A DNA stretch of 64,000 nucleotides, from the NCBI GenBank assembly GCA_965112735.1, contig OZ218951.1:124001-188000 (forward strand), in the 5' to 3' direction. Of this stretch, positions 1 through 64,000 are shown in pieces. The notes beneath the pieces were generated by a model that was not told the DNA's origin, did no database searches, and worked only from the letters and a program-made list of their open reading frames with translations. The position numbers were made by a program, and so were the translations under genes. Source of the DNA: Phaeosaccion multiseriatum. Taxonomy: Eukaryota; Protista; Ochrophyta, other classes. The first letter of the stretch is position 1. Each line of letters opens with the position of its first letter.

Positions 1-84
1 TCCTCCCTTTCACCGCCCTTGGCCCTCCCTCCCTCAGCAGTCTAGCCCCGCTCCTCCCCCCCCTCGCCCTTCCTGCCCACCCAG

Positions 85-2065
85 AAAATTGGCATCATTC
101 ACATCGACCGCCACGCGGACATCCAGGAGAAGGACCTTGACGAGCGCATGCACACGACGCCCTACTTCCACGCCACCAACATCCCCAACGTGCCCGCCAA
201 GAACCTCGTGCAGATCGGCATCGGGGGCTGGCAGGTCAGTGCCTCGTGTCAGGCAGGCACTCAGTCAGTCAGTCAGTCAGGCAGTCAGGCAGTCAGTCAG
301 GCAGTCAGTCAGTCGGTCAATCACTCACTCACTCGCTCACTCATTCAGTCATATTCAGTCAGTCAGTCAGTCGGTCACTCACTCATTCAGCCACTCATTC
401 AGTCACTCATTCAGTCAGTCAGTCAGTTGGTCAGTCAGTCATTTAGTCAGTCGCTCAGTCGGTCAGGCAGGCCTGTGAGGCTTTTTCTTTGTCTTCCTCT
501 CCTCTCTATTTCTCTACGTGATGCTCTCTCTCTTGCATTTCTATTTCTCTCTAGTCCTGCCCCCCCCAGTGTTGCTCAGGCCGTGTGCCCCTAACGTGGT
601 CTCTGTACTGCCCCGTATGCCTCTACTCTGTCTCATCTACTGCCCATTTGCCTCTGCTCAGGTGCCCCGCGCTGCCGTACCCAACATGCGAGACCGCTTC
701 ACCAACATCTTCACCATGCAGGACCTCGACGACCTCGGCCTGGACAAGGTACTTCTTACGTATGAGTGTGTATGTGTCGTGTGTATGTGTGTGAGTGTGC
801 ATGTGTGTGTATGTGTGAATGTGCATGTGTGTGTATATGTGTCGTGTGCATGTGTGTGTGTACGTGTGTGAGTGTGCATGTGTGTGTATGTGTGTGTGCT
901 TTCGTGTAGGTAGAGGAGAGCCTTGCCAGTGACGCATAAGGTCTGCCCTCCCTACTGCGGGACTTCGCTGCCTTCGACACATGTCGCTGAATCTTGCTTG
1001 CTACCCTGGGGCCTCACACACCGCTCAACACACACACACACACACACACACTCCACACAACACACAACACAAAAGGTGATCGAGATGGCTCTCGAGGCGG
1101 CGTGGGACGGCGTTGACGCGGTGTACCTCTCCTTCGATATCGACAGCTTGGACGCAGGGTGAGTGAGCTCTTCTTGCCTCCCTCTGTCTCTTCTGTGTCC
1201 CGTGCCCTGTCTGGGGACGACGCTGCCCTTGCTCCTCGCTCCTCTCACACCACACGCATCCCGTCCCCTGCCACCCCCTGCCACCCTCTGCCACCCCCTG
1301 CCACCCCCTGCCACCCCCTGCCATCCCCTGCCACCCCCTGCCATCCCCTGCCACCCCCTGCCATCCCCTGCCACCCTCTGCCATCCCCTGCCACCCCCTG
1401 CCATCCCCTGCCACCCCCTGCCACCCCCTGCCATCCCCTGCCATCCCCTGCCATCCCCTGCCATCCCCTGTCATGGACGACCACAGTTTCGTGCCCGGCA
1501 CCGGCTGGCCAGAGCCTGGGGGCTTGATGCCGAGAGAGGCGCACAAGATCGTCGGAGGAGTGGCCAAGGAAGGTGAGAGGGTCAGACAGTCACAGGAGTG
1601 CCCCAAGGAGGATGGGAGGAGAGGAAAGAGAGGGTGGAGGGGGACGGCGGTTTGAGACGACGAGATCGATATCGCTAGGCTTGTGTCTCATGTGACGGTG
1701 CCGCCTGCGGCCTCCGCCGTGCTTCTCTGATGCCCCCCCCTTTCCCTTCCTCCCCAGGCCTGTGCGGCATGGAGCTTGTGGAGGTGTCTCCCCCCTACGA
1801 CGTGGCTGACACCACCTCGCTGCAGGTAAGTGAAGTGGGGAGAAAGGGGGATGAGTAAGTCAGTGAGGAGAAGGTGACAATCCATGTAAGCCAAGCGCCC
1901 TTCCTCACTGTGCATGCACCACTGCTGCATCCCCCCTGCTGCATCCACCCTGCTGCATCCACCTAGGGCCTGCGAGTTATCGTGGAGACGATGGGGGCTC
2001 TCGTCGGCGCCGGAAAGATGGGCGCTCACAAGCACATCATTGACAAGGAGTGGACTCCTTTCTAA
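85..2065 (+). CDS. gdmH: Guanidine hydrolase (GdmH/guanidinase-type ureohydrolase, arginase/agmatinase fold); 3' part only. Exons 85-234, 662-748, 1076-1158, 1487-1572, 1758-1825, 1967-2065
   Basis: Spliced translation: KIGIIHIDRHADIQEKDLDERMHTTPYFHATNIPNVPAKNLVQIGIGGWQ|VPRAAVPNMRDRFTNIFTMQDLDDLGLDK|VIEMALEAAWDGVDAVYLSFDIDSLDAG|FVPGTGWPEPGGLMPREAHKIVGGVAKEG|LCGMELVEVSPPYDVADTTSLQ|GLRVIVETMGALVGAGKMGAHKHIIDKEWTPF*. DxHxD and SFDIDxxD are metal-binding motifs. DERMHT, GIGGWQ and GTGWPEPGG match my recollection of the Synechocystis Sll1077/GdmH clade. All intron phases are consistent. Confidence 0.88.
1265..1470. repeat. 10-bp intronic tandem repeat (CCA[C/T]CCCCTG)n, ~20 units
   Basis: Read directly; in an intron of the gdmH-like gene. 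Confidence 0.9.
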
Positions 2066-2685
2066 GCGGGTCCCAGAGGGCCCCAGAGCAGAGAGTGTCG
2101 GACAAAGTGTATTTTTATTGTATAGAATTTATGAAATACAATTGGGTCGGCGAAATGGCCTATCCGTCCGAACAGAAAGAGACCCAAAAAGGGGAAGAAT
2201 CCCTGTACAGTTTTCACACACGAGTCTGTACCGATACCGCTCCTATAGCTTTATCACTCTATATAATGATTGGTCATGGGGGGAGAAACTGAAAGACGTG
2301 AAAGTGTGTGGGTGGGTGCGGGTGTCGCGTGTGTGTGTGTGTGTTTGTGACGTACGTGACCACCAGCAGTGACAAAACCCGGATCACCAACACGCGACGA
2401 TTACGCGCCTATTTCGAATCTCTCACCATTTTGGTGGAGCCCGGTTTGCGGCCGTCCACCCTTGTTGGAGAGTGCTAACGACCCCGCTACTGGTTTTCTA
2501 ACCGAAGCGAGAAGAGGCTGAGGTACTGCTGAGTCGCGGCATCATCAGGCGTTGGCACGTCTCCTGGAGTTTCTAACGCTCAAATCCCTCTCAGCCTACG
2601 TGGGAGCGGCGCATTTTTCTCCCTTCCCTTTGTGTCTTGAGACCTCCAGACTGCCCTTCAGAGAGGGTAGGCGGCGTCGTACAGT

Positions 2686-3624
2686 ATGTCTCCTACGCGA
2701 ACTAGTCGGAGGAGATCGGAAGCGTCGTTGGAAGTGAAACGGCCTCACCCAGCTGTCACAAGGAGGTCATCTATTGAGACTCGCTCTGCCACAAGGAGGC
2801 GCAGTCAAGGTGTGCTGCTCTCCCAAGTCGAATACAGGGAGGCGGAGGCGGAGGCTGAGGCGGAGGAGACGGAGCAGGAGAAGGGATGTGATGTGAATGA
2901 GGAGGAGGGCTGGGAGGAGTCGGAGACGTCGGGTCCGGCCCGCTCACTGCTTCTCCTCACCCTGCTCTGTCTCATCGTGTCGGGGGCGGCGGCTCTCAGC
3001 AGTTTTATCAATGCCCCAACAGCAAATGGGGCGGAGAAGTGGCGAAACCCCGCCGGAGGGGGGCGAGAAGGGTGGGCAGGCTACAACGGAACCGCCGGTG
3101 GGGAACAGGGCGGCGAGAGGGGGAGCAGGGAGGAGCAGCTCGCGTCGTCCCTGGTGGGCGCCTCTCTCCTGCACTCGGGATCTCCCTCTGCTGCCATCTT
3201 GGAGCTGCTGCGGGCCCAGGCCATGGGGCGCGAGGACCATCTCATCGAGTATAACCTTGGCGCGGCGTGGGCGCTGGTAAGGGACGGAGGCAGTGAAGGG
3301 GAAGAGGGTGAGTTTTCGCTGCAAAACGCGGGCGTGCAGGCGGTGTTGGCCTTTGAGAGGGCGGTGCGAATACAGCCCGCCCACCTCCCCGCGTGGGTGA
3401 ACCTGGGCGTGGCGCACATGCGGCAGGGCAAGCTCGATGATGCGGTCGCAGCCTTCCGGAGGGCCATCTTCCTCAGCGATGGGCTGCTCGACGCTGGGGG
3501 AGGAGGAGGAGGGGGAGTGAGCGGTGTGGCCTTAGCGGACGTGCCTGCGGTGAGGGGAGTGGCTGTGTCCAATTTAAACATTGTGCTGAGTGCGCAGAGC
3601 AGCGAGGGCGTGGGTGCGCAGTGA
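2686..3624 (+). CDS. Short TM-anchored TPR protein (312 aa); internally deleted, truncated paralogue of the gene at 4534 (possibly a pseudogene)
   Basis: Intronless ORF with hydrophobic segment LLLLTLLCLIVSGAAAL and TPR consensus (FERAVRIQPAHLPAWVNLGVAHMRQGKLDDAVAAFRRAI). Collinear with the N-terminus and TPR core of the downstream gene. Confidence 0.7.
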   Translation: MSPTRTSRRRSEASLEVKRPHPAVTRRSSIETRSATRRRSQGVLLSQVEYREAEAEAEAEETEQEKGCDVNEEEGWEESETSGPARSLLLLTLLCLIVSGAAALSSFINAPTANGAEKWRNPAGGGREGWAGYNGTAGGEQGGERGSREEQLASSLVGASLLHSGSPSAAILELLRAQAMGREDHLIEYNLGAAWALVRDGGSEGEEGEFSLQNAGVQAVLAFERAVRIQPAHLPAWVNLGVAHMRQGKLDDAVAAFRRAIFLSDGLLDAGGGGGGGVSGVALADVPAVRGVAVSNLNIVLSAQSSEGVGAQ

Positions 3625-4533
3625 GGACACAGGCAGCAGGAGGGAGCAGGTCGAAGGGAGGAGGGGGGGGCGAGGCAGGACGGGGCTGTGACGCTGTTCG
3701 TTGGCTCTTAAATGACCCCCCTGGGGACCCTCTCGTGGAGGGTGTGGGGGTGTGGCCCCTGCCGCATGGCCGACACTTGCAGCCGCCCTGCACAAGCCCC
3801 CTGCAGGTGAGGAATTGAGGTGAAGGTCTTGGCCCACCCCGCCCCAACCGTGAGTACGTCAAGCCAGTTACTCACGTACGTGTGCCACGCCCATCTTACT
3901 GACTTGCTGCAGGCTCTGCGAATTCTCGTGGAGGCCATCAATCAGGGCTCTGCCTCGTGGGGAATGTGAGGATCGGTGCTCACAAGCAGTGCTCACAAGC
4001 AGCGTTATTGGTTATTTAGAAGGGGCGAGGACGCCTTTCTATGCAGGGAGGCCGGAACGCCTCCAGAGAGGGGATCAGTGTGTACTTTGCTTTGTACACC
4101 TTGTTATTCTAACACTCGATTTGCGTAAGAATCGCCCAAATCGCAATAAATAAATGTTTTAGTCGAACTCAGGAAAATGACGCTGGGAGAAGCGCTAAAG
4201 CTCTTCGTGCAGCTCTTTGAGACGCCTACCGACACATAGTCTCTCGTCTTTCATTTTGAGGGTGAAAAATGACAATACATTATAAGTGCAAATCGAGGGC
4301 AAGTGTCGATGTCAAGTGTAAAAAAATTGGACCACCAACTTGTGAGGTTGGACTCTCGCTTGGAGCCCTCCAAGTGTTGACAACCTCCATTCCATGCGTA
4401 TTAACGTGATAAGGCAGCTGCAACGTTGGTATAAGCTGTAGTAGGTGGTTTATTTCCCCTCTCCCGTCCTTTGGATCCTTAGACCTCCGGATTACGGAGA
4501 TGTGGTGCATGATTCTTCTCCAACAATAGCAAC

Positions 4534-7057
4534 ATGCCCGAGCGAAAGAATCGGAGGAAGTCAGAGTCATCCCTTGACGATGTGGCGATGGAGCGAAGGC
4601 GGACTCGCTCTGCCGCAACGAAGGGCAGTGCCCCTGTGCTCTCCAATTGGAGCACGGAAGACCACAACTCCGCACAGTGGGAGGTGGAGGAGAAGGAGCA
4701 GGAGAAAGTGTGTGAGGTGAATGGGGGGGGGCAGCAGGTCCGTGATGACTCTGAAACCTCGGGTCCATCCCGCTCGCTGCTGCTCCTCATTCTGCTCTGC
4801 CTCATGGTGTCGGGGGGCGCGGCTCTCAGCAGCGTCGTCAAGGCCCCAGCAGCTAATGGTGCGCAGGAGGGGCGGCCTGTGCTCCCCGCCGGAGGGCGGC
4901 GAGAAGTGTGGGTAGATCAACGAGTAGAGGGCGCTACTACGCCAGGCAACGGAACCGCCGGCCCTGCTGGCTCCGTCAAGGGTGACGGGGAGGCTGAGGG
5001 GCAGGGGCAGGAGGGGGGGCAAGTCCACACAGCAGTTGGTCATGTCTCAGGCTTGGACGAGGGCACTCCGGACACAGAGCACAGGGCAGGGGAGGGGGGC
5101 GATCGAGTGCCGTTGGATGGCTCTCAGGATGCAGAGCTAAGCGTAGAGGAGGGGAGCGATGATCGAGTCTCATTGGCGGGCAGCGAAGAGGCACACCAAA
5201 GGGCAGAGCGCATCGAGGAGGCAGTGCTGGGAGAAGAGGGTGGCGGCGGAGGAAACGCGACTGAGCAGCGCGCCTTCGAGGAAGCGCAGGGTGCTTCTGA
5301 TGGTGAAGGAGGCCCAGAGGAGAGGCTCAGCCCGGATGCTGACGGCGAGTATGTGCAGCCGCACGTGGAGACTTCTATGGATGTGCGCGGAGGTGCAGCA
5401 GCAGTTGGTGATATAACGGTAGGCCCGAGAGCCGCTCGAGATGAGGCAGTACGACTGGAGGGGGTCACTAAAACACCAGCAGGGACTCAGGAAGGGAGTG
5501 GCGCAGAGGTAGATGGGGTGCTATTCGAGGCGGCTGGAGAGAAGCACGACATTCAGCAGCACCAGGAGCAGCAGCAGGAGCAGCAAGAGCAGCAGGAGCA
5601 GCAGCAGGAGCAGCAAGAGCAGCAGCAGCAGCAGGAGGAGCAGGAGCAGCAGGAGCAGCAGCAGGAGGCAGCAGCACAAGGACAAGCCGGGGGAGTTGGT
5701 GTTCGGGAGGGGAAGGGAGGAAATGGAGGGGGAGGAGAGCTCGAGGAGGAGCAAGCGCAGCATGGGCAGCAAGAGGGGCAGCCGTTGGTGATACAGCAGC
5801 AGCAACAACAGCAGAGGGAGCGAAGCCTAGAAGAGGGGGGGTTGACACGGAGAAGGGGAAAGGAGGAGGACGAGGACGAGGACGAGGACGAGGCTGACCG
5901 CCAGCAGGGGCGAAGAGAGTACGAGCACGCGCAGGCGATGGCCCTGGGCAAGCTCCTCATGAGGCGTCGCCAGCCTGAAGAGGCCGTGCTCGCCTTCCGA
6001 GTGGCCAGCAGAGCCCTTCCCCTGTCCGCAGAGGCGCTCTTGCTGCTGGGGGAAAGCGCGAGGGCGCTGCATGCGGCAGGGCCGGGGGAGGGGATGGCAG
6101 GGGACGGGGAGCAGGCCCTGCTGGAGGCCAGGCAAGCTTGCCAGAGCGCCGCGGAGCTGAGGCCGCCCCACACAAGTGAGTCTGACGTGGCCACCTCTGG
6201 ACACCCCTTCTTCTTGCCTCCTTCCTGGCTTTGGGCCGTGGCTGTTGGTGCCCTATGTCGGTGTGCCCTCCCCTCTCCTCTCCTCTCTTCCCCTCACATG
6301 TATTCCCCCCTCCCCCTTGTCTTTGTCTGAGCAGTGCTGCGCCGGGCCCTCATGTGCGTGGGCCTCACAGAGCACTCCCTCGGCAACGCACAGGCCGCTA
6401 CCGAGGCCTTCTCCACCGCCAATACTCTCTCAAGCAGCGTGCCCAGTGACAGCAGCGCAGAGACCTCCCTCGTCAGCACCAGCCACTTGGGCAGCAGCGA
6501 CGAACAACTCGCGTCGTCCCTGGTGGGCGCCTCTCTCCTGCACTCGGGATCTCCCTCTGCTGCCATCTTGGAGCTGCTGCGGGCCCAGGCCATGGGGCGC
6601 GAGGACCATCTCATCGAGTATAACCTTGGCGCGGCGTGGGCGTTGGTCAGGGACGGAGGCAGTGAAGGGGAAGAGGGTGAGTTTTCGCTGCAAAACGCGG
6701 GCGTGCAGGCGGTGTTGGCCTTTGAGAGGGCGGTGCGAATACAGCCCGCCCACCTCCCCGCGTGGGTGAACCTGGGCGTGGCGCACATGCGGCAGGGCAA
6801 GCTCGATGATGCGGTCGCGGCCTTCCGGAGGGCCATCTTCCTCAGCGATGTGGTGATACAGCAACAGGGGCTGCTCGGCGAGGCTGGGGGCGAGGGGGGC
6901 GCTGGGCAGCTCCAGCCATCGGGAGACGGAAACGGGGGAGGCGGGAGCGGAGGGGGGGGGAGAGAGAGAGCGGAGTGGCCGTGACGGATGTGCCTGCGGT
7001 TCGGGCTGTGGCTGTGTCCAATTTAAAGGTTGTCATACAGCAGCGGCAGTTGATGAT

Positions 7058-7094
<37 letters not shown>

Positions 7095-10000
7095 CAGTTG
7101 GTGCTACAGCAGCAGGGCAGCGGAGAGGGGGCAGGCAGTGAGGTTCATTCGGGAGGCAGCAGCACGACTGGTGGGGGCCTTGTGGGGGGCAGCAGCACTG
7201 GACATGGCGACAGCGACAACGATAGCGACAACAATAACGGCAGCCGCGTTCTAAAATCCGCTGCATCATCATCATCATCATCATCACTATCATCATCATT
7301 ATCATCATCAGCTTTCCCTTCCCAGAGGGAGGAGGGGCTCGTAGCGACGACAGGAGAAGGTCGACAGCAGCAGCATGGGGGGGAGGAGGCAGCGAAGAAG
7401 GCGGAGCGGGAGGAGCAGGAAGAAGAGGTGGAGGAGGAACAGGATAAGGAGGAGCAGGAGGAGGAGGAAGAGGAGGAGCAGGAGAAGGAGGGTGCGAAGG
7501 CGAAAGAGTTAAGGGGCATCAGTGATGTGACAGACCAGGACATGATGGGACGCCAAGACGGCACTGGCGCAGATGAAGAGGGGCTTGAGATGGAGGAGGA
7601 GAGACTGATGGAACAGGAGGCTTTGCGAGTTGAGGAGGAAGAAGGGGAGAAGGGCGAGGATGGCGAGGATATTGAGGGACTCAAGGTAGAGGAGAAGAGC
7701 GATCACGGCAAGGAGGGACGGAAGGTAGAGGAGGAGGGGATGGAGATGAAGGAGGAGGAGGAGGAGGAGGAGAAGAAGCGCGAAGGTGCTAGACACACAT
7801 GCTCTGGGGAAGATGGTTTCCGAATCGAAGAGGAGGAGAATCAAGATGATACGGAAGAGAAGGACAACGAGGTTCTAGGAGTAGAAGAGAAGGTGGAGGA
7901 GGATGAGAGGGGGGAGGAGACAGGGCTTGAGGGGGCGGAGCATGTCGATGCGGCGGAGGTGGAGATAAAGGAAAAGCTTGAGACGAAGGATGTGATGGAG
8001 CAGAAGATGAAGGAGAACATGGATGACGAGAAGGAGGAGGATGAAGAGGAGGAGGCGCGAAAGGAGGAGCAGAAGGGGCACATACAGGAGGAGATGGAGG
8101 AGGAGGAGGAGGAGGAGGAGGAGGAGGAGGAGGAGACGAGGGGGAAGATAAGTGAAGAGAAACAGAAGCAGGACCTGGAGGAGCAGGTAGAGAAGGAAGA
8201 GGAGGAGGAGGAGGAGGAGGAGAGTAGACTTGAGGAGAATGCAAAGGAGGACAAGGAGGAGAAGATAGGGAAGGTGGACGAAGAGAAGGATGAGCAGGAG
8301 CAGGTTGAGAAGGAGAAGGAGCAGCTAGAGGAGGAGGAGGAGGAGGAGGAGGAGGAGGAGGAGGAGGAGGAGAAGAAGAAGAAGGAGCAGAAAGAAGAGG
8401 AAAAGGAGGAGGTAGCAGGGGAGGAGGAGGAGAAAGGACTTGACGTAAATCCGGAGGAAGCGGAGGAGGAGCTCAAGAGGAAGACTGATGAGGAAGAGGA
8501 AGAGGAGGCCGAGGAGGAGCAGCAAAAAGAAGAGGAGAAGGAGGAGGTAGAGGAGAAAGGACTTGACGTAAATGCGGATGATGACCTGAAGCGACAGACT
8601 CAGCAGCAGGAGGAGGAGGAGGAGGAAGAGGAGCCTGAGGAGGAGCAGCAGAAAGAAGAGGGGAAGAAGGAGGTAGATGAGGAGGCGGAGGAAGAGGAGA
8701 AAGGACTTGACGTAAATGCGGAGGATGACCTGAAGCGGCAGACTCAGGGGGAGGAGAAGGAGGAGGAAGAGGAGGAAGGACTTGACGTAAATGCGGAGGA
8801 TGACCAGAAGCGGCAGACTCAGCAGGAGGAGGAGGAGGATGAGGAGAAGGAGGAGGAGAAGGAGAAGGATATGGACGAGGAGGAGGAGCCCGAGGAGGAG
8901 CAGCAGAAAGAAGAGGAGAAGGAGGAGGTAGAGGAGGAGGCGGAGGAAGAGGAGAAAGGGCTTGACGTAAATGCGGAGGATGACCTGAAGCGGCAGACTC
9001 AGCAGGAGAAGAAGGAGAAGGAGGAGGAAGAGGAGCCCGAGGAGGAGCAGCAGAAAGAAGAGGAGAAGGGGGAGGTAGAGGAGGAGGCGGAGGAAGAGGA
9101 GAAAGGGGTTGACGTAAATGCGGAGGATGACCTGAAGCGGCAGACTCAGCAGGAGGAGGAGGAGGATGAGGAGAAGGAGGAGGAGAAGGAGAAGGATAAG
9201 GACGAGGAGGAGGAGCCCGAGGAGGAGCAGCAGAAAGAAGAGGAGAAGGAGGAGGTAGAGGAGGAGGCGGAGGAAGAGGAGAAAGGGCTTGACGTAAATG
9301 CGGAGGATGACCTGAAGCGGCAGACTCAGCAGGAGAAGAAGGAGAAGGAGGAGGAAGAGGAGCCCGAGGAGGAGCAGCAGAAAGAAGAGGAGAAGGGGGA
9401 GGTAGAGGAGGAGGCGGAGGAAGAGGAGAAAGGGGTTGACGTAAATGCGGAGGATGACCTGAAGCGGCAGACTCAGCAGGAGGCGAAGGAGAAGGAGGAG
9501 AAGGGGGAGGAAGAGGAGCCCGAGGAGGAGGAGCAGAAAGAAGAGGAGAAGGGGGAGGTAGAGGAGGAGGCGAAGGAAAAGGAGAAAGGACTCGACGTAA
9601 ATGCGGAGGATGACCTGAAGCGGCAGACTCAGGAGGCAGAGGAGGAGCAGAAGGGGCAGAGTGGTGAAAAGAAGGAGAAGGAGCAGGAGCAGCAGATAGA
9701 GGAGGAGAAGGAGGTGGAGGACGAGCAGCAGCAGGAGGACGAGGAGGGTACAGAGGACGGCCTTGGGGAGAAGGAGAAAGAGATGATGGAGGGAGGTGTC
9801 AAGGTGAAGGATGAAGGGGAGGAGACAGAGCCGAAGGATGAGGAGGACGGGTACCAAGCTGCCGGAAAAGATACCTCCGACGACCCTAAGGCGGAGGACA
9901 GCGCGGTGGGTGGCCCCGAGGAGGAGGGGGAGGGCGAGGAGAGCCCCGAGGAGGAGGAGGAAGAGGTCTCAAAGGAGGAGGAGGAGGAGGAGGAGGAGGA

Positions 10001-11454
10001 GGAGGAGGAGGAGGAGGAGGTCTCAAAGGAGAAGGAGGAGGAGGAAATGAAGGGGAATCTCGAGTTGAATGAGGAAGGGAAGGAGACGGAGGCGAAGAAT
10101 GAGGAGGAGAAGGAGACAGTAGAGGAGGAGAAGAAGGAGCAGGATGATGATGGATATCAGGTTCAGGAGGAGGAGAAGCAGATAGAGAAGGAGGAGGATG
10201 GCCTTGGGGAGAAGGAGAAGGTGGAGGGAGGTGTTGAGGTGAAGGGTGGAGGGGAGGAGACAGAGGCGAAGGATGAGGAGGAGGAGCACCGAGGTGCTGG
10301 ACAGGCGGCATCATCTACCTCTGAGGACATCGAGGGGAAGACGGAGGACAGCTCGGAGGGCGGCCCTAAGGCGGAAGAAGAGGGGGAGGAGGAGGAGGAG
10401 GAGGAGGAGGAGGAGGAGGAGGAGGAGGAGGAGGAGGAGGAAGAGGAGGAGGAGGAGGAAGAGGAGGAGGAGGAGGAGGAGGAGGAGGAGGAGGAGGAGG
10501 AGGAGGAGGAGGAAGGCTCCAAGGAGAAAGAGGAGGGCGGGGACGCAGCAGGGGCTCTCGGCGACTCGGTGGGCACAGAGTCAGCGGCTGCGGAGGACAG
10601 CTCGGAGACCTCTCAGCGTGACGCGACAGTGGATATCGAGGTATCGACAGTGGATATCGAGGTATCCACGGCGGATACCCAGGTGTCCCAGGCACATGTC
10701 GAGGTGTCTCAGGCGGATATCGATGCTGCGAAGAGCTTTGTTCGACTGGGCGAGGCGTACCTGAAGCAGGGCAAATCCAAGCTGGCGCTGAAGCAGTTTC
10801 AGAAGGCGCAGGCCAAGCACCCCTCCGACTGGGCAGCCGCACACAAGACCGCCCTGCTGCACGAGAGCGCGGGGGACACAAAGATGGCAGTGGATGTGCT
10901 AGCCTCGGATGTGCTCCCCCTGCTGCTCGGCGACTCCGGCGGTTTGGAGGCATTGCCACAAGAGGTGCTCGAATTCACTCACCGCCTGGCTGAGGCGCTT
11001 GGAGACGGAGACGGAGACGGAGAGGCCCGCGAGCTCAAGGAGAGGCTGCTGGGGCCGCTCAGGAGGGCGCAGGGGCAGGGGAAGGGGAAGGGGACTGATC
11101 GGACTGGGACTCGCGCCTCCTCAACTGCTGCCGACGATGCCAGTGCTGGTGCTGGTGCTACTGCTGGTGCTGGTGCTGGCGATGATAGTGCTGCAGCCAC
11201 ACCAACAGCTCATGCTGCTGTAGATGGGAAGGGCCTGCAGCGGGCTTCTTCGTCTGACGGCGGGGAGGGTGAGGGCAGGGAAGGGAGGCGGGAAGAAAGG
11301 GAGGGAGGCGTGGAGGGGCGAGAGGGTGGGCAGCCGCAGAGGCCACAGGAGCACCAACAGCAGCAGGAGAGACGGCGGCAGCAGCTGCAACAGGAGCAGC
11401 AGGAGCTAATGCAGCAGCAACTGGAGAGGCAGCGGCAGCAGCAGAAGCAAAAGA

Positions 11455-11496
<42 letters not shown>

Positions 11497-11849
11497 GGCA
11501 GCAAGAGGAGCGCCCCCTGTCGCAAGCGGCGAAGGAGAAAGCGAAGGCGAAGGCGCTGTCCCAAGCGGAGCTGCTCGAGCCCGTGACGAGACCCAAGAGC
11601 AGGCTTGCCTCCAGGCTGAGGGAGATAGGCATCACAGATGGCGATAGTGCAATAGAGCTCGGGGCAGCGGCCACAGCGACTGGGGCTGCAGCGGCAGAGA
11701 GCAAGGCAAAGTCGAAGGCCAAGAGACACGGCTTCGACCTCGACTTTTCTCTCGGGGACGAGGACGAAGGGGGGAAGAAGAAAGCCCCGAGGAGGTTCGG
11801 AGGCGCCTTTAAGAAGATCAGAGGCCTCTTTGGATCCTCCTCCTCGTAG
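4534..11849 (+). CDS. Giant (~2,385 aa) single-pass TPR protein with a very long Glu-rich repeat region. Exons 4534-6175 and 6335-11849, with an apparent frameshift at ~6952-6970
   Basis: N-terminal basic region followed by a TM segment (SLLLLILLCLMVSGGAAL). TPRs near 5930-6840 and 10730-10900 (FVRLGEAYLKQGKSKLALKQFQKAQAKHP). GT-AG intron 6176-6334 joins HT|MLRR in phase. Homology with the paralogue (SGVAxxDVPAVRxVAVSNL) continues across the frame change in a G9/(AG)5 run. Confidence 0.75.
8430..9632 (+). repeat. Coding minisatellite: 9 copies of a (K/E)G(L/V)DVN(A/P)EDDLKRQTQ-type core in Glu-rich spacers, with a 327-bp higher-order duplication
   Basis: Cores near 8433, 8557, 8700, 8777, 8955, 9102, 9282, 9428 and 9585. 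The pairs 8955/9282 and 9102/9429 are offset by 327 bp. Confidence 0.9.
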
Positions 11850-11929
11850 GGCAGGGTAGGGTTAGGCTCTCCTCCTTGTAGGGCAGGGTAGGATTAGGGT
11901 TAGGCTCTAGCGCAATGCCCCTGTACATG

Positions 11930-12013
11930 ACATGACTGCCATTGATTCAATGACTGCCATTGATTCAATGACTGCCATTGATTCAATGCCCCACTACATG
12001 ACTGCCATTGATT
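11930..12013. repeat. 18-bp tandem repeat (TGACTGCCATTGATTCAA) x3 plus a further partial copy
   Basis: Read directly; lies just downstream of the stop codon of the giant TPR gene. Confidence 0.85.
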
Positions 12014-13042
12014 CGTAAATGCATAAAGACGAATGCGATTGTTCATTTGTGTGTTCAAAGCTCCGCTCCTATTGCTCGATCGCCCCGTAAATGCTCCCGC
12101 TCGGAGTGTTGTCGTGAAGGTGCTAATCATAGAGAGTGGAGGCCCTTGCAGCCAAGTCCAACTCTATGCACCCTTTAAGTGCCATCCGTCAGCAAAGTCC
12201 AACTCTATGTACCCTTTAAGTGCCATCCGTCGAGAGACTGCCCGACGATGTGGGAAAGAAGGAAGCTCATCACACGAACACACCTTGGCCACACGGCCCA
12301 GGGAAGGACTGCACAGCACTCAGTAGCAAGGCTCCAGGACACCGCTCAGGGGGGGGGGGGGGGGGGGCATGGGGAGAGCTCTCGACCTCCGCAGCGGTAC
12401 AGGGGAGCCTTCCGGCCGGCCCTGCTGAGTGACTCACGCTGGTCTGATTGCTGTGTGTGTCGCTCAGCTCCATGCGGAGAGCGAAGGGTCGCCTTTCGCC
12501 TCTCTCCTCAAGGGACACTTCCCACTGCTGCCTCACTGCTGCCGCACTGCTGCCCCGCTCTGCGCTCCTGGCCGCACCTCATCTGGGGTGGAGGAAAAGT
12601 CCCAATTCCTCAGCTGGGGCCCCCGGCGTATTCACACACACACGTACACGTACACCCACTTGTGCCGTACACCGACAGACAATGGCGCGATGGAGAGTAT
12701 GATCCGCACGTTAGAGCATCAGTGCATCAGAGCATCAGTGCGTCAGAGCATCAGAGCATCAGAGCCGCGGGCAGGCGCCACGTGCCTTGCAACAGCGCAT
12801 CCTCTGAGCAAGGGGGGTGCCGCTCGCTTCCCTCGGAGAATGTTGGAAGTCGCAGTCAGACAGGTCTGGTCGGGAATCTTCGCTGGCTTCTGCCATCCGT
12901 CTCACACAGCTCTGGGCCCACTGCAGCAGCAGCAGTACCCGCACAGTGGCGCTTCGGCGTGAAGTAAGGACCCTCGCTGACGAGCCGACCGAGGTACCAA
13001 GGGAATAGGACGAGATGCACCGAAACCCCACATGGTGGCCCC

Positions 13043-14428
13043 TCAGCTCGCCCTTGCTTCCGCCTCGATCGACGGTCCTCCTCCTCCCAAGGGTGGGTCC
13101 CGGTGCACTTGCTCTTCACTGCTGGAGCCCGAGTCCCCCACCCAGGCGGAGTCCCACTCCATACACCACCACTTCTCTCCCTGCGCCTGCCCAGCCTCTC
13201 CACCCAACTCCTTGGCCCTCACGCCCCTCAGCTGGAGGCTCCTCTTGTACCTCCCTCCTCCCAAGCACATGGTGTGGTACTCCCCATTCTCTCCTCCGAC
13301 GTCGCAGCCAAGCCGTGCAAGCTCCTCGGCGGTCTGCGTACCGTTGAGGCGCCGCCCCACCCAGTCCTGCGTGAACCAGGGGGCTGTCGTGGAAATTACA
13401 TCATCTCAAAATCAGTCTGGTTGGTTGGTTGGTTGGTTGGTTGGTCTCTCATAAAGCATTCCAAACGAAACAGACTCTTTCTTACCTTTGACGCAGGAGA
13501 AGATGATGTGGTAGTGGTGCGAGGCAAGGCTCTCCAGGAGGGTGACCCGATCGAGCTGCCACAAGGGAAGCCACACCGACATACCCTCCACGCCTTCGCA
13601 GCACTCCTGGAGAGGGAGAGAAAGGAGCGGACTGTCAGCCAAAGCGGGTGGGTGTCACTCAAATGTGTACTTGACTGCCCAGGCGGCCCTGCACAGGCGG
13701 CTACTACGAACGGCCAGTCTTACCTCAATGAAGTTCTTCTCAATACCCGAGCCGCAGAGGTCCATGTCTCCCGTCACGATGCACTGTATACCATGCTCTT
13801 CTCTCAGTGCCCTCAAAGCCGTCTGGTACGCAGCCTTGTAGTCACCCCCGTGCTTGTTAGCGTCCACTAGCAGCTCCACCAGGGGAAGTTCTAGAGCGGC
13901 CGCTTGCAAGCGGATTAGCTCAAGGGGATGCGCGCGGAAAGCCGCATTGGGGGGCTTAACGCATGGATTTGGAGGTGTTCCAAAGGGGGGTAGGGGAAGG
14001 AGAGGGCGGGGCGTCATTTCCCGGGGGCTTCCATCGTCTTGTTCTCCTACACCCCCTCCCACACAAGCTTACTTTGAAGACGACTAGCATTTGCAAGGCC
14101 AGCTTGCTCTCTTCTTGTGCAAACTCCATGGCCAAGGTGCAGTCCTGGGGGGAGGAGGGAGAGAGAGAGACAAGAGTAGCCATAAGATACAGGGGGAGGC
14201 GGGAGGGCGAGAGGGAGAAAGAACAGGAGAAAGGCTATCTCGTGCGATGCGGAGGCAGGCAACACGAACTCCCAGCTCTCTCACCTTTCCTCCCGTCCAC
14301 GATATTGCAGCAGATACGGGCTGAGCTGCGTCGATAGGGGACGAAAGCTTCATCGGAAGGACCGTAGATGGAGAAGAAGAGAGGGAAGAGGAGAGAGAGA
14401 GAAGAATAGAGAGAAGAGGCAGCGCCAT
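13043..14428 (-). CDS. Diphthine--ammonia ligase (Dph6)/DUF71-like PP-loop ATP pyrophosphatase. Exons 14428(or 14353)-14285, 14144-14073, 13954-13724, 13606-13486, 13383-13043
   Basis: Spliced: AAISWTGGK|DCTLA (PP-loop variant), FRAHPLELIRLQAAALELPL, GIQCIVTGDMD, VWLPLWQLDR, IIFSCVK|APWFTQDWVGRRL, CDVGGENGEYHTMCLGG (family hallmark GENGEYHT). Confidence 0.85.
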
Positions 14429-14543
14429 GTGCACGGCCTCCTCATCCAGAGTCACATATGGCATCTCCTTTCGGAGGAGGAGAGAGGAAAAATGGGGACG
14501 CTCAAGAGGAGGAGGAGGAGGAGGAGGACATTATAGCTCCCTG
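14429..14543. promoter_or_regulatory. Putative bidirectional promoter/5'UTR interval between the Dph6-like and mTERF genes
   Basis: Divergent start codons are only ~115-190 bp apart, depending on which ATG is used. Confidence 0.45.
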
Positions 14544-16223
14544 ATGGCTTTCGTGTGGTTGGCCCTTACCGCAGCGTCTTTGCTGCTGCTAGAATCAACA
14601 CTGATGTTGCTTATCGTGCCCAAGGGAGAGGCGCTCTTGTCGGTGGGCACTCCTAGGCAACGCCCAAGCAGGGTCAGTCCCACGGGAAGCCGGTGCAGGA
14701 GGTTGGGTAGCACAGCCTCAGCGTACACGGCTCAAGTCTGTAGGACGGTGTCATCTCCTTGTTCGTTGCTGGGGTCAATGGCCTTGGGTTCGACGGTCGA
14801 GAGGAGGGCAAGGCAAGCAGGAGAGGAGCTGGGCGCTGGCGGTGAGCAGCAGCAGCAGCAGCAGCAGGAAGGGGAGGAGGAGGGATGGACGCTCTCTCCA
14901 GGGTACAGTCTTGCTGATGGCTTTGCCGAGGGAGACTGGGGATTCGTGATGGACGAGGAAGATTTGGCCACAATGAAGGAGGAGGAGGGGGACAAGGGGG
15001 AGAATAAGGGATTACGGCGCGAGTTTCGGCCCAAGGTACCTCTGCAGCCGCTGCGGGACGTAGAGGAGTGGAAAGGGGACGGAAAAGGCGAAGGCCCTGG
15101 CCAGCGGCGGCGGGGGAAGGGGAAGGAGAAGGGGGATCCGCCCAACGCCTTCTGGGAGGGCTCGCATGCGAAGGGCCGTCCCTCGCTCTGGGTAGAGGAG
15201 GAGCAGCTGAGCCGGGGCGCTTTCGACGGTTTGGGGGGCGAGGACGAACAGGAGCAGAAGGAGCAGCTGCGGGCCCCGATATCGAGGAGGGGGCGAGGGG
15301 TTGAGGTTGAGGCGTCGATATCGAGCACTGCGATGCCCCCGGGGGGAACCAGTGCGCTGAAGGCGCTGGAGCTGCAGTACACGACAGGGGCAGGCGCAGG
15401 AGCCTTGTTGGGAGGGTCAAAGCAGGACCAGCTACAGCCGGAGCCCGAGAGGTCTCCAGTGAGCGAGGGGGGGGGAGGGGAGAGAGGCGGAAAGGAGTCG
15501 GAGGAGTGGGAGGAGGAGGCGGGGGGGGGGGGGGGGGCGCTCGACGAGGAGGCCATTCTGCGCAGTTTGGAGTGGCCCACAGACGAGGACTGGATCATGG
15601 ACGACGACGAGTGGAACCTCGGGGACGATGAAGAGGAGGGGGAGGGGTGGGAGGGGTGGGAGGGAGGGGAGGAGGACGAGGTTCAGAGGCAGGCCATGGA
15701 GAACGCGAGGGAGATGACTCTGGCGGCAACTCTGGCGGTTAGTGCGGCCGATGGCAGTGGAAGGATGGCAGTGGAAGGGATGGCAGTGGAAGTGGGCGGT
15801 GCTGAAGCCGAGTACCGCGTGCAAGTCCCGCCCCGGGACGCACCCACTAACGCCATTGATCCCATTGATCTCATTGATCCCATTGATCCCATTGATCCCA
15901 TTGATCTCATTGATCCCATTGATCCCATTGATCCCATTGATCTCATTGATCCCATTGATCCCATTGATCCCATTGATCCCATTGATCCCATTGATCCCCC
16001 CCCCCCCCCCCTTTGCAGGGCGACAGCTTCGACTTCGTGTTGGCCTCCTCGGGCCTCTCCACCGTCGTCGCCTCGGCACAGAGCAGCCTCAGCAGCGAGG
16101 AGCAGCAGCAGGACGACCACACATGGCAGCAGCAGCAACAACAACAACAACAACAGCAACAACAGCAACAAGTGCGTGTATCTGCCCAAGCCCCTCCCGG
16201 CCCTTGTCTCTGTCAGTCAGTCA

Positions 16224-16271
<48 letters not shown>

Positions 16272-19200
16272 GTCTGTCTGTGTGTCTCTATCTGTCTGTC
16301 TGTCGGTTTCTCTGTCTGTCTGTCTGTCTGTCCGTCTGTATGTCTGTCTGTCTGTCTGTCTGTGTGTGTGTGTCTGTGGGGAGGAAGTCTGACGAGCGCC
16401 TCTCAAATGCAGCGAGGTGAGGAGGACGGGGACAGCTCTTACGACGACGACGGCTTGGAGCACCAACACGAGAGGGAGGAGGACGATGACACCATGGACC
16501 TCATGGACATCGAGTTCTTCCCCGACCTCTTCCCCTCCTTCTCAGAGGCGAGCAGGGCCAGCACCGAGACCGCTATCCCGCCGGGGCTGACAGCGGCCGA
16601 GGCCAGCCTGCTGTATGGGCGGGAGAGGGAAGAGGTCGGCCCAGTGCAGGGCACGAACAAGGGGGTGGGGCCGCGTGTGAACCTCAGGGCAAAGGTGAGA
16701 GGGAGGGGGGAGAGAGAGGAGACACTCTCCGCCATAGGATGGCAGCCAATGGCAGTCAGTCTCAGAGCGCCCCAAAGGGGGGAACAGAGGTGCCGGCCAT
16801 TGAATGACTGATTAGGCTTATGTGTCCCCTTCCCCTTTCCCGCCCTCAGCTGCGGCTGTCGGACCTGGCATACTTCTACTTGCAGTCGGTGGTTGGAGTG
16901 GATGAAAAGGGCATGCGCTACATCTTGGACAAGCGCGGCGAGCTGCTCGGACTCCGAGTCGACACTAACCTCAAGCCCAAGGTACGGAGGGGGAGGCACC
17001 CCCCGCACGGAGGGAGGAGGGGGAGGAGGTTGCCCTGCGAAGCTCAGTCTGCCCTGCCCTGCCCATACTCCTCTACCCTGCCCTGCCCTGCCCATACTCC
17101 TCTGTCCGTATGCCTCTACCCTGCCCTGCCCTTAGGTTGCCTTCTTCGAGAGCCTGGGCGTGGGGCGTGCCTCTCTGGCGGCAATGATCTCTCGGCACCC
17201 ATCCTTCATGACGTTGAGCCTCGAGAACAACATCAAGCCCACGCTCGCTGTGCTGCACTTCATCATCGGCCTCTCGCACCAGGTGGGGGGGATCAGATGG
17301 AGGGGAATGGGTGGGGGGTGAGGCTGTGGGTGGAGGCGTATGGGTGGGGGATGAGGCTGTGGCTGTGGATGGAGGCGTATGGGGAAGCCTCTCGCACCAG
17401 GTGGGGAAGTGGAGCGGCGAAGAGGCGTCTGCTGTGGCGCCGCACTGCCCTCACTCTCCGTCCGCTTCCGCCCCCCTCCACTCTCGCCTACCCTGTAAGC
17501 GGTCATCCCCCTCAGTTTCCCAGTTTTCAGTTTAAGTGACCTCAAAGGATTGAACACCACCCCCCTCCACTCTCGCCTGCCCCGTCAGCTGCCATCCCCT
17601 TACCTCTCTTACCTAGCCCATGCGCTGCCATCCCCCCCCCCATCAGGAGATCTGCGACGTGCTGTACCGCTTCCCCGCGGTGCTGACGTACAGCATCCAC
17701 GCCAACATCCTGCCCAAGGTCAGTGCAGAGGACCTGCACGCATGGGGGAGGGGGGGGCGTCAGACTCACGCGTTTGGCTTAAACCGTCTGCGGCCATCTG
17801 TGGCCATCTCATCCCTTCTCTGCGGTCTGTTGCCATCTGCTCTCGTCTGCAGGTGGAGTTCCTCCGGCACGAGGTTGGCTTGAAGCCCAAGGGAGTGCGC
17901 AGAGTCATTGCCTCACACCCCGCCCTCTTCTCGCGCAGCCTCGACGACCACTTCCGACCCGCGGTGAGTGAGTGAGTGAGTGAGTGAGTCACGAGGGACG
18001 TGTAAGTATGGTTTAAGCCTAGGTGCTATCCCTTCACCCATCCACTGCCTTCCCCACCCCTGCCGCCCATCCATTGCCATCCCCCCCAGCTGGCGGCCCT
18101 GCGCTCCGAGTACGGCTTGCGCTCCTCCACCATCCGTACCATGGCGCTTGCCCACCCCGAGCTGCTCAGCTACAGGTGAGGCACAGTTACAGGACCGTTA
18201 CAGGGCAGTTACAGAACAGGGTAGCACAGGCTCTTGAAGATACTCTTAGAGGCTGCTCTCGGCTCTTGTGGTGCTGCTATGCTTGCCCCCTCGGTGGGCC
18301 AGACCCATTTCGCGGTGCCCACGCTGCCCCTGCCCATATGCCTGCCCCTGCCCATGTGCCTGCCCTTCCTTCTCACCCAACAGCGTGGAGCGTACTTTGG
18401 GGCCCAAGGTGTGCTTGCTGCGCGACGAGCTCAACTTCACCAAGTAAGCAGTAAGCAGTAAGCAGTTAGAAGGGAGGCTATAGTAAGGAGGAAGGAGAAG
18501 TGCGCCACTCATCCAAGAAGATGCGGACAAGCAAAGCAGTCCCTCTTGGTCCTGATCCGGTGCCGGTGCGTGTGCATGCGTGCGTGCGTGCCGCCTTGTC
18601 TCCGCCAGGCCGCAACTGAACGCCGTCCTGCAGCGCTGCCCGGCCCTGCTCGGAGTGAGCCTGGAGAGGAAGATGCGGCCCCTGCTCGACTTCCTCCAGG
18701 AGGTGAGAGTGGAATGTCGCGGCCCTCGATGTTGTATGTCGAAGTGAGAGCGTGGGCCTCTAACTGTCCATGTGCCTGCCTGCCCATATGCCTGCCTGCC
18801 CGTATGCCTGGCTGCCCCAGTCGCTTGGCATGTCAGGGAGTCAACTGAAGAAGGTGGTACAGCGCTTTCCATCCCTCTTCCAGCACGACCTCGACAAGCT
18901 CACGGGCCGTACAGAGCTCCTCAAGCGCCGCCTCGACCTTGACACTGAGCAAGTACGGACGCTGCACGCCGGGGGGGTGGTGATACGACATCACTAACCC
19001 TAAGGGGGGGGGGGGGGGAGGGCGAGAAATGGGGTAGGCAGGGGAGGGCAAGAGGAGGAGGAGGGAGGGGAGGGGAGGGGAGGGCGAGAGGAGGTCTTGG
19101 TTGCGACCCTTTCTCTGGTCATCGACGAGAGACCCGAAGGAAGCCCAGCCCCTGCGCCGAAGCGTGCCCACTGCCCTGATCTGCCCTTTTGTCCCCAGCC

Positions 19201-20104
19201 TGTCTGACTTGCCCCCTTCCCCACCCCCTCCACCCCCTCCACCCCCTCCACAGCTGGCCAAGGTGGTGTGTGCATCTCCTTCCTCCCTGGGCCTGTGCCT
19301 GGAGGACAAGCTCGACGCTGTTGAGGCGCTTCTCGCACACGACCCCCTCAGTCTCGGCCCAGAGGAGGTCAGGAAGGTAGGGCAAAGGCATGGGAAGGCA
19401 TATGGGAAGGGCTGGCAAGGAGGTTTCAATCGGCTCTTTACCTCCCTCCTCCCCTTCTTCCCTCCTCAAGGTGGTGCTCGGAGCCCCCACGCTGCTGCAC
19501 TGCTCTGTGGAGAAAAACCTCCGCCCCAAGCTGCTCGCACTCATCGCCATGGCCGAGAGTGAGGGAGGCGGGGGGGGCGGCGGCCAGGCAGAGGTCGGGG
19601 CTCTGCTCTGCAGGGTACGTGGGGGGCTCTCCTTCTGCTGCTTCTACTTCCGCTACTGCTACTACTTGTCCTCTTTCTGCTGTATCACCAACTGCTGCTG
19701 CTCCGTGTGTGAGTCGCGCGTACCGCCCTTTTGCTCCGCTTCATCCAACATCATGCCATATACTGCCATCTGCTACCACTCCACCCCTCCAGGCCCCTGC
19801 CCTGTTGGTGTACAGCCTCAAGAGCAGGCTTGAGCCGCGCTGCGGGGACCTTCTCCGCTTGGGTCTGGGCCTGTCCCTCCTGCCCAGCACCGTGAGTCTC
19901 ACACAGGCCAAGTACGAGGTGTGGTTGGAGAAGAAGCAAGAGGAGGGAGAGGGGGGAGGGGGGGGAGGAGGAGCGCGGAAGAGGAGCAAGGACAGCGGCG
20001 GAGGCCGGAGCGGAGCAGATGCTGTAGCCACGTTGGCAGCAGTTGGCGATACAGCAGCAGAAGCAGCAGCAGTTGGTGATACAGCAGATGGGGGCGTGGG
20101 CTGA
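14544..20104 (+). CDS. mTERF-family protein with N-terminal signal peptide (probably plastid-targeted), ~14 exons
   Basis: Signal-like [16 protein letters not shown], a long acidic low-complexity region, then ~10 mTERF repeats at roughly one per exon: [35 protein letters not shown]|[74 protein letters not shown]. Stop TGA at 20102-20104. Confidence 0.85.
15853..15996. repeat. 9-bp intronic tandem repeat (CCCATTGAT)n, ~16 units
   Basis: Read directly; in the first mTERF intron (~15825-16018). Confidence 0.9.
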
Positions 20105-20881
20105 CTCGGAGCGGTGGAGCGGTTGTACCTCTGCCCCTTCACTGCGAGTGGAGAGCGCGGCTCTTGACTCCTGCCGGCTCTCTGCCTGACAGCAACAGCA
20201 GCAGTTGGTGATATTGCAACATGAACAGTTGGTGATACAGCACCACAAAAAGCAGTGCAGCGCAGCCCTCCCTCTGGCGACGAAGGCGCACAGCGACTGA
20301 GGAGCACGGCCCTGACTAAGGCCCCCGACTGGCGACTACCGGAGTGCCAGTACGAGGACATGGGGACTGTGAGCCATGAACGGAGCAGATCAGAGCGCAA
20401 GGCCCTTTGGAAGAGAGGACGCTCAAAGAGAGGACGATCGAGCTCTACAGGCAACATACAGGCAACACACCCTTCGATCGAGATGGACCTGAGGCGAGAT
20501 GGGGAGGAGGCCGAGCCTTGAACTCGTGAGGAGCAATCCACACTCGTGGGCACACTCGTGGGGGTTGGCGGCCGCTCCGGTGGGGCCGGAGGAGACGAGA
20601 GGAGAGGGGAGGAGAGGAGAGGAGAGGGGAGGAGAGGACTCTTGGCCACGCCACACCACGCGCACAAGGCAGCGCAGCGAGGACAGGGAGGAAGAGGAGA
20701 GAGATGGACATGGGCATTCGCATTCGCATTCGCATTCGCATTGGTCGATGAAAGTGAGCCACGAAGAGCTCGTTCTACCTCTGCTCTACTCTGCCTGCTT
20801 CGCCCGCTGCTTCGCTGGACAAGTCTCTGCTGCTGCCCTGCTCTACGGTATGGTGTAGGGACAGCCCTGCAGCCCTCTTAC

Positions 20882-21010
20882 GTCGAGTGCCACAAACCAT
20901 GAAAGTCCATGTCGAGTGCCACAAACCATGAAAGTCCATGTCGAGTGCCACAAACCATGAAAGTCCATGTCGAGTGCCACAAACCATGAAAGTCCATGTC
21001 GAGTGCCACA
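20882..21010. repeat. 29-bp perfect tandem repeat GTCGAGTGCCACAAACCATGAAAGTCCAT x4.4
   Basis: Identical contiguous units with no spacers. Confidence 0.9.
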
Positions 21011-21111
21011 GTCGCACATTCTCTCTACTCTCTATCGCTGCGCGCCACAATCAAGAGGCCCTGCCACAAGCAATCAGGGCCCTCTGACCAAAGCGCGCTC
21101 TATCGACGCCG

Positions 21112-23151
21112 TCACCGTCCTCCTCCAAGCTCCTCCTCGCCCGTATGCCTGCCGCTGCTGTTGCAGCTGCTCCTCTCCAGTAGGCAAGTCTTCAAGTCAG
21201 AGCTGTCGCTCCCCTCCTCCTCCTCCTCCTCCTCCTCCTCCTCCTCCTCCTCTTCCTTGCGGGGAGCGCCGCCGTCCCCCTCCTCCTCCTCCTCCTCCTC
21301 CTCCTCCTCCTCCCCCTCCTTCTCCTCCTCCTCCTCCTCCTCCTCCTCCTCCTCCTCCCCATCTCCGCTGCTGCGAGTGCTCCTCTCCACCTCCCCCTCA
21401 CCGCTGATGGACGAGCTTCTCTCCTCCTCCCCCTCTCCGTTGATGGACGAGCTTCTCTCCTCCTCCCCCTCTCCGCTGATGGACGAGCTTCTCTCCTCCT
21501 CCCCCTCTCCGCTGTTGGACGAGCTTCGCTCCTCCTCCCCCTCACCGCTGATGGACGAGCTTCTCTCCTCCTCCCCCTCTCCGCTGATGGACGAGCTTCT
21601 CTCCTCCTCCTCCTCCTCCTCCTCTCCACTGCCGCTGCGGGGCGGAGGTGTGTCCGAAGGGGTATCCGAAGGTGTGTCCGAAGGTGTGTCCGAAGGGGTG
21701 TCCGAAGGGGTGTCCGAAGGTGTGTCCGAAGGTGTGTCCGAAGGGGTGTCCGAAGGGGATAGGGTAGTGGCAGTGTCCCCATTGGCGCTGCAAGACGAAC
21801 AACACAACGAACAAGGCACAACGCGACTCAGCAAGTGCCCCATGCATCAGCGCATCAGCAGCGCATCAGCAGCACGGAAGCGACAGGGACAGGGGTGGAG
21901 GGAAGCACCAAGGACCTGGTGTCTGCGGTGTCGACCAAGTACCTGGTGTCTGCGGTGTCGGTGTCTGTAGCTACCCGCGGCATGCCCCACTCGCCGCTGC
22001 CTTGCTTGGGGATGCCCATATGCCTGGACTGCCCCCCGCGGCCCCTCGCCTCCAAATTTTGTCCCTCTTGCCCGTCTTGGAAGTTGAGGCTGCGGCTGAG
22101 GCGGATGGGGCCGGCCTGGGAGGCGCCAAACTCAGAAGAGGAAGAGCCCAGCAGGGGGGAAGGGCTGCCCCTGCCCCGGAGGTGTGAGTGGAGACTGCCA
22201 TTAGTTACCATCCCGACCCCCATGCTTTTGAAGGAGCGGTGTTGAGAATGGCTTGGGATGGTACTGGATGAGCGGTGATGGCTTCGAATCACATGTTCAA
22301 CTTGGCGTGCTCCGTAGATGCGCATACGGCGCTGGGCCTGAGGGGGGGTGAGGGAGGGAGAGAGAGGAGAGAGAAAGGGAGAGAGAGAGAGAGTGAGAGA
22401 GAGACAGAGAAACAGATAGGGAGAGATCGAGGGACAGAGGGGGTAAGGAGAGAGAGAAAGAGAGAGAGACAAGAGGAGTGAGGGAGAAGGGGGGGGGGGA
22501 GGAGAGAGGGAGAGGGAGCGAGGACAGCAAGAGCGAGAGAGAGGACAGAGAGGAAATGAAAAGGCTGGAGGACACCGTGTGTGTGTGAGGTGTGAGAGCA
22601 GGAGGAGGCCGAGCTTGGTGGGGGGGGATTCAAAGCATACGGGCACGCAGGGGGGTGTCATATGCTTACCCTGGCGAGTGCGTGGTGCCTGAGCTCGTCC
22701 CTGGAGCTGCGCACGCCCCATCGCGTGAGTACAACGGTGATGCGCAGGAAGCGCGCCAAGCGGGGGAAGAACGCCGCCGCCTTGGCCAGCACCCTGCGGG
22801 CGTATGGGTAACAGGGGGAGGACAGCTGAGGAGAGGGCCGAGCATGGGCGGTGCCTGGTGTCGGGACGCATCCACTGCCATCCCATCCTTTGTACCTGTG
22901 CTCTGTGTAACCGTACCCTTGCCCTGCACCTGCTCCCACACCCTTCGCTCACCTGGTGGCCCTGAGCAGCTTGCCCATATACTTGACGTAGATCATGAGG
23001 CGGTACTCGAACACGCGGCGCGTCCATCTGTGAGTAAAGGCGGACGCCAGCGGACGGCAGCAGATGGCAACAGACCGTAACACATGCAGAGGAGGGTCAG
23101 TTAGGTCAGCGTTGATGCCGCAGAATGGTACACAAGTACCATGTGACACAC

Positions 23152-23194
<43 letters not shown>

Positions 23195-24422
23195 GCCTCC
23201 CTCCATGTGAAGATGACCTCTTGGTGATCTTGGTGAGGTTGAAAAGTCTCCTCAGTGTGCTCCTGCTCGGCTGCGACTTGCCGAACACGTCCCTCAGCAC
23301 CACGCGCCGCCCCCGCAGCACCTGAGACACCGCCTCCGACGTGAACTTGCCCCCTGGGGGAAGGGCAGGGCAGCAGGCAGAAAGAAACAAACAGGCACGG
23401 CGGGTGGACGGCAGCTGAGGAAACAATGCCAATGGCAGTACACAGTGCCAATGCGCTGTTCTGCACAAGGGGGCTCAACAGGGCGTCGCCTCTCTTACCT
23501 TCAACGAGGTCGTCCATCCACCCAAAGAGGCGTGTATTCCTGACCCTGTTGAGCGACTGCACGTGCAGCCTGCCCGAAAGGGCGGACACGAAGCGCTGTA
23601 GAGTCGTGCTGCCCACCCCCGTCTTCATGGCGTCGTACTCACGAGACGCCTCCTGACGAGTCCCACGAGACAAAGACAGAGGCATACATAAGCATACATA
23701 AGCATGCAGAGCGCAGCATAGAGGCATAGGGGCACAGGGCAGAAGAGGTATGAGAGGCATATGGGCGGAGAAGCACTACATGTGCCCACACGCGCGCACA
23801 GTGGTCAGGGAATCATGTGCTTGCAAATCGGCCGAGTATGTCAATGAACGTCCGCAGTATGTCAATGAACATCCGGATTGGCAGAGCGCCTCCAGGGCAG
23901 AGCAGAGCCTTTTCCGCTCAGCGCAGGGCGGTGCGCTACGTAAGAGCGCGTAAGGGTGCGTAAGGGTCCGCAAGCCCCTCCCTTGACTTATGGGGACTCA
24001 CCTCGAAGTCCTCGGAGGCGTTGGCGAGCACGTCGTGGAGCGTGTCGTGGGGGAGGGCGCAAATGAAGTCAAGCACGAACCACGTAAAGAGGTAGTGCAG
24101 GAACACCTGGCCACAGGGGTGGATGGGAGTGTATGTGTGTATGTGTGTGTATGTGTCAGTGTGTGTGCACTGCTCTGCCACCCGCTGCCACACGCATGCA
24201 CGCACACGCGGACCTTCTTGGTGTGCAAGACAAGACAAATCAAGGCCACTTCGCCACTGAGCCACAGAGGGCGGGGGGGGGGGTTTCCATTCTACTTTTC
24301 GGGCTAAGGCCTGCCTGACATGTGCCTGACATGTACCTAACCCAACGACAAGGCTAATTCGGCGCGCCCTACCAGACCCTCAACACCCCACGTGCACACA
24401 CGCACACACGCACACACCCACC

Positions 24423-24453
<31 letters not shown>

Positions 24454-27042
24454 TCACCCACGCACACACACACACGCACACACGCACACACGCACCCACC
24501 TTCTTGGCGTGCACGACAACGTGCCCGGAGGAGTCCACGTAACCGGTGCGGAAGTTCAGGCCCATCTCGATCACGCTCATCACACTAAGGGGGTTGGGGA
24601 GCAGTCACGAGAGAGAGGAAGGGGAAGGGAGGGGAGGGAGGAGAAGGAAAAAGACACACAATTGTATGTTGCGTGTGTGAGAGAGAGTGAAGAGTAAGGG
24701 AGGGAACAACAAAGTCGCACAAGCTCCGTCAGTAGAAGAGCAGAGCGCTAGTGCCACAGCCACAGCGCCACATGTCCATGGACCAAAGCGATGCATGCAT
24801 ACATACATACCTGAGCAAGTAGTCTGCCGCCTGCTGCACGCCCCTGAGCCCGTCTTGTCTTGCCTGGGTCTGCAGGTCGCAGTTCCAGTCCCTCTCGCAC
24901 TTGGAGCGCCGCATGGCTCGCATCATGAGCAGAACGGCATAGGCAAGCAGCAGCAGGAAGCCCAGCAGGTCGAACACGGATCGTTGCCAGGACCCGCCGG
25001 GCAGCAGCATGTGGTGGCTGTGGGGGGGGGGGATGGCAGTGGAGGGTTAGGGTTGGGGGGAGGGGGGGAGGGCGGCTGAGGGGACGGAGGGACGCACACA
25101 CTCACGCACACACTCACGCACACACTCACGCACTCACCTCTTGGCGTAGAGCTTGGCGGCCTGCCACTCGGCGGCGAGGCGGGAGTCACGAACAAGGTTC
25201 CACTTGTTCATAACCTGACACCAGGCACCAGCACACAGACACACACGCACAGACACACACACACAGGGCCGTCAGCACATGGTGAGGCCCCGCGCACTGC
25301 CATCCCTCCTTGTTACCTTGGTGAGGACGTGCCGCTGGTCCGCCATATCGAGTCTGACTTGCAGCACCAGTCCACTTCCCTCCGCGCTAAGGCCGGCAAA
25401 CGGTTCGTGTGTTCTGGCCCCCCCCCCCCCCCCTCCCTCGCCATTGGTGACTTCCTTCGCGGCGGCGGCCCTCCTCGCCTTGTCCCTCCTCTCCTTCCTC
25501 GCCCTGAGACTAAGGATAGGGCTCTTGAGGCCCGGTAGGTGCTGTAAGCCTGAGAGGGGAGATGGGAGATGGCAGCAGATGGGACCTCTGAAACTGAAGA
25601 CATGCCTGTTCTTACGTAATGTTACGTACCGTTGAGGCCCTGCTGCCACATCCGCCCTAGCCCTCTGGCACTGCCCAGCTCGTCCTGCGCTGCCTCCCCC
25701 CCGGGGCCCGTCCTGCCCGCGCCGCAGACACAGACAGACAGAGACAGACAGAGACAGACAGAGACAGACAGAGACAGACAGAGACAGACAGAGGTTCAGG
25801 CAGGAAGTACCACTGGGGGAGGGTTTAGTGCGGAGTGACAAGAGCGGCCGACTGTGCCTACCTCCCGCCAGAGTGAGAGGTGCCCCCCCCGGGCGTGCGC
25901 CCCCCGGGGATGTCCGAGTGCAGCGCGTCGCGCATCCTGAGCTGCAGCGGTCTGCCCGTGGCGAGCCCCTCCGCCCATCCACTGCCATCCCCACCCTTCT
26001 CTCGACCGCGCAGTCCGAAGAGCTCCCGCCCTGTCAGCATCGCAGAGCCCAGCAGGCGCTGAGGGGGGGGATGGCAGTGGATGGTGGATGGGCAGGAGTA
26101 GGGGTTGGGCGGTGGGTGGGGGTGGGGTGGCAGTGGATGGGTAGGCAGGTCAGGCACAGCTCCTCCTTCACTCCACAGAGCCCCTCACTTCCTCTCCCTC
26201 TCCACTGCCATCCCCCTCCACTGCCATCTAATGACGCACCTCCCTAGGCCGCTCTGGCCACTTCATGATGCCCCGAAGTGCCACCACCGAGCGCCTCCTG
26301 TAAGCGGGATGGCAGTGGGAGGGGATGGCAGTGGAGGGGATGGCAGTGGAGGGGGATGGCAGTGGAGGGGATGGCAGTGGAGGGGGATGGCAGTGGAGGG
26401 GATGGTAGTGGAGGGGGATGGCAGTGGAGGGGGATGGTAGTGGAGGGGGATGGCAGTGGAGGCGATGGCAGTGGAGGGGATGGCAGTGGAGGGGGATGGC
26501 AGTGGAGGGGGATGGCAGTGGAGGGGATTGCAGTGGAGGGGATGGCAGTGGAGGGGATGGCAGTGGAGGGGATGGCAGTGGAGGGGATGGCAGTGGAGGG
26601 GATGGCAGTGGAGGGGGATGGCAGTGGAGGGGGATGGCAGTGGAGGGGATGGCAGTGGAGGGGATGGCAGTGGAGTGGATGGCAGTGGAGTGGATGGCAG
26701 TGGAGGTGACGGAGATGACAGTGTAAGGGACGGCAGAGGAGCGGAGATGGCAGTGGACGGGGAATGGCAGTGGGGGGGGAATGGCAGTGGAGGGGAGAGT
26801 AGTGCGAGTTCGCCGCATCCGCGCCGAGCAGAGCCGCCCCACTTAGTACGGGGCCGCCCCACTCTCTACCGACGGCACGCTAATGTCCGCGGCCAGAGCA
26901 GCCTCAGCGTCGCCCCCCACCCCATGAGGTCCACGACACCACGAGCTCTCCCCTGGTACGCACCTGTCAGCGAAGGCGGCAAACCCCGGGGGGGGAGCAA
27001 CTCCAGCCCCGCCGCCAGTGGCTCGACTCTGCCGCCGGTAGC

Positions 27043-27075
<33 letters not shown>

Positions 27076-30000
27076 CTGCTGCTGCTGCCGCTGCCCACCG
27101 GACATTCTCGCTCCTCTCCGGAGAAGGCGACGCCACCCCGGTGGACGCCTCTTCCCCTTGCCCATCCACTGCCATCCCCGCTGTTGGACCGCTGCTGCTG
27201 CTGCTGCTGCTGCTGGACCAGATACGCCCCAGCCGCCCGTACAGTGTCGACGAGGCCTTCTCCGGCGACGGCAGGACCCGGGGGGGGCTAAACGGGCCCG
27301 ACCCGTACCGTGAGTTGCCATCTGCTGGGGAGGCCTCTGACGCCCCAAGGGGTGGGGGCGAGGGCGGGTCCGCTGCTGCTCCTCCTCCCTCCCGGCTTCG
27401 CGCCCACACCTCCAGCGCGAAGCTTCCCCCGCGGATGGCCTCGAGCACCGGCGGCCCCCAATAGACTTGCTGCCACTCGGGGCAGAGCAGGGGAGGGGGG
27501 ACTGCGTCCGACACCACCGCTGACACGCTGAGGGGGGCGGGGCCAAACCCGCGGTGGGGGTGGCAGTGGATGGCAGTGGATGGCAGTGGATGGGAAGGGT
27601 GGCAGTGGATGGGAAGGGTCAACAATCAACGAGGGTAGAGGGTTGCGAGGTCAGCGGTCAATCGCTGCACTCGGGCGTCTGCTGCTCTGTCCCCATTATA
27701 TATATATTGGCCCTGCCTGCTATGCCTGTCTGACACCCGATACTGCCTGCCTGCCCATATGCCTGCCCATACGCCTGCCCATATGCCTGCCCATGATACC
27801 TTGTGTTGAGCATGCGCTGCCCTGTGTGGGGGTCCTTGAAGTCAAAGGTCATGAGCTCGAGATTAGGCGGGCATCCACTCTCGTGGCGGGGCATAGGGGA
27901 GAAGCCGAGCAATTCCGTGGCCAGGGAGGACTGCGGCAGGTCGGCGAGGGGATTGACCACAGAAAGCAAAAGATCAAAGGTCATAGGCCACAGAGAGGGT
28001 TCCCGCCAACACTTCAGCCTCTGACATCAACACGTCAGCCTCTGACACTGAGAGATCGGAGGGCTGGTGTGACTCTCATGAGCAGGGCCGCCATCGGAAG
28101 AGTCGCACAGAGCCGGCCCAAAGCCCCCTTCCCCCTCCCTTCCCTCTCCCTCCCCCCTCCCTGCCCCCTCCCACGCCCTGCCCGGCGCTCGCTCACCTGT
28201 CCCACCGTGGCGTCACCCCCCCCCTCCTCCCCCTCACTCTCGCCCTCCCCACAGAGTAGCGCGAACCTCCTCCCGGGGTGCACGTTGAAGATGATGAAGC
28301 GGCGCTCCTCCTCGTCCCACGCGAAGCGGAAACCCTCCTCGTGCGCAGCGGCGGTGCCCACCTTGCCAGCGAAGCTCTTTGCCTTGCGGCCCTGGGAGGG
28401 GGAGGAGGGGGCAGAGAAGCAGAGGTGTCAGGACATGGGCAGAGCGAAGCTGACACCGGCGAGAGTGAGAGCTAAGGCTCGAGTTGGAGATATGTCTCTG
28501 CCTGGGCCGATTGGCACTACTGCCCTACTGCATGCCGCTGCTCACCTTGCTCTTGCTCTTGATCGGCGACACAAGCGAGCCTGCCCTCACTGCCCTCGCC
28601 GGCCCGCCTCTTGCTGCTGCCTGTGCTTCCATCGCCGCTGCGGCTTCTTCTGCGGCCTCCCTCTTGGCAGCTGCGGTGCTCTTCTCTCTATTGAGCATGT
28701 CCACAAGCTCCTGCGGGGTGAAGGTGCTCATGTGCATGTGTCTGGACAGCCGCACTCGCACCACGCGCCTGCCCTGCGTCTTGCACGTCACAGTGCGAAG
28801 TAGCGCGGGCCCCGCCTCCTCCTCCACTGGGAAGGCCTCCCTCTCCACCTCCTTCTGCTTCAGCTTCCCCAGCCTGGCGGGGCTCAAGCTTTGACAGATC
28901 CTCTCGTTCCCCTCCCCTGACGACACCAGCCCCTGCCCACCACCACGTCTTGGCCTCGCATAGGAGGACAGTTCCCGAGGGGGTGGGGCTGCTGCCGCCC
29001 TCGGAGAGCCCTCGGGAGACTGCCTCTGGTCCTGGTGTGGCCCTTGGGAAAGTGGCCCTCCGCCCCCTCGACTCAGTAGCAGCCCTCCCCCCGCCCCTCC
29101 CTCGGCCCTTGACCCTGCCAGGAGCAACGCCTCCTCTCTCGGAGGAGACATGGAGGCCCACCCCCTCCTGCCTCCTCCCCGGCCCCTCTTTACCCCCCCA
29201 CCCCGGCGCCGCTCGGGGCCCACCCAGGTGTCCCACACCTCAATGGTGAGGTCCGCGTTGCTCTGGCGGATGCAGAAGGCCTTCTTGCCCTCCACGCCCA
29301 CAGTGCGCCCCTTCCACTTGGCCTTGCACACCAGCTCCTCGTTCTCCTCGTCCAGCTGGGGGGGGGGCGGGGGCGGCGTCTTCCCGGCCTCCTGCTCGCC
29401 TCTCCTGCCCCCTCTGCCCCCTCCCCAGCGCTGCTCTGACTCTGGCTCGGACTCATCCGTCCCGCTGTCAAACATGTCTTCTCGGAACCCTCTCGCCCCC
29501 CTGGGGCTTCCGTCTATGGAGACGTCCCCGGCCTTCCCGACCCCTGCAGCAGTTGGTGATACCCCGCGGCCTGTGCTATTGAGGGTCTTGGATATCTCTG
29601 AGTCAAGGCTGAGGCCGTGCCCCTTGTGCTTGCGCGTGTTGCGCTTGCGTGTGGCCCACACCGCACTTGACACACTTGAAGGCGACACCCCCCCCGAGGC
29701 GTTGCGGGCGTGTGCACTTGCACTGTGCGGAGAGGTGCACGGAGAGGTGCACGGAGAGGTGCACGGAGAGGTGCGTGGAGAGGCGTGCGGCGAAGGGCGG
29801 GAGGGAGACGACTTGTCTGCTGCCAGCCCCACGGCCACCCTCCCCCTGACAAGTCGAGTGAGTGCGGCAGTGAGTGCGACAGAGGGGGGGATTGCATGGG
29901 GCAGGGGCAAGGGCGTTGCGTGAGGGGAGGGCGCGTGCCCAGAGTGTGACCCCACAGTCGGTCCACAGTCCACAGCCAGTCCACAGTCCGTCAAGTACTC

Positions 30001-30752
30001 ATCCACAGTCAGTCCACAGTCCAAGTCTTGGTTTTTTGAGCATGCCTATGGCGCACCGTCTGCCCATGTGACTGTCCATGAACCGCCCCTGCCCATATAC
30101 CCGTCCCGCTGCTCCACGCAACGCCCTGCTCCGCACCTTCGTGTGGCCGTCTTCGGCGCCGGCGATTGCAGCGCGTCCATCTCAAGCAAAGGGTCAATGG
30201 CCGTGCCCTCCCCGCTGGGGTCGTCTCCATTCCCCCCCCCCCTGGGGCTGCAGCTGGGGCTCTGAACGGGGTAAAGGTCATCGTTGTTAGGTCGGGCCGC
30301 AGCTCTGCTCCTCTTCTTGAGACGCCTGCCGCCCCCCGGGGAGCCGCCCTCCGGGAACCCCCCCCCCGGGATGGGGTGAGGACTCTTAAGCCTGACCCCC
30401 CCGAGGCCCACGACGAAGGCCTTGAGGCGGAACACTCCCACACGCATTTGGATGCGCCCGCGGCTGAACGGCCACCTGCATGCACGTCGCGAAAGTGAGG
30501 CAGTACAGTCAGGGGGGGTCACACGGTACAGCGGGCAAGCGTGAGCGCCGCTTCGGGAAAGGAAGAGAGGAAGGGAAGGGAAGGAAGGGACTACGCAGGG
30601 TGTCAGGACTCTTGTGCGCTGTGGGCCTGTGTGTGACCTGTTTGAGTTTGAGTTTGAGCGTACTGTACCTGTGGCTGCCTCGGAGGTCTCTGTAGGCAGG
30701 GGCGCCGCTCCTTCCCAGGGACAGCAGATCCCTCTCAGACAGCTTCAACCTG

Positions 30753-30783
<31 letters not shown>

Positions 30784-32387
30784 GGTGGAGGAAGGGAGGC
30801 TTCTGTTGGTGAGAACAGCGCTGTCCGCCATACGTAACATATGGCAGCAAACGGCACCCAAAGAGCCCACCCTACCCCCTGCCTGTAGCGCTTGCCTGCC
30901 GATGAGGACGTCCCCCAGCACCTTCTGCTTGAGGGAGCTCAGTGCGGCGCCCATCATGGCCCCCTGGTCGAACAGCTTGGGGTCGTTCCACACAGATCGC
31001 AGCCTCGCCCTGGGTGGGGGGGGCACGATTTCCGAGTCCGTCTGCGCAAGCGGGAGGGCAGGGAGGCAGGAGGGCAGCAAGGGCATGCATGTGGTCACGT
31101 CCAGGCAGCAGCAGCACACGAGCACCAGCACCAGGAAGAGCGGCAGAGGGGGTTAGGATGAGCTTGATAGCCGCGCAGAAGCTCGACCAAGCAGTGTACA
31201 CGCGGGGCAGCAGTACGCACATTGAGGGCGGGGGGCGTACGGGGCACAGCCAAAGCCGACCCTGTCCCCCCTGGAGACTCCCCCCCTGGAGACCCCTGTG
31301 CGGTCTCCCCCTTGGAGGAGGGGGAGAGGGCGCCCCCCACCCCCACCAAGTGCCCCACCCCCACCAAGTGGCCCTCCGAGCGGCGCTTGTGCAGACCTGC
31401 AGGGGGGGAGCAACAGGGGATGCAGCTGAGCTGAGCAGGCGGTCACCCATGGCAATGAGAGCGGGGGCGGTGAGGGCCGGGCGTGACTGAGTGGTGGTGT
31501 GTGTGAGTGGACGCACCTGCCGACTGTGGCGTACCGCCCCCATGTAGCTGCTTCCTCCGCGCGGCGTAGGCCTTGTCCCCGGCGTGGAAGGCGGACTGAT
31601 CGTACACCTGAGACAGACAGAGAGACAGAGGCGCGAGGGGGGCTCGTCAGACTTACTCTCGTGGGACGGTGCTGCTCACTCACTTGGGCCGAGAGCCCCT
31701 CCCTTCCTTCCCGCGTATGCCTCCACCCAGCGCCTCCCTCACCTCCAGCACGAGTTCGTTGCTGCTCTGGGGCATGTCTGGGTCGAGGTCTCGTTGGCTT
31801 ATGCCCAGCTCGAACAGCTCGTCCCACAGAGCTTCGCGAGGGGCCCTCTCCACGCTGTCACCGGGCTGTGTCACAAACTCCTGCGCACGACCACACACAA
31901 GCAAGCCATGACGTCGTGGGGAATCATTCACGAGAGCACGGACATACCCGCGAAGTGTGCTCGTTTCAGCGCAGCGTCCCCCCCTCTCCGCCCACTCACC
32001 CCCTCTCCCCTCCACTTGATCTCTCCCGCCCACTCAGCCCCCTTCCCCCTCCCTCCACTCACTCACCCTTCCCCTCCACTTGACGACCACGTAGTATCTG
32101 CCCTTGCCCACGAGACTCTTGTGGCGGGACAGGCGCGTGGCCGAAATGACGTGCAGGTGAAACAGAGGCACTTCGCGCTCGTGATGCGGCACCACAGATC
32201 CCACGAGCCCAGCTCCCTCCCCCCACGTTCCTGTCCCACTGCTGCTCGCTTCGTGCGCCGCGCTGGAGGTGTGTCGCCCTTCCCCACTCACCCAACTCGT
32301 TGGACCGTTGCCTCGGCTCGTGGTCTCCTCATCCGCACCTGCTGCCGCCTCCCGTAGTGCCGGCTGCCCACCCGTAGGAGAGGACAT
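21112..32387 (-). CDS. Large multi-exon protein: 2-3 insert-laden C2 domains plus an HCN/EAG/CNG-type S1-S4 transmembrane module; no pore or cNMP domain seen (3' end uncertain, 21855 or ~21112)
   Basis: C2 signatures: FHLHVISATRLS...YYVVVKWRGR|EFVT...LWDELFEL...ELVLE|VYDQ...DVLIGR|LKLSERDLL...RGRIQMRV; CKAKWKG...LTIEVWDT; FALEVWAR...LLGSAML. Channel-like part: LLPGGSWQRSVFDLLGFLLLLAYAVLL (S1), IEMGLNFRTGYVDSSGHVVVHAKK|VFLHYLFTWFVLDFICALP (S2-S3), FFPRLARFLRITVVL (S4-like). Confidence 0.65.
26305..26795. repeat. Intronic 15-16-bp minisatellite (GGGGATGGCAGTGGAG)n, ~30 units
   Basis: Read directly; the core is the same GATGGCAGTGGA motif that is dispersed across the window. Confidence 0.9.
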
Positions 32388-32770
32388 GCTGAAACAGCAG
32401 CAGGGCGCAACGCCGATCGCTCAACGCAATATCCTTCAGCAGACGCCTCCCTTGGCCGCGTTGGGAAAAGGAATTTCCATTCTGTTTCTCGTATCGGATC
32501 TTCACCTGCCTCGGTCAAGCCCCTCCGAACAGACGCAGCAGATCCATGATTCCCACAACAAGCGTACCCTCACCTACTACGGTGCCACACCAAAGCAGAC
32601 CATGTCACCTTGGGGATGAGGAAAAAAAAATAGGAGAGCCAAAAAAGAAATAATACATCTGTGAGTCAAGGCAGAGCACCAACGCCGCGAAATTGAAACT
32701 GTCGCTTTTCTTTTACGGGGTATCACATACGAGTACATTCCATATATTCCCATAAGAGGACGCAGCAGTG

Positions 32771-35700
32771 ATGGAGGAGGAGGAGGAAGATCGGCCTGAG
32801 ACGGGCTCTGATGGAGGAGGAAGTAGCAGCCCTGCAGCAGAGGAGGCCCAGACCAACAGCGACGGTGAAGCTCCTCCTGACTCGCCCTCGACGGATGATA
32901 CACGCCAGAGTATTGCCATGCGCCGCTTTCGCAAGGCTACTCGGTTGGTCGCTACTTTGGCGGCCTTCCGAGAGGGAGTCGCTCCGGCCCGGGCCGCCGC
33001 TGACCGCGCGGCTACTAAGGCAGCTGCGGCAGAGGCAGAGCGCAGCAAAAAGTGGAACATGACTGTGGCGCTGCAGAAGGTGTGCACCATAGACAAGATC
33101 ATAGAGCTGAGGGAGACCGTCGAGAAGCTCAGGTGCGTATATTTGGGCAGAGGAGGGCCTCGAGGCAGGGCGGCCGCGCTCTGAAGTGAGTTGACCTGAC
33201 TTCGCTCCTCTTGCCGCAGGTACGACAAGACGTACTTCGAGGCCAAGCTCAAAAACACGGAGGAGGTGCTGGAGAGCGTCGTGGCTCACAACGAGAGGCT
33301 TCACGCCACTCTCAGGGAGGAGATCGAGGAAGCAGTTTTGAAGTGAGTGAGAGTGAGGAGGGAGAGCAGAGCGCAGAGTGCAGTCAGCGCCCCAATCGCA
33401 ATGGTGCCTCGCCTGCCTCACTTCTTACTTGCTTTCCCTCCCCCTTGCTGTCCTCTCTTGTTTGCCGCCTCCCCCTCCCCCCTCAAGGGCGAACGCCTTC
33501 GAGGACACGCTGGCGGTGGAGCGGCACGCAAGGGGAGTGGAGAGGGCCAACGAGGCAAGGCAGAGGGAGGAGCTCAACGGCGAAGTGGCCGACTGCAGAG
33601 CGCAGGTCGTGGTCATGCAAAGGGTAAGTGATTTACAGTGAGTGCAGTGAGTGCAGTGAGTGAAGAAGGTGCCGTCCGGGTTAGACGCCAGGGCAGCGAG
33701 GGGACCTCCTTGCACTTGGGGGACTCTGTGCGGCTTATAAGCGTGTGGGAAGCCTCGCGGCGGGTATCGTAAGAGCAGCGTCCCGTCCTTACAATGCGCT
33801 TTTCCGTCTCATATCGCCCCTGCCTGCTCTCTTCCTCTCTTGCTCTCCTACGCTCTTGCTCTGCTGTTCTCTTGCTCTCTTGAAGTGGGTGGAGGAGAAG
33901 GCGGAGATGGAGAAGGCGAATGCGGCGCTGCAGGTGAGCTTCGGGTGTAGCATATAGAGAAAGGAGAGGAGAGGGAGAAAGGGAGAAAAATAGGGTGAGG
34001 AGAGGAAGAGAAGGTTGAGAGAGAAGGGTGATCCCCTGAAGGGAGTCTGTCAAAGAGTTAGAAGCCGATGCTCTGAATTGGAGGTAAGAATTGCGTGTTT
34101 GGTCTCCCATGGGCGTTGCTTGCTGCGTGCTTGCAGGCGCGCACCGCTGCTGCGGAGGCTTCTTGCGAGCTCAGAGTGGAGCAGGCCAAGAGGGCCTTCG
34201 AAGTTCAGCTCGCCAGGCACGGCGTCCGAAGGGCCCAGGAGGTGAGCGGGGAGTCGGGGGAGGGGGACGGCAGTGGATGGGGAGGGAGAGGGGACTGGGC
34301 TGCTGCCCACACTCTCTTGTCCCCTCTTTCTCCATCCTTTCCTCTCTCTCTCTGTGTCTGTGTATGTGTGTGTGGGGGAGCACGAAGGGTTCAAGAGGGG
34401 GAGGGCCACGAAGGGTCACGTGGAGAGCCTTGTCGAGAACGGCCAAGGAGATGCAGCGAATGGTCTGAACACATCGTCTGTCTGCTGCCTGCCCGCCCGC
34501 CTCCCCCCCAAATCCTTCTACTGCCATCGCTTCCTCAACCGCCCACCCCCCCCTGCGCCTCTCCGCGGGCGGTGCTTGAAGGTTGCTTTGGGCGTCAAGA
34601 AAGTGAGGAATCGCCTGAGGCAAAGAGTGGCGGGCGACTACGAGCGGCTGCAAGAGGAGAACCAGGTGGTGGTGGGGGGGGGGAATATTTATTGACTTAA
34701 TAGTTAATGGAGGGTGGGGACGGGGGGAGGGTGCAGCAAGTGGTAGAAAGGGGCAGGCAGAGCGGTGGGGCTCTATCTATCGCTCTGTCTCTGCCGCTGT
34801 CTCTGTATCTCTGCCTCTGTCCCTGCCTCTGCCTCTACTGACTCGCGGCTCCTTGCGGCTCGTTGCAGGCGTACTTGGCCAATTCTTCGGTGCAAGGTGC
34901 GCAGCTCTACGAACTCATCCGCCAGAACGACGCCCTGCTGGACGAGGGGAAGAGGGGCCGGACGTTGCTGGCGGTCTCCAGGTTAGAGAGGCGAGGGGGG
35001 GGGGGGGACGCGAGAGGGAGGGAAGAGCAAAGCCCCTGTGCTCCCCTGCCTGCTTCCTGCTGGCCTCACCCTCTGCCCTGCCCTCCCCTCAGGCAAGCAG
35101 AGAGGCACTGCGTGAAGCAGCTCGCAGCAGCCCGGCGCCGGATGGCAGTCCAAGAGCAGCAGTTGTTGGTCCAGCAGCAGAAGGCGGCGGAGGCCCAACA
35201 ACGCTTAGCAGGCCAAGTAGATGCCCAACAAGGCTCAGCAGACCAAGGAGATACCCAACAAGGCTCAGCCGGCGAAGGCGAGGGCGCCCTTCGCAGCACC
35301 GACCTCGGAGCTTGTCAACTGCAGCACACGCTGCAGAGCATCGCAAGGGACATCGGCGAGCAGCAGCGGAGAGAGGCACCAGAGGAGAAGGGAAGGGGAG
35401 GGGAGGAGGCAAGGAGGGAGGGGGTAGCAGCAGCAGATTTTCCGGCCGCCGGGCCCCCTTCCCTCGAGGAGGTGCCGTCGGAGAGCGGCGCTTGGCGGCA
35501 GCCCCAGCCGCCCGTGAAGCAGAGACAGTCACCGTCCGCTGCCATCGGCCTTGACGTGTCTGCGTCAGGCGCTCCGGCATCGGCTTCTCCGGGCGCAAGG
35601 TGAGCAAGATCACAGATGGCGGGTCGGGCAAAAGACACATGTGTGTGTGTTTGCGCGATGGTGGGGAGGGTTTGCCTGCCCAACAGCCGCCTCTGATTCT

Positions 35701-36371
35701 TGTTCTCTCTCCTACGCGTCACGCATCACAGTGCCACGACCAACGAGGTGAGGCCCAACGCGAGGCCCAAGCGCGACAACAAGCAAGAGTGCACGAGCAT
35801 GAGCTACCTCCAACTGGGGGACTGGGCCAGGGAGTGGCTGCGGGGGGGGGGAGGATCCGAGCTGTCCTTCACGCGCGCAGGCTCCGAGTTCCGAGTCCCG
35901 TCCATCACCGCCCTCGGCCTCTCCACCGCTGCTCCCTCCTCGCCTTCGCTTCCCATAGTCACTGAACTTGACAGCGACAGTCGGCAAGGGAAAGGCGAAG
36001 GCCGGGGCCGAGACTGTGCCAGCGTGGTTGCGTCGCAATCGCCCCGAAGGAAGCATTGTCTCTCACACGCCCACGCACACACGCGCTCCCCCCGACGGCC
36101 CCAGGCCGTTCCGCCTTTGCTGGGGAGGGCTGAGTCCACGAGGGCCGGCACACTGGCAGCACGCAGCAAGAGCGGCGGCAGCGGCGGCAGTGGGGGCTGG
36201 GCGTCACGCGACACCAACTTTTGCTGGCGCGGAGAGGGGGCAAAGTCAAGCCGTCTCGCGCGGGGAGTGAGCAGCAGCAGCAACAGCAACAGCAACAGCC
36301 ACAGCACCAGACAAAAGAGGCTCAAAGCCCCGACTCGATTAGAACAAAGCTATTGCTCTATCATGACTTAA
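32771..36371 (+). CDS. Hypothetical coiled-coil protein, ~9 exons
   Basis: Phase-consistent exons: ...IIELRETVEKLR|YDKTYFEAKLKNTEEVLE...EEAVLK|ANAFEDTLAVER...VMQR|WVEEKAEMEKANAALQ|ARTAAAE...RAQE|VALGVKKVRNRLRQ...EENQ|AYLANS...|QAERHCVKQL. Heptad-like, with a low-complexity C-terminus. Confidence 0.65.
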
Positions 36372-36521
36372 ATGAAAATACGAAAGAACACCCTGAGCGT
36401 GATGTGTCTCCCGTTGCACGTGTTGCCCTAGTGCGGAGCTCCTATCAGGCTCCCAGCAGCCCCTCCCCCCGAGTGGGGCCCCAACTCCAACCCCAACCCT
36501 AAACCCTCCCTCCATCTTGCG

Positions 36522-37619
36522 CTATTGCTCCTGCTGCTCCTTCTTCTTCCTGTCCCGGAGGAGCTCATCTATGGGCGGGGCGGGCTTTGCTCCGAGAAGC
36601 TTCCCCAACGGAGGCACCACGGCAGAGAGGACGATGTCCCATCCGGCTATCTGAAAGGCATCCTCTTGGGAGAGCAGGAGCCCCGCCTCGTCCCGTCTGC
36701 ACACAAGAAGGGACGGTGTCACACGTATCATTATCAGCTTTCGGCTGACACAAGAAGGCAGTGCGTTGAGTCATGCGCCGCCACTGAGTGTCACTTACGT
36801 GAAGGTGGTGAGGATCAAGTATGGCTTGATGCTCGGCTTGAAAGGCAGATTCACCTTGCCCTCCAACCTCCACTCCACCTCAATGGTGCCTTCCACCACG
36901 TCTACGTGAACCACATCCATTTTGGTTGCCTTCAATGCAGCAAAGCAAGTGGGACAGGGAAGGAGAGTCAGGGGCCCAGGGCCAGCCACAGCCAGGCTTG
37001 GAGAGGGTCAGAGTGAGAGCGCACCTGCTGGTCGAAGAGTTTGTTCACCCCCTCTGCATACGTGCCAATACCCTTGAGGCTGACGGAAGGGTCCACGAAA
37101 TCGAAGAGAGGGGAGAAGAGGCTCTGATCGCAGCGGCCCGTGACAAACCACGAGTGCTGCCTCAGGCCCTCCTCCAGCGCCTCGGCCATGCTTTCTGCAG
37201 GCAGGTTGGTCCTCAGCGGCTCTCCTCTGTTCACGAGGAGCTGCTCGGCCGTCAAGGGCTCCTCGGAAGGTAAGAAGTTGCCCAGAAAGGCCGTCAACCC
37301 ATCGGAGTACACCTCCCGCTCTTCGCCTGGGCCCTTGGCCAAAAGCGCCGTGGAACATGTGGGTGCTACGGGGCGAGCCATCCCTCGCGCGGCGCTGGCA
37401 GAGGAGGACACATGGCTAAGTGCCTGGACCTGCTGCTTTCCTTCGAAAGGCTGGACAACTAAACCACTTGCCCTGCCTAATGGGGGGAGCAAAGACTTTT
37501 TAGTGATTGGTATGGCCCCAGAGAACAAAAGCTATATGCATAGGAGCTCACTCACCTTGAGTGAAAATCGGCAAAAGAAGGCTTAGGATAGCTCCCCGGC
37601 GCCGTCTTCGGTTCGCCAT
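36522..37619 (-). CDS. DUF2358/NTF2(SnoaL)-like protein with N-terminal targeting leader (probably plastid), 4 exons
   Basis: MANRRRRRGAILSLLLPIFTQ|GRASGLVVQPF...SWFVTGRCDQSLFSPLFDFVDPSVSLKGIGTYAEGVNKLFD...IEVEWRLEGKVNLPFKPSIKPY...GLLLSQEDAF. The YFVTG-like/FxDP/WRLxGxxxLPxKP pattern is typical of DUF2358. Confidence 0.75.
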
Positions 37620-37866
37620 CAGGAGAACATCTATGGTTGTCTAAAAGTAATGTCAGGAGAACATGAGAACATCAAGTTTTTGGTAACGTGTTGGTGGTAC
37701 TCAACGCCGCCATCTGAAATTGAAACGCTCACGCCCCCCAAAAAAAAAGGTCACCAACCCCTCCCCTCCCTTCCACCCCCACCCCCTTCCACCCCCACCC
37801 TTATGTACTACCGTAGCTCAGAGGGAGACTGTCACTCTCTTCAGTTTTTAGCTCTCAGTACTCTGC

Positions 37867-40800
37867 ATGAAGGCGGGCGCTGGGAGGAGTAGCTCTGCAG
37901 CCGTCGCCATCCTTGCGGCGGCGGCGTGGCTCACGGATGGGACGGAGGGAGGCGTGATCACAACCACGAGCGTCGGAAGCAGCTGTGCTTCCATTTACGG
38001 GACGCTGAAGTGCTGGGGACTGTAAGTGCCATGCATGCATCCACTTTTCTCTCTCTCTCTCTCTCTCTCTCTACTGATTCTACTTTTTTCGTCTTGTTTG
38101 CTCTATTCAGCTCTTCCCAAGGGCAGCTCGGCCTGGGGTCAACGCCCAGCGCCGCGGTAGGGGATTCAACAGGGGAAATGGGTGACAACTTGGACACCAC
38201 CGACATTGGGACTGGGCGCACTGCCATAGCGCTTGGCGGCTCTGACTCCAGCATGTGTGCCGTGCGGGATGACGGCACTGTGGTGTGCTGGGGATATAAT
38301 GACAAGGGCCAGCTCGGAGTGGTGAGTCTGTCGTAGGTGGCATCCATGACTGCCTTGCGTGGCGAGCATCAAGTATCACAACTGCAATGTGCTGCCTTTC
38401 TAACGCCTCCATTGTTCTCATTCATTGACCAGGGCCACAAAACCGAAATAGGCCTCTCAAGTGGTGAAATGGGTGACGACTTGACTTCAGTGGACCTCGG
38501 CACCACGGCCACCGACGTGTGCGGCGGTGAGCAAGTGCAAGAGATGGGAAGCCTACTCTAGCCTCTGTGCACTCCCTCAATACACCTCGCTCTCCCTTCT
38601 CTCCACCCCATCGTACTCACAGGTCAATACGGCCACTGTGCGCTGCTGAGCACATCAAATGTCAAGTGGTGAGGTTGGAGGCCTAGCGCTGTTCTTGGTG
38701 AGGTGACCCGCAATGCCTCCTTACCCGTCCCCCCGTTTCTGTCTTTTCCGCCTCCTCCAGCTGGGGAGATAACTCTTACGGGCAGCTTGGACAGGGAAAC
38801 AAAGACACGTTGGGAGACAGCTCCGGAGAGATGTCTTCGTTGGTAAGACGTTGCATGAGGGCCAGACCCAGGTGTAGGTGTGGGTGGGGGAGAGGGGGGG
38901 GGGAGCCTAACCAATCAGATGACGAAACCCTCGCCTCACATCCTCTCTGATTGATTCTGATTGTGTCTGATGTCTGCCCTCCCTGGATCGCTCATGACCG
39001 AAAGGCCGTCATTGACTTGGGGAGTGGAGTCACGGCAACGGCGATCACATGCGGCTATGTTCACAATTGTGTGGTAAGTGAACAGGGAGTTGGAGAGGGC
39101 GAGACGGGTGCCACAGGCACAAGACTGATCAATAACGCCTTCTTCTCTTGCCCTGCTGTGCGCCGTGCTCCCGTACAGATCACGAACACGGCCAGCGTCA
39201 AGTGCTGGTGCGTACTCAAAACACTCCTTCTATGCCGCCTGTTGTCCAAAGGGGGCCCTCATCCGTCTGTGCGCTCTCGTCATCCACTGCCTCTCGACAG
39301 GGGAAACAACGCATGGGGCCAGCTGGGCGTGGATGACGGGGACCCCATTGGAGACGGCGCGGGGGAGATGGGGGACAGCTTGGGGGAGACCGATTTGGGA
39401 GGGAGTTACACCGCCCTTGCAATTGTGGCAGGCAAATATCACACTTGCGCGGTGAGACGAAGAGCCAACGTCGAGGACGAGCGAGGCGGAGTACTCTCTG
39501 GTGATAACTGATGTCCTCCCATGGCACTCCTGCCTCTCCCCCTTTGTCTCCGCGCTATCTCGACGCTCCAGATCCGAAACACCAACGACGTGGTGTGCTG
39601 GGGAGAAAATGACTACGGTGAGCTGCTGCAAGGAGGGAATGGTTTTCGTAACGTGTGGTCTGATGGGGGAAAAGCGAAGAGATAGACGGCATGCGGAAGA
39701 GCGAGAAGGGGCTCCCAAGGCCGCCTGTCACCACGAGTGTGATCACTGCCCCTCACACCTCTCTTCCCCGCACCCCTTGCCTCTCTGCTGCCTCTGCCTT
39801 CCTTCCCTGCTGCTTCCAGGCCAGGTATATGGATGCAAAGCTTGAAGCAAGCAAACACCCTGAGAAGATGCGCCAGTGCGCCAGAGGCCAGCCGAAATGG
39901 ACTCTGCTAAAGTGGCGCCCGCCCTCTCTGCCCCCCTCTCTCATCATCGCCCCCCTCTCTCGTCCTGTCCTGTCTCCCTTCCATTTACTGCCATCCCCTG
40001 TCCTGTCCTGTCCTGTCCTGTCCTCTCAGCTCGGCGTTGGTAGCACGACTGACATCGACAACACAGCCGAATTCGCCGCCATGGCAAGTGATGAAGGCTG
40101 AGCGGTGGTGTATGTTGCGGTTACCGTTCAGCTGCAGAACGAGTCCCCCTTCCTCCCTCATCCACCCATCTGCCATCTTGTGCTTTGCTTGTTCGCTCGT
40201 CTCAGACGGCCATTGACCTGGGCACCGGCAGAAACGCCACGGCCATCGCGGCGTGCTATACTTCCACGTGCGCCATTCTGGACACAGGTGGGTCACAAAG
40301 GCATACGTTGCTGGGTCTTGCTGCCCCCTCCCCTCTTCGAATCTTCACACGACTATACCTTGCTTCATTTCCTCCTCCCCTCCCGCCCGCCCCGCAGGAG
40401 ACGTCAAGTGTTGGGGCAGGAACGATTACGGAGAGCTTGCTTCAGGGAACAGTCTTGACCTCGGGAACGGGTCGGGTGAGATGGGCGATAGCTTGAGCGT
40501 CCTCGACTTTGGCACGGGGCGGACTGCGGTGTCCATCAGCGGCAAGGGCAACCACTTTTGTGCGGTGCTGGACAATGACGACATTGTCTGTTGGGGACGC
40601 AACAACTAGTAAGTATTCCGAAGGGAGCAGCAGCTAGGCCGTTAGCCAAGGCATCTGATGGACGGCTTGCTTGCTTGCCTTGCTTGTCCTGCCCCCCTCT
40701 TCCGATACAATGTCTTCCTTCCCAGTGGCCAAGCGGGCATAGGCAGTTCTCAGTCCGCGGTTGGTACCTCCTCCGGAGACCTTAGTCTTGTGGCTGTCGA

Positions 40801-43800
40801 CGTGGGGACGGTGCCCTCACCAGCGCCCACCGCCGCCCCGACCCAGGTAATAATATGTATAGCCGTCACTACCCTCGATTCCCATCTGTAGCGATCTAAT
40901 CATGCTCCAACACAGCTCCCACGGTGGCCCCAACCCAGGCCCCCACTCTGGTACGGTGGTGCTGCTGCCTTGCTTATACGCCTCATGCCGGCGTGTGCCC
41001 CCCCTTACGTTTGGCACTCTTGCTCATCGCCCTTTCTGAAATTCCTTTCTCCTCAGGCGCCGACGGCTGCTCCAACAACAGCTCCCACGGTGGCCCCAAC
41101 CCAGGCCCCCACTCTGGTACGGTGGTGCTGCTGCCTTGCTTATACGCCTCCTGCCGGCGTGTCCCCCCCCTTACGTTTGGCACTCTTGCTCATCACCCAT
41201 TCTGAAATTCCTTTCTCCTCAGGCGCCGACGGCTGCTCCAACAACATCTCCCACGGCGGCCCCAAGTCTGGCCCCGACTCAGGTTTGTACTGCCATCTTT
41301 GCACCTTTTTGCTGCCTCTCTTTGTTGGACTGTTTAGGCCCAACCAACGCCTTCCCTCTTTTGGTGCCTCTGTTCTCAGGCGCCTGCGGCGCCTTCGACC
41401 CCTGCCCCAACGGCCGCCCCAACCACAGCGCCGACGAGAGTCCCCACTGAGGTCAGTGGTAGCTGCTGCCTGTCAGTGGCTGCCGTCCTTGCTCCCGGCG
41501 GGGGTGAGGTAGACTCTCCCGTCAACGACCTTCCTCGCTTCCCTCTCGCTGCCCCTCTTTCTTGTTCTCGTCAGGCTCCAACTCAGGCACCAACTCGGGC
41601 ACCAAGTCAGGCACCAACAGCTGCGCCTACTCAGGTTAGGGCTAGGGTTAGGGTTAGGGTTAAGTGACTGCACTGGACCCTTTCTCTCCCTTCTTTCCTG
41701 AGTGACTGAGGAAGGGCGGAAGCCTTCCTGAGTGAGGGAGTGAGGGAGGGAGGCAGGGAGCCTGAGTGAGTGAGTGGATAAGTGGGGGAGGGAGGGAGGG
41801 AGGGAAGGGGCGAGGAAGTTTCTTTCCTGCCTTCCTTCCTTCCCTCCTTTCTTCCTTCCATTCTTTTCTTCCTTCCTTCCTTCGTTCCTTCGTTCGTTCG
41901 TTCCTTCCTTCCTCCCTTCCTCCCTCCCTTCCTTCCTTCCTTCCTTCCTTCCTTCCTTCCTTCCTTCCTTCCTTCCTTCCCTCCTTCCTTCCTTCCTTCC
42001 TTTCTTCCTTCCTTCCTTCCTTCCTTCCTTCCTTCCTTCCTTCCTTTCTTTCTTCCTTCCTTCCTTCCTTCCTCTCTTCCTTCCTTCCTTCCTTCCTTCC
42101 TTCCTCCCTTCCTCCCTCCCTTCCTTCCTTCCTTCCTTCCTTCCTTCCTTCCTCTCTTCCTCCCTCCCTCCCTTCCTTCCTTCCTTCCTCCGTCCCTCCC
42201 TCCCTCCCTTCCTTCCTTCCTTCCTTCCTTCCTTCCTTCCTTCCTTCCTTCCTTCCTTCCTTCCTTCCTTCCTTCCTTCCTTCCTTCCTTCCTTCCTTCC
42301 TTCCTTCCTTCCTTCCTTCCTTCCTTCCTTCCTTCCTTCCTTCCTTCCTCCCTTCCTTCCTTCCTTCCTTCCTTCCTTCCTTCCTTCCTTCCTTCCTTCC
42401 TTCCTTCCTTCCTCCCTCCCTCCCTTCCTTCCTTCCTTCCTTCCTTCCTTCCTTCCTTCCTTCCTTCCTTCCTTCCTTCCTTCCTTCCTTCCTTCCTTCC
42501 TTCCTTCCTTCCTTCCTTCCTTCCTTCCTTCCTTCCTTCCTTCCTTCCTCTCTTCCTTCCTCTCTTCCTTCCTTCCTTCCTGCCTTCCTCCCTCCCTTCC
42601 TTCCTTCCTTCCTTCCGTCCTCCGTCCCTCCCTCCCTCCCTTCCTTCCTTCCTTCCTTCCTTCCTTCCTTCCTTCCTTCCTTCCTTCCTTCCTTCCTTCC
42701 TTCCTTCCTTCCTTCCCTCCTTCCCTCCTTCCTTCCTCTCCTCCTTTCTTCCTTCCTTCCTTCCTCCCTCCCTTCCTTCCTTCCTTCCTTCCTTCCTTCC
42801 TTCCTCTCTTCCTCCCTCCCTTCCTTCCTTCCTTCCTTCCTTCCTTCCTTCCTTCCTTCCTTCCTCCGTCCCTCCCTCCCTCCCTTCCTTCCTTCCTTCC
42901 TTCCTTCCTTCCTTCCTTCCTTCCTTCCTTCCTTCCTTCCTTCCTTCCTTCCTTCCTTCCTTCCTTCCTTCCTTCCTTCCTTCCCTCCTTCCTTCCTTCC
43001 TTCCTCCCTCCCTCCCTCCCTCCCTCCCTCCCTCCCTCCCTCTCTCCCTCCCTCCCTTCCTCCCTCCCTCCCTCCCTCCCTCCCTTCTTTCCTTCCTTCC
43101 TTCCTTCCTTCCTTCCTTCCTTCCTTCCTTCCTTCATTCATTCATTCCTTCCTTCCTTCCTTCCTTCCTTCCCTCCCTCCCTCCCTCCCTCCCTCCCTCC
43201 CTCCTTCCCTCCTGCCTTTCTTCCTGCCTTCCTTCCTTGTCAGGCCCCAACGACGGCCCCAACAGCTGCCCCAACTGCCGCCCCAACGGCCGCCCCAACG
43301 ACCGCCCCAACAGCCGCCCCAACCAACGCCCCCACCACGGCCCCGACAACAGCTCCTACAAAGGTAGTGTTTGCTCTGATTCCACCCCTCCTGCGGCTCT
43401 CTCAACCCGTGCTGCCCCTCTCTTGCGCTGGTCTATCCTCGACTCTGTCATTCCTCCCCTCTCGTCAGGCGCCAACAGCAGCACCAACAGCAGCACCAAC
43501 AGCAGCACCAACAGCAGCTCCAACAGCAGCTCCAACAGCAGCCCCTACAGAGGTGAAAAAAGAAAAAAAGGAAAAAAAAACCAAAAAAAGGGTGGGGTTC
43601 CTTTGCCACTTGCTGTGACGGGTCGCTCAGCCAGCGTGACTTGTTCGGCACGTCGTCTTGCTTGTCGTTGCTTTGGTGTGTGTCCGTACGAGATGTTGTT
43701 CCCCCCTCAGCCTGGACTCATGCTTGCTTTTGCCTCCCGACTGAATGTTGTGTGCCAGGCACCTACCCTCGCCCCTGCGCTACCGACCGAGGGCACCTAC

Positions 43801-44553
43801 GTCATAGGCACTTGGGAGCTCAAGGGAGAGGACGCCAGCTCGGCTGAAGCTGAGGACTTACTCACTGCCTTCCTCTTCGCATTACGGGTTATCGCCGGTG
43901 GGAGCGCACAAGATGCGGTCATCACCAAGGTGGAAGATGGCAGCGGAGGGTCCAGGAGGAGACTCTATGGGCCGGGGTCCGAGGTAGCGCTGAATCACAT
44001 GCCGCCGTCTCCCCGAATATCGTCGTTGAGCACAGCAGCAAGCGCGGAGGTGAGCTTCCTCGTGGATGGCTTCACCTCCAGCGCCGCCGCCACACAAGCA
44101 GCCGCAGATCTGCGGCAGAGCTTTGAGGACGGAGAGTTCCTGACCCGCGTGTGGGACTATATTGTTGCCTTCCGAACGACAACGACGACAAGCGCAGACA
44201 CTGAGCAGCCGGCAGCGTGGGCCATCCTCAGCTTCACAGTCACGGCCGTGCTGGAAGGGGTCGACGGCAGCGGGTCGGAGGGGTCCATAACAGCGACAAC
44301 AATCGCTCTCATCGCCGCGGCGGTGCTCGGCGGTGTCCTCCTCGTGGCAACTGCGCCATTCTGCCACCATACGAGAATAGACTTCAAGTACCACGCCCGC
44401 AAGGCCCGCGCAAAGGTGCATCCTACGTTGGGGGGTAGGCCAGACAAGCTCGTGCTGGTGAAGAGCATCCATCACAATGACATGCACATGCCCGAAAGCG
44501 TTCTCAAAGCCCTCCCGGATAACCATGAGGAGGACTCCGAGGATTTGCTGTGA
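37867..44553 (+). CDS. Receptor-like type I membrane protein A: signal peptide, 7-blade RCC1/BLIP-II propeller, TAAP mucin-like stalk, RRL-containing juxtamembrane domain, TM, short tail; ~21 exons
   Basis: Propeller exons: 37867-38021, 38111-38321, 38433-38526, 38623-38668, 38761-38842, 39005-39073, 39179-39207, 39301-39451, 39572-39617, 39820-39824, 40030-40083, 40206-40287, 40398-40608, 40726-40846. These give seven CWGxNxxGQLG-type motifs with GDxxGEMGD inserts. Six stalk exons lie at 41057-43552. Last exon 43759-44553 carries the TM (IALIAAAVLGGVLLVATAPF). Confidence 0.85.
41820..43240. repeat. ~1.4-kb (TTCC)n/(TCCC)n polypyrimidine microsatellite inside a stalk intron of receptor A
   Basis: Read directly. 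Confidence 0.95.
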
Positions 44554-45290
44554 AGCAAAGGGGATGTATCTTGCGAGTACTAGCAGCTGTGTTGGGCCAT
44601 TTGCTTCGCAGTGCGGGTTGTCATCGATGGAAGTGGCTGTGCAACGTGCGATCATCACAAATGTGGAGGATGGCGCGGAGGCAGGGATGGGTCCAGGAGG
44701 AGCCTCTTTGGGCCAGGGTCCGAGGCGGGGCTGAATCACGTGCCACCTGCCGAACACCGTTGTTGAGCATAGCAAGCGGGGAGGTGAGCTTCCTCGTCAA
44801 TGGCTCCACCTCCAGCGCAGCCGCCACACAAGCAACTGCGACGAAGCGTTGCAGATGGATGGTTCCTGAGCCTGGGCCGCGTGTGGGACTAGCTTTCGGC
44901 CTTCCGCGCGGCGACGACGACAAGCGCAGACACTGAGCAGCCGGCAGCGTGGGCCATCCTCAGATTCACAGTCACGGCCGTGCTGGGAGGGGTCGACGGC
45001 AGCGGGTCGGAGGGGTCCATAACAGCGACAACAATCGCTCTCATCGCCGCGGCGGTGCTCGGTGGTGTCCTCCTCGTGGCAACTGCGCCGTTCTACAATC
45101 GAAGGAGAGCAGATCTCACGTACCAGCCACGCACGCAAGGCCCGCACGAAGTGCACCCTGCCCTGTGAGGGGCAACAAGCCAGAAAAACTCGTGGTGGTG
45201 TAAAGAGCCCCTACCACCACGACATACGGGTGCCTGAGCGCGTGCTCACCCAAGGCCCTCGCCGAGCGATAACAGCCATGGAGTGAAGAG
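44554..45290 (+). pseudogene. Decayed tandem duplicate of the terminal exon of receptor A (juxtamembrane domain + TM + tail)
   Basis: 44910-45093 is nearly identical to 44200-44360 and its upstream flank (GVDGSGSEGSITATTIALIAAAVLGGVLLVATAPF). Flanks carry indels and stops (GACTAT to GACTAG at ~44890; TGA at 45166). Confidence 0.75.
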
Positions 45291-45747
45291 GCAGGAGGAG
45301 CCCTCCCTCCAAGGATTTACAATAAAGCAAGCGTAACACAGCGAACACCTCACATAGTCCAGAGGCCTCCGTAGCGAGCCTGATGGTCGGTCTTACTGAA
45401 GTACGGATTTTTCTTCATCGAGCACACTAAGGAGAGCATGAAAACGGCCGAGCTGCCTCTTCTCTCTTTCTTTACAAGCAACTCCCTTTGTGTGCGTGTG
45501 ATTCTGCTGGCTGCTACTCGAGGGCTTTCCCATCCAAGCCTCCTCCTTCTCCCCGCCTATTATAGGAAATTGAAACTCTGTGGGGGTACTGTAGGGGGCT
45601 TCTTTTTTCCGAAACTGTCTTTTTCCGAAACTGTCATTCTGTCAAAAATATACTCTTTCCCCCTCGATTTGCCTCGTGCCCCCTCTTTTTTTGCTCTCCA
45701 GACCAAGTCCTCACTCTTTCAATGAATCTGAGCTTGCTGCGCGGCAC

Positions 45748-48700
45748 ATGAAAGTCCACCCTGCTGGCAGAAGAGGCGGTCCAGCCGTCGCCATCAGTGT
45801 GGCTGCAGCGTGGCTCACGAATGGGACGGACGGTGTGATCGTGGCCCTCTCAGCTTCGCATACTTGCGCTTCGGTGTACGGCACTCTGAAATGCTGGGGA
45901 GAGTAAGTTTCATGGGTCACGTCCTCTTTTGCCCCTCTCAATCATCGCGCACCGGCCTTTGTTGCTGATCGGCCCTGCTTGTCTGCTTGCTTGGCTTGGC
46001 TGTCTGCAAGGAGGATCCCGTTCGTTGTGAGCTGCTGCCAGTAGCTACGCTACTGAACTTGGACTGGTGCTCACGTTCCTGCTCTACTGCTGTTCCTCCA
46101 ACTTGTTTGTTCAGCTCTTCAGAAGGGCAGCTGGGCCTGGGGTCTGACCCAGGGGGCAATGTGGGGGATTCATCGGGGCAGATGGGTGACAACTTGGGCA
46201 CCACCGACATTGGGACTGGGCATACAGCTATAGCACTTGGCGGCTCTGAAAGCAGCATGTGCGCCGTGCGGGATGACGGTACTGTGGTGTGCTGGGGATA
46301 TAATAACAAGGGCCAGCTCGGAGTGGTGAGTCTGTTGGAGAGGTTCATTTTAAAAAGCCCAAGGTTGTTATCGTCAACAAACTTTTCTAATGTCTCCTGC
46401 CTACTGCGTATTGTACCCTCTCACCAGGAGGACACCAACGCTGTAGGGCTCTCAAGTGGTGACATGGGTGACAACTTGAATTCGGTGTACCTCGGCGCCA
46501 CGGCCATCGACGTGGACGGCGGTGAGAAGAGGTGGAAGCCTGCTGTAGCTTGTACTTCTGTAGCACTGTGTACCCACACCCTCGTCTCATCACGGCCTTT
46601 TCTGTCCATCGCATTCACAGGCGAATACGGTTACTGCGCCCTGCTGAGCACATCTAACGTCAAATGGTGAGGTTGGAGAGGGAGGAATGCCGAAAAATGG
46701 CTGGGGGGGGGTGCAAGCCATGCCTCCTTACCTCCTCAATACACCTCCCCCCCTTCCGCCCGCCTCCTCCAGCTGGGGAGCCAACAATTACGGGCAGCTC
46801 GGACAGGAGAACCAAGATGATTTGGGAGACGATTCCGGAGAGATGACTTCGTTGGTAAGACGGCACGACGAGGATCAGACCCAGGGGGGTAGGTGTAGGT
46901 GTAGGTGGGGGAGAGGGTGGAGTCTATCCAAACCAAATGGCCCGACCATTGCCTCACGCCCGCTCTGACTGTGTCTGATGTCTTCCCTCCCTCCTGGATC
47001 GCTCATGATCGAAAGGCCGTCATCGACTTGGGGAGTGGAGTCACGGCAGCAGCGATTGCGTGTGGCACTCATCACAATTGTGTGGTAAGTGAACAGGGAG
47101 TTGGAGAGGGCAAGACGGGTGCCATAGTCAGAGGACTGATCAAGCAACGCCTTCTTCTCTTGCCCTGCTGTGTGCCGTGCTCCTGTACAGATCACCAACA
47201 CGGCCAGCGTCAAGTGCTGGTGCGTACTCAAACACTCCTTCTATGCTGTCTTTTGTCCAAAGGGGGCCTCATCCGTCTGTGCGCTCTCGTCATCCACTGT
47301 CGCTCGACTGTATGCAACTCTAATAACAGGGGTCGCAATAATGACGGACAGCTGGGCGTGGACACCGACGACAAAATTGGAGACGATTCAGGGGAGATGG
47401 GGAGCAGCTTGGCCGATGTCAACCTGGGAGGGAGTGCCAACACCGCCATCGCAATTGCGGCAGGGGAGGCTTTCAGCTGTGCGGTGAGATGGAAGAGCCA
47501 ATGTGGAGGATGAGCGCGGTGAAATACTCTCTGGTGATTATTAATGTCCTCCCTATGGCACGTCTCTCTCCCTCTGCTACTTGGGCGCCTTCTCGACGCT
47601 CCAGATCCGAAGCACCAACGACGTGGTGTGCTGGGGAAGAAATAACGCCGGTGAGCTGCTGCAAGGAGCGAATGGTTTTCGTAACGAGTGGTCTGATGGG
47701 GGGAAAGCGAAGAGATAGACGGCATGCGGAAGAGCGAGAAGGGGCTCCCAAGGCCGCCTGTCACCACGAGTGTGATCACTGCCCCTCACACCTCTCTTCC
47801 CCGCACCCCTTGCCTCTCTGCTGCCTCTGCCTTCCATCCCTGCTGCTTCCAGGCCAGGTATATGGATGCAAAGCTCGAAGCAAGCAAACACCCCGAGACG
47901 ATGCGCCAGCAGGCCAGCCGAAATGGCCTCTGCTAAAGTGGCGCCCGCCCTCTCTGCCTCCCTCTCTCATCATCGCCCTGTGCCTCTCGTCCTGTCCTGT
48001 CCTGTCCATCCACTGCCATCCCCTCTCCTGCCCTGTCCTGTCCTCTCAGCTCGGCATTGGTAGCCAAGATAACATCGATGACGCAGCCGAATTCGCCGCC
48101 ATGGCAAGTGATGGAGGCTGAGCGGTGGTGTATGTTGCGACTGAGGTTCAGCTGCCAAACGAGTCCCCCTTCCCCTCTCATCCACCCATCTTGCCATCTT
48201 GTGCTTTGCTTGTTCGCTCGTCTCAGACCGCCATTGACCTGGGCACAGGGAGAACTGCCACGGCCATCGCGGCGTGCTTTACTTCCACGTGCGCCATTCT
48301 GGACACAGGTGGGTCACGATGGCAGCACGCATGGCTGGGCTGCAAGCATTTCGCTTTTTAAGGCGCCTGGCCTTGCTTCTGCCTACCCGTCTCGAAACGC
48401 CCCATTCCCGCTTCCCTTTGCCCGCCCTGCAGGTGACGTCAAGTGCTGGGGAATGAATGACAACGGACAGCTTGCTTTAGGGCACAGTGACGACATCGGG
48501 GACGAGTCTGGAGAGATGGGCGACAGCTTAGATGCAATCGACTTTGGCACAGGGCGCACTGCGGTATCCATCACCGGCAAGGGCGAAGGTTTCTGTGCCG
48601 TGCTGGACAACAACGACATTGTCTGTTGGGGTCTCAACAACTTGTAAGCACTACGAAGGGAGAAGCTCGGTCACGAAGGCCACTGACCAACACCGCACAC

Positions 48701-51512
48701 CTGACGGAATGGAATTGCCTTGCTTGCCTTGCTTGCCCAACCTTCCTCTCCCGATGTAATTCCCTCCCTTCCTAGTGGCGAAGTGGGCATCGGCCACGCT
48801 AATACGGTTGGCGACAGCTCCGGAGATCTACCTCTTGTGGCCGTCGACGTGGGCAACGTGCCCACCCCGGCACCCACCGCCGCTCCGTCCCAGGTAGAGT
48901 AGGTAGAGGCACTATCCGCTGCCCTCACATCTCCTATCTGTAGCTGCCCTTCCTTCCTCCCTTCCTTCCTTCCTTCCTTCCTTCCTTCCTTCCTTCCTTC
49001 CTTCCTTCCTTCCTTCCTTCCTTCCTTCCTTCCTTCCTTCCTTCCTTCCTTCCTTCCTTCCTTCCTTCCTTCCTTCCTTCCTTCCTTCCTTCCTTCTTTC
49101 TTTCCTTCCTTCCTTCCTTCCTTCCTTCCTTCCTTCTTTCATTCCTTCCTTCCTTCCTTCCTTCCTTCCTTCCATTCTTCCTTCCTTCTTTCCTTCCTTG
49201 ATTCCTTCCTTCCGTCCTTCCTTCCTTCCTTCCTTTCATCCTTCCTTCCTTCCTTCCTTCCTTCCTTCTTCCTTCCTTCCTTCCTTCCTTCCTTCTTTCC
49301 TTCCTTGATTCCTTCTTTCCTTCCTTCCTTCCTTCCTTCCTTCCTTGCTTGCTTGCTTGCTTCCTTCCTTCCTTCCTTCCTTCCTCCCTCCCTTCCTTCC
49401 TTCCTTCCTCCCTTCCTTCCTTCGCTGCTTCCGTACTTTTTTCTTGCTTGCTTGCTTCCTTCCGTACATCCTTCCTTGCTTGCTTCCTTCCTTGCGTCCT
49501 TGCTTCCTTGCTTCCCTCCGTCTGCTCCTACCTGACGCTTAAATCGTCCGTCGCGCTTCCCAGGCCCCAACAGCAGCTCCAACACTAGCTCCAACAGCAG
49601 CTCCAAGTACAGCTCCAACAACAGCTCCAACAGCAGCCCCAACCGCAGCCCCAACAGCAGCTCCAACAGCAGCCCCAACAGCAGCTCCAACAGCAGCCCC
49701 AACAGCAGCTCCAACGGCCGCCCCAACAGCAGCTCCAACAGCAGCTCCAAGTACAGCTCCAACATCAGCACCAACAGCGGCACCAACAGCAGCTCCTACG
49801 TCAGCACCAACGGCGGCACCAACAGCCACACCAACATCAGCTCCTACGGCAGCTCCAATAGCCACACCAACATCAGCACCAACAGCAGCACCAACAGCCA
49901 CACCAACAACCACACCAACATCAGCACCAACATCAGCACCAACAGCCACACCAACATCAGCACCAACATCAGCACCAATAGCGGCACCAACATCAGCACC
50001 AACAGCGGCACCAACAGCCACACCAACATCAGCACCAACAGCGGCACCAACAGCCACACCAACATCAGCACCAACAGCCACACCAACAGCCACACGAACA
50101 TCAGCTCCAACAGCGGCACCAACAGCCACACCAACATCAGCACCAACAGCGGCACCAACAGCCACACCAACATCAGCACCAACAGCCACATCAACATCAG
50201 CACCAACAGCGGCACCAACAGCCACACCAACATCAGCACCAACAGCGGCACCGACATCACCGACTGTCGCAGCGCCTACAGCGGCACCCACAGCGGCGCC
50301 TACGAAGGTATGTCTCGACGATGCTTGCCTTGGGCAGATGTTCTCCTACTGACCTGACGGGCAGCGCTTGATGATGAGGAACGCTCTGCTGGCGCTGCTG
50401 CTGCAACTCACTCATTCCCTCTCTTGTGCCCTGGGGTATCCTCCATTCTCTTTTTTCTCTCTTCACGCCAGGCACCAACGGCAGCACCAACAGCAGCCCC
50501 AACGGCCCCACCTACCGCACCTCCGACGCTCGAGCAGCTTCCGGACGACTTCGGTGTCGATTCTCTCAACTACCTCAATGGGAGTTGCGTGCTGGTCGGG
50601 CTTAACGCAGACACCTTTACTCCGAGCCTACAGACCTACTTTATGCTGTCAATCAGCGCCCTTTCGTCGGTGGTGGAGGCAGAGGATATGATGTACATTG
50701 TCTCCATTCGTGACGTGCTCTGGACATCAGAGGAGGAGGAGGCGCGTCGATTGCAGCTCCAAAGTCCTTCACTTGTCCCACCACTCTCTTCCACCCCGCT
50801 ACACGTGCCACCGTCGGCACTAGAAGGAGCAGCAGCGGTGGCAGGGACAGCAAGCCAGGCATCGGTGCCGAACCATGCCATTACAGCCCCCTTTCTGCTG
50901 GGAGTCCGTGAAGGGCAAGAACAACAGGGTGGAGGGGTAGAGGGCTGGAAGAAGAAAGGCGAGGAGGACTGGCCACAACGAGGGCAAGGTGCAGCAGTGG
51001 CGGAGGTCCAGAGGCGACAGCTGTCGTCGCCAGCGAGCAATGCAACCAGCAGCAGCGCCGTTGAGGTGTCCTTCCTGGTGTTGGGCTTTGCCTCCGCCTC
51101 AGACTGCAGCACCGCTGCGGCCGAGGTGTTGCAAGGAGAGAGCAGCGGTGCCCTCCAAGATTCCTTTCTATCGATTGTTGAGGTGGCCAACTTCGTCCTA
51201 TGGGCGGTGCTAGAGGAGGAGGAGGGCCTGGCGGTCGAGCTCATCATCTTCGTCGCCGCGACGAGCAGCGGGGCAGCCCTCTTCCTCCTCTACTGGGCGG
51301 TGCTCTGCTTGCCCGGCCAGTGGGCCACAGCCAAGTACATAACTCGGCGGGTGCGGTACGGCTTGCCCAAGCACCTGGGCGGCAAGGAGCAGGTGCGAGT
51401 GCACGTAATGGGAGACTTCATCGACGACATGGTCATCTCCGACGACGTGCTGAGGGCCATGCCCCCGAGGACCGCATACTCCAAGCCGCCCAGCGAGGAG
51501 AGTCTCCTCTGA
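45748..51512 (+). CDS. Receptor-like type I membrane protein B, tandem paralogue of A (RCC1 propeller + TAAP/TSAP stalk + TM)
   Basis: Same exon-intron layout as A through the propeller, including the 5-nt exon 47853-47857 and the GC donor at 48104. The stalk is one 744-nt exon (49564-50307). The last exon has TM IIFVAATSSGAALFLLYWAVLCL and ends SEESLL*. Confidence 0.85.
48948..49520. repeat. ~0.55-kb (TTCC)n microsatellite in the propeller/stalk intron of receptor B
   Basis: Read directly. Confidence 0.95.
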
Positions 51513-52649
51513 TCTCTCACACCAGCAGCGTCTTCTCTACTCTCTCTCTCTCTCACGTCCCTCTGATGAAATGAGTCCTCTCTCTCTCTCTGCGGTCTTC
51601 GGTTGATTGCTGAGCTCTCTTCCTCTTTCTTCTCTTTCACTATTAGTGGCGCTGAGCATTTAGCTCAGAACAAGGAGCACTGCCCAGCCAGAGAGGCGCG
51701 CAGCGGGGAAGGAGTGGGAGGAGCGGAGTCAGTCACAGATGCGTCTGCTGTTTCTTCCGATACAGAAGCCTCTGTCGTCGGTTGCGTGTTAGCGGCTGGA
51801 CAGCATCCCCCACACGGACTTGTTGCTTGAGGCTTGAGGGCGGGGGCGGAGGTGAAGGCTAGGCCAGTAGGCCAGTAGACCAGTGGCCAACAGACGAGTG
51901 GGGGGGGGTGGCACAAGCAGACAGGGCTCGCTCCACACGCCGCCCACGAGGGCTCTGCTGAACAACGAACAGCAGCCTGCTCATCCACAGCGAGCGCTTA
52001 CTTGCGTGACAAGAGCGTCAGGAGAGCGTCAGGAGAGCGTCAGGAGAGCATGAGAAGGGCGGGACACAAGGGACGGAGGCGCTGTCCGCCCAGCTGGCAG
52101 GAGCCCATTGAGTCAAGCGTCTCTGACGAGTTGGGCAGGACTGACTGGACAGGACCGGACAAATGCTTAGCGCAGGACTGACTGGACAGGACCGGACAAA
52201 TGCTTAGCCCCCCTCCCCTCGCGCTCGAGACACTGGAGACATTCTGTCTTGAGCTTCGCTACGCGAGGCGCATCTTTCGTATGCACATGTAGAGAAGCAA
52301 AAAAGTACCTCATTGGTTTCGTATGCACATGGTACTTCAATGATTAAGCACAGTTCAGCAGCCCACGTAACTTCAGGTAATCTTAAGTAATCTTAAGCTC
52401 CGCTAACGGCAGGCAAGCAATGACAAATAGAAACAAATAAAACGCGCAACACGAGGAGACGACGGGACACTTAAAGCAGATGTGGAGTAGCCCGATTTCG
52501 CCACGGAAATAGCCATGCAAAACCATGGCGAGCCGCCCTGGCGCTCTCACGCCTTTGTTGGCCTTTCGTCGGGTCATCCGTCTTCTCCCCTCCCCCCACC
52601 CCGCGGCACAGACACCTCACAACACAACACCACAATACACATCACAAGC

Positions 52650-55600
52650 TCAGCCGATGAGTCCGAAGGTCTCCCCTCGAGCCGGAGCCCCCAAAGCCCC
52701 GATGGGCTGTAGGCTGCCATCCTCCAGCAAGCCCCCCCTGCCGAGCTCTGGCCTGGGCTCCCTCAGCAGCTGCGCCATGTCGCTGCGGAGGGCCTGCAGA
52801 TTGTCAGCAGGGGGCTTGCGGTGGCGCCTCTGCCCCTCGTCCTCGCCAAGCTTCCTGCCATCGGAGCAGATGAGGTCCGCTCCGTGCAGCCTGTCAGGAA
52901 GTCAGCAAGTGCGCGAGTTGGTGGTCCGGGAAGGAGCATCGGGAAGGAGGGGGGGAGGGGCAGGTCGGAGGATGTAAGTCACCGACTGAAGTACGCGATA
53001 GGGCATGCTGAGAGGGCACGCAGAGAGGGCATGAAGGTTTTAGAGAGTCAGGCATCCATCTATCCATCCATCTATCCATCCATCTATCCATCCATCCATC
53101 AATCCATCCATCCATCTATCCATCCATCTATCCATCCATCTATCCATCCATCTATCCATCCATCTATCCATCCATCTATCCATCCATACATCCATCCATC
53201 CATACTTCCATCCATCTATACATCCATCCATCCATCCATCCATCTATACATCCATCCACCTATCCATCCATCCATCCATCTACCCATCCATCTACCCATC
53301 CATCCACCTATCCATCCATCTACCCATCCATCCATCCATCCATCCATCCATCTACCCATCCATCCATCCGTCCATTTATCCATCCAACCATCCATCCATC
53401 CATCCGTCCATTTATACATCCATTCATCCATCTATCCATCCATCCACCCATCCATCTATCTACCCGTCCATCCATCCATCCATCCATCCATCCATCCATC
53501 CATCCATCCATCCATCCATTTATGTATCCATCCATCTATCTATACATCCATCTATCTACCCATCCATCCATCTATCTATCCATCCATCCATCCATCCATC
53601 CATCTGTCTACCCATCCATCCATCCATCCATCTATCCATCTATCCATCTATCTATCCATCCATCCACCCATCCATCTATCTACTATCTACCCGTCCATCC
53701 ATCCATCCATCCATCCATCCATCCATCCATCCATCCATCCATCTATCCACCCATTCTGCCTCACTCGAGCGCAAAGCCTATTGATTCGCCTTTGACGCAC
53801 GGAGAGGAGAGGAGAGGAGAAGGGAGGGGAGGGGAGGGGAGGAGAAGCAAGGCTCTTCCGCGACAACTTGCACCGACCCACTGACCCACTCACTCACTCA
53901 CTCACTCACTCACTCACTCACTCACTCACTCACTCACTCACTCACTCACTCACTCATTCACTCACTCACTCACTCATTCGTCTCACTCCCTCACTCACTC
54001 ACTCACTCACTCACTCACCCGCTCACCCACTCACTCACTCACTCACTCACTCACGCACTCACGCACTCACGCACTCACTCACTCACTCACTCACGCACTC
54101 ACTCACGCACTCACTCACTCACTCACTCACTCACCCACACCCCCACTCACCCGCTCTTGGCGGAGGGCGGCTCGTGCGGCCCTCTCTTGACTAAGTTGGT
54201 GCTCTCGGCCATCATGCGCTCCACCTTTCGCGCCTCCTCCCCCCCCGCATCCATGTCGAAGATGAAGTTCCCTGAAAGGATAGGGGACGAGGAGGAGGAG
54301 GAGGAGGAGGAGGAGGAGGATGAGGATGAGGAGGAGGAGGAGGAGGAGGAGGAGGAGGAGGAGGAGGAGGAGGAGGAGGAGGAGGAGGAGGAGGAGGAGG
54401 AGGAGGAGGAGGAGGAGGAGGAGGAGGAGGAGGAGGAGGAGGAGGAGGAGGAGGAGGAGGAGGAGGAGGAGGAGGAGGAGGAGGAGGAGGAGGAGGAGGA
54501 GGAGGAGGAGGAGAGGAGAGGATGAGGATGTTGTAACTAAGCGTTGAAACTCAAGGTCTTGGGAGGGATGGTTTGAGCCCGGAGGGGGGGGGGTGGAATT
54601 TGCCGCTTTTCTCGGGCTTGGGAGAGAGACCCACCCAAGCAAGACAAGGAAAGCCAAAAGTAATGAGCTAAAAGTAATGAGCTAAAAGTAATGAGCTACT
54701 GCGCTCACGTACCGCTGCCTCTTTTCGGCGCCGCCATAGCCATAGCCCGCTTCAGCGACTGACGAGGGCGGGGGCGTCAAAAAGACGGAAGGGAGGAAGA
54801 GCAGGAGAGGGCATCAGAGGAGAAAACCGCCCATCCCCCCACCACCCGTAACTGACCGGCTCCATGCATTCACACCTCTGTGTGTGTCTCCCTCTCTCTC
54901 TATCCGTGCCTATCCCTCCATTCTGGTGCTCTCCCTCTCACCTCCATCTCCTCCTCGAAAGGCGGGGCGAGGGACGGATCTATGAGTGTTCCTGCTTCGC
55001 CAATTTGTCTGGTGTGTAGTGTGTGTGGTGCAGGGGGTTAGGGTTAGGCAGTGCGACATCCTCGTCACAAACGTCGGGGCACCGCTCGATGGAGCGTAGA
55101 TAGATAGGCCAGGGCAGAGGCAAGGGCGGGGGCGATGCCTAAGCCATGCTGTGGGATTTGTCCTCTAGCAGCCTCGGAAACCTCACTTTTGTAGGACCAA
55201 CTGCTGTACCACCAACTGCTCTAGCACCAACACGGACACACCTGGGGGGTGGGGGCTGTCCCTCGGGCGGCAGCGCTTGTCCTGTGTCTCTGTCGCGGAA
55301 GAGGATGTCATGCTCTCCCTCTCGGCAGCGGCGCCGCTCCAGGCCCTGACCAGAGAGAGCACCACGCCCCAGTCAAGTCAAGTCAAGTTAAACACAGGGC
55401 AGGGAGGAGGGAGGAGGGAGGAGGGGGGGGGGGGGAGGGAGGAGGAGGGAGGCGGGGGGGGGAGGAGGGAGGCGGGGGGGGGGAGGAGAGGGAGGAGAGG
55501 GAGGAGAGAGAGGGAGGAGGGAGGAGGGAGGAGGGAGGAGGGAGGGAGGGAGGAGAAAGGAAGGGGGGAAGACGAAGGGGGGAGAGGGCGGGAGACCAGT

Positions 55601-56475
55601 ACTCGGCTTAGGGTTGTGGTTGGGGATAGGCCGGGGGCGTGTTTGCCCACCTCACCGCTGCATGGGGTACTGTAGATACGGACAGATACAGACGGAGGCT
55701 TGGCTTAGGCTTCGTTTTCGTTCATGTCCTCACCTTCTTTATGGCGGCTCGCATGGCCTCCTGCTCATCGGGGGAAACGCTATCGGTGAAGGCAAGGTCG
55801 GCCATGTTGTGGCTGTGTTGCTCCTCGATGTGGCGCTTGCCGGGGTGCAAGTGCTTCGGACGGTCGAAGATGCGCTCATCCACCTGCAGGCACTGCGGGA
55901 GGGGGCATAGGCGGAGGAGGGAGGAGGAGGGGGTGGGAAGAAGGAGGGCGGGAGAGTGACTGTGACAATGAGCTGGTCCATCTGGTCCGTCCCGAGCCCT
56001 GCCTGATGTGGCGTGTTATCGCTATTGCCGCTTGGCTGGGTGCACGCACTTACCAAGCCGACATTCTCATGCCCTCGCGCGGACAGGGGGAGATCATCCA
56101 TCAATCTCTAGTGTGAGAGCAACAGAGGGGAGGCAGGCAAGTCAGAAGTGCGAGGAACAGCGTCAGGGTCAGGGTCAGGGTCAGCGTCAGCGTCAGGGTC
56201 AGGGTCAGCATCAGAGGGGCCGGAGAGACGTCGGATCAGGGGAGGTGGCATGGCCATGGGTGTATGGGAGGAAGGGTCGAGGTCGAGACCGCCAGAGGCC
56301 CGCCTTATCCCCCGCCACGCACCTTCCCGCTCGCCACCAGTGCCTCGCTCCTCAGCGACACCTCCCCCTCTGCGGCGCCAGGGTGCCAGAACTCCCCCGT
56401 TGTAGGGTTGTAAGAGTCGTAGCGGAGGGGAATGAGAGTGGACTCGTACCGGAGAGGAGTTGCCGCATAGGCCAT
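52650..56475 (-). CDS. Hypothetical protein (~290 aa), 7 exons
   Basis: Phase-consistent model: [12 protein letters not shown]...ASGK|[26 protein letters not shown]...AIKK|GLERRRC...PPP|RQIGEAG...EEME|[15 protein letters not shown]|[11 protein letters not shown]...SAKS|[12 protein letters not shown]...GETFGLIG*. No family recognised. Confidence 0.6.
53052..54512. repeat. Cluster of intronic microsatellites: (CCAT)n 53052-53750, (CACT)n 53885-54135, (GAG)n 54288-54512
   Basis: Read directly; all lie in introns of the 52650-56475 model. Confidence 0.95.
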
Positions 56476-57833
56476 CCTTCCTTTGCCCCCAGTCTCTCCT
56501 GAGGATTTTGATTCGGCTGGAGTTGAAAGCACTGCCAGGCCTTCTTGCTCCTCCCTCTCCCTCCTTTGGCTGCCTGCCTGTAGGCTTCTCCTTAGCGCTG
56601 CCTCGCTGATACTCTGCCGGCACGCCAATAAACCTTCACAGGCCTTCTCTCTTCTCTCTATTCCTCTCCTCCCTTGATGTTCATTGCTCTCTCAAGCTCG
56701 CCCAAACGCCAGGTGGTTTCTCTCCGGTGCTGCTGCTCCACTGAGAGGACGGACAAAGCGACTTCCGTTTGCTCGGCTCTTGAGCTCTTGCTGTTTTGTG
56801 GATAACTCTCACCGTCCCATCGCATCAATCGGAGGTAAGTTGGTCCGCGCCAATACACAATCACAATTGTGCCGAGAGTTTCAGTTTGATGTGGCTGGAA
56901 ATGAGCCGATAGTTCATCGCCTTATTTTCCCCTCCTTGTCTCCTTGTCAGCGTTTCTGCAAGAGCACTCCCCTTCCCCGCGATTCTTACTGTACGCAAAT
57001 CGAGCGTTAAAAAATCGATACATTCTTTCTCTTCCTCCCCCCCCTCTCTCTCCTTCTCTCTCCTTTGTTTGTATTGGTGTCTCCATACAATAACTTAAGG
57101 CAAAAACCGTACTGTACTGCTGTGCTCCATGTCAATAACTTAATGCAAAAGCCCATCAAAACCGTCCCCCCCTTCTTTTTCTCTTTGTACCCAAGTACTT
57201 GCTTTGCTCCCTTGGAACGAACGGGGTACGGGGTGCTGCTCCCCACCCCCTCCTTTCCCTCCTGCTGCTGGGGGCCGCTAGCAGATCGCTGGCACTCAAC
57301 GCCTGCCTAGTCCAGAGTGCCCCCCCCCCTCCTCCCCCCTCCTCCCCCCTCCTCCCTCCTCCTCCCTCCTTCTCTTCAGACAACATACCGCTGCCTCCGC
57401 ACGTGCCGCACCCCCTCGGTGGTGCTCTGTACCTGTCCCCCTTCTCCCTCGTCATCCACTGCCATCCCTCCCTCCCCTCCCCTCCCCATCTGCGCTGTGC
57501 TGAACTGTGCCCTCTCGAGCGTCAGGACAGAAAGCCCCCTGCCCTCACTGCCGTCCACTGCCATCCGCTGCTCTGCCCCCGGCGAGATTCCCCTCCATCC
57601 AGTGCCATCTGCTAAGCACAACGACGCCGAGGCCCCACTGCAGCCCCTCCGCCCCATCCGCCCTCTTACGCCTTCAACATCGCCCCCGAAACGCCTCGCT
57701 CGCGCCCGAAAGTGCTCCCCTGCTCGTGCCAGGTACAATGGTTCATGAGTACCGGCCACTCTCCTCCCTCCTCTCTCCTCTCTCCTCCAGCCCAGCCTGC
57801 ACGTTACACATGGTGCCTGCCTGTCTCCCCTTC

Positions 57834-58001
57834 TTAGTCGTCCTCGTCCGAATCCATAAATAAGTCAATGAAGTTGGCGGCCTTGGCCTTGACGAGGTTG
57901 TCTAGCCCGTATGTCACCACTGTCTCTTTGATCACGTCCCCCTCCTTCAGCCGCGCCAACACGCTCTCACCCCGCACCTGGGAGGGGATCGGAAGGGGGG
58001 A

Positions 58002-58056
<55 letters not shown>

Positions 58057-61000
58057 GGAAAGGGCGGTCAGGGGTGCGTTCCTCACAACCTTTCCTTGGG
58101 CCTTGGGCCTTGGGCCTTGAGCCTTGGAGGATGGTACAGAGACCATGACATTCATTCGCCTCTGGCCCTCTGGCCCCCTTCCAGTTCGCCTTGAGCCTTG
58201 GAGGATGGTACAGAGACCATGACATTCATTCGCCTCTGCCCCCTTCCAGTTCACTGCCGCGATGTGCGCAAAAGCACTCAAGAACGGTGCCATTGCTGCC
58301 CGCCTACTCGTCCCTCACTCCCCCCCTCACTCCCGCCTACTCGTCCCTCACTCCCCCCCTCACTCCCGCCTACTCGTCCCTCACTCCCTCCCTCCCTCCT
58401 CCCTCACCACATAGGCGAAGATGCTGTACCGGCCGTCGAGGTACTCCACAGGGCGCCGCATGAAGTGCCCCGAGGGGTCCAAGTTGTCGTCCGGCAGCCA
58501 GAAAAACTCGCTGGGAGGGGGCAGGGGGCAGAGGTGAAGGGGGCAGGCAGGGCAAGAATGAGCGCCGGGGAGGGGCAGTCTATGGCAGTCTATGGCAGGG
58601 CGTGGCGGGGGAACTGCCTGAAAAGCGTAGCGCCAGATCAAACCCATCAAACTCTGAGGCCCTTTGCAAGCGCACACCGAGTACTGCCCCCTTCCCCTTT
58701 CCCCTGCCCTCTGCTGCCCCCTGCCGTTGACTGCCATAGCCTGCCATAGCCTGCCATACACTGCCATAGACTGCCGTAGACTGCCATAGACTGCCATCGA
58801 CTGCCCCAGACTGCCCTAGACTGCCGTAGACTGCCATACACTGCCATATACTGCAATAGACTGACGTAGACTGCCATAGAATGCCATTTTCGCACCCCCT
58901 CTTCCCACCTGCTGCCCCCGTTTCCGTCGTTGGTGGGATGATTCATGCCCATGGCGCCGGGGATGCGGAAGCTTTGCACAGGGCTCTGCCGCGTGAACAC
59001 ACGCGTGTTACGAGCCGCGCCGTACATGGGCTTGTTGCCCGTCTGCGGGAGGGGGAGAGGCAAGGAGGGGGGGGGGGAGGGAGGGAGGGAGGAAGGGCGT
59101 GGCCCAGTTGGGCATCAATGCCCAGCCAAGCGCATATTACAGGGTTGGTCAGAAAGAAAAAAGCGCGGAGAAAAAGCAGCAGCAGCAGTTGGCAATCCAG
59201 TCCAGCTGGTAACCCTTAGCCCCTCTCACTCACATTTGGGTCTGTTCTGAGGATCTCCAGCGGCAGGCGGCGCAGGCTGCCCGTTACAGGGTCCACGAAA
59301 CCGTCCTTGTAGGACCCCGCCACCATGATGGGCACCGTGCCGTTGGTGTTCTGTGCATGTGAGGTGTCAGGACAGGCGCGTGTAGGGACAGCTGGCAGGT
59401 GTCAGGTATCAGGCCTGATGTCAGGGGTGTAGGACGAGGGCTTGCTGGCTGCTCAGTTGGTGATACAGCATCCTCATGTCGTCCTCCAAGCTCAAGCATG
59501 GGACTTTTCACAAGAGAGATGGGCGACGGCTCCTCTTCCCCTCTCTCCCTCACTCCCTCCCTCCCTGCCACTCACCTCGTCTGACTGGTTGCGCCTCAGA
59601 GGCAAGTCATTGTAGAATCCCCTCGAGCACAAGTCAAGGAAATTGCCAGCTGTGACCGGGGCGGAGAAGCCATCTATGAGGAGAGTCACGTTGCCGATCA
59701 CGCCCCCGGCGGTTACGTTCTTCGTGCTCGGGCTCCCGGGGGGGACGGCGATGGCCGACACTCCCGAGGGGGGTGGGAGGGCTGCGGCCAGGGGATCGGA
59801 TCTGAAGACTATGTCCACCTTGGCACGGCCTGCACTCCACAGGGGGGAAGGGGGAGGAGACGGGAGGGAGAGGGGAAGGGGGGCGGAGGGCAGAGTCGCG
59901 CTAGGGTTAGCGCTAGCACGCTCGGGGTAGGAGAGGCAGAGGTGGTGAAGAGAGGGAACAGAGGGAAGAGTCTGGCAAGAAGGGCAAGGATCGCGCCTCT
60001 TGCTGAAGTGATGAAGAGCCGCACATATCAACCACATGCCTGTCTGCTCCCCTCCTCCCCTCCAACCCTCTAACCCTGCCCCTCTCGTGCTCTGCCACCC
60101 TCCTCCCCATCCACTGCCATCCACTGCCGTCCACTGCCATTCCCCCCCTCCCCCATCCTCCCCTGCCTCCCCTGCCTACCTAGCAGCCTGGGAATGGTCT
60201 TGTATGCCGGGTTGGTGGTGACTTTGAAGGGAAAGTCGACAACCATGAGCTCTCCGATGTCCGCCAGCAGCCGCAGAGCGTCTTCTTGAGCAACCTGAGG
60301 GAAGGAGGGGATGGCAGTGGATGGGATGGGAGGGGGTATGGGCCAGAGAGGGGGGGAGGGCATTCAGCGCGACTCAAGTGCCCCTACGTAGGCCTCGCAA
60401 CTTGTGACTTTGGAGTAGAGCAGCAAAGCAGCTCAGTAGGCATGGCGTTGATAGACAGGCACTCAGTAGGCATGGCGTTGACAGAGAAACACCCCCCCCA
60501 GTACGGCAGCACTCATACCCATGAATACAACCCTTAAGCCCGAAGCGATACCTCACTCCGTCACTCACTCACTCACTCACTCACCAAGGTGGCTCCGATA
60601 CGTCTCTCCCTGGCTGCGGCCGCAAGCTGCAGAAGCTTCTGGCGGAGGTCGATCACGCGCCCCTCGCCCCTCTCTGCCCTGCACAGCACAGCACAGCGGG
60701 GATTGGTCAGAGAGGAGAGGAGGACAGATAGGCAGGCAGACAGACGGGAAGGAGGGAGGGAGGGAAGGAAGGGACAGTCAGTGAGAGACGCGTGCGTAAC
60801 GTCACTTGAAGGAAGCAGCCCCTCAGCCCTTCAGCCCCTCAGCCCCTCAGCCCCTTGGGCTTTATGCTGTGCCATGTAACTGTCAGCATGCATGTAGCTT
60901 GTGCCATGTAACCGTCAGCATGCATGTAGCTTGTGCCATGTAACTGTCAGCACTGCGGCATTCCCTTGTCCCTACATGTACTTTACCCAATGATGTACCT

Positions 61001-63196
61001 GCGTATTTGCGTCTCTGCGCTGTCCACCTCTCTGAAGGCCGGGGAGAGTGCCGCCCTGTTGGTGTCCAGGATTTCCTTCGCTGCCACCGCCACGCTGGCC
61101 ACCTGATGGCAGTCGATGGCAGTAGATGAGGGGTGAGGGGATGTGGATGGCAGTGGATGGAAGGAGGGGGGGCAGGACCCAAGCACGAGCAGAGCAGTGA
61201 CAGACACAGATGTACATGTCCGTGCAGATCGGTGGGTGAGGGGCGCGTCGTAAGGGGTAGCGAAGGCGCGAGGGCCAAGAGGGGACGAGGCACGAGAGAA
61301 GGGCAAGAGCGAGGGGCAAGGCCACATCAATGAGGGGGTGGTGGCATGTGTGTGTATACACAGCCCATCTGCCTCTAAATGCGTTACATTTTACCTTGTC
61401 CCACACCGAGGCGGGCACGTTGAGGGTGCCTGCCTCGGACAGGTCTGGAGTGCGCCCCTCCTTCTCAGCCACTTGCGCCTGGCCAGCGGGCAAGCAGAGG
61501 GCAGTTGGTGATACAGGGCAGCCAGAGTAGAGAGCAAGCCATCACACAACGGACAGGGTGGACACAGGCAGTAAGCAAAAGGGCAGGGGGCGGGAGAGAG
61601 GAAGGAGTTAATGCAAGGGGGAGTGCTAAGCGGACACAAACAAGAAGAGAAAATGATGGAATGTGAAGGCATGTCCAAGGCAGTGGGCGGTGCCACCGGG
61701 ACAGAAATGCAACGCGTTAGCGAAAATACGGCCGCGCTGTCCAGCTCGCCAAAGAGGGCAGGCTTCCTCGGTTGTGACGAAACCGCCACTCTCACTCTTG
61801 CGAATCTTGTAGACTCAGGTACCGGAGGCCTCACGTAGGGGGCAAAGGTAACCAAGTGGGAAAGTTCGCTAACCGAGCCCAGTCCTACGCACTGTCTACC
61901 CATGTGGCCCCTATTTCCTATCTTGTCTGATCTTGTCTGATCTTGCCTCGGAGCACGCAAAGAGGGTGAGGTTCCGCCGACAAGCGCGGTCCTGCCCCTG
62001 CAGCAGCAGTGGGTACAGCGGCTGAGCGGCTGATCAAAAGCCCCTCCAACCCACACAACCCACACAGCACATCCAGCTGCTCTACTCGATCTAACTGATC
62101 TAAGCGCTTCCTCTGCCCAGGCCCTTTCCAAGCGATAGACGGGAGGGGAGGGGTTGATTGTGGATTGTTATAGGATGCACTCCCCTCCCTCACCTTTCTG
62201 ACGAGCGTTCTGAGGATGGTGGCCCTCTCTATTTCGCGCTGGATGTCCCTCAGCACAGTGGCCGAGTCGCCTGCATCAGTCAAAAGGTGTCAGGACGAGG
62301 TGGGGGGTTGCCAACAGGTGTCAGGACGGGAACACGAGAAGAGCGAAGAACAACACGTGAGGGCCTCGAGATGACTCAGGGGAGGGGGATAGAGCTCTTG
62401 TGGCCAAAAGGAAGGGAGAGCGGCAGAGCAACACAAAGAGGGAGGGAACAGCGGCGAGAAGGCGCGGCGGTGACATCACACACCGAAGTGCGGGGGACAG
62501 AAGGTCAAGGGTTAGAGCTATGGTTTGTCGAGGGTAAGAGTACTGACCTGTGAGGGGAAGAAGGTCCAGTAGCACCGACTCAGTAAGGATGGGAGTGCCG
62601 AGGCGCGTGCGGTCCAGCACAGCAGCCAGGGCAGGAGAGGCACCCCACAACCCGGAGGGGAGGGGCCGAGGGCTGGCGGGCCACGGCATGAAGGGCACCA
62701 CGGACGCAACGAAGGCCCCGGACACCGACTGCTGGAGCATGGATCGCCGGTTCACGCCTCGCCCCCATGCTGAGGCCTCTCCTACCTGAGCCCTTGGTGC
62801 TGCTGCCTGCTCCTCGTTTTCCTCCTCCTCCTCCTCCTCCTCCCCCTTCCCCCCCCTACGCTGTGCTGCGAGTCTGTTGTATCGCTGCTGTTGTGGTTGG
62901 AACTGCCAAGGCCTGCCTCGCGTGTCGCCCCCACCGACTCCGCTGGTGATGAGCCTCCTCCTCCTCCTACACCTCCCATTGGTATTGCCTTTGCCCGTAC
63001 ACAGCGGCGCCACGGGCGCAAAGGCCGACACCCTCGTGGCCGTGCCCGCCGAGGACTCCCCCCCCTCCTGCACGCACAGCAGCGCTAGCACTGACACACC
63101 AAGACCCGCCACCACGCCCGCCCACCGAGGCCTCTGCCTCTGTCTTCGACGACTCGCCCCAGCGCCTCCCTCGGCCGCCTCTGCTCGCCGCCCCAT
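57834..63196 (-). CDS. Thylakoid-lumen cyclophilin of the CYP37/CYP38 (TLP40) family, ~11 exons
   Basis: Leader: hydrophobic signal, RVSAFAPVAP, twin-Arg NRRSMLQQ...PALA. Helical domain (VLRDIQREIER..., QEDALRLLADIGELMV), then IPRLL|GRAKVDI...LLIDGFSAPVTAGNFLDLCSRGFYN, GFVDPVTGSLRRLPLEI, PGAMGMNH...GS|SEFFW...LDGRYSIFAY|VRGESVLARLKEGDVI. Confidence 0.88.
58730..58888. repeat. 10-bp intronic tandem repeat (CTGCCATAGA)n, ~15 degenerate units
   Basis: Read directly; in a cyclophilin intron. Confidence 0.85.
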
Positions 63197-64000
63197 GTGA
63201 CTTGGTGTTACCTCTATCATGGCAGGGCTTCCTGTTGCGAAGCACTGTACGGGCATGCTCCCTGAGCTGCTCCTGCCCCTGTGGCGGCCCGTCGTGCCAA
63301 GGTAGTAAGCGGGTTGGGGGTGTCAGCTCTCTGCTCACGGTGGCACAGGCGCAGCACAGCAAGTCGGTCAAGGGAGTAAGAGAACATCGGCAGCACCCGC
63401 AGCAGAAGCAGCACAAGCATTGTCGGTCGATACGTGAGAACCTGTCCTATTGCACACGAGAACGCATCCCGGGCGGGGGTAGGATAAAACCTGAATGCAA
63501 GAGCTATAGGGAGCTTTGGCAAGTGCCCTGCTCTGGCAACAGCCCTTTCTTCCATTTCTTACAGCTCAGTCTTCTATTACTTACCTTCGTTGTGTCTCTT
63601 ACACACCCACTTTTCTTGATTCGTGCAAGATACCATCGTTGACTTAGGATTTTCGAGGCGGGCACCATATCCGGGCACCCCCACCCACCTCCACGGTCAA
63701 TAAATACACTCTCTATCCTACCCACCCACCCGTGCCTCTCTCTTCTACACCCCCGCTATGACTCACGTGCTTCGCAGCTGTGCCAAGCATGCGAGGAGCG
63801 CCCCGTGTATGTCGCATCTAGGCGGCAGTCGCAGCAGTAGGAGCCGGGAGAGAAAGAGTAGCAGCAGCGGCTCAGTGCTCGTCCCCGCCCACGTCGCCAG
63901 CAGAAGGCCCAGGCCACCGGAGATTGGCGGTGCGGTATGCCTCCCGTTGCAGGAGGAGGATTGTCCTCTTCGTCACGCAGCGCCGGGCTGTATCCAGGGG

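What the first reader, a model, noticed from the sequence alone, without database searches (positions are those of the whole stretch)
37867..51512. Tandem RCC1-propeller surface receptors with hypervariable loops flanked by near-identical introns: candidate algal recognition system
Seen: two paralogues share the architecture signal peptide / 7-blade RCC1 propeller / mucin-like stalk / TM / tail. The 202-nt intron 39618-39819 differs from 47651-47852 at only 4 positions by my alignment. The 46-nt exon before it differs at 6 positions, all non-synonymous (IRNTNDVVCWGENDY vs IRSTNDVVCWGRNNA). The 54-nt exon 40030-40083 differs from its counterpart at 10 positions, only 1 synonymous (LGVGSTTDIDNTAE vs LGIGSQDNIDDAAE). 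Other changes also fall in the Gxx(H/F) and WGxNxxG loops: CGYVHN/CGTHHN, AGKYHT/AGEAFS, KGNHF/KGEGF, WGRNDY/WGMNDN. Known: RCC1/BLIP-II propellers bind partners through such loops, and brown-algal ROCO-LRR and NB-ARC-TPR candidate immune genes diversify by exon shuffling. Inference: diversifying selection and/or intron-mediated exon exchange in a family of ligand receptors (pathogen, prey or self/non-self recognition).
Basis: partly seen in the sequence, partly recalled or inferred. Interest (0 to 1): 0.8.

Follow-up and report, generated by a model that had tools for sequence, protein, structure and literature searches.

The report
Tandem propeller surface genes, homogenised introns
Two neighbouring genes of an alga-like eukaryote encode cell-surface proteins with a propeller-shaped head whose exposed loops differ strongly, while several introns have been kept almost identical by copying between gene copies. 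This is the pattern of a diversifying recognition-gene family.

Summary
Gene 1 (37867-44553, 21 coding exons, 868 aa) and gene 2 (45748-51512, 16 exons, 1046 aa) share an identical 14-exon layout for a 7-repeat RCC1 propeller. Both have a 5-nt microexon and a GC-AG intron.

- **Intron versus exon divergence.** The 202-nt intron differs at 4 positions (98%). The adjoining exons differ at 6/46 and 10/54 positions, nearly all non-synonymous.
- **Whole-propeller selection.** dN/dS is 0.41, so the gene as a whole is under purifying selection.
- **Where the differences fall.** They concentrate in the WG-x-N-xx-G and G-xx-H loops (27/52 residues against 70/338, p=7e-6). These are the AB and CD loops, which lie on one propeller face.
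- **Third copy.** A contig from a public run varies at the same positions (8-9 of 10).
- **Mosaic ancestry.** The closest pair among the three copies switches from segment to segment (chi2=95, p=6e-15). The same intron in the third copy is only 66-70% identical.

The introns are therefore homogenised by gene conversion rather than conserved for a function, and selection keeps or renews the loop differences. Primate L/M opsin genes show the same dynamic.

The receptor function is inferred, not shown. First-stage notes, unchecked, report similar RCC1-propeller surface genes on other pieces of this genome.

The parts
37867..44553 (+). Gene 1, 21 coding exons, 868 aa: signal-like N-terminus, 7-repeat RCC1 propeller, Ala-Pro-Thr stalk in 7 small phase-0 exons, juxtamembrane region, TM, about 70-aa tail
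   Evidence: Splice-site and frame model, stop-free translation. Pfam RCC1_2/RCC1 on exons. Hydrophobic peak at residues 779-807.
45748..51512 (+). Gene 2, 16 coding exons, 1046 aa, same architecture. The stalk is one 744-nt exon.
37867..40846 (+). Propeller-coding exons E1-E14 of gene 1 (gene 2 counterpart 45748-48893). Seven C-x(8-10)-C-W-G units in each copy.
   Evidence: Protein identity 73%.
39618..39819 (+). Intron I9 of gene 1, 202 nt, GT-AG. It is 98% identical to 47651-47852.
   Evidence: 132-nt identical run. No Rfam match, no unusual fold (z=+0.9), no inverted repeat.
47651..47852 (+). Intron I9 of gene 2
39820..39824 (+). 5-nt microexon GCCAG (gene 2: 47853-47857). It supplies the G-Q of the GQLG motif.
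   Evidence: The frame closes only with it. Retaining I10 would stay in frame in gene 1 (205 nt) but not in gene 2 (192 nt).
39825..40029 (+). Intron I10 of gene 1 (gene 2: 47858-48049), 94.7% identical
40084..40205 (+). Intron I11 with a GC donor (GCAAGT) in both genes (gene 2: 48104-48226). 92-93% identical between genes 1 and 2, 66-70% to the third copy, which has a GT donor.
39572..39617 (+). Exon E9 (gene 2: 47605-47650): 6 differences, all non-synonymous, 5 of them in the 3 changed codons of the WG-x-N-xx loop and 1 at N282S
40030..40083 (+). Exon E11 (gene 2: 48050-48103): 10 differences in 7 codons
39301..39451 (+). Exon E8 (gene 2: 47330-47483): 75% identical, pS 0.45, pN 0.27. An old or swapped-in exon between younger introns.
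38998..39300 (+). Homogenised tract A (end of I5, E6, I6, E7, I7), 88-95% identity per 100 columns
39572..40290 (+). Homogenised tract B (E9 to E12), 89-100% identity per 100 columns
41057..43552 (+). Stalk exons of gene 1 (60-120 nt each, phase 0). They are interrupted by a 1.6-kb intron holding TTAGGG-like repeats and a (CCTT)n microsatellite.
49564..50307 (+). Stalk exon of gene 2, 248 aa of Ala-Pro-Thr/Ser repeats
43759..44553 (+). Terminal exon of gene 1: juxtamembrane region without a Pfam match, TM, conserved tail ending in E-D-L-L
50472..51512 (+). Terminal exon of gene 2, homologous TM and tail (30% identity), ending in E-S-L-L
44604..45290 (+). Degenerate copy of the terminal exon (79% to 43875-44506), with frameshifts and stops in all frames. 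A relic of a lost array member.

Best explanation
**What it is.** These are two members of a multi-copy family of type I membrane glycoproteins.
- Each displays a rigid seven-bladed RCC1/UVR8-type propeller with a conserved cysteine pair in every blade. I infer that these form disulfides.
- The propeller sits on a long Ala-Pro-Thr stalk.
- The stalk is followed by a juxtamembrane region, one membrane helix and a short conserved tail ending in an acidic di-leucine-like motif.

**How it evolves.**
- Shown: the copies exchange sequence by gene conversion or unequal recombination, and several introns are more alike than the exons around them.
- Inferred: the exchange homogenises the introns and the exons that encode scaffold strands.
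- Inferred: selection removes exchange events that would make the exposed AB and CD loops alike.
- Inferred: at least in exons E9 and E11, selection also favours new loop variants. These are probably brought in as short patches from other copies.

**How it most likely works.** Each copy binds a different extracellular ligand on the variable face. The tail probably couples binding to sorting or uptake.
For: **Gene models and architecture.**

**Introns more alike than exons.** I9 98%, I10 95%, I7 94.5%, I6 92%, I11 92%. Against this, E8 75%, E11 81%, E6 84%, E9 87%.

**Younger centre.** Neutral divergence is lower in the centre than in the flanks: four-fold sites 0.12 against 0.24-0.33, central introns 0.066. 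The 132-nt identical run has permutation P<1e-4.

**Mosaic ancestry with a third copy (L002).**

| Segment | g1=g2 : g2=g3 : g1=g3 |
|---|---|
| I11 | 29:5:1 |
| I12 | 10:35:2 |
| E13 | 18:16:21 |
| I14 | 6:5:19 |

Heterogeneity chi2=94.7, p=6e-15.

**Introns are not constrained.** I11 is only 66-70% identical to the third copy. A more distant copy matches only the last ~54 nt of I9 plus the microexon.

**Loop variability.**
- Loop positions differ at 27/52 residues against 70/338 elsewhere, p=7e-6. dN/dS is about 2.0 at the x positions and 0.03 in the strand block.
- The third copy differs at 8/10 and 9/10 of those positions against 23-24% elsewhere.
- E9+E11: pN 0.18, introns 0.047, p=1e-4.

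**Fold and faces.**
- AF2 model of a 50%-identical homologue: pLDDT 97. Its closest solved folds are UVR8 and RCC1-like domains.
- Differences by loop class: AB+CD loops 42%, BC+DA loops 20%, strands 11%.
- The variable G-xx and WG-x-N-xx residues align with W337/R338 and W302/K304/F305 of UVR8.

**Extracellular adaptation.** A Cys pair per blade is present in both copies and in 254 of 257 fetched homologues. CRINKLY4 ectodomains have one disulfide per blade (bioRxiv 10.1101/2020.08.10.245050).

**Copy number.** Read depth of 2-6 single-copy units lies on the locus at 80% likeness or more.

**Precedent.** Intron homogenisation with selected exon divergence in tandem genes is documented for L/M opsins (PMC3213168).
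Against: - Only two full copies and one partial third copy were available, so no site model or tree-based test could be run.
- dN/dS for the whole propeller is 0.41. The excess at the loop positions is not significant against local synonymous sites.
- No donor copy for the loop patches was found.
- It is not proven that the third copy (Logan contig of SRR29999184) comes from the same genome and not a close relative. The incongruence argument holds either way.
- Faces were assigned from strand order in a model of a homologue and from alignment to UVR8, not from coordinates of these proteins.
- No ligand, localisation or expression response is known.
- RNA support is limited to a few spliced contigs of one small run that the tool itself labels 'DNA?'. 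No contig was seen across the microexon.
Confidence: 0.58

Rival explanations
1. Neutral, mechanical bias. The loops are simply unconstrained and drifted apart long ago. Conversion tracts are aborted wherever mismatches are dense, so only the less diverged segments are homogenised. No adaptive diversification is involved.
For: E8, E6 and E12 carry excess synonymous as well as non-synonymous divergence relative to their introns, as expected for old sequence that escaped conversion. The same loop positions are also the variable ones across 44 distant homologues (consensus).
Against: Neutral introns should have been at least as diverged as the loops before conversion, yet they are the homogenised parts. 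In E9+E11 synonymous divergence is young (0.095; P=0.009 against 0.35) while non-synonymous divergence is 0.18, four times the intron value. Unconstrained sites inside a young tract should sit at about 5%, not at about 45%.
Confidence: 0.17
2. The near-identical introns are conserved because they work. For example they could be splicing enhancers needed to recognise the 5-nt microexon, or an intronic regulatory element.
For: The best-conserved introns (I9, I10) flank the microexon. A more distant copy retains similarity over the last ~54 nt of I9 plus the microexon (joints 39604>39766 and 39828>40227).
Against: I6, I7 and I11, far from the microexon, are also 92-95% identical. I11 is only 66-70% identical in the third copy. 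The distant copy does not match the rest of I9 or I10 at 80%. I found no Rfam family, no stable fold (z=+0.9) and no repeat structure. I10 differs by indels (205 against 192 nt).
Confidence: 0.07
3. The shared intron is a recently inserted mobile intron (introner).
For: First-stage notes report introner-like elements elsewhere in this genome (unchecked).
Against: In the window the sequence occurs only at the homologous position of the two genes. There are no terminal inverted repeats or target duplications. Neighbouring introns show the same high identity.
Confidence: 0.03
4. Assembly artefact: collapsed or cross-polished haplotypes or paralogues create false identity.
For: Extra contigs 94-97% identical to gene 1 exist (variants not matching gene 2). 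Alleles or very recent copies therefore complicate this locus.
Against: The two genes differ in stalk structure, tail and most introns. k-mer contigs of three runs reproduce gene-1-specific and gene-2-specific sequence at similar single-copy depth (about 540-580 in X1). Depth rises to about 3-4 units over the shared intron. An artefact would not spare the exons.
Confidence: 0.03

Closest known systems
CRINKLY4 (CR4/ACR4) receptor kinase ectodomain (plants; PDB 7a0k; bioRxiv 10.1101/2020.08.10.245050)
   Same: Single-pass membrane protein with an extracellular seven-bladed propeller of the RCC1/UVR8/BLIP-II fold group. There is one conserved cysteine pair per blade, and a putative binding groove lined by poorly conserved loops.
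   Different: CR4 has short (~39 aa) crinkly repeats, a TNFR-like cysteine-rich domain and a cytoplasmic kinase. Here the repeats are 58-62 aa, a long Ala-Pro-Thr stalk replaces the CRD, and the tail is about 70 aa with no catalytic domain. Structural similarity of the homologue model to CR4 is modest (TM 0.50-0.58) compared with UVR8 (0.80-0.91).
UVR8 and RCC1-like domains (RCC1, HERC, RPGR)
   Same: Same fold, and the best structural matches. The variable loop residues align with the UVR8 interface residues of the GWRHT and WG-W-N-K-F motifs. An RCC1-like domain under positive selection is known in HERC5 (PMC4021598).
   Different: Those proteins are cytosolic or nuclear, lack the per-blade cysteine pairs, and are not membrane-anchored.
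Bacterial 'alpha-tubulin suppressor-like RCC1 family' proteins (COG5184-type; Oligoflexales and Actinomycetota MAGs) and BLIP-II
   Same: Closest by sequence among the proteins listed (45-51% identity over about 400 aa). They share the G-E-M-G-D insertion and the C-x(8-10)-C-W-G pairs. BLIP-II binds its target through loops on one propeller face (my own knowledge).
   Different: They are intronless, and some listed proteins carry 14-40 matched RCC1 stretches rather than 7. I did not examine them for a stalk, membrane helix or tail of this kind.
Primate L/M opsin tandem genes (PMC3213168); also MHC exon 2 versus introns
   Same: Tandem paralogues in which exon divergence exceeds intron divergence. 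Conversion tracts lie mostly in introns, and exon and intron trees disagree. The explanation given is gene conversion plus selection against homogenising functional exons.
   Different: In opsins a few tuning sites are held by purifying selection. Here dozens of loop positions on a binding face differ, and some show an excess of non-synonymous change over neutral sites.
Membrane mucins (PTS stalk + SEA + TM)
   Same: Pro/Thr/Ala-rich stalk, a juxtamembrane alpha/beta region, one TM helix and a short tail. A language-model search gave mucin-16 SEA, CD34, collectrin and MSB2_C as leads (scores 0.71-0.82).
   Different: No Pfam SEA hit. The structure prediction was unusable (pLDDT 37). The head domain is a propeller.

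Membership tests
RCC1 / RCC1-like domain propeller (PF00415, PF13540, PF25390) | Profile match above the curated cut-off | tested here: met
   RCC1_2 scored 33.5, 40.5 and 30.2 bits (cut-off 22), and RCC1 scored 24.0 bits (cut-off 21.7), on single-exon translations.
RCC1 / RCC1-like domain propeller (PF00415, PF13540, PF25390) | Seven tandem repeats of about 50-70 residues | tested here: met
   Seven units of 58-62 aa anchored on C-W-G in both genes. The last is closed by the N-terminal strand.
RCC1 / RCC1-like domain propeller (PF00415, PF13540, PF25390) | Seven-bladed beta-propeller fold | tested here: met
   Tested by proxy. The AF2 model of a 50.6%-identical homologue has pLDDT 97.2. Foldseek top hits are UVR8 (TM 0.80-0.91) and RCC1, HERC and RPGR domains. 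The window proteins themselves could not be submitted because they are spliced.
RCC1 / RCC1-like domain propeller (PF00415, PF13540, PF25390) | Guanine-nucleotide exchange on Ran (RCC1 proper) | not tested
   Unlikely for a protein with a signal-like N-terminus, a stalk and a TM helix.
CRINKLY4-type receptor | Extracellular propeller with one disulfide per blade | tested here: inconclusive
   Seven C-x(8-10)-C-W-G pairs are present in both copies. Bond formation and topology are inferred, not shown.
CRINKLY4-type receptor | TNFR-like cysteine-rich domain and cytoplasmic kinase | tested here: not met
   No Pfam family in either terminal exon. The stalk is Cys-free Ala-Pro-Thr repeats, and the tail is about 70 aa.
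Membrane mucin (SEA-type) | SEA domain next to the membrane | tested here: inconclusive
   No Pfam hit. The Atlas lead scored 0.82, below its own reliability line. The AF2 model had pLDDT 37.
Concerted evolution of introns with selected exon divergence (L/M-opsin type) | Paralogue divergence higher in exons than in the adjoining introns | tested here: met
   Central exons differ at 81/431 positions against 54/822 in the introns. Synonymous sites against introns give p=5e-4 in the young tracts.
Concerted evolution of introns with selected exon divergence (L/M-opsin type) | Conversion tracts located in introns | tested here: met
   All five identical runs of 40 nt or more lie wholly or mostly in introns. 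The longest is 132 nt, with P<1e-4.
Concerted evolution of introns with selected exon divergence (L/M-opsin type) | Different segments give different sister pairs | tested here: met
   Three-copy informative-site counts switch by segment, chi2=94.7, p=6e-15.
Concerted evolution of introns with selected exon divergence (L/M-opsin type) | Polymorphism-versus-divergence contrast within populations | not testable with these tools
   No population sample is available. Only hints of allelic or recent-copy variants were seen.
Introner (mobile intron) | Many near-identical copies at non-homologous sites; terminal repeats or target duplication | tested here: not met
   Only the two homologous positions occur in the 64-kb window, and there are no inverted repeats. 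The genome-wide count is not testable here.

The most novel reading that the evidence does not exclude
The family is a germline-encoded, hypervariable recognition repertoire of a unicellular or simple alga, used for pathogen, prey, symbiont or mate recognition. It is built on an extracellular disulfide-braced RCC1 propeller. On this reading it diversifies by patchwise gene conversion among many paralogues, with the homogenised introns serving as the homology tracts. That would be functionally analogous to MHC, plant NLR/RLP or lamprey VLR diversification, but on a fold not previously used for this purpose. The propeller may have been acquired from bacteria, since the closest sequences listed are bacterial, and filled with introns afterwards.
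Probability: 0.3. Interest if true: 0.82.

Novelty: new variant of a known kind. Interest (0 to 1): 0.62.

Why it matters
Little is known about how free-living algae and other protists recognise viruses, bacteria, prey or mates at the cell surface. This locus offers a concrete candidate. It is a multi-copy receptor-like family whose exposed loops differ much more than neutral DNA right next to them, with clear traces of sequence exchange between copies.

It gives a testable set of residues (the AB and CD loop 'x' positions). It also gives a tractable evolutionary model: introns as homology tracts and exons as the protected or renewed parts. In addition, it shows an extracellular use of the RCC1 fold outside land-plant CRINKLY4. 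The 5-nt microexon conserved in both copies is a useful benchmark for gene prediction in this genome.

Tried and rejected
1. **Known RNA in the conserved introns.** The Rfam scan at E<=1 found only sub-threshold microRNA/snoRNA look-alikes on a GGGA/CCTT hairpin at 41736-41928, and nothing in I6-I11.
2. **Structured RNA or transposon ends in I9.** Fold z-score +0.9, no inverted repeats.
3. **Other copies in the window.** blastn and tblastn found none beyond the two genes, the pseudo-tail and a stalk duplication.
4. **Exhaustive representative search with exon E13.** The 150 listed hits were dominated by proteins with 14-40 matched RCC1 stretches. The family's own cluster was not listed.
5. **Word-indexed search with the stop-free frame across I9-E10-I10-E11.** No hit.
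6. **Word-indexed search with the tail exon and with E13.** One Logan relative each (P0153, P0188). These gave contigs L001 and L002.
7. **JGI metagenome scan with E13.** Best hit 59% identity, so no orthologues.
8. **Bacterial contig L003.** An unrelated bacterial RCC1 locus.
9. **Structure of the juxtamembrane/tail exon.** pLDDT 37, not used for fold search.
10. **Spliced full-length proteins.** These could not be submitted to the search or folding tools because they have no single reference.
11. **Literature searches.** Most 'RCC1' hits in algal papers are Roscoff culture-collection strain numbers. The sea-urchin 185/333 family is not a precedent, because its intron is more diverse than its exons.

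Full report
**1. What is there**

The region holds two head-to-tail genes on the + strand. I derived both models from GT/GC-AG junctions and frame continuity.
- Gene 1 is 37867-44553, with 21 coding exons and 868 aa.
- Gene 2 is 45748-51512, with 16 coding exons and 1046 aa.
- Exons E1-E14, which encode the propeller, have the same boundaries and phases in both genes.
- Both have a 5-nt microexon (GCCAG; 39820-39824 and 47853-47857) that completes a G-Q-L-G motif.
- Both have an intron with a GC donor (40084 and 48104).

The microexon is required. In gene 2 the downstream intron is 192 nt, so retaining it breaks the frame. In gene 1 it is 205 nt and would stay in frame.

One candidate 35-nt stalk exon (40916-40950) is a partial duplicate, and it breaks the frame if included. 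I left it out.

**2. The protein**

- Single exons match Pfam RCC1_2 and RCC1 above the curated cut-offs.
- Each protein has seven units of 58-62 aa ending in C-W-G. Each unit carries a second Cys 8-10 residues upstream.
- The same pairs are invariant in an alignment of 44 homologues.
- A model of the closest listed homologue (50.6% identical) is very confident (pLDDT 97). It matches UVR8 best (TM 0.80-0.91), then RCC1, HERC and RPGR domains. The CRINKLY4 ectodomain matches more weakly.
- After the propeller comes an Ala-Pro-Thr stalk. In gene 1 it is seven small phase-0 exons. In gene 2 it is one 744-nt exon.
- Next is a ~190-aa region with no Pfam match, then one strongly hydrophobic helix.
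- The tail is basic and conserved between the two genes (K-Y, L-G-G-R/K, V-L-K/R-A). It ends in E-D-L-L or E-S-L-L.
- The signal peptide, the disulfides, the glycosylated stalk and the sorting role of the C-terminal di-leucine are all inferences.

**3.

| Segment | Result |
|---|---|
| I9 | 4 differences in 202 nt |
| E9 | 6 in 46 nt, all non-synonymous |
| E11 | 10 in 54 nt, one purely synonymous codon |
| I6, I7, I10, I11 | 92-95% identical |
| I8 | 85% identical |
| I1-I5, I12, I13 | align only with many gaps (17-129 gap columns each); 73-89% identical over ungapped columns |

The longest identical run (132 nt, 39671-39802) lies wholly in I9 and exceeds every one of 10,000 shuffles, whose maximum was 71. 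All five runs of 40 nt or more lie in or across introns.

**4. Selection**

- For the whole propeller, dN/dS is 0.41 and dS is 0.45.
- Neutral divergence is not uniform. Four-fold sites differ at 0.24-0.33 in the flanks but at 0.12 in E6-E12, and the central introns differ at 0.066. The centre therefore shares a more recent history.
- Within the centre, non-synonymous divergence (0.16) exceeds intron divergence.

| Segment | pN | pS | Flanking introns | Test |
|---|---|---|---|---|
| E9+E11 | 0.18 | 0.095 | 0.047 | non-synonymous vs intron p=1.2e-4 |
| E8 | 0.27 | 0.45 | I7+I8: 22/206 | syn p=4e-6, nonsyn p=3e-4 |

In E9+E11 the synonymous count fits the intron rate. It rejects the old rate of 0.35 (P=0.009). 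In the other central exons synonymous sites also exceed the intron rate (p=5e-4).

Two things are therefore superimposed.
- Exon sequence that escaped homogenisation: E8, and parts of E6 and E12.
- A local excess of amino-acid change in segments that were homogenised: E9 and E11.

Six of the 16 changed codons in E6, E9, E11 and E12 differ at two or three positions. That is hard to reach by single mutations in the time that gave 3-5% intron divergence. I think templated patches from other copies are the likelier source, but I found no donor.

**5. Where the differences fall**

- The 'x' positions have pN 0.45 and dN/dS about 2.0.
- The block that forms strands B and C has dN/dS 0.03.
- I mapped the differences on the strand order of the homologue model:

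| Class | Share of residues that differ |
|---|---|
| AB loops | 47% |
| CD loops | 41% |
| DA connections | 22% |
| BC loops | 11% |
| Strands | 0-19% |

- In a four-strand meander the AB and CD loops lie on the same face. That face has 51/121 differences against 32/161 on the other (p=7e-5).
- The alignment to UVR8 puts the variable G-xx residues on W337/R338 of GWRHT. It puts the WG-x-N-xx residues on W302/K304/F305. From my own knowledge of the UVR8 structures these lie on the dimer and partner-binding face. I did not check this in a paper here.

**6. More copies and exchange**

*Read evidence.* DNA contigs of three runs were laid at 80% likeness or more.
- They give 2-6 single-copy depth units along gene 1.
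- They show variants that belong neither to gene 1 nor to gene 2, including S360N, L361I and G368S.
- One copy joins the start of I9 to the start of I11, a 446-nt deletion.
- One small run behaves as spliced cDNA. It joins 38021 to 38111 exactly. It also carries paralogue transcripts spliced at I2 and I12 with different loop letters.

*Protein-database evidence.* Two Logan contigs of SRR29999184 were recovered.
- L001 is a tail exon 71% identical in protein to that of gene 1.
- L002 runs from the end of E11 past E14.

*Three-way alignment.*
- Genes 1 and 2 are sisters in I11 and E12.
- Gene 2 and L002 are sisters in I12.
- All three are equidistant in E13.
- Gene 1 and L002 are sisters in the next intron.
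- The heterogeneity is chi2=94.7, p=6e-15.

This shows recombination or conversion among copies, whether L002 is a paralogue or comes from a close relative. It also shows that I11 is free to diverge (66-70% to L002), which argues against functional constraint on the introns.

L002 differs from genes 1 and 2 at 8/10 and 9/10 of the predefined loop positions, against 23-24% elsewhere (p=4e-4 and 5e-5).

**7. Rivals**

- The conserved introns hold no Rfam family, no stable fold and no terminal repeats.
- The sequence is not found elsewhere in the window, so an introner is unlikely.
- Constraint for microexon splicing may explain the last ~50 nt of I9, which a distant copy also keeps. It cannot explain 92-98% identity over six introns.
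- A neutral 'mismatch-blocked conversion' model explains the old exons, but not the young synonymous and high non-synonymous pattern of E9+E11.
- An assembly artefact would not spare the exons. It is also contradicted by copy-specific contigs at single-copy depth.

**8. Comparison with the known**

- The evolutionary mode matches tandem L/M opsin genes. There, exon divergence exceeds intron divergence, conversion tracts lie in introns, and exon and intron trees disagree (PMC3213168).
- An extracellular propeller of this fold group with one disulfide per blade is known from plant CRINKLY4 (bioRxiv 10.1101/2020.08.10.245050). This family lacks the CRD and the kinase and is not a member.
- Positive selection on an RCC1-like domain is known in HERC5 (PMC4021598).
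- The closest sequences listed are bacterial RCC1-family proteins.
- In the searched literature I found no description of a membrane-anchored RCC1 propeller on a mucin-like stalk in algae.
- First-stage notes, unchecked, report several such genes and another 5-nt RCC1 microexon on other pieces of this genome.

**9. Verdict**

This is a real and unusual locus: a new receptor-like family showing a known evolutionary dynamic. The sequence patterns and the exchange between copies are shown. Surface location, ligand binding on the variable face and any role in recognition are inferred.

Noticed in passing
window 39820-39824 and 47853-47857: A 5-nt microexon (GCCAG) between two ~200-nt introns is conserved in both genes. 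It is needed for the reading frame and the GQLG motif. A first-stage note reports another such RCC1 microexon elsewhere in the genome.
   Followed up: partly
window 40084 and 48104; L002:14: Intron I11 uses a GC donor (GCAAGT) in both window genes. The third copy has GTAAGT at the same place.
   Followed up: partly
window 44604-45290: A degenerate copy of the terminal exon lies just after the gene 1 stop codon, with frameshifts and stops in every frame. Near its start its protein motif (R-A-I-I-T-N-V-E-D-G) matches the L001 paralogue and not gene 1. It is probably a relic of a lost array member.
   Followed up: yes
L001:1088-1163: In the paralogue contig, a gene-1-type tail exon and its stop codon are followed about 70 nt later by an acceptor-like CAG. 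After that comes a fragment 88% identical to the gene-2-type tail exon (window 50626-50701). This could be a rearrangement relic or an alternative terminal exon.
   Followed up: no
window 39640 > 40087 (read joint): DNA contigs at single-copy depth in three runs join the start of I9 to the start of I11, removing the microexon and E11. A spliced contig of run X5 has 46 letters between E8 and E12, which would fit that copy. It may be a transcribed pseudogene.
   Followed up: no
window 41636-43243 and 48940-49530: Both genes carry a long (CCTT)n microsatellite in an intron between stalk exons. In gene 1 it is preceded by TTAGGG-like telomeric repeats (41636-41662) and a GGGA/CCTT hairpin that draws sub-threshold microRNA hits in Rfam.
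   Followed up: partly
window 40903-41118 and 41068-41284: A 94.5%-identical tandem duplication of a stalk exon plus intron. The first copy lacks the 5' part of its exon and would break the frame if spliced in.
   Followed up: partly
window 38951-39508: Introns I6 (105 nt) and I7 (93 nt) of gene 1 are in frame and stop-free. This gives a 186-codon open frame across E6-I6-E7-I7-E8. In gene 2 the same introns are 106 and 110 nt, so this is probably chance, but one X5 contig seems to keep I7.
   Followed up: partly
window 38350-38414, 40452-40539 (read variants): Contigs at about single-copy depth differ from gene 1 by 2-6% at sites where gene 2 has other letters. They include the non-synonymous changes S360N, L361I, G368S and S389T. 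This points to a second allele or a very recent extra copy.
   Followed up: partly
P0080, P0098, P0091 and others: The closest full-length propellers among the listed hits are bacterial MAG proteins (Oligoflexales, Actinomycetota), 45-51% identical, with the same Cys pairs and GEMGD insertion. Green-algal fragments (Pyramimonas, Gonium) are 47-49% identical. The intron positions in the window genes do not repeat from blade to blade. Both facts are compatible with bacterial origin and later intron gain, which I did not test.
   Followed up: no
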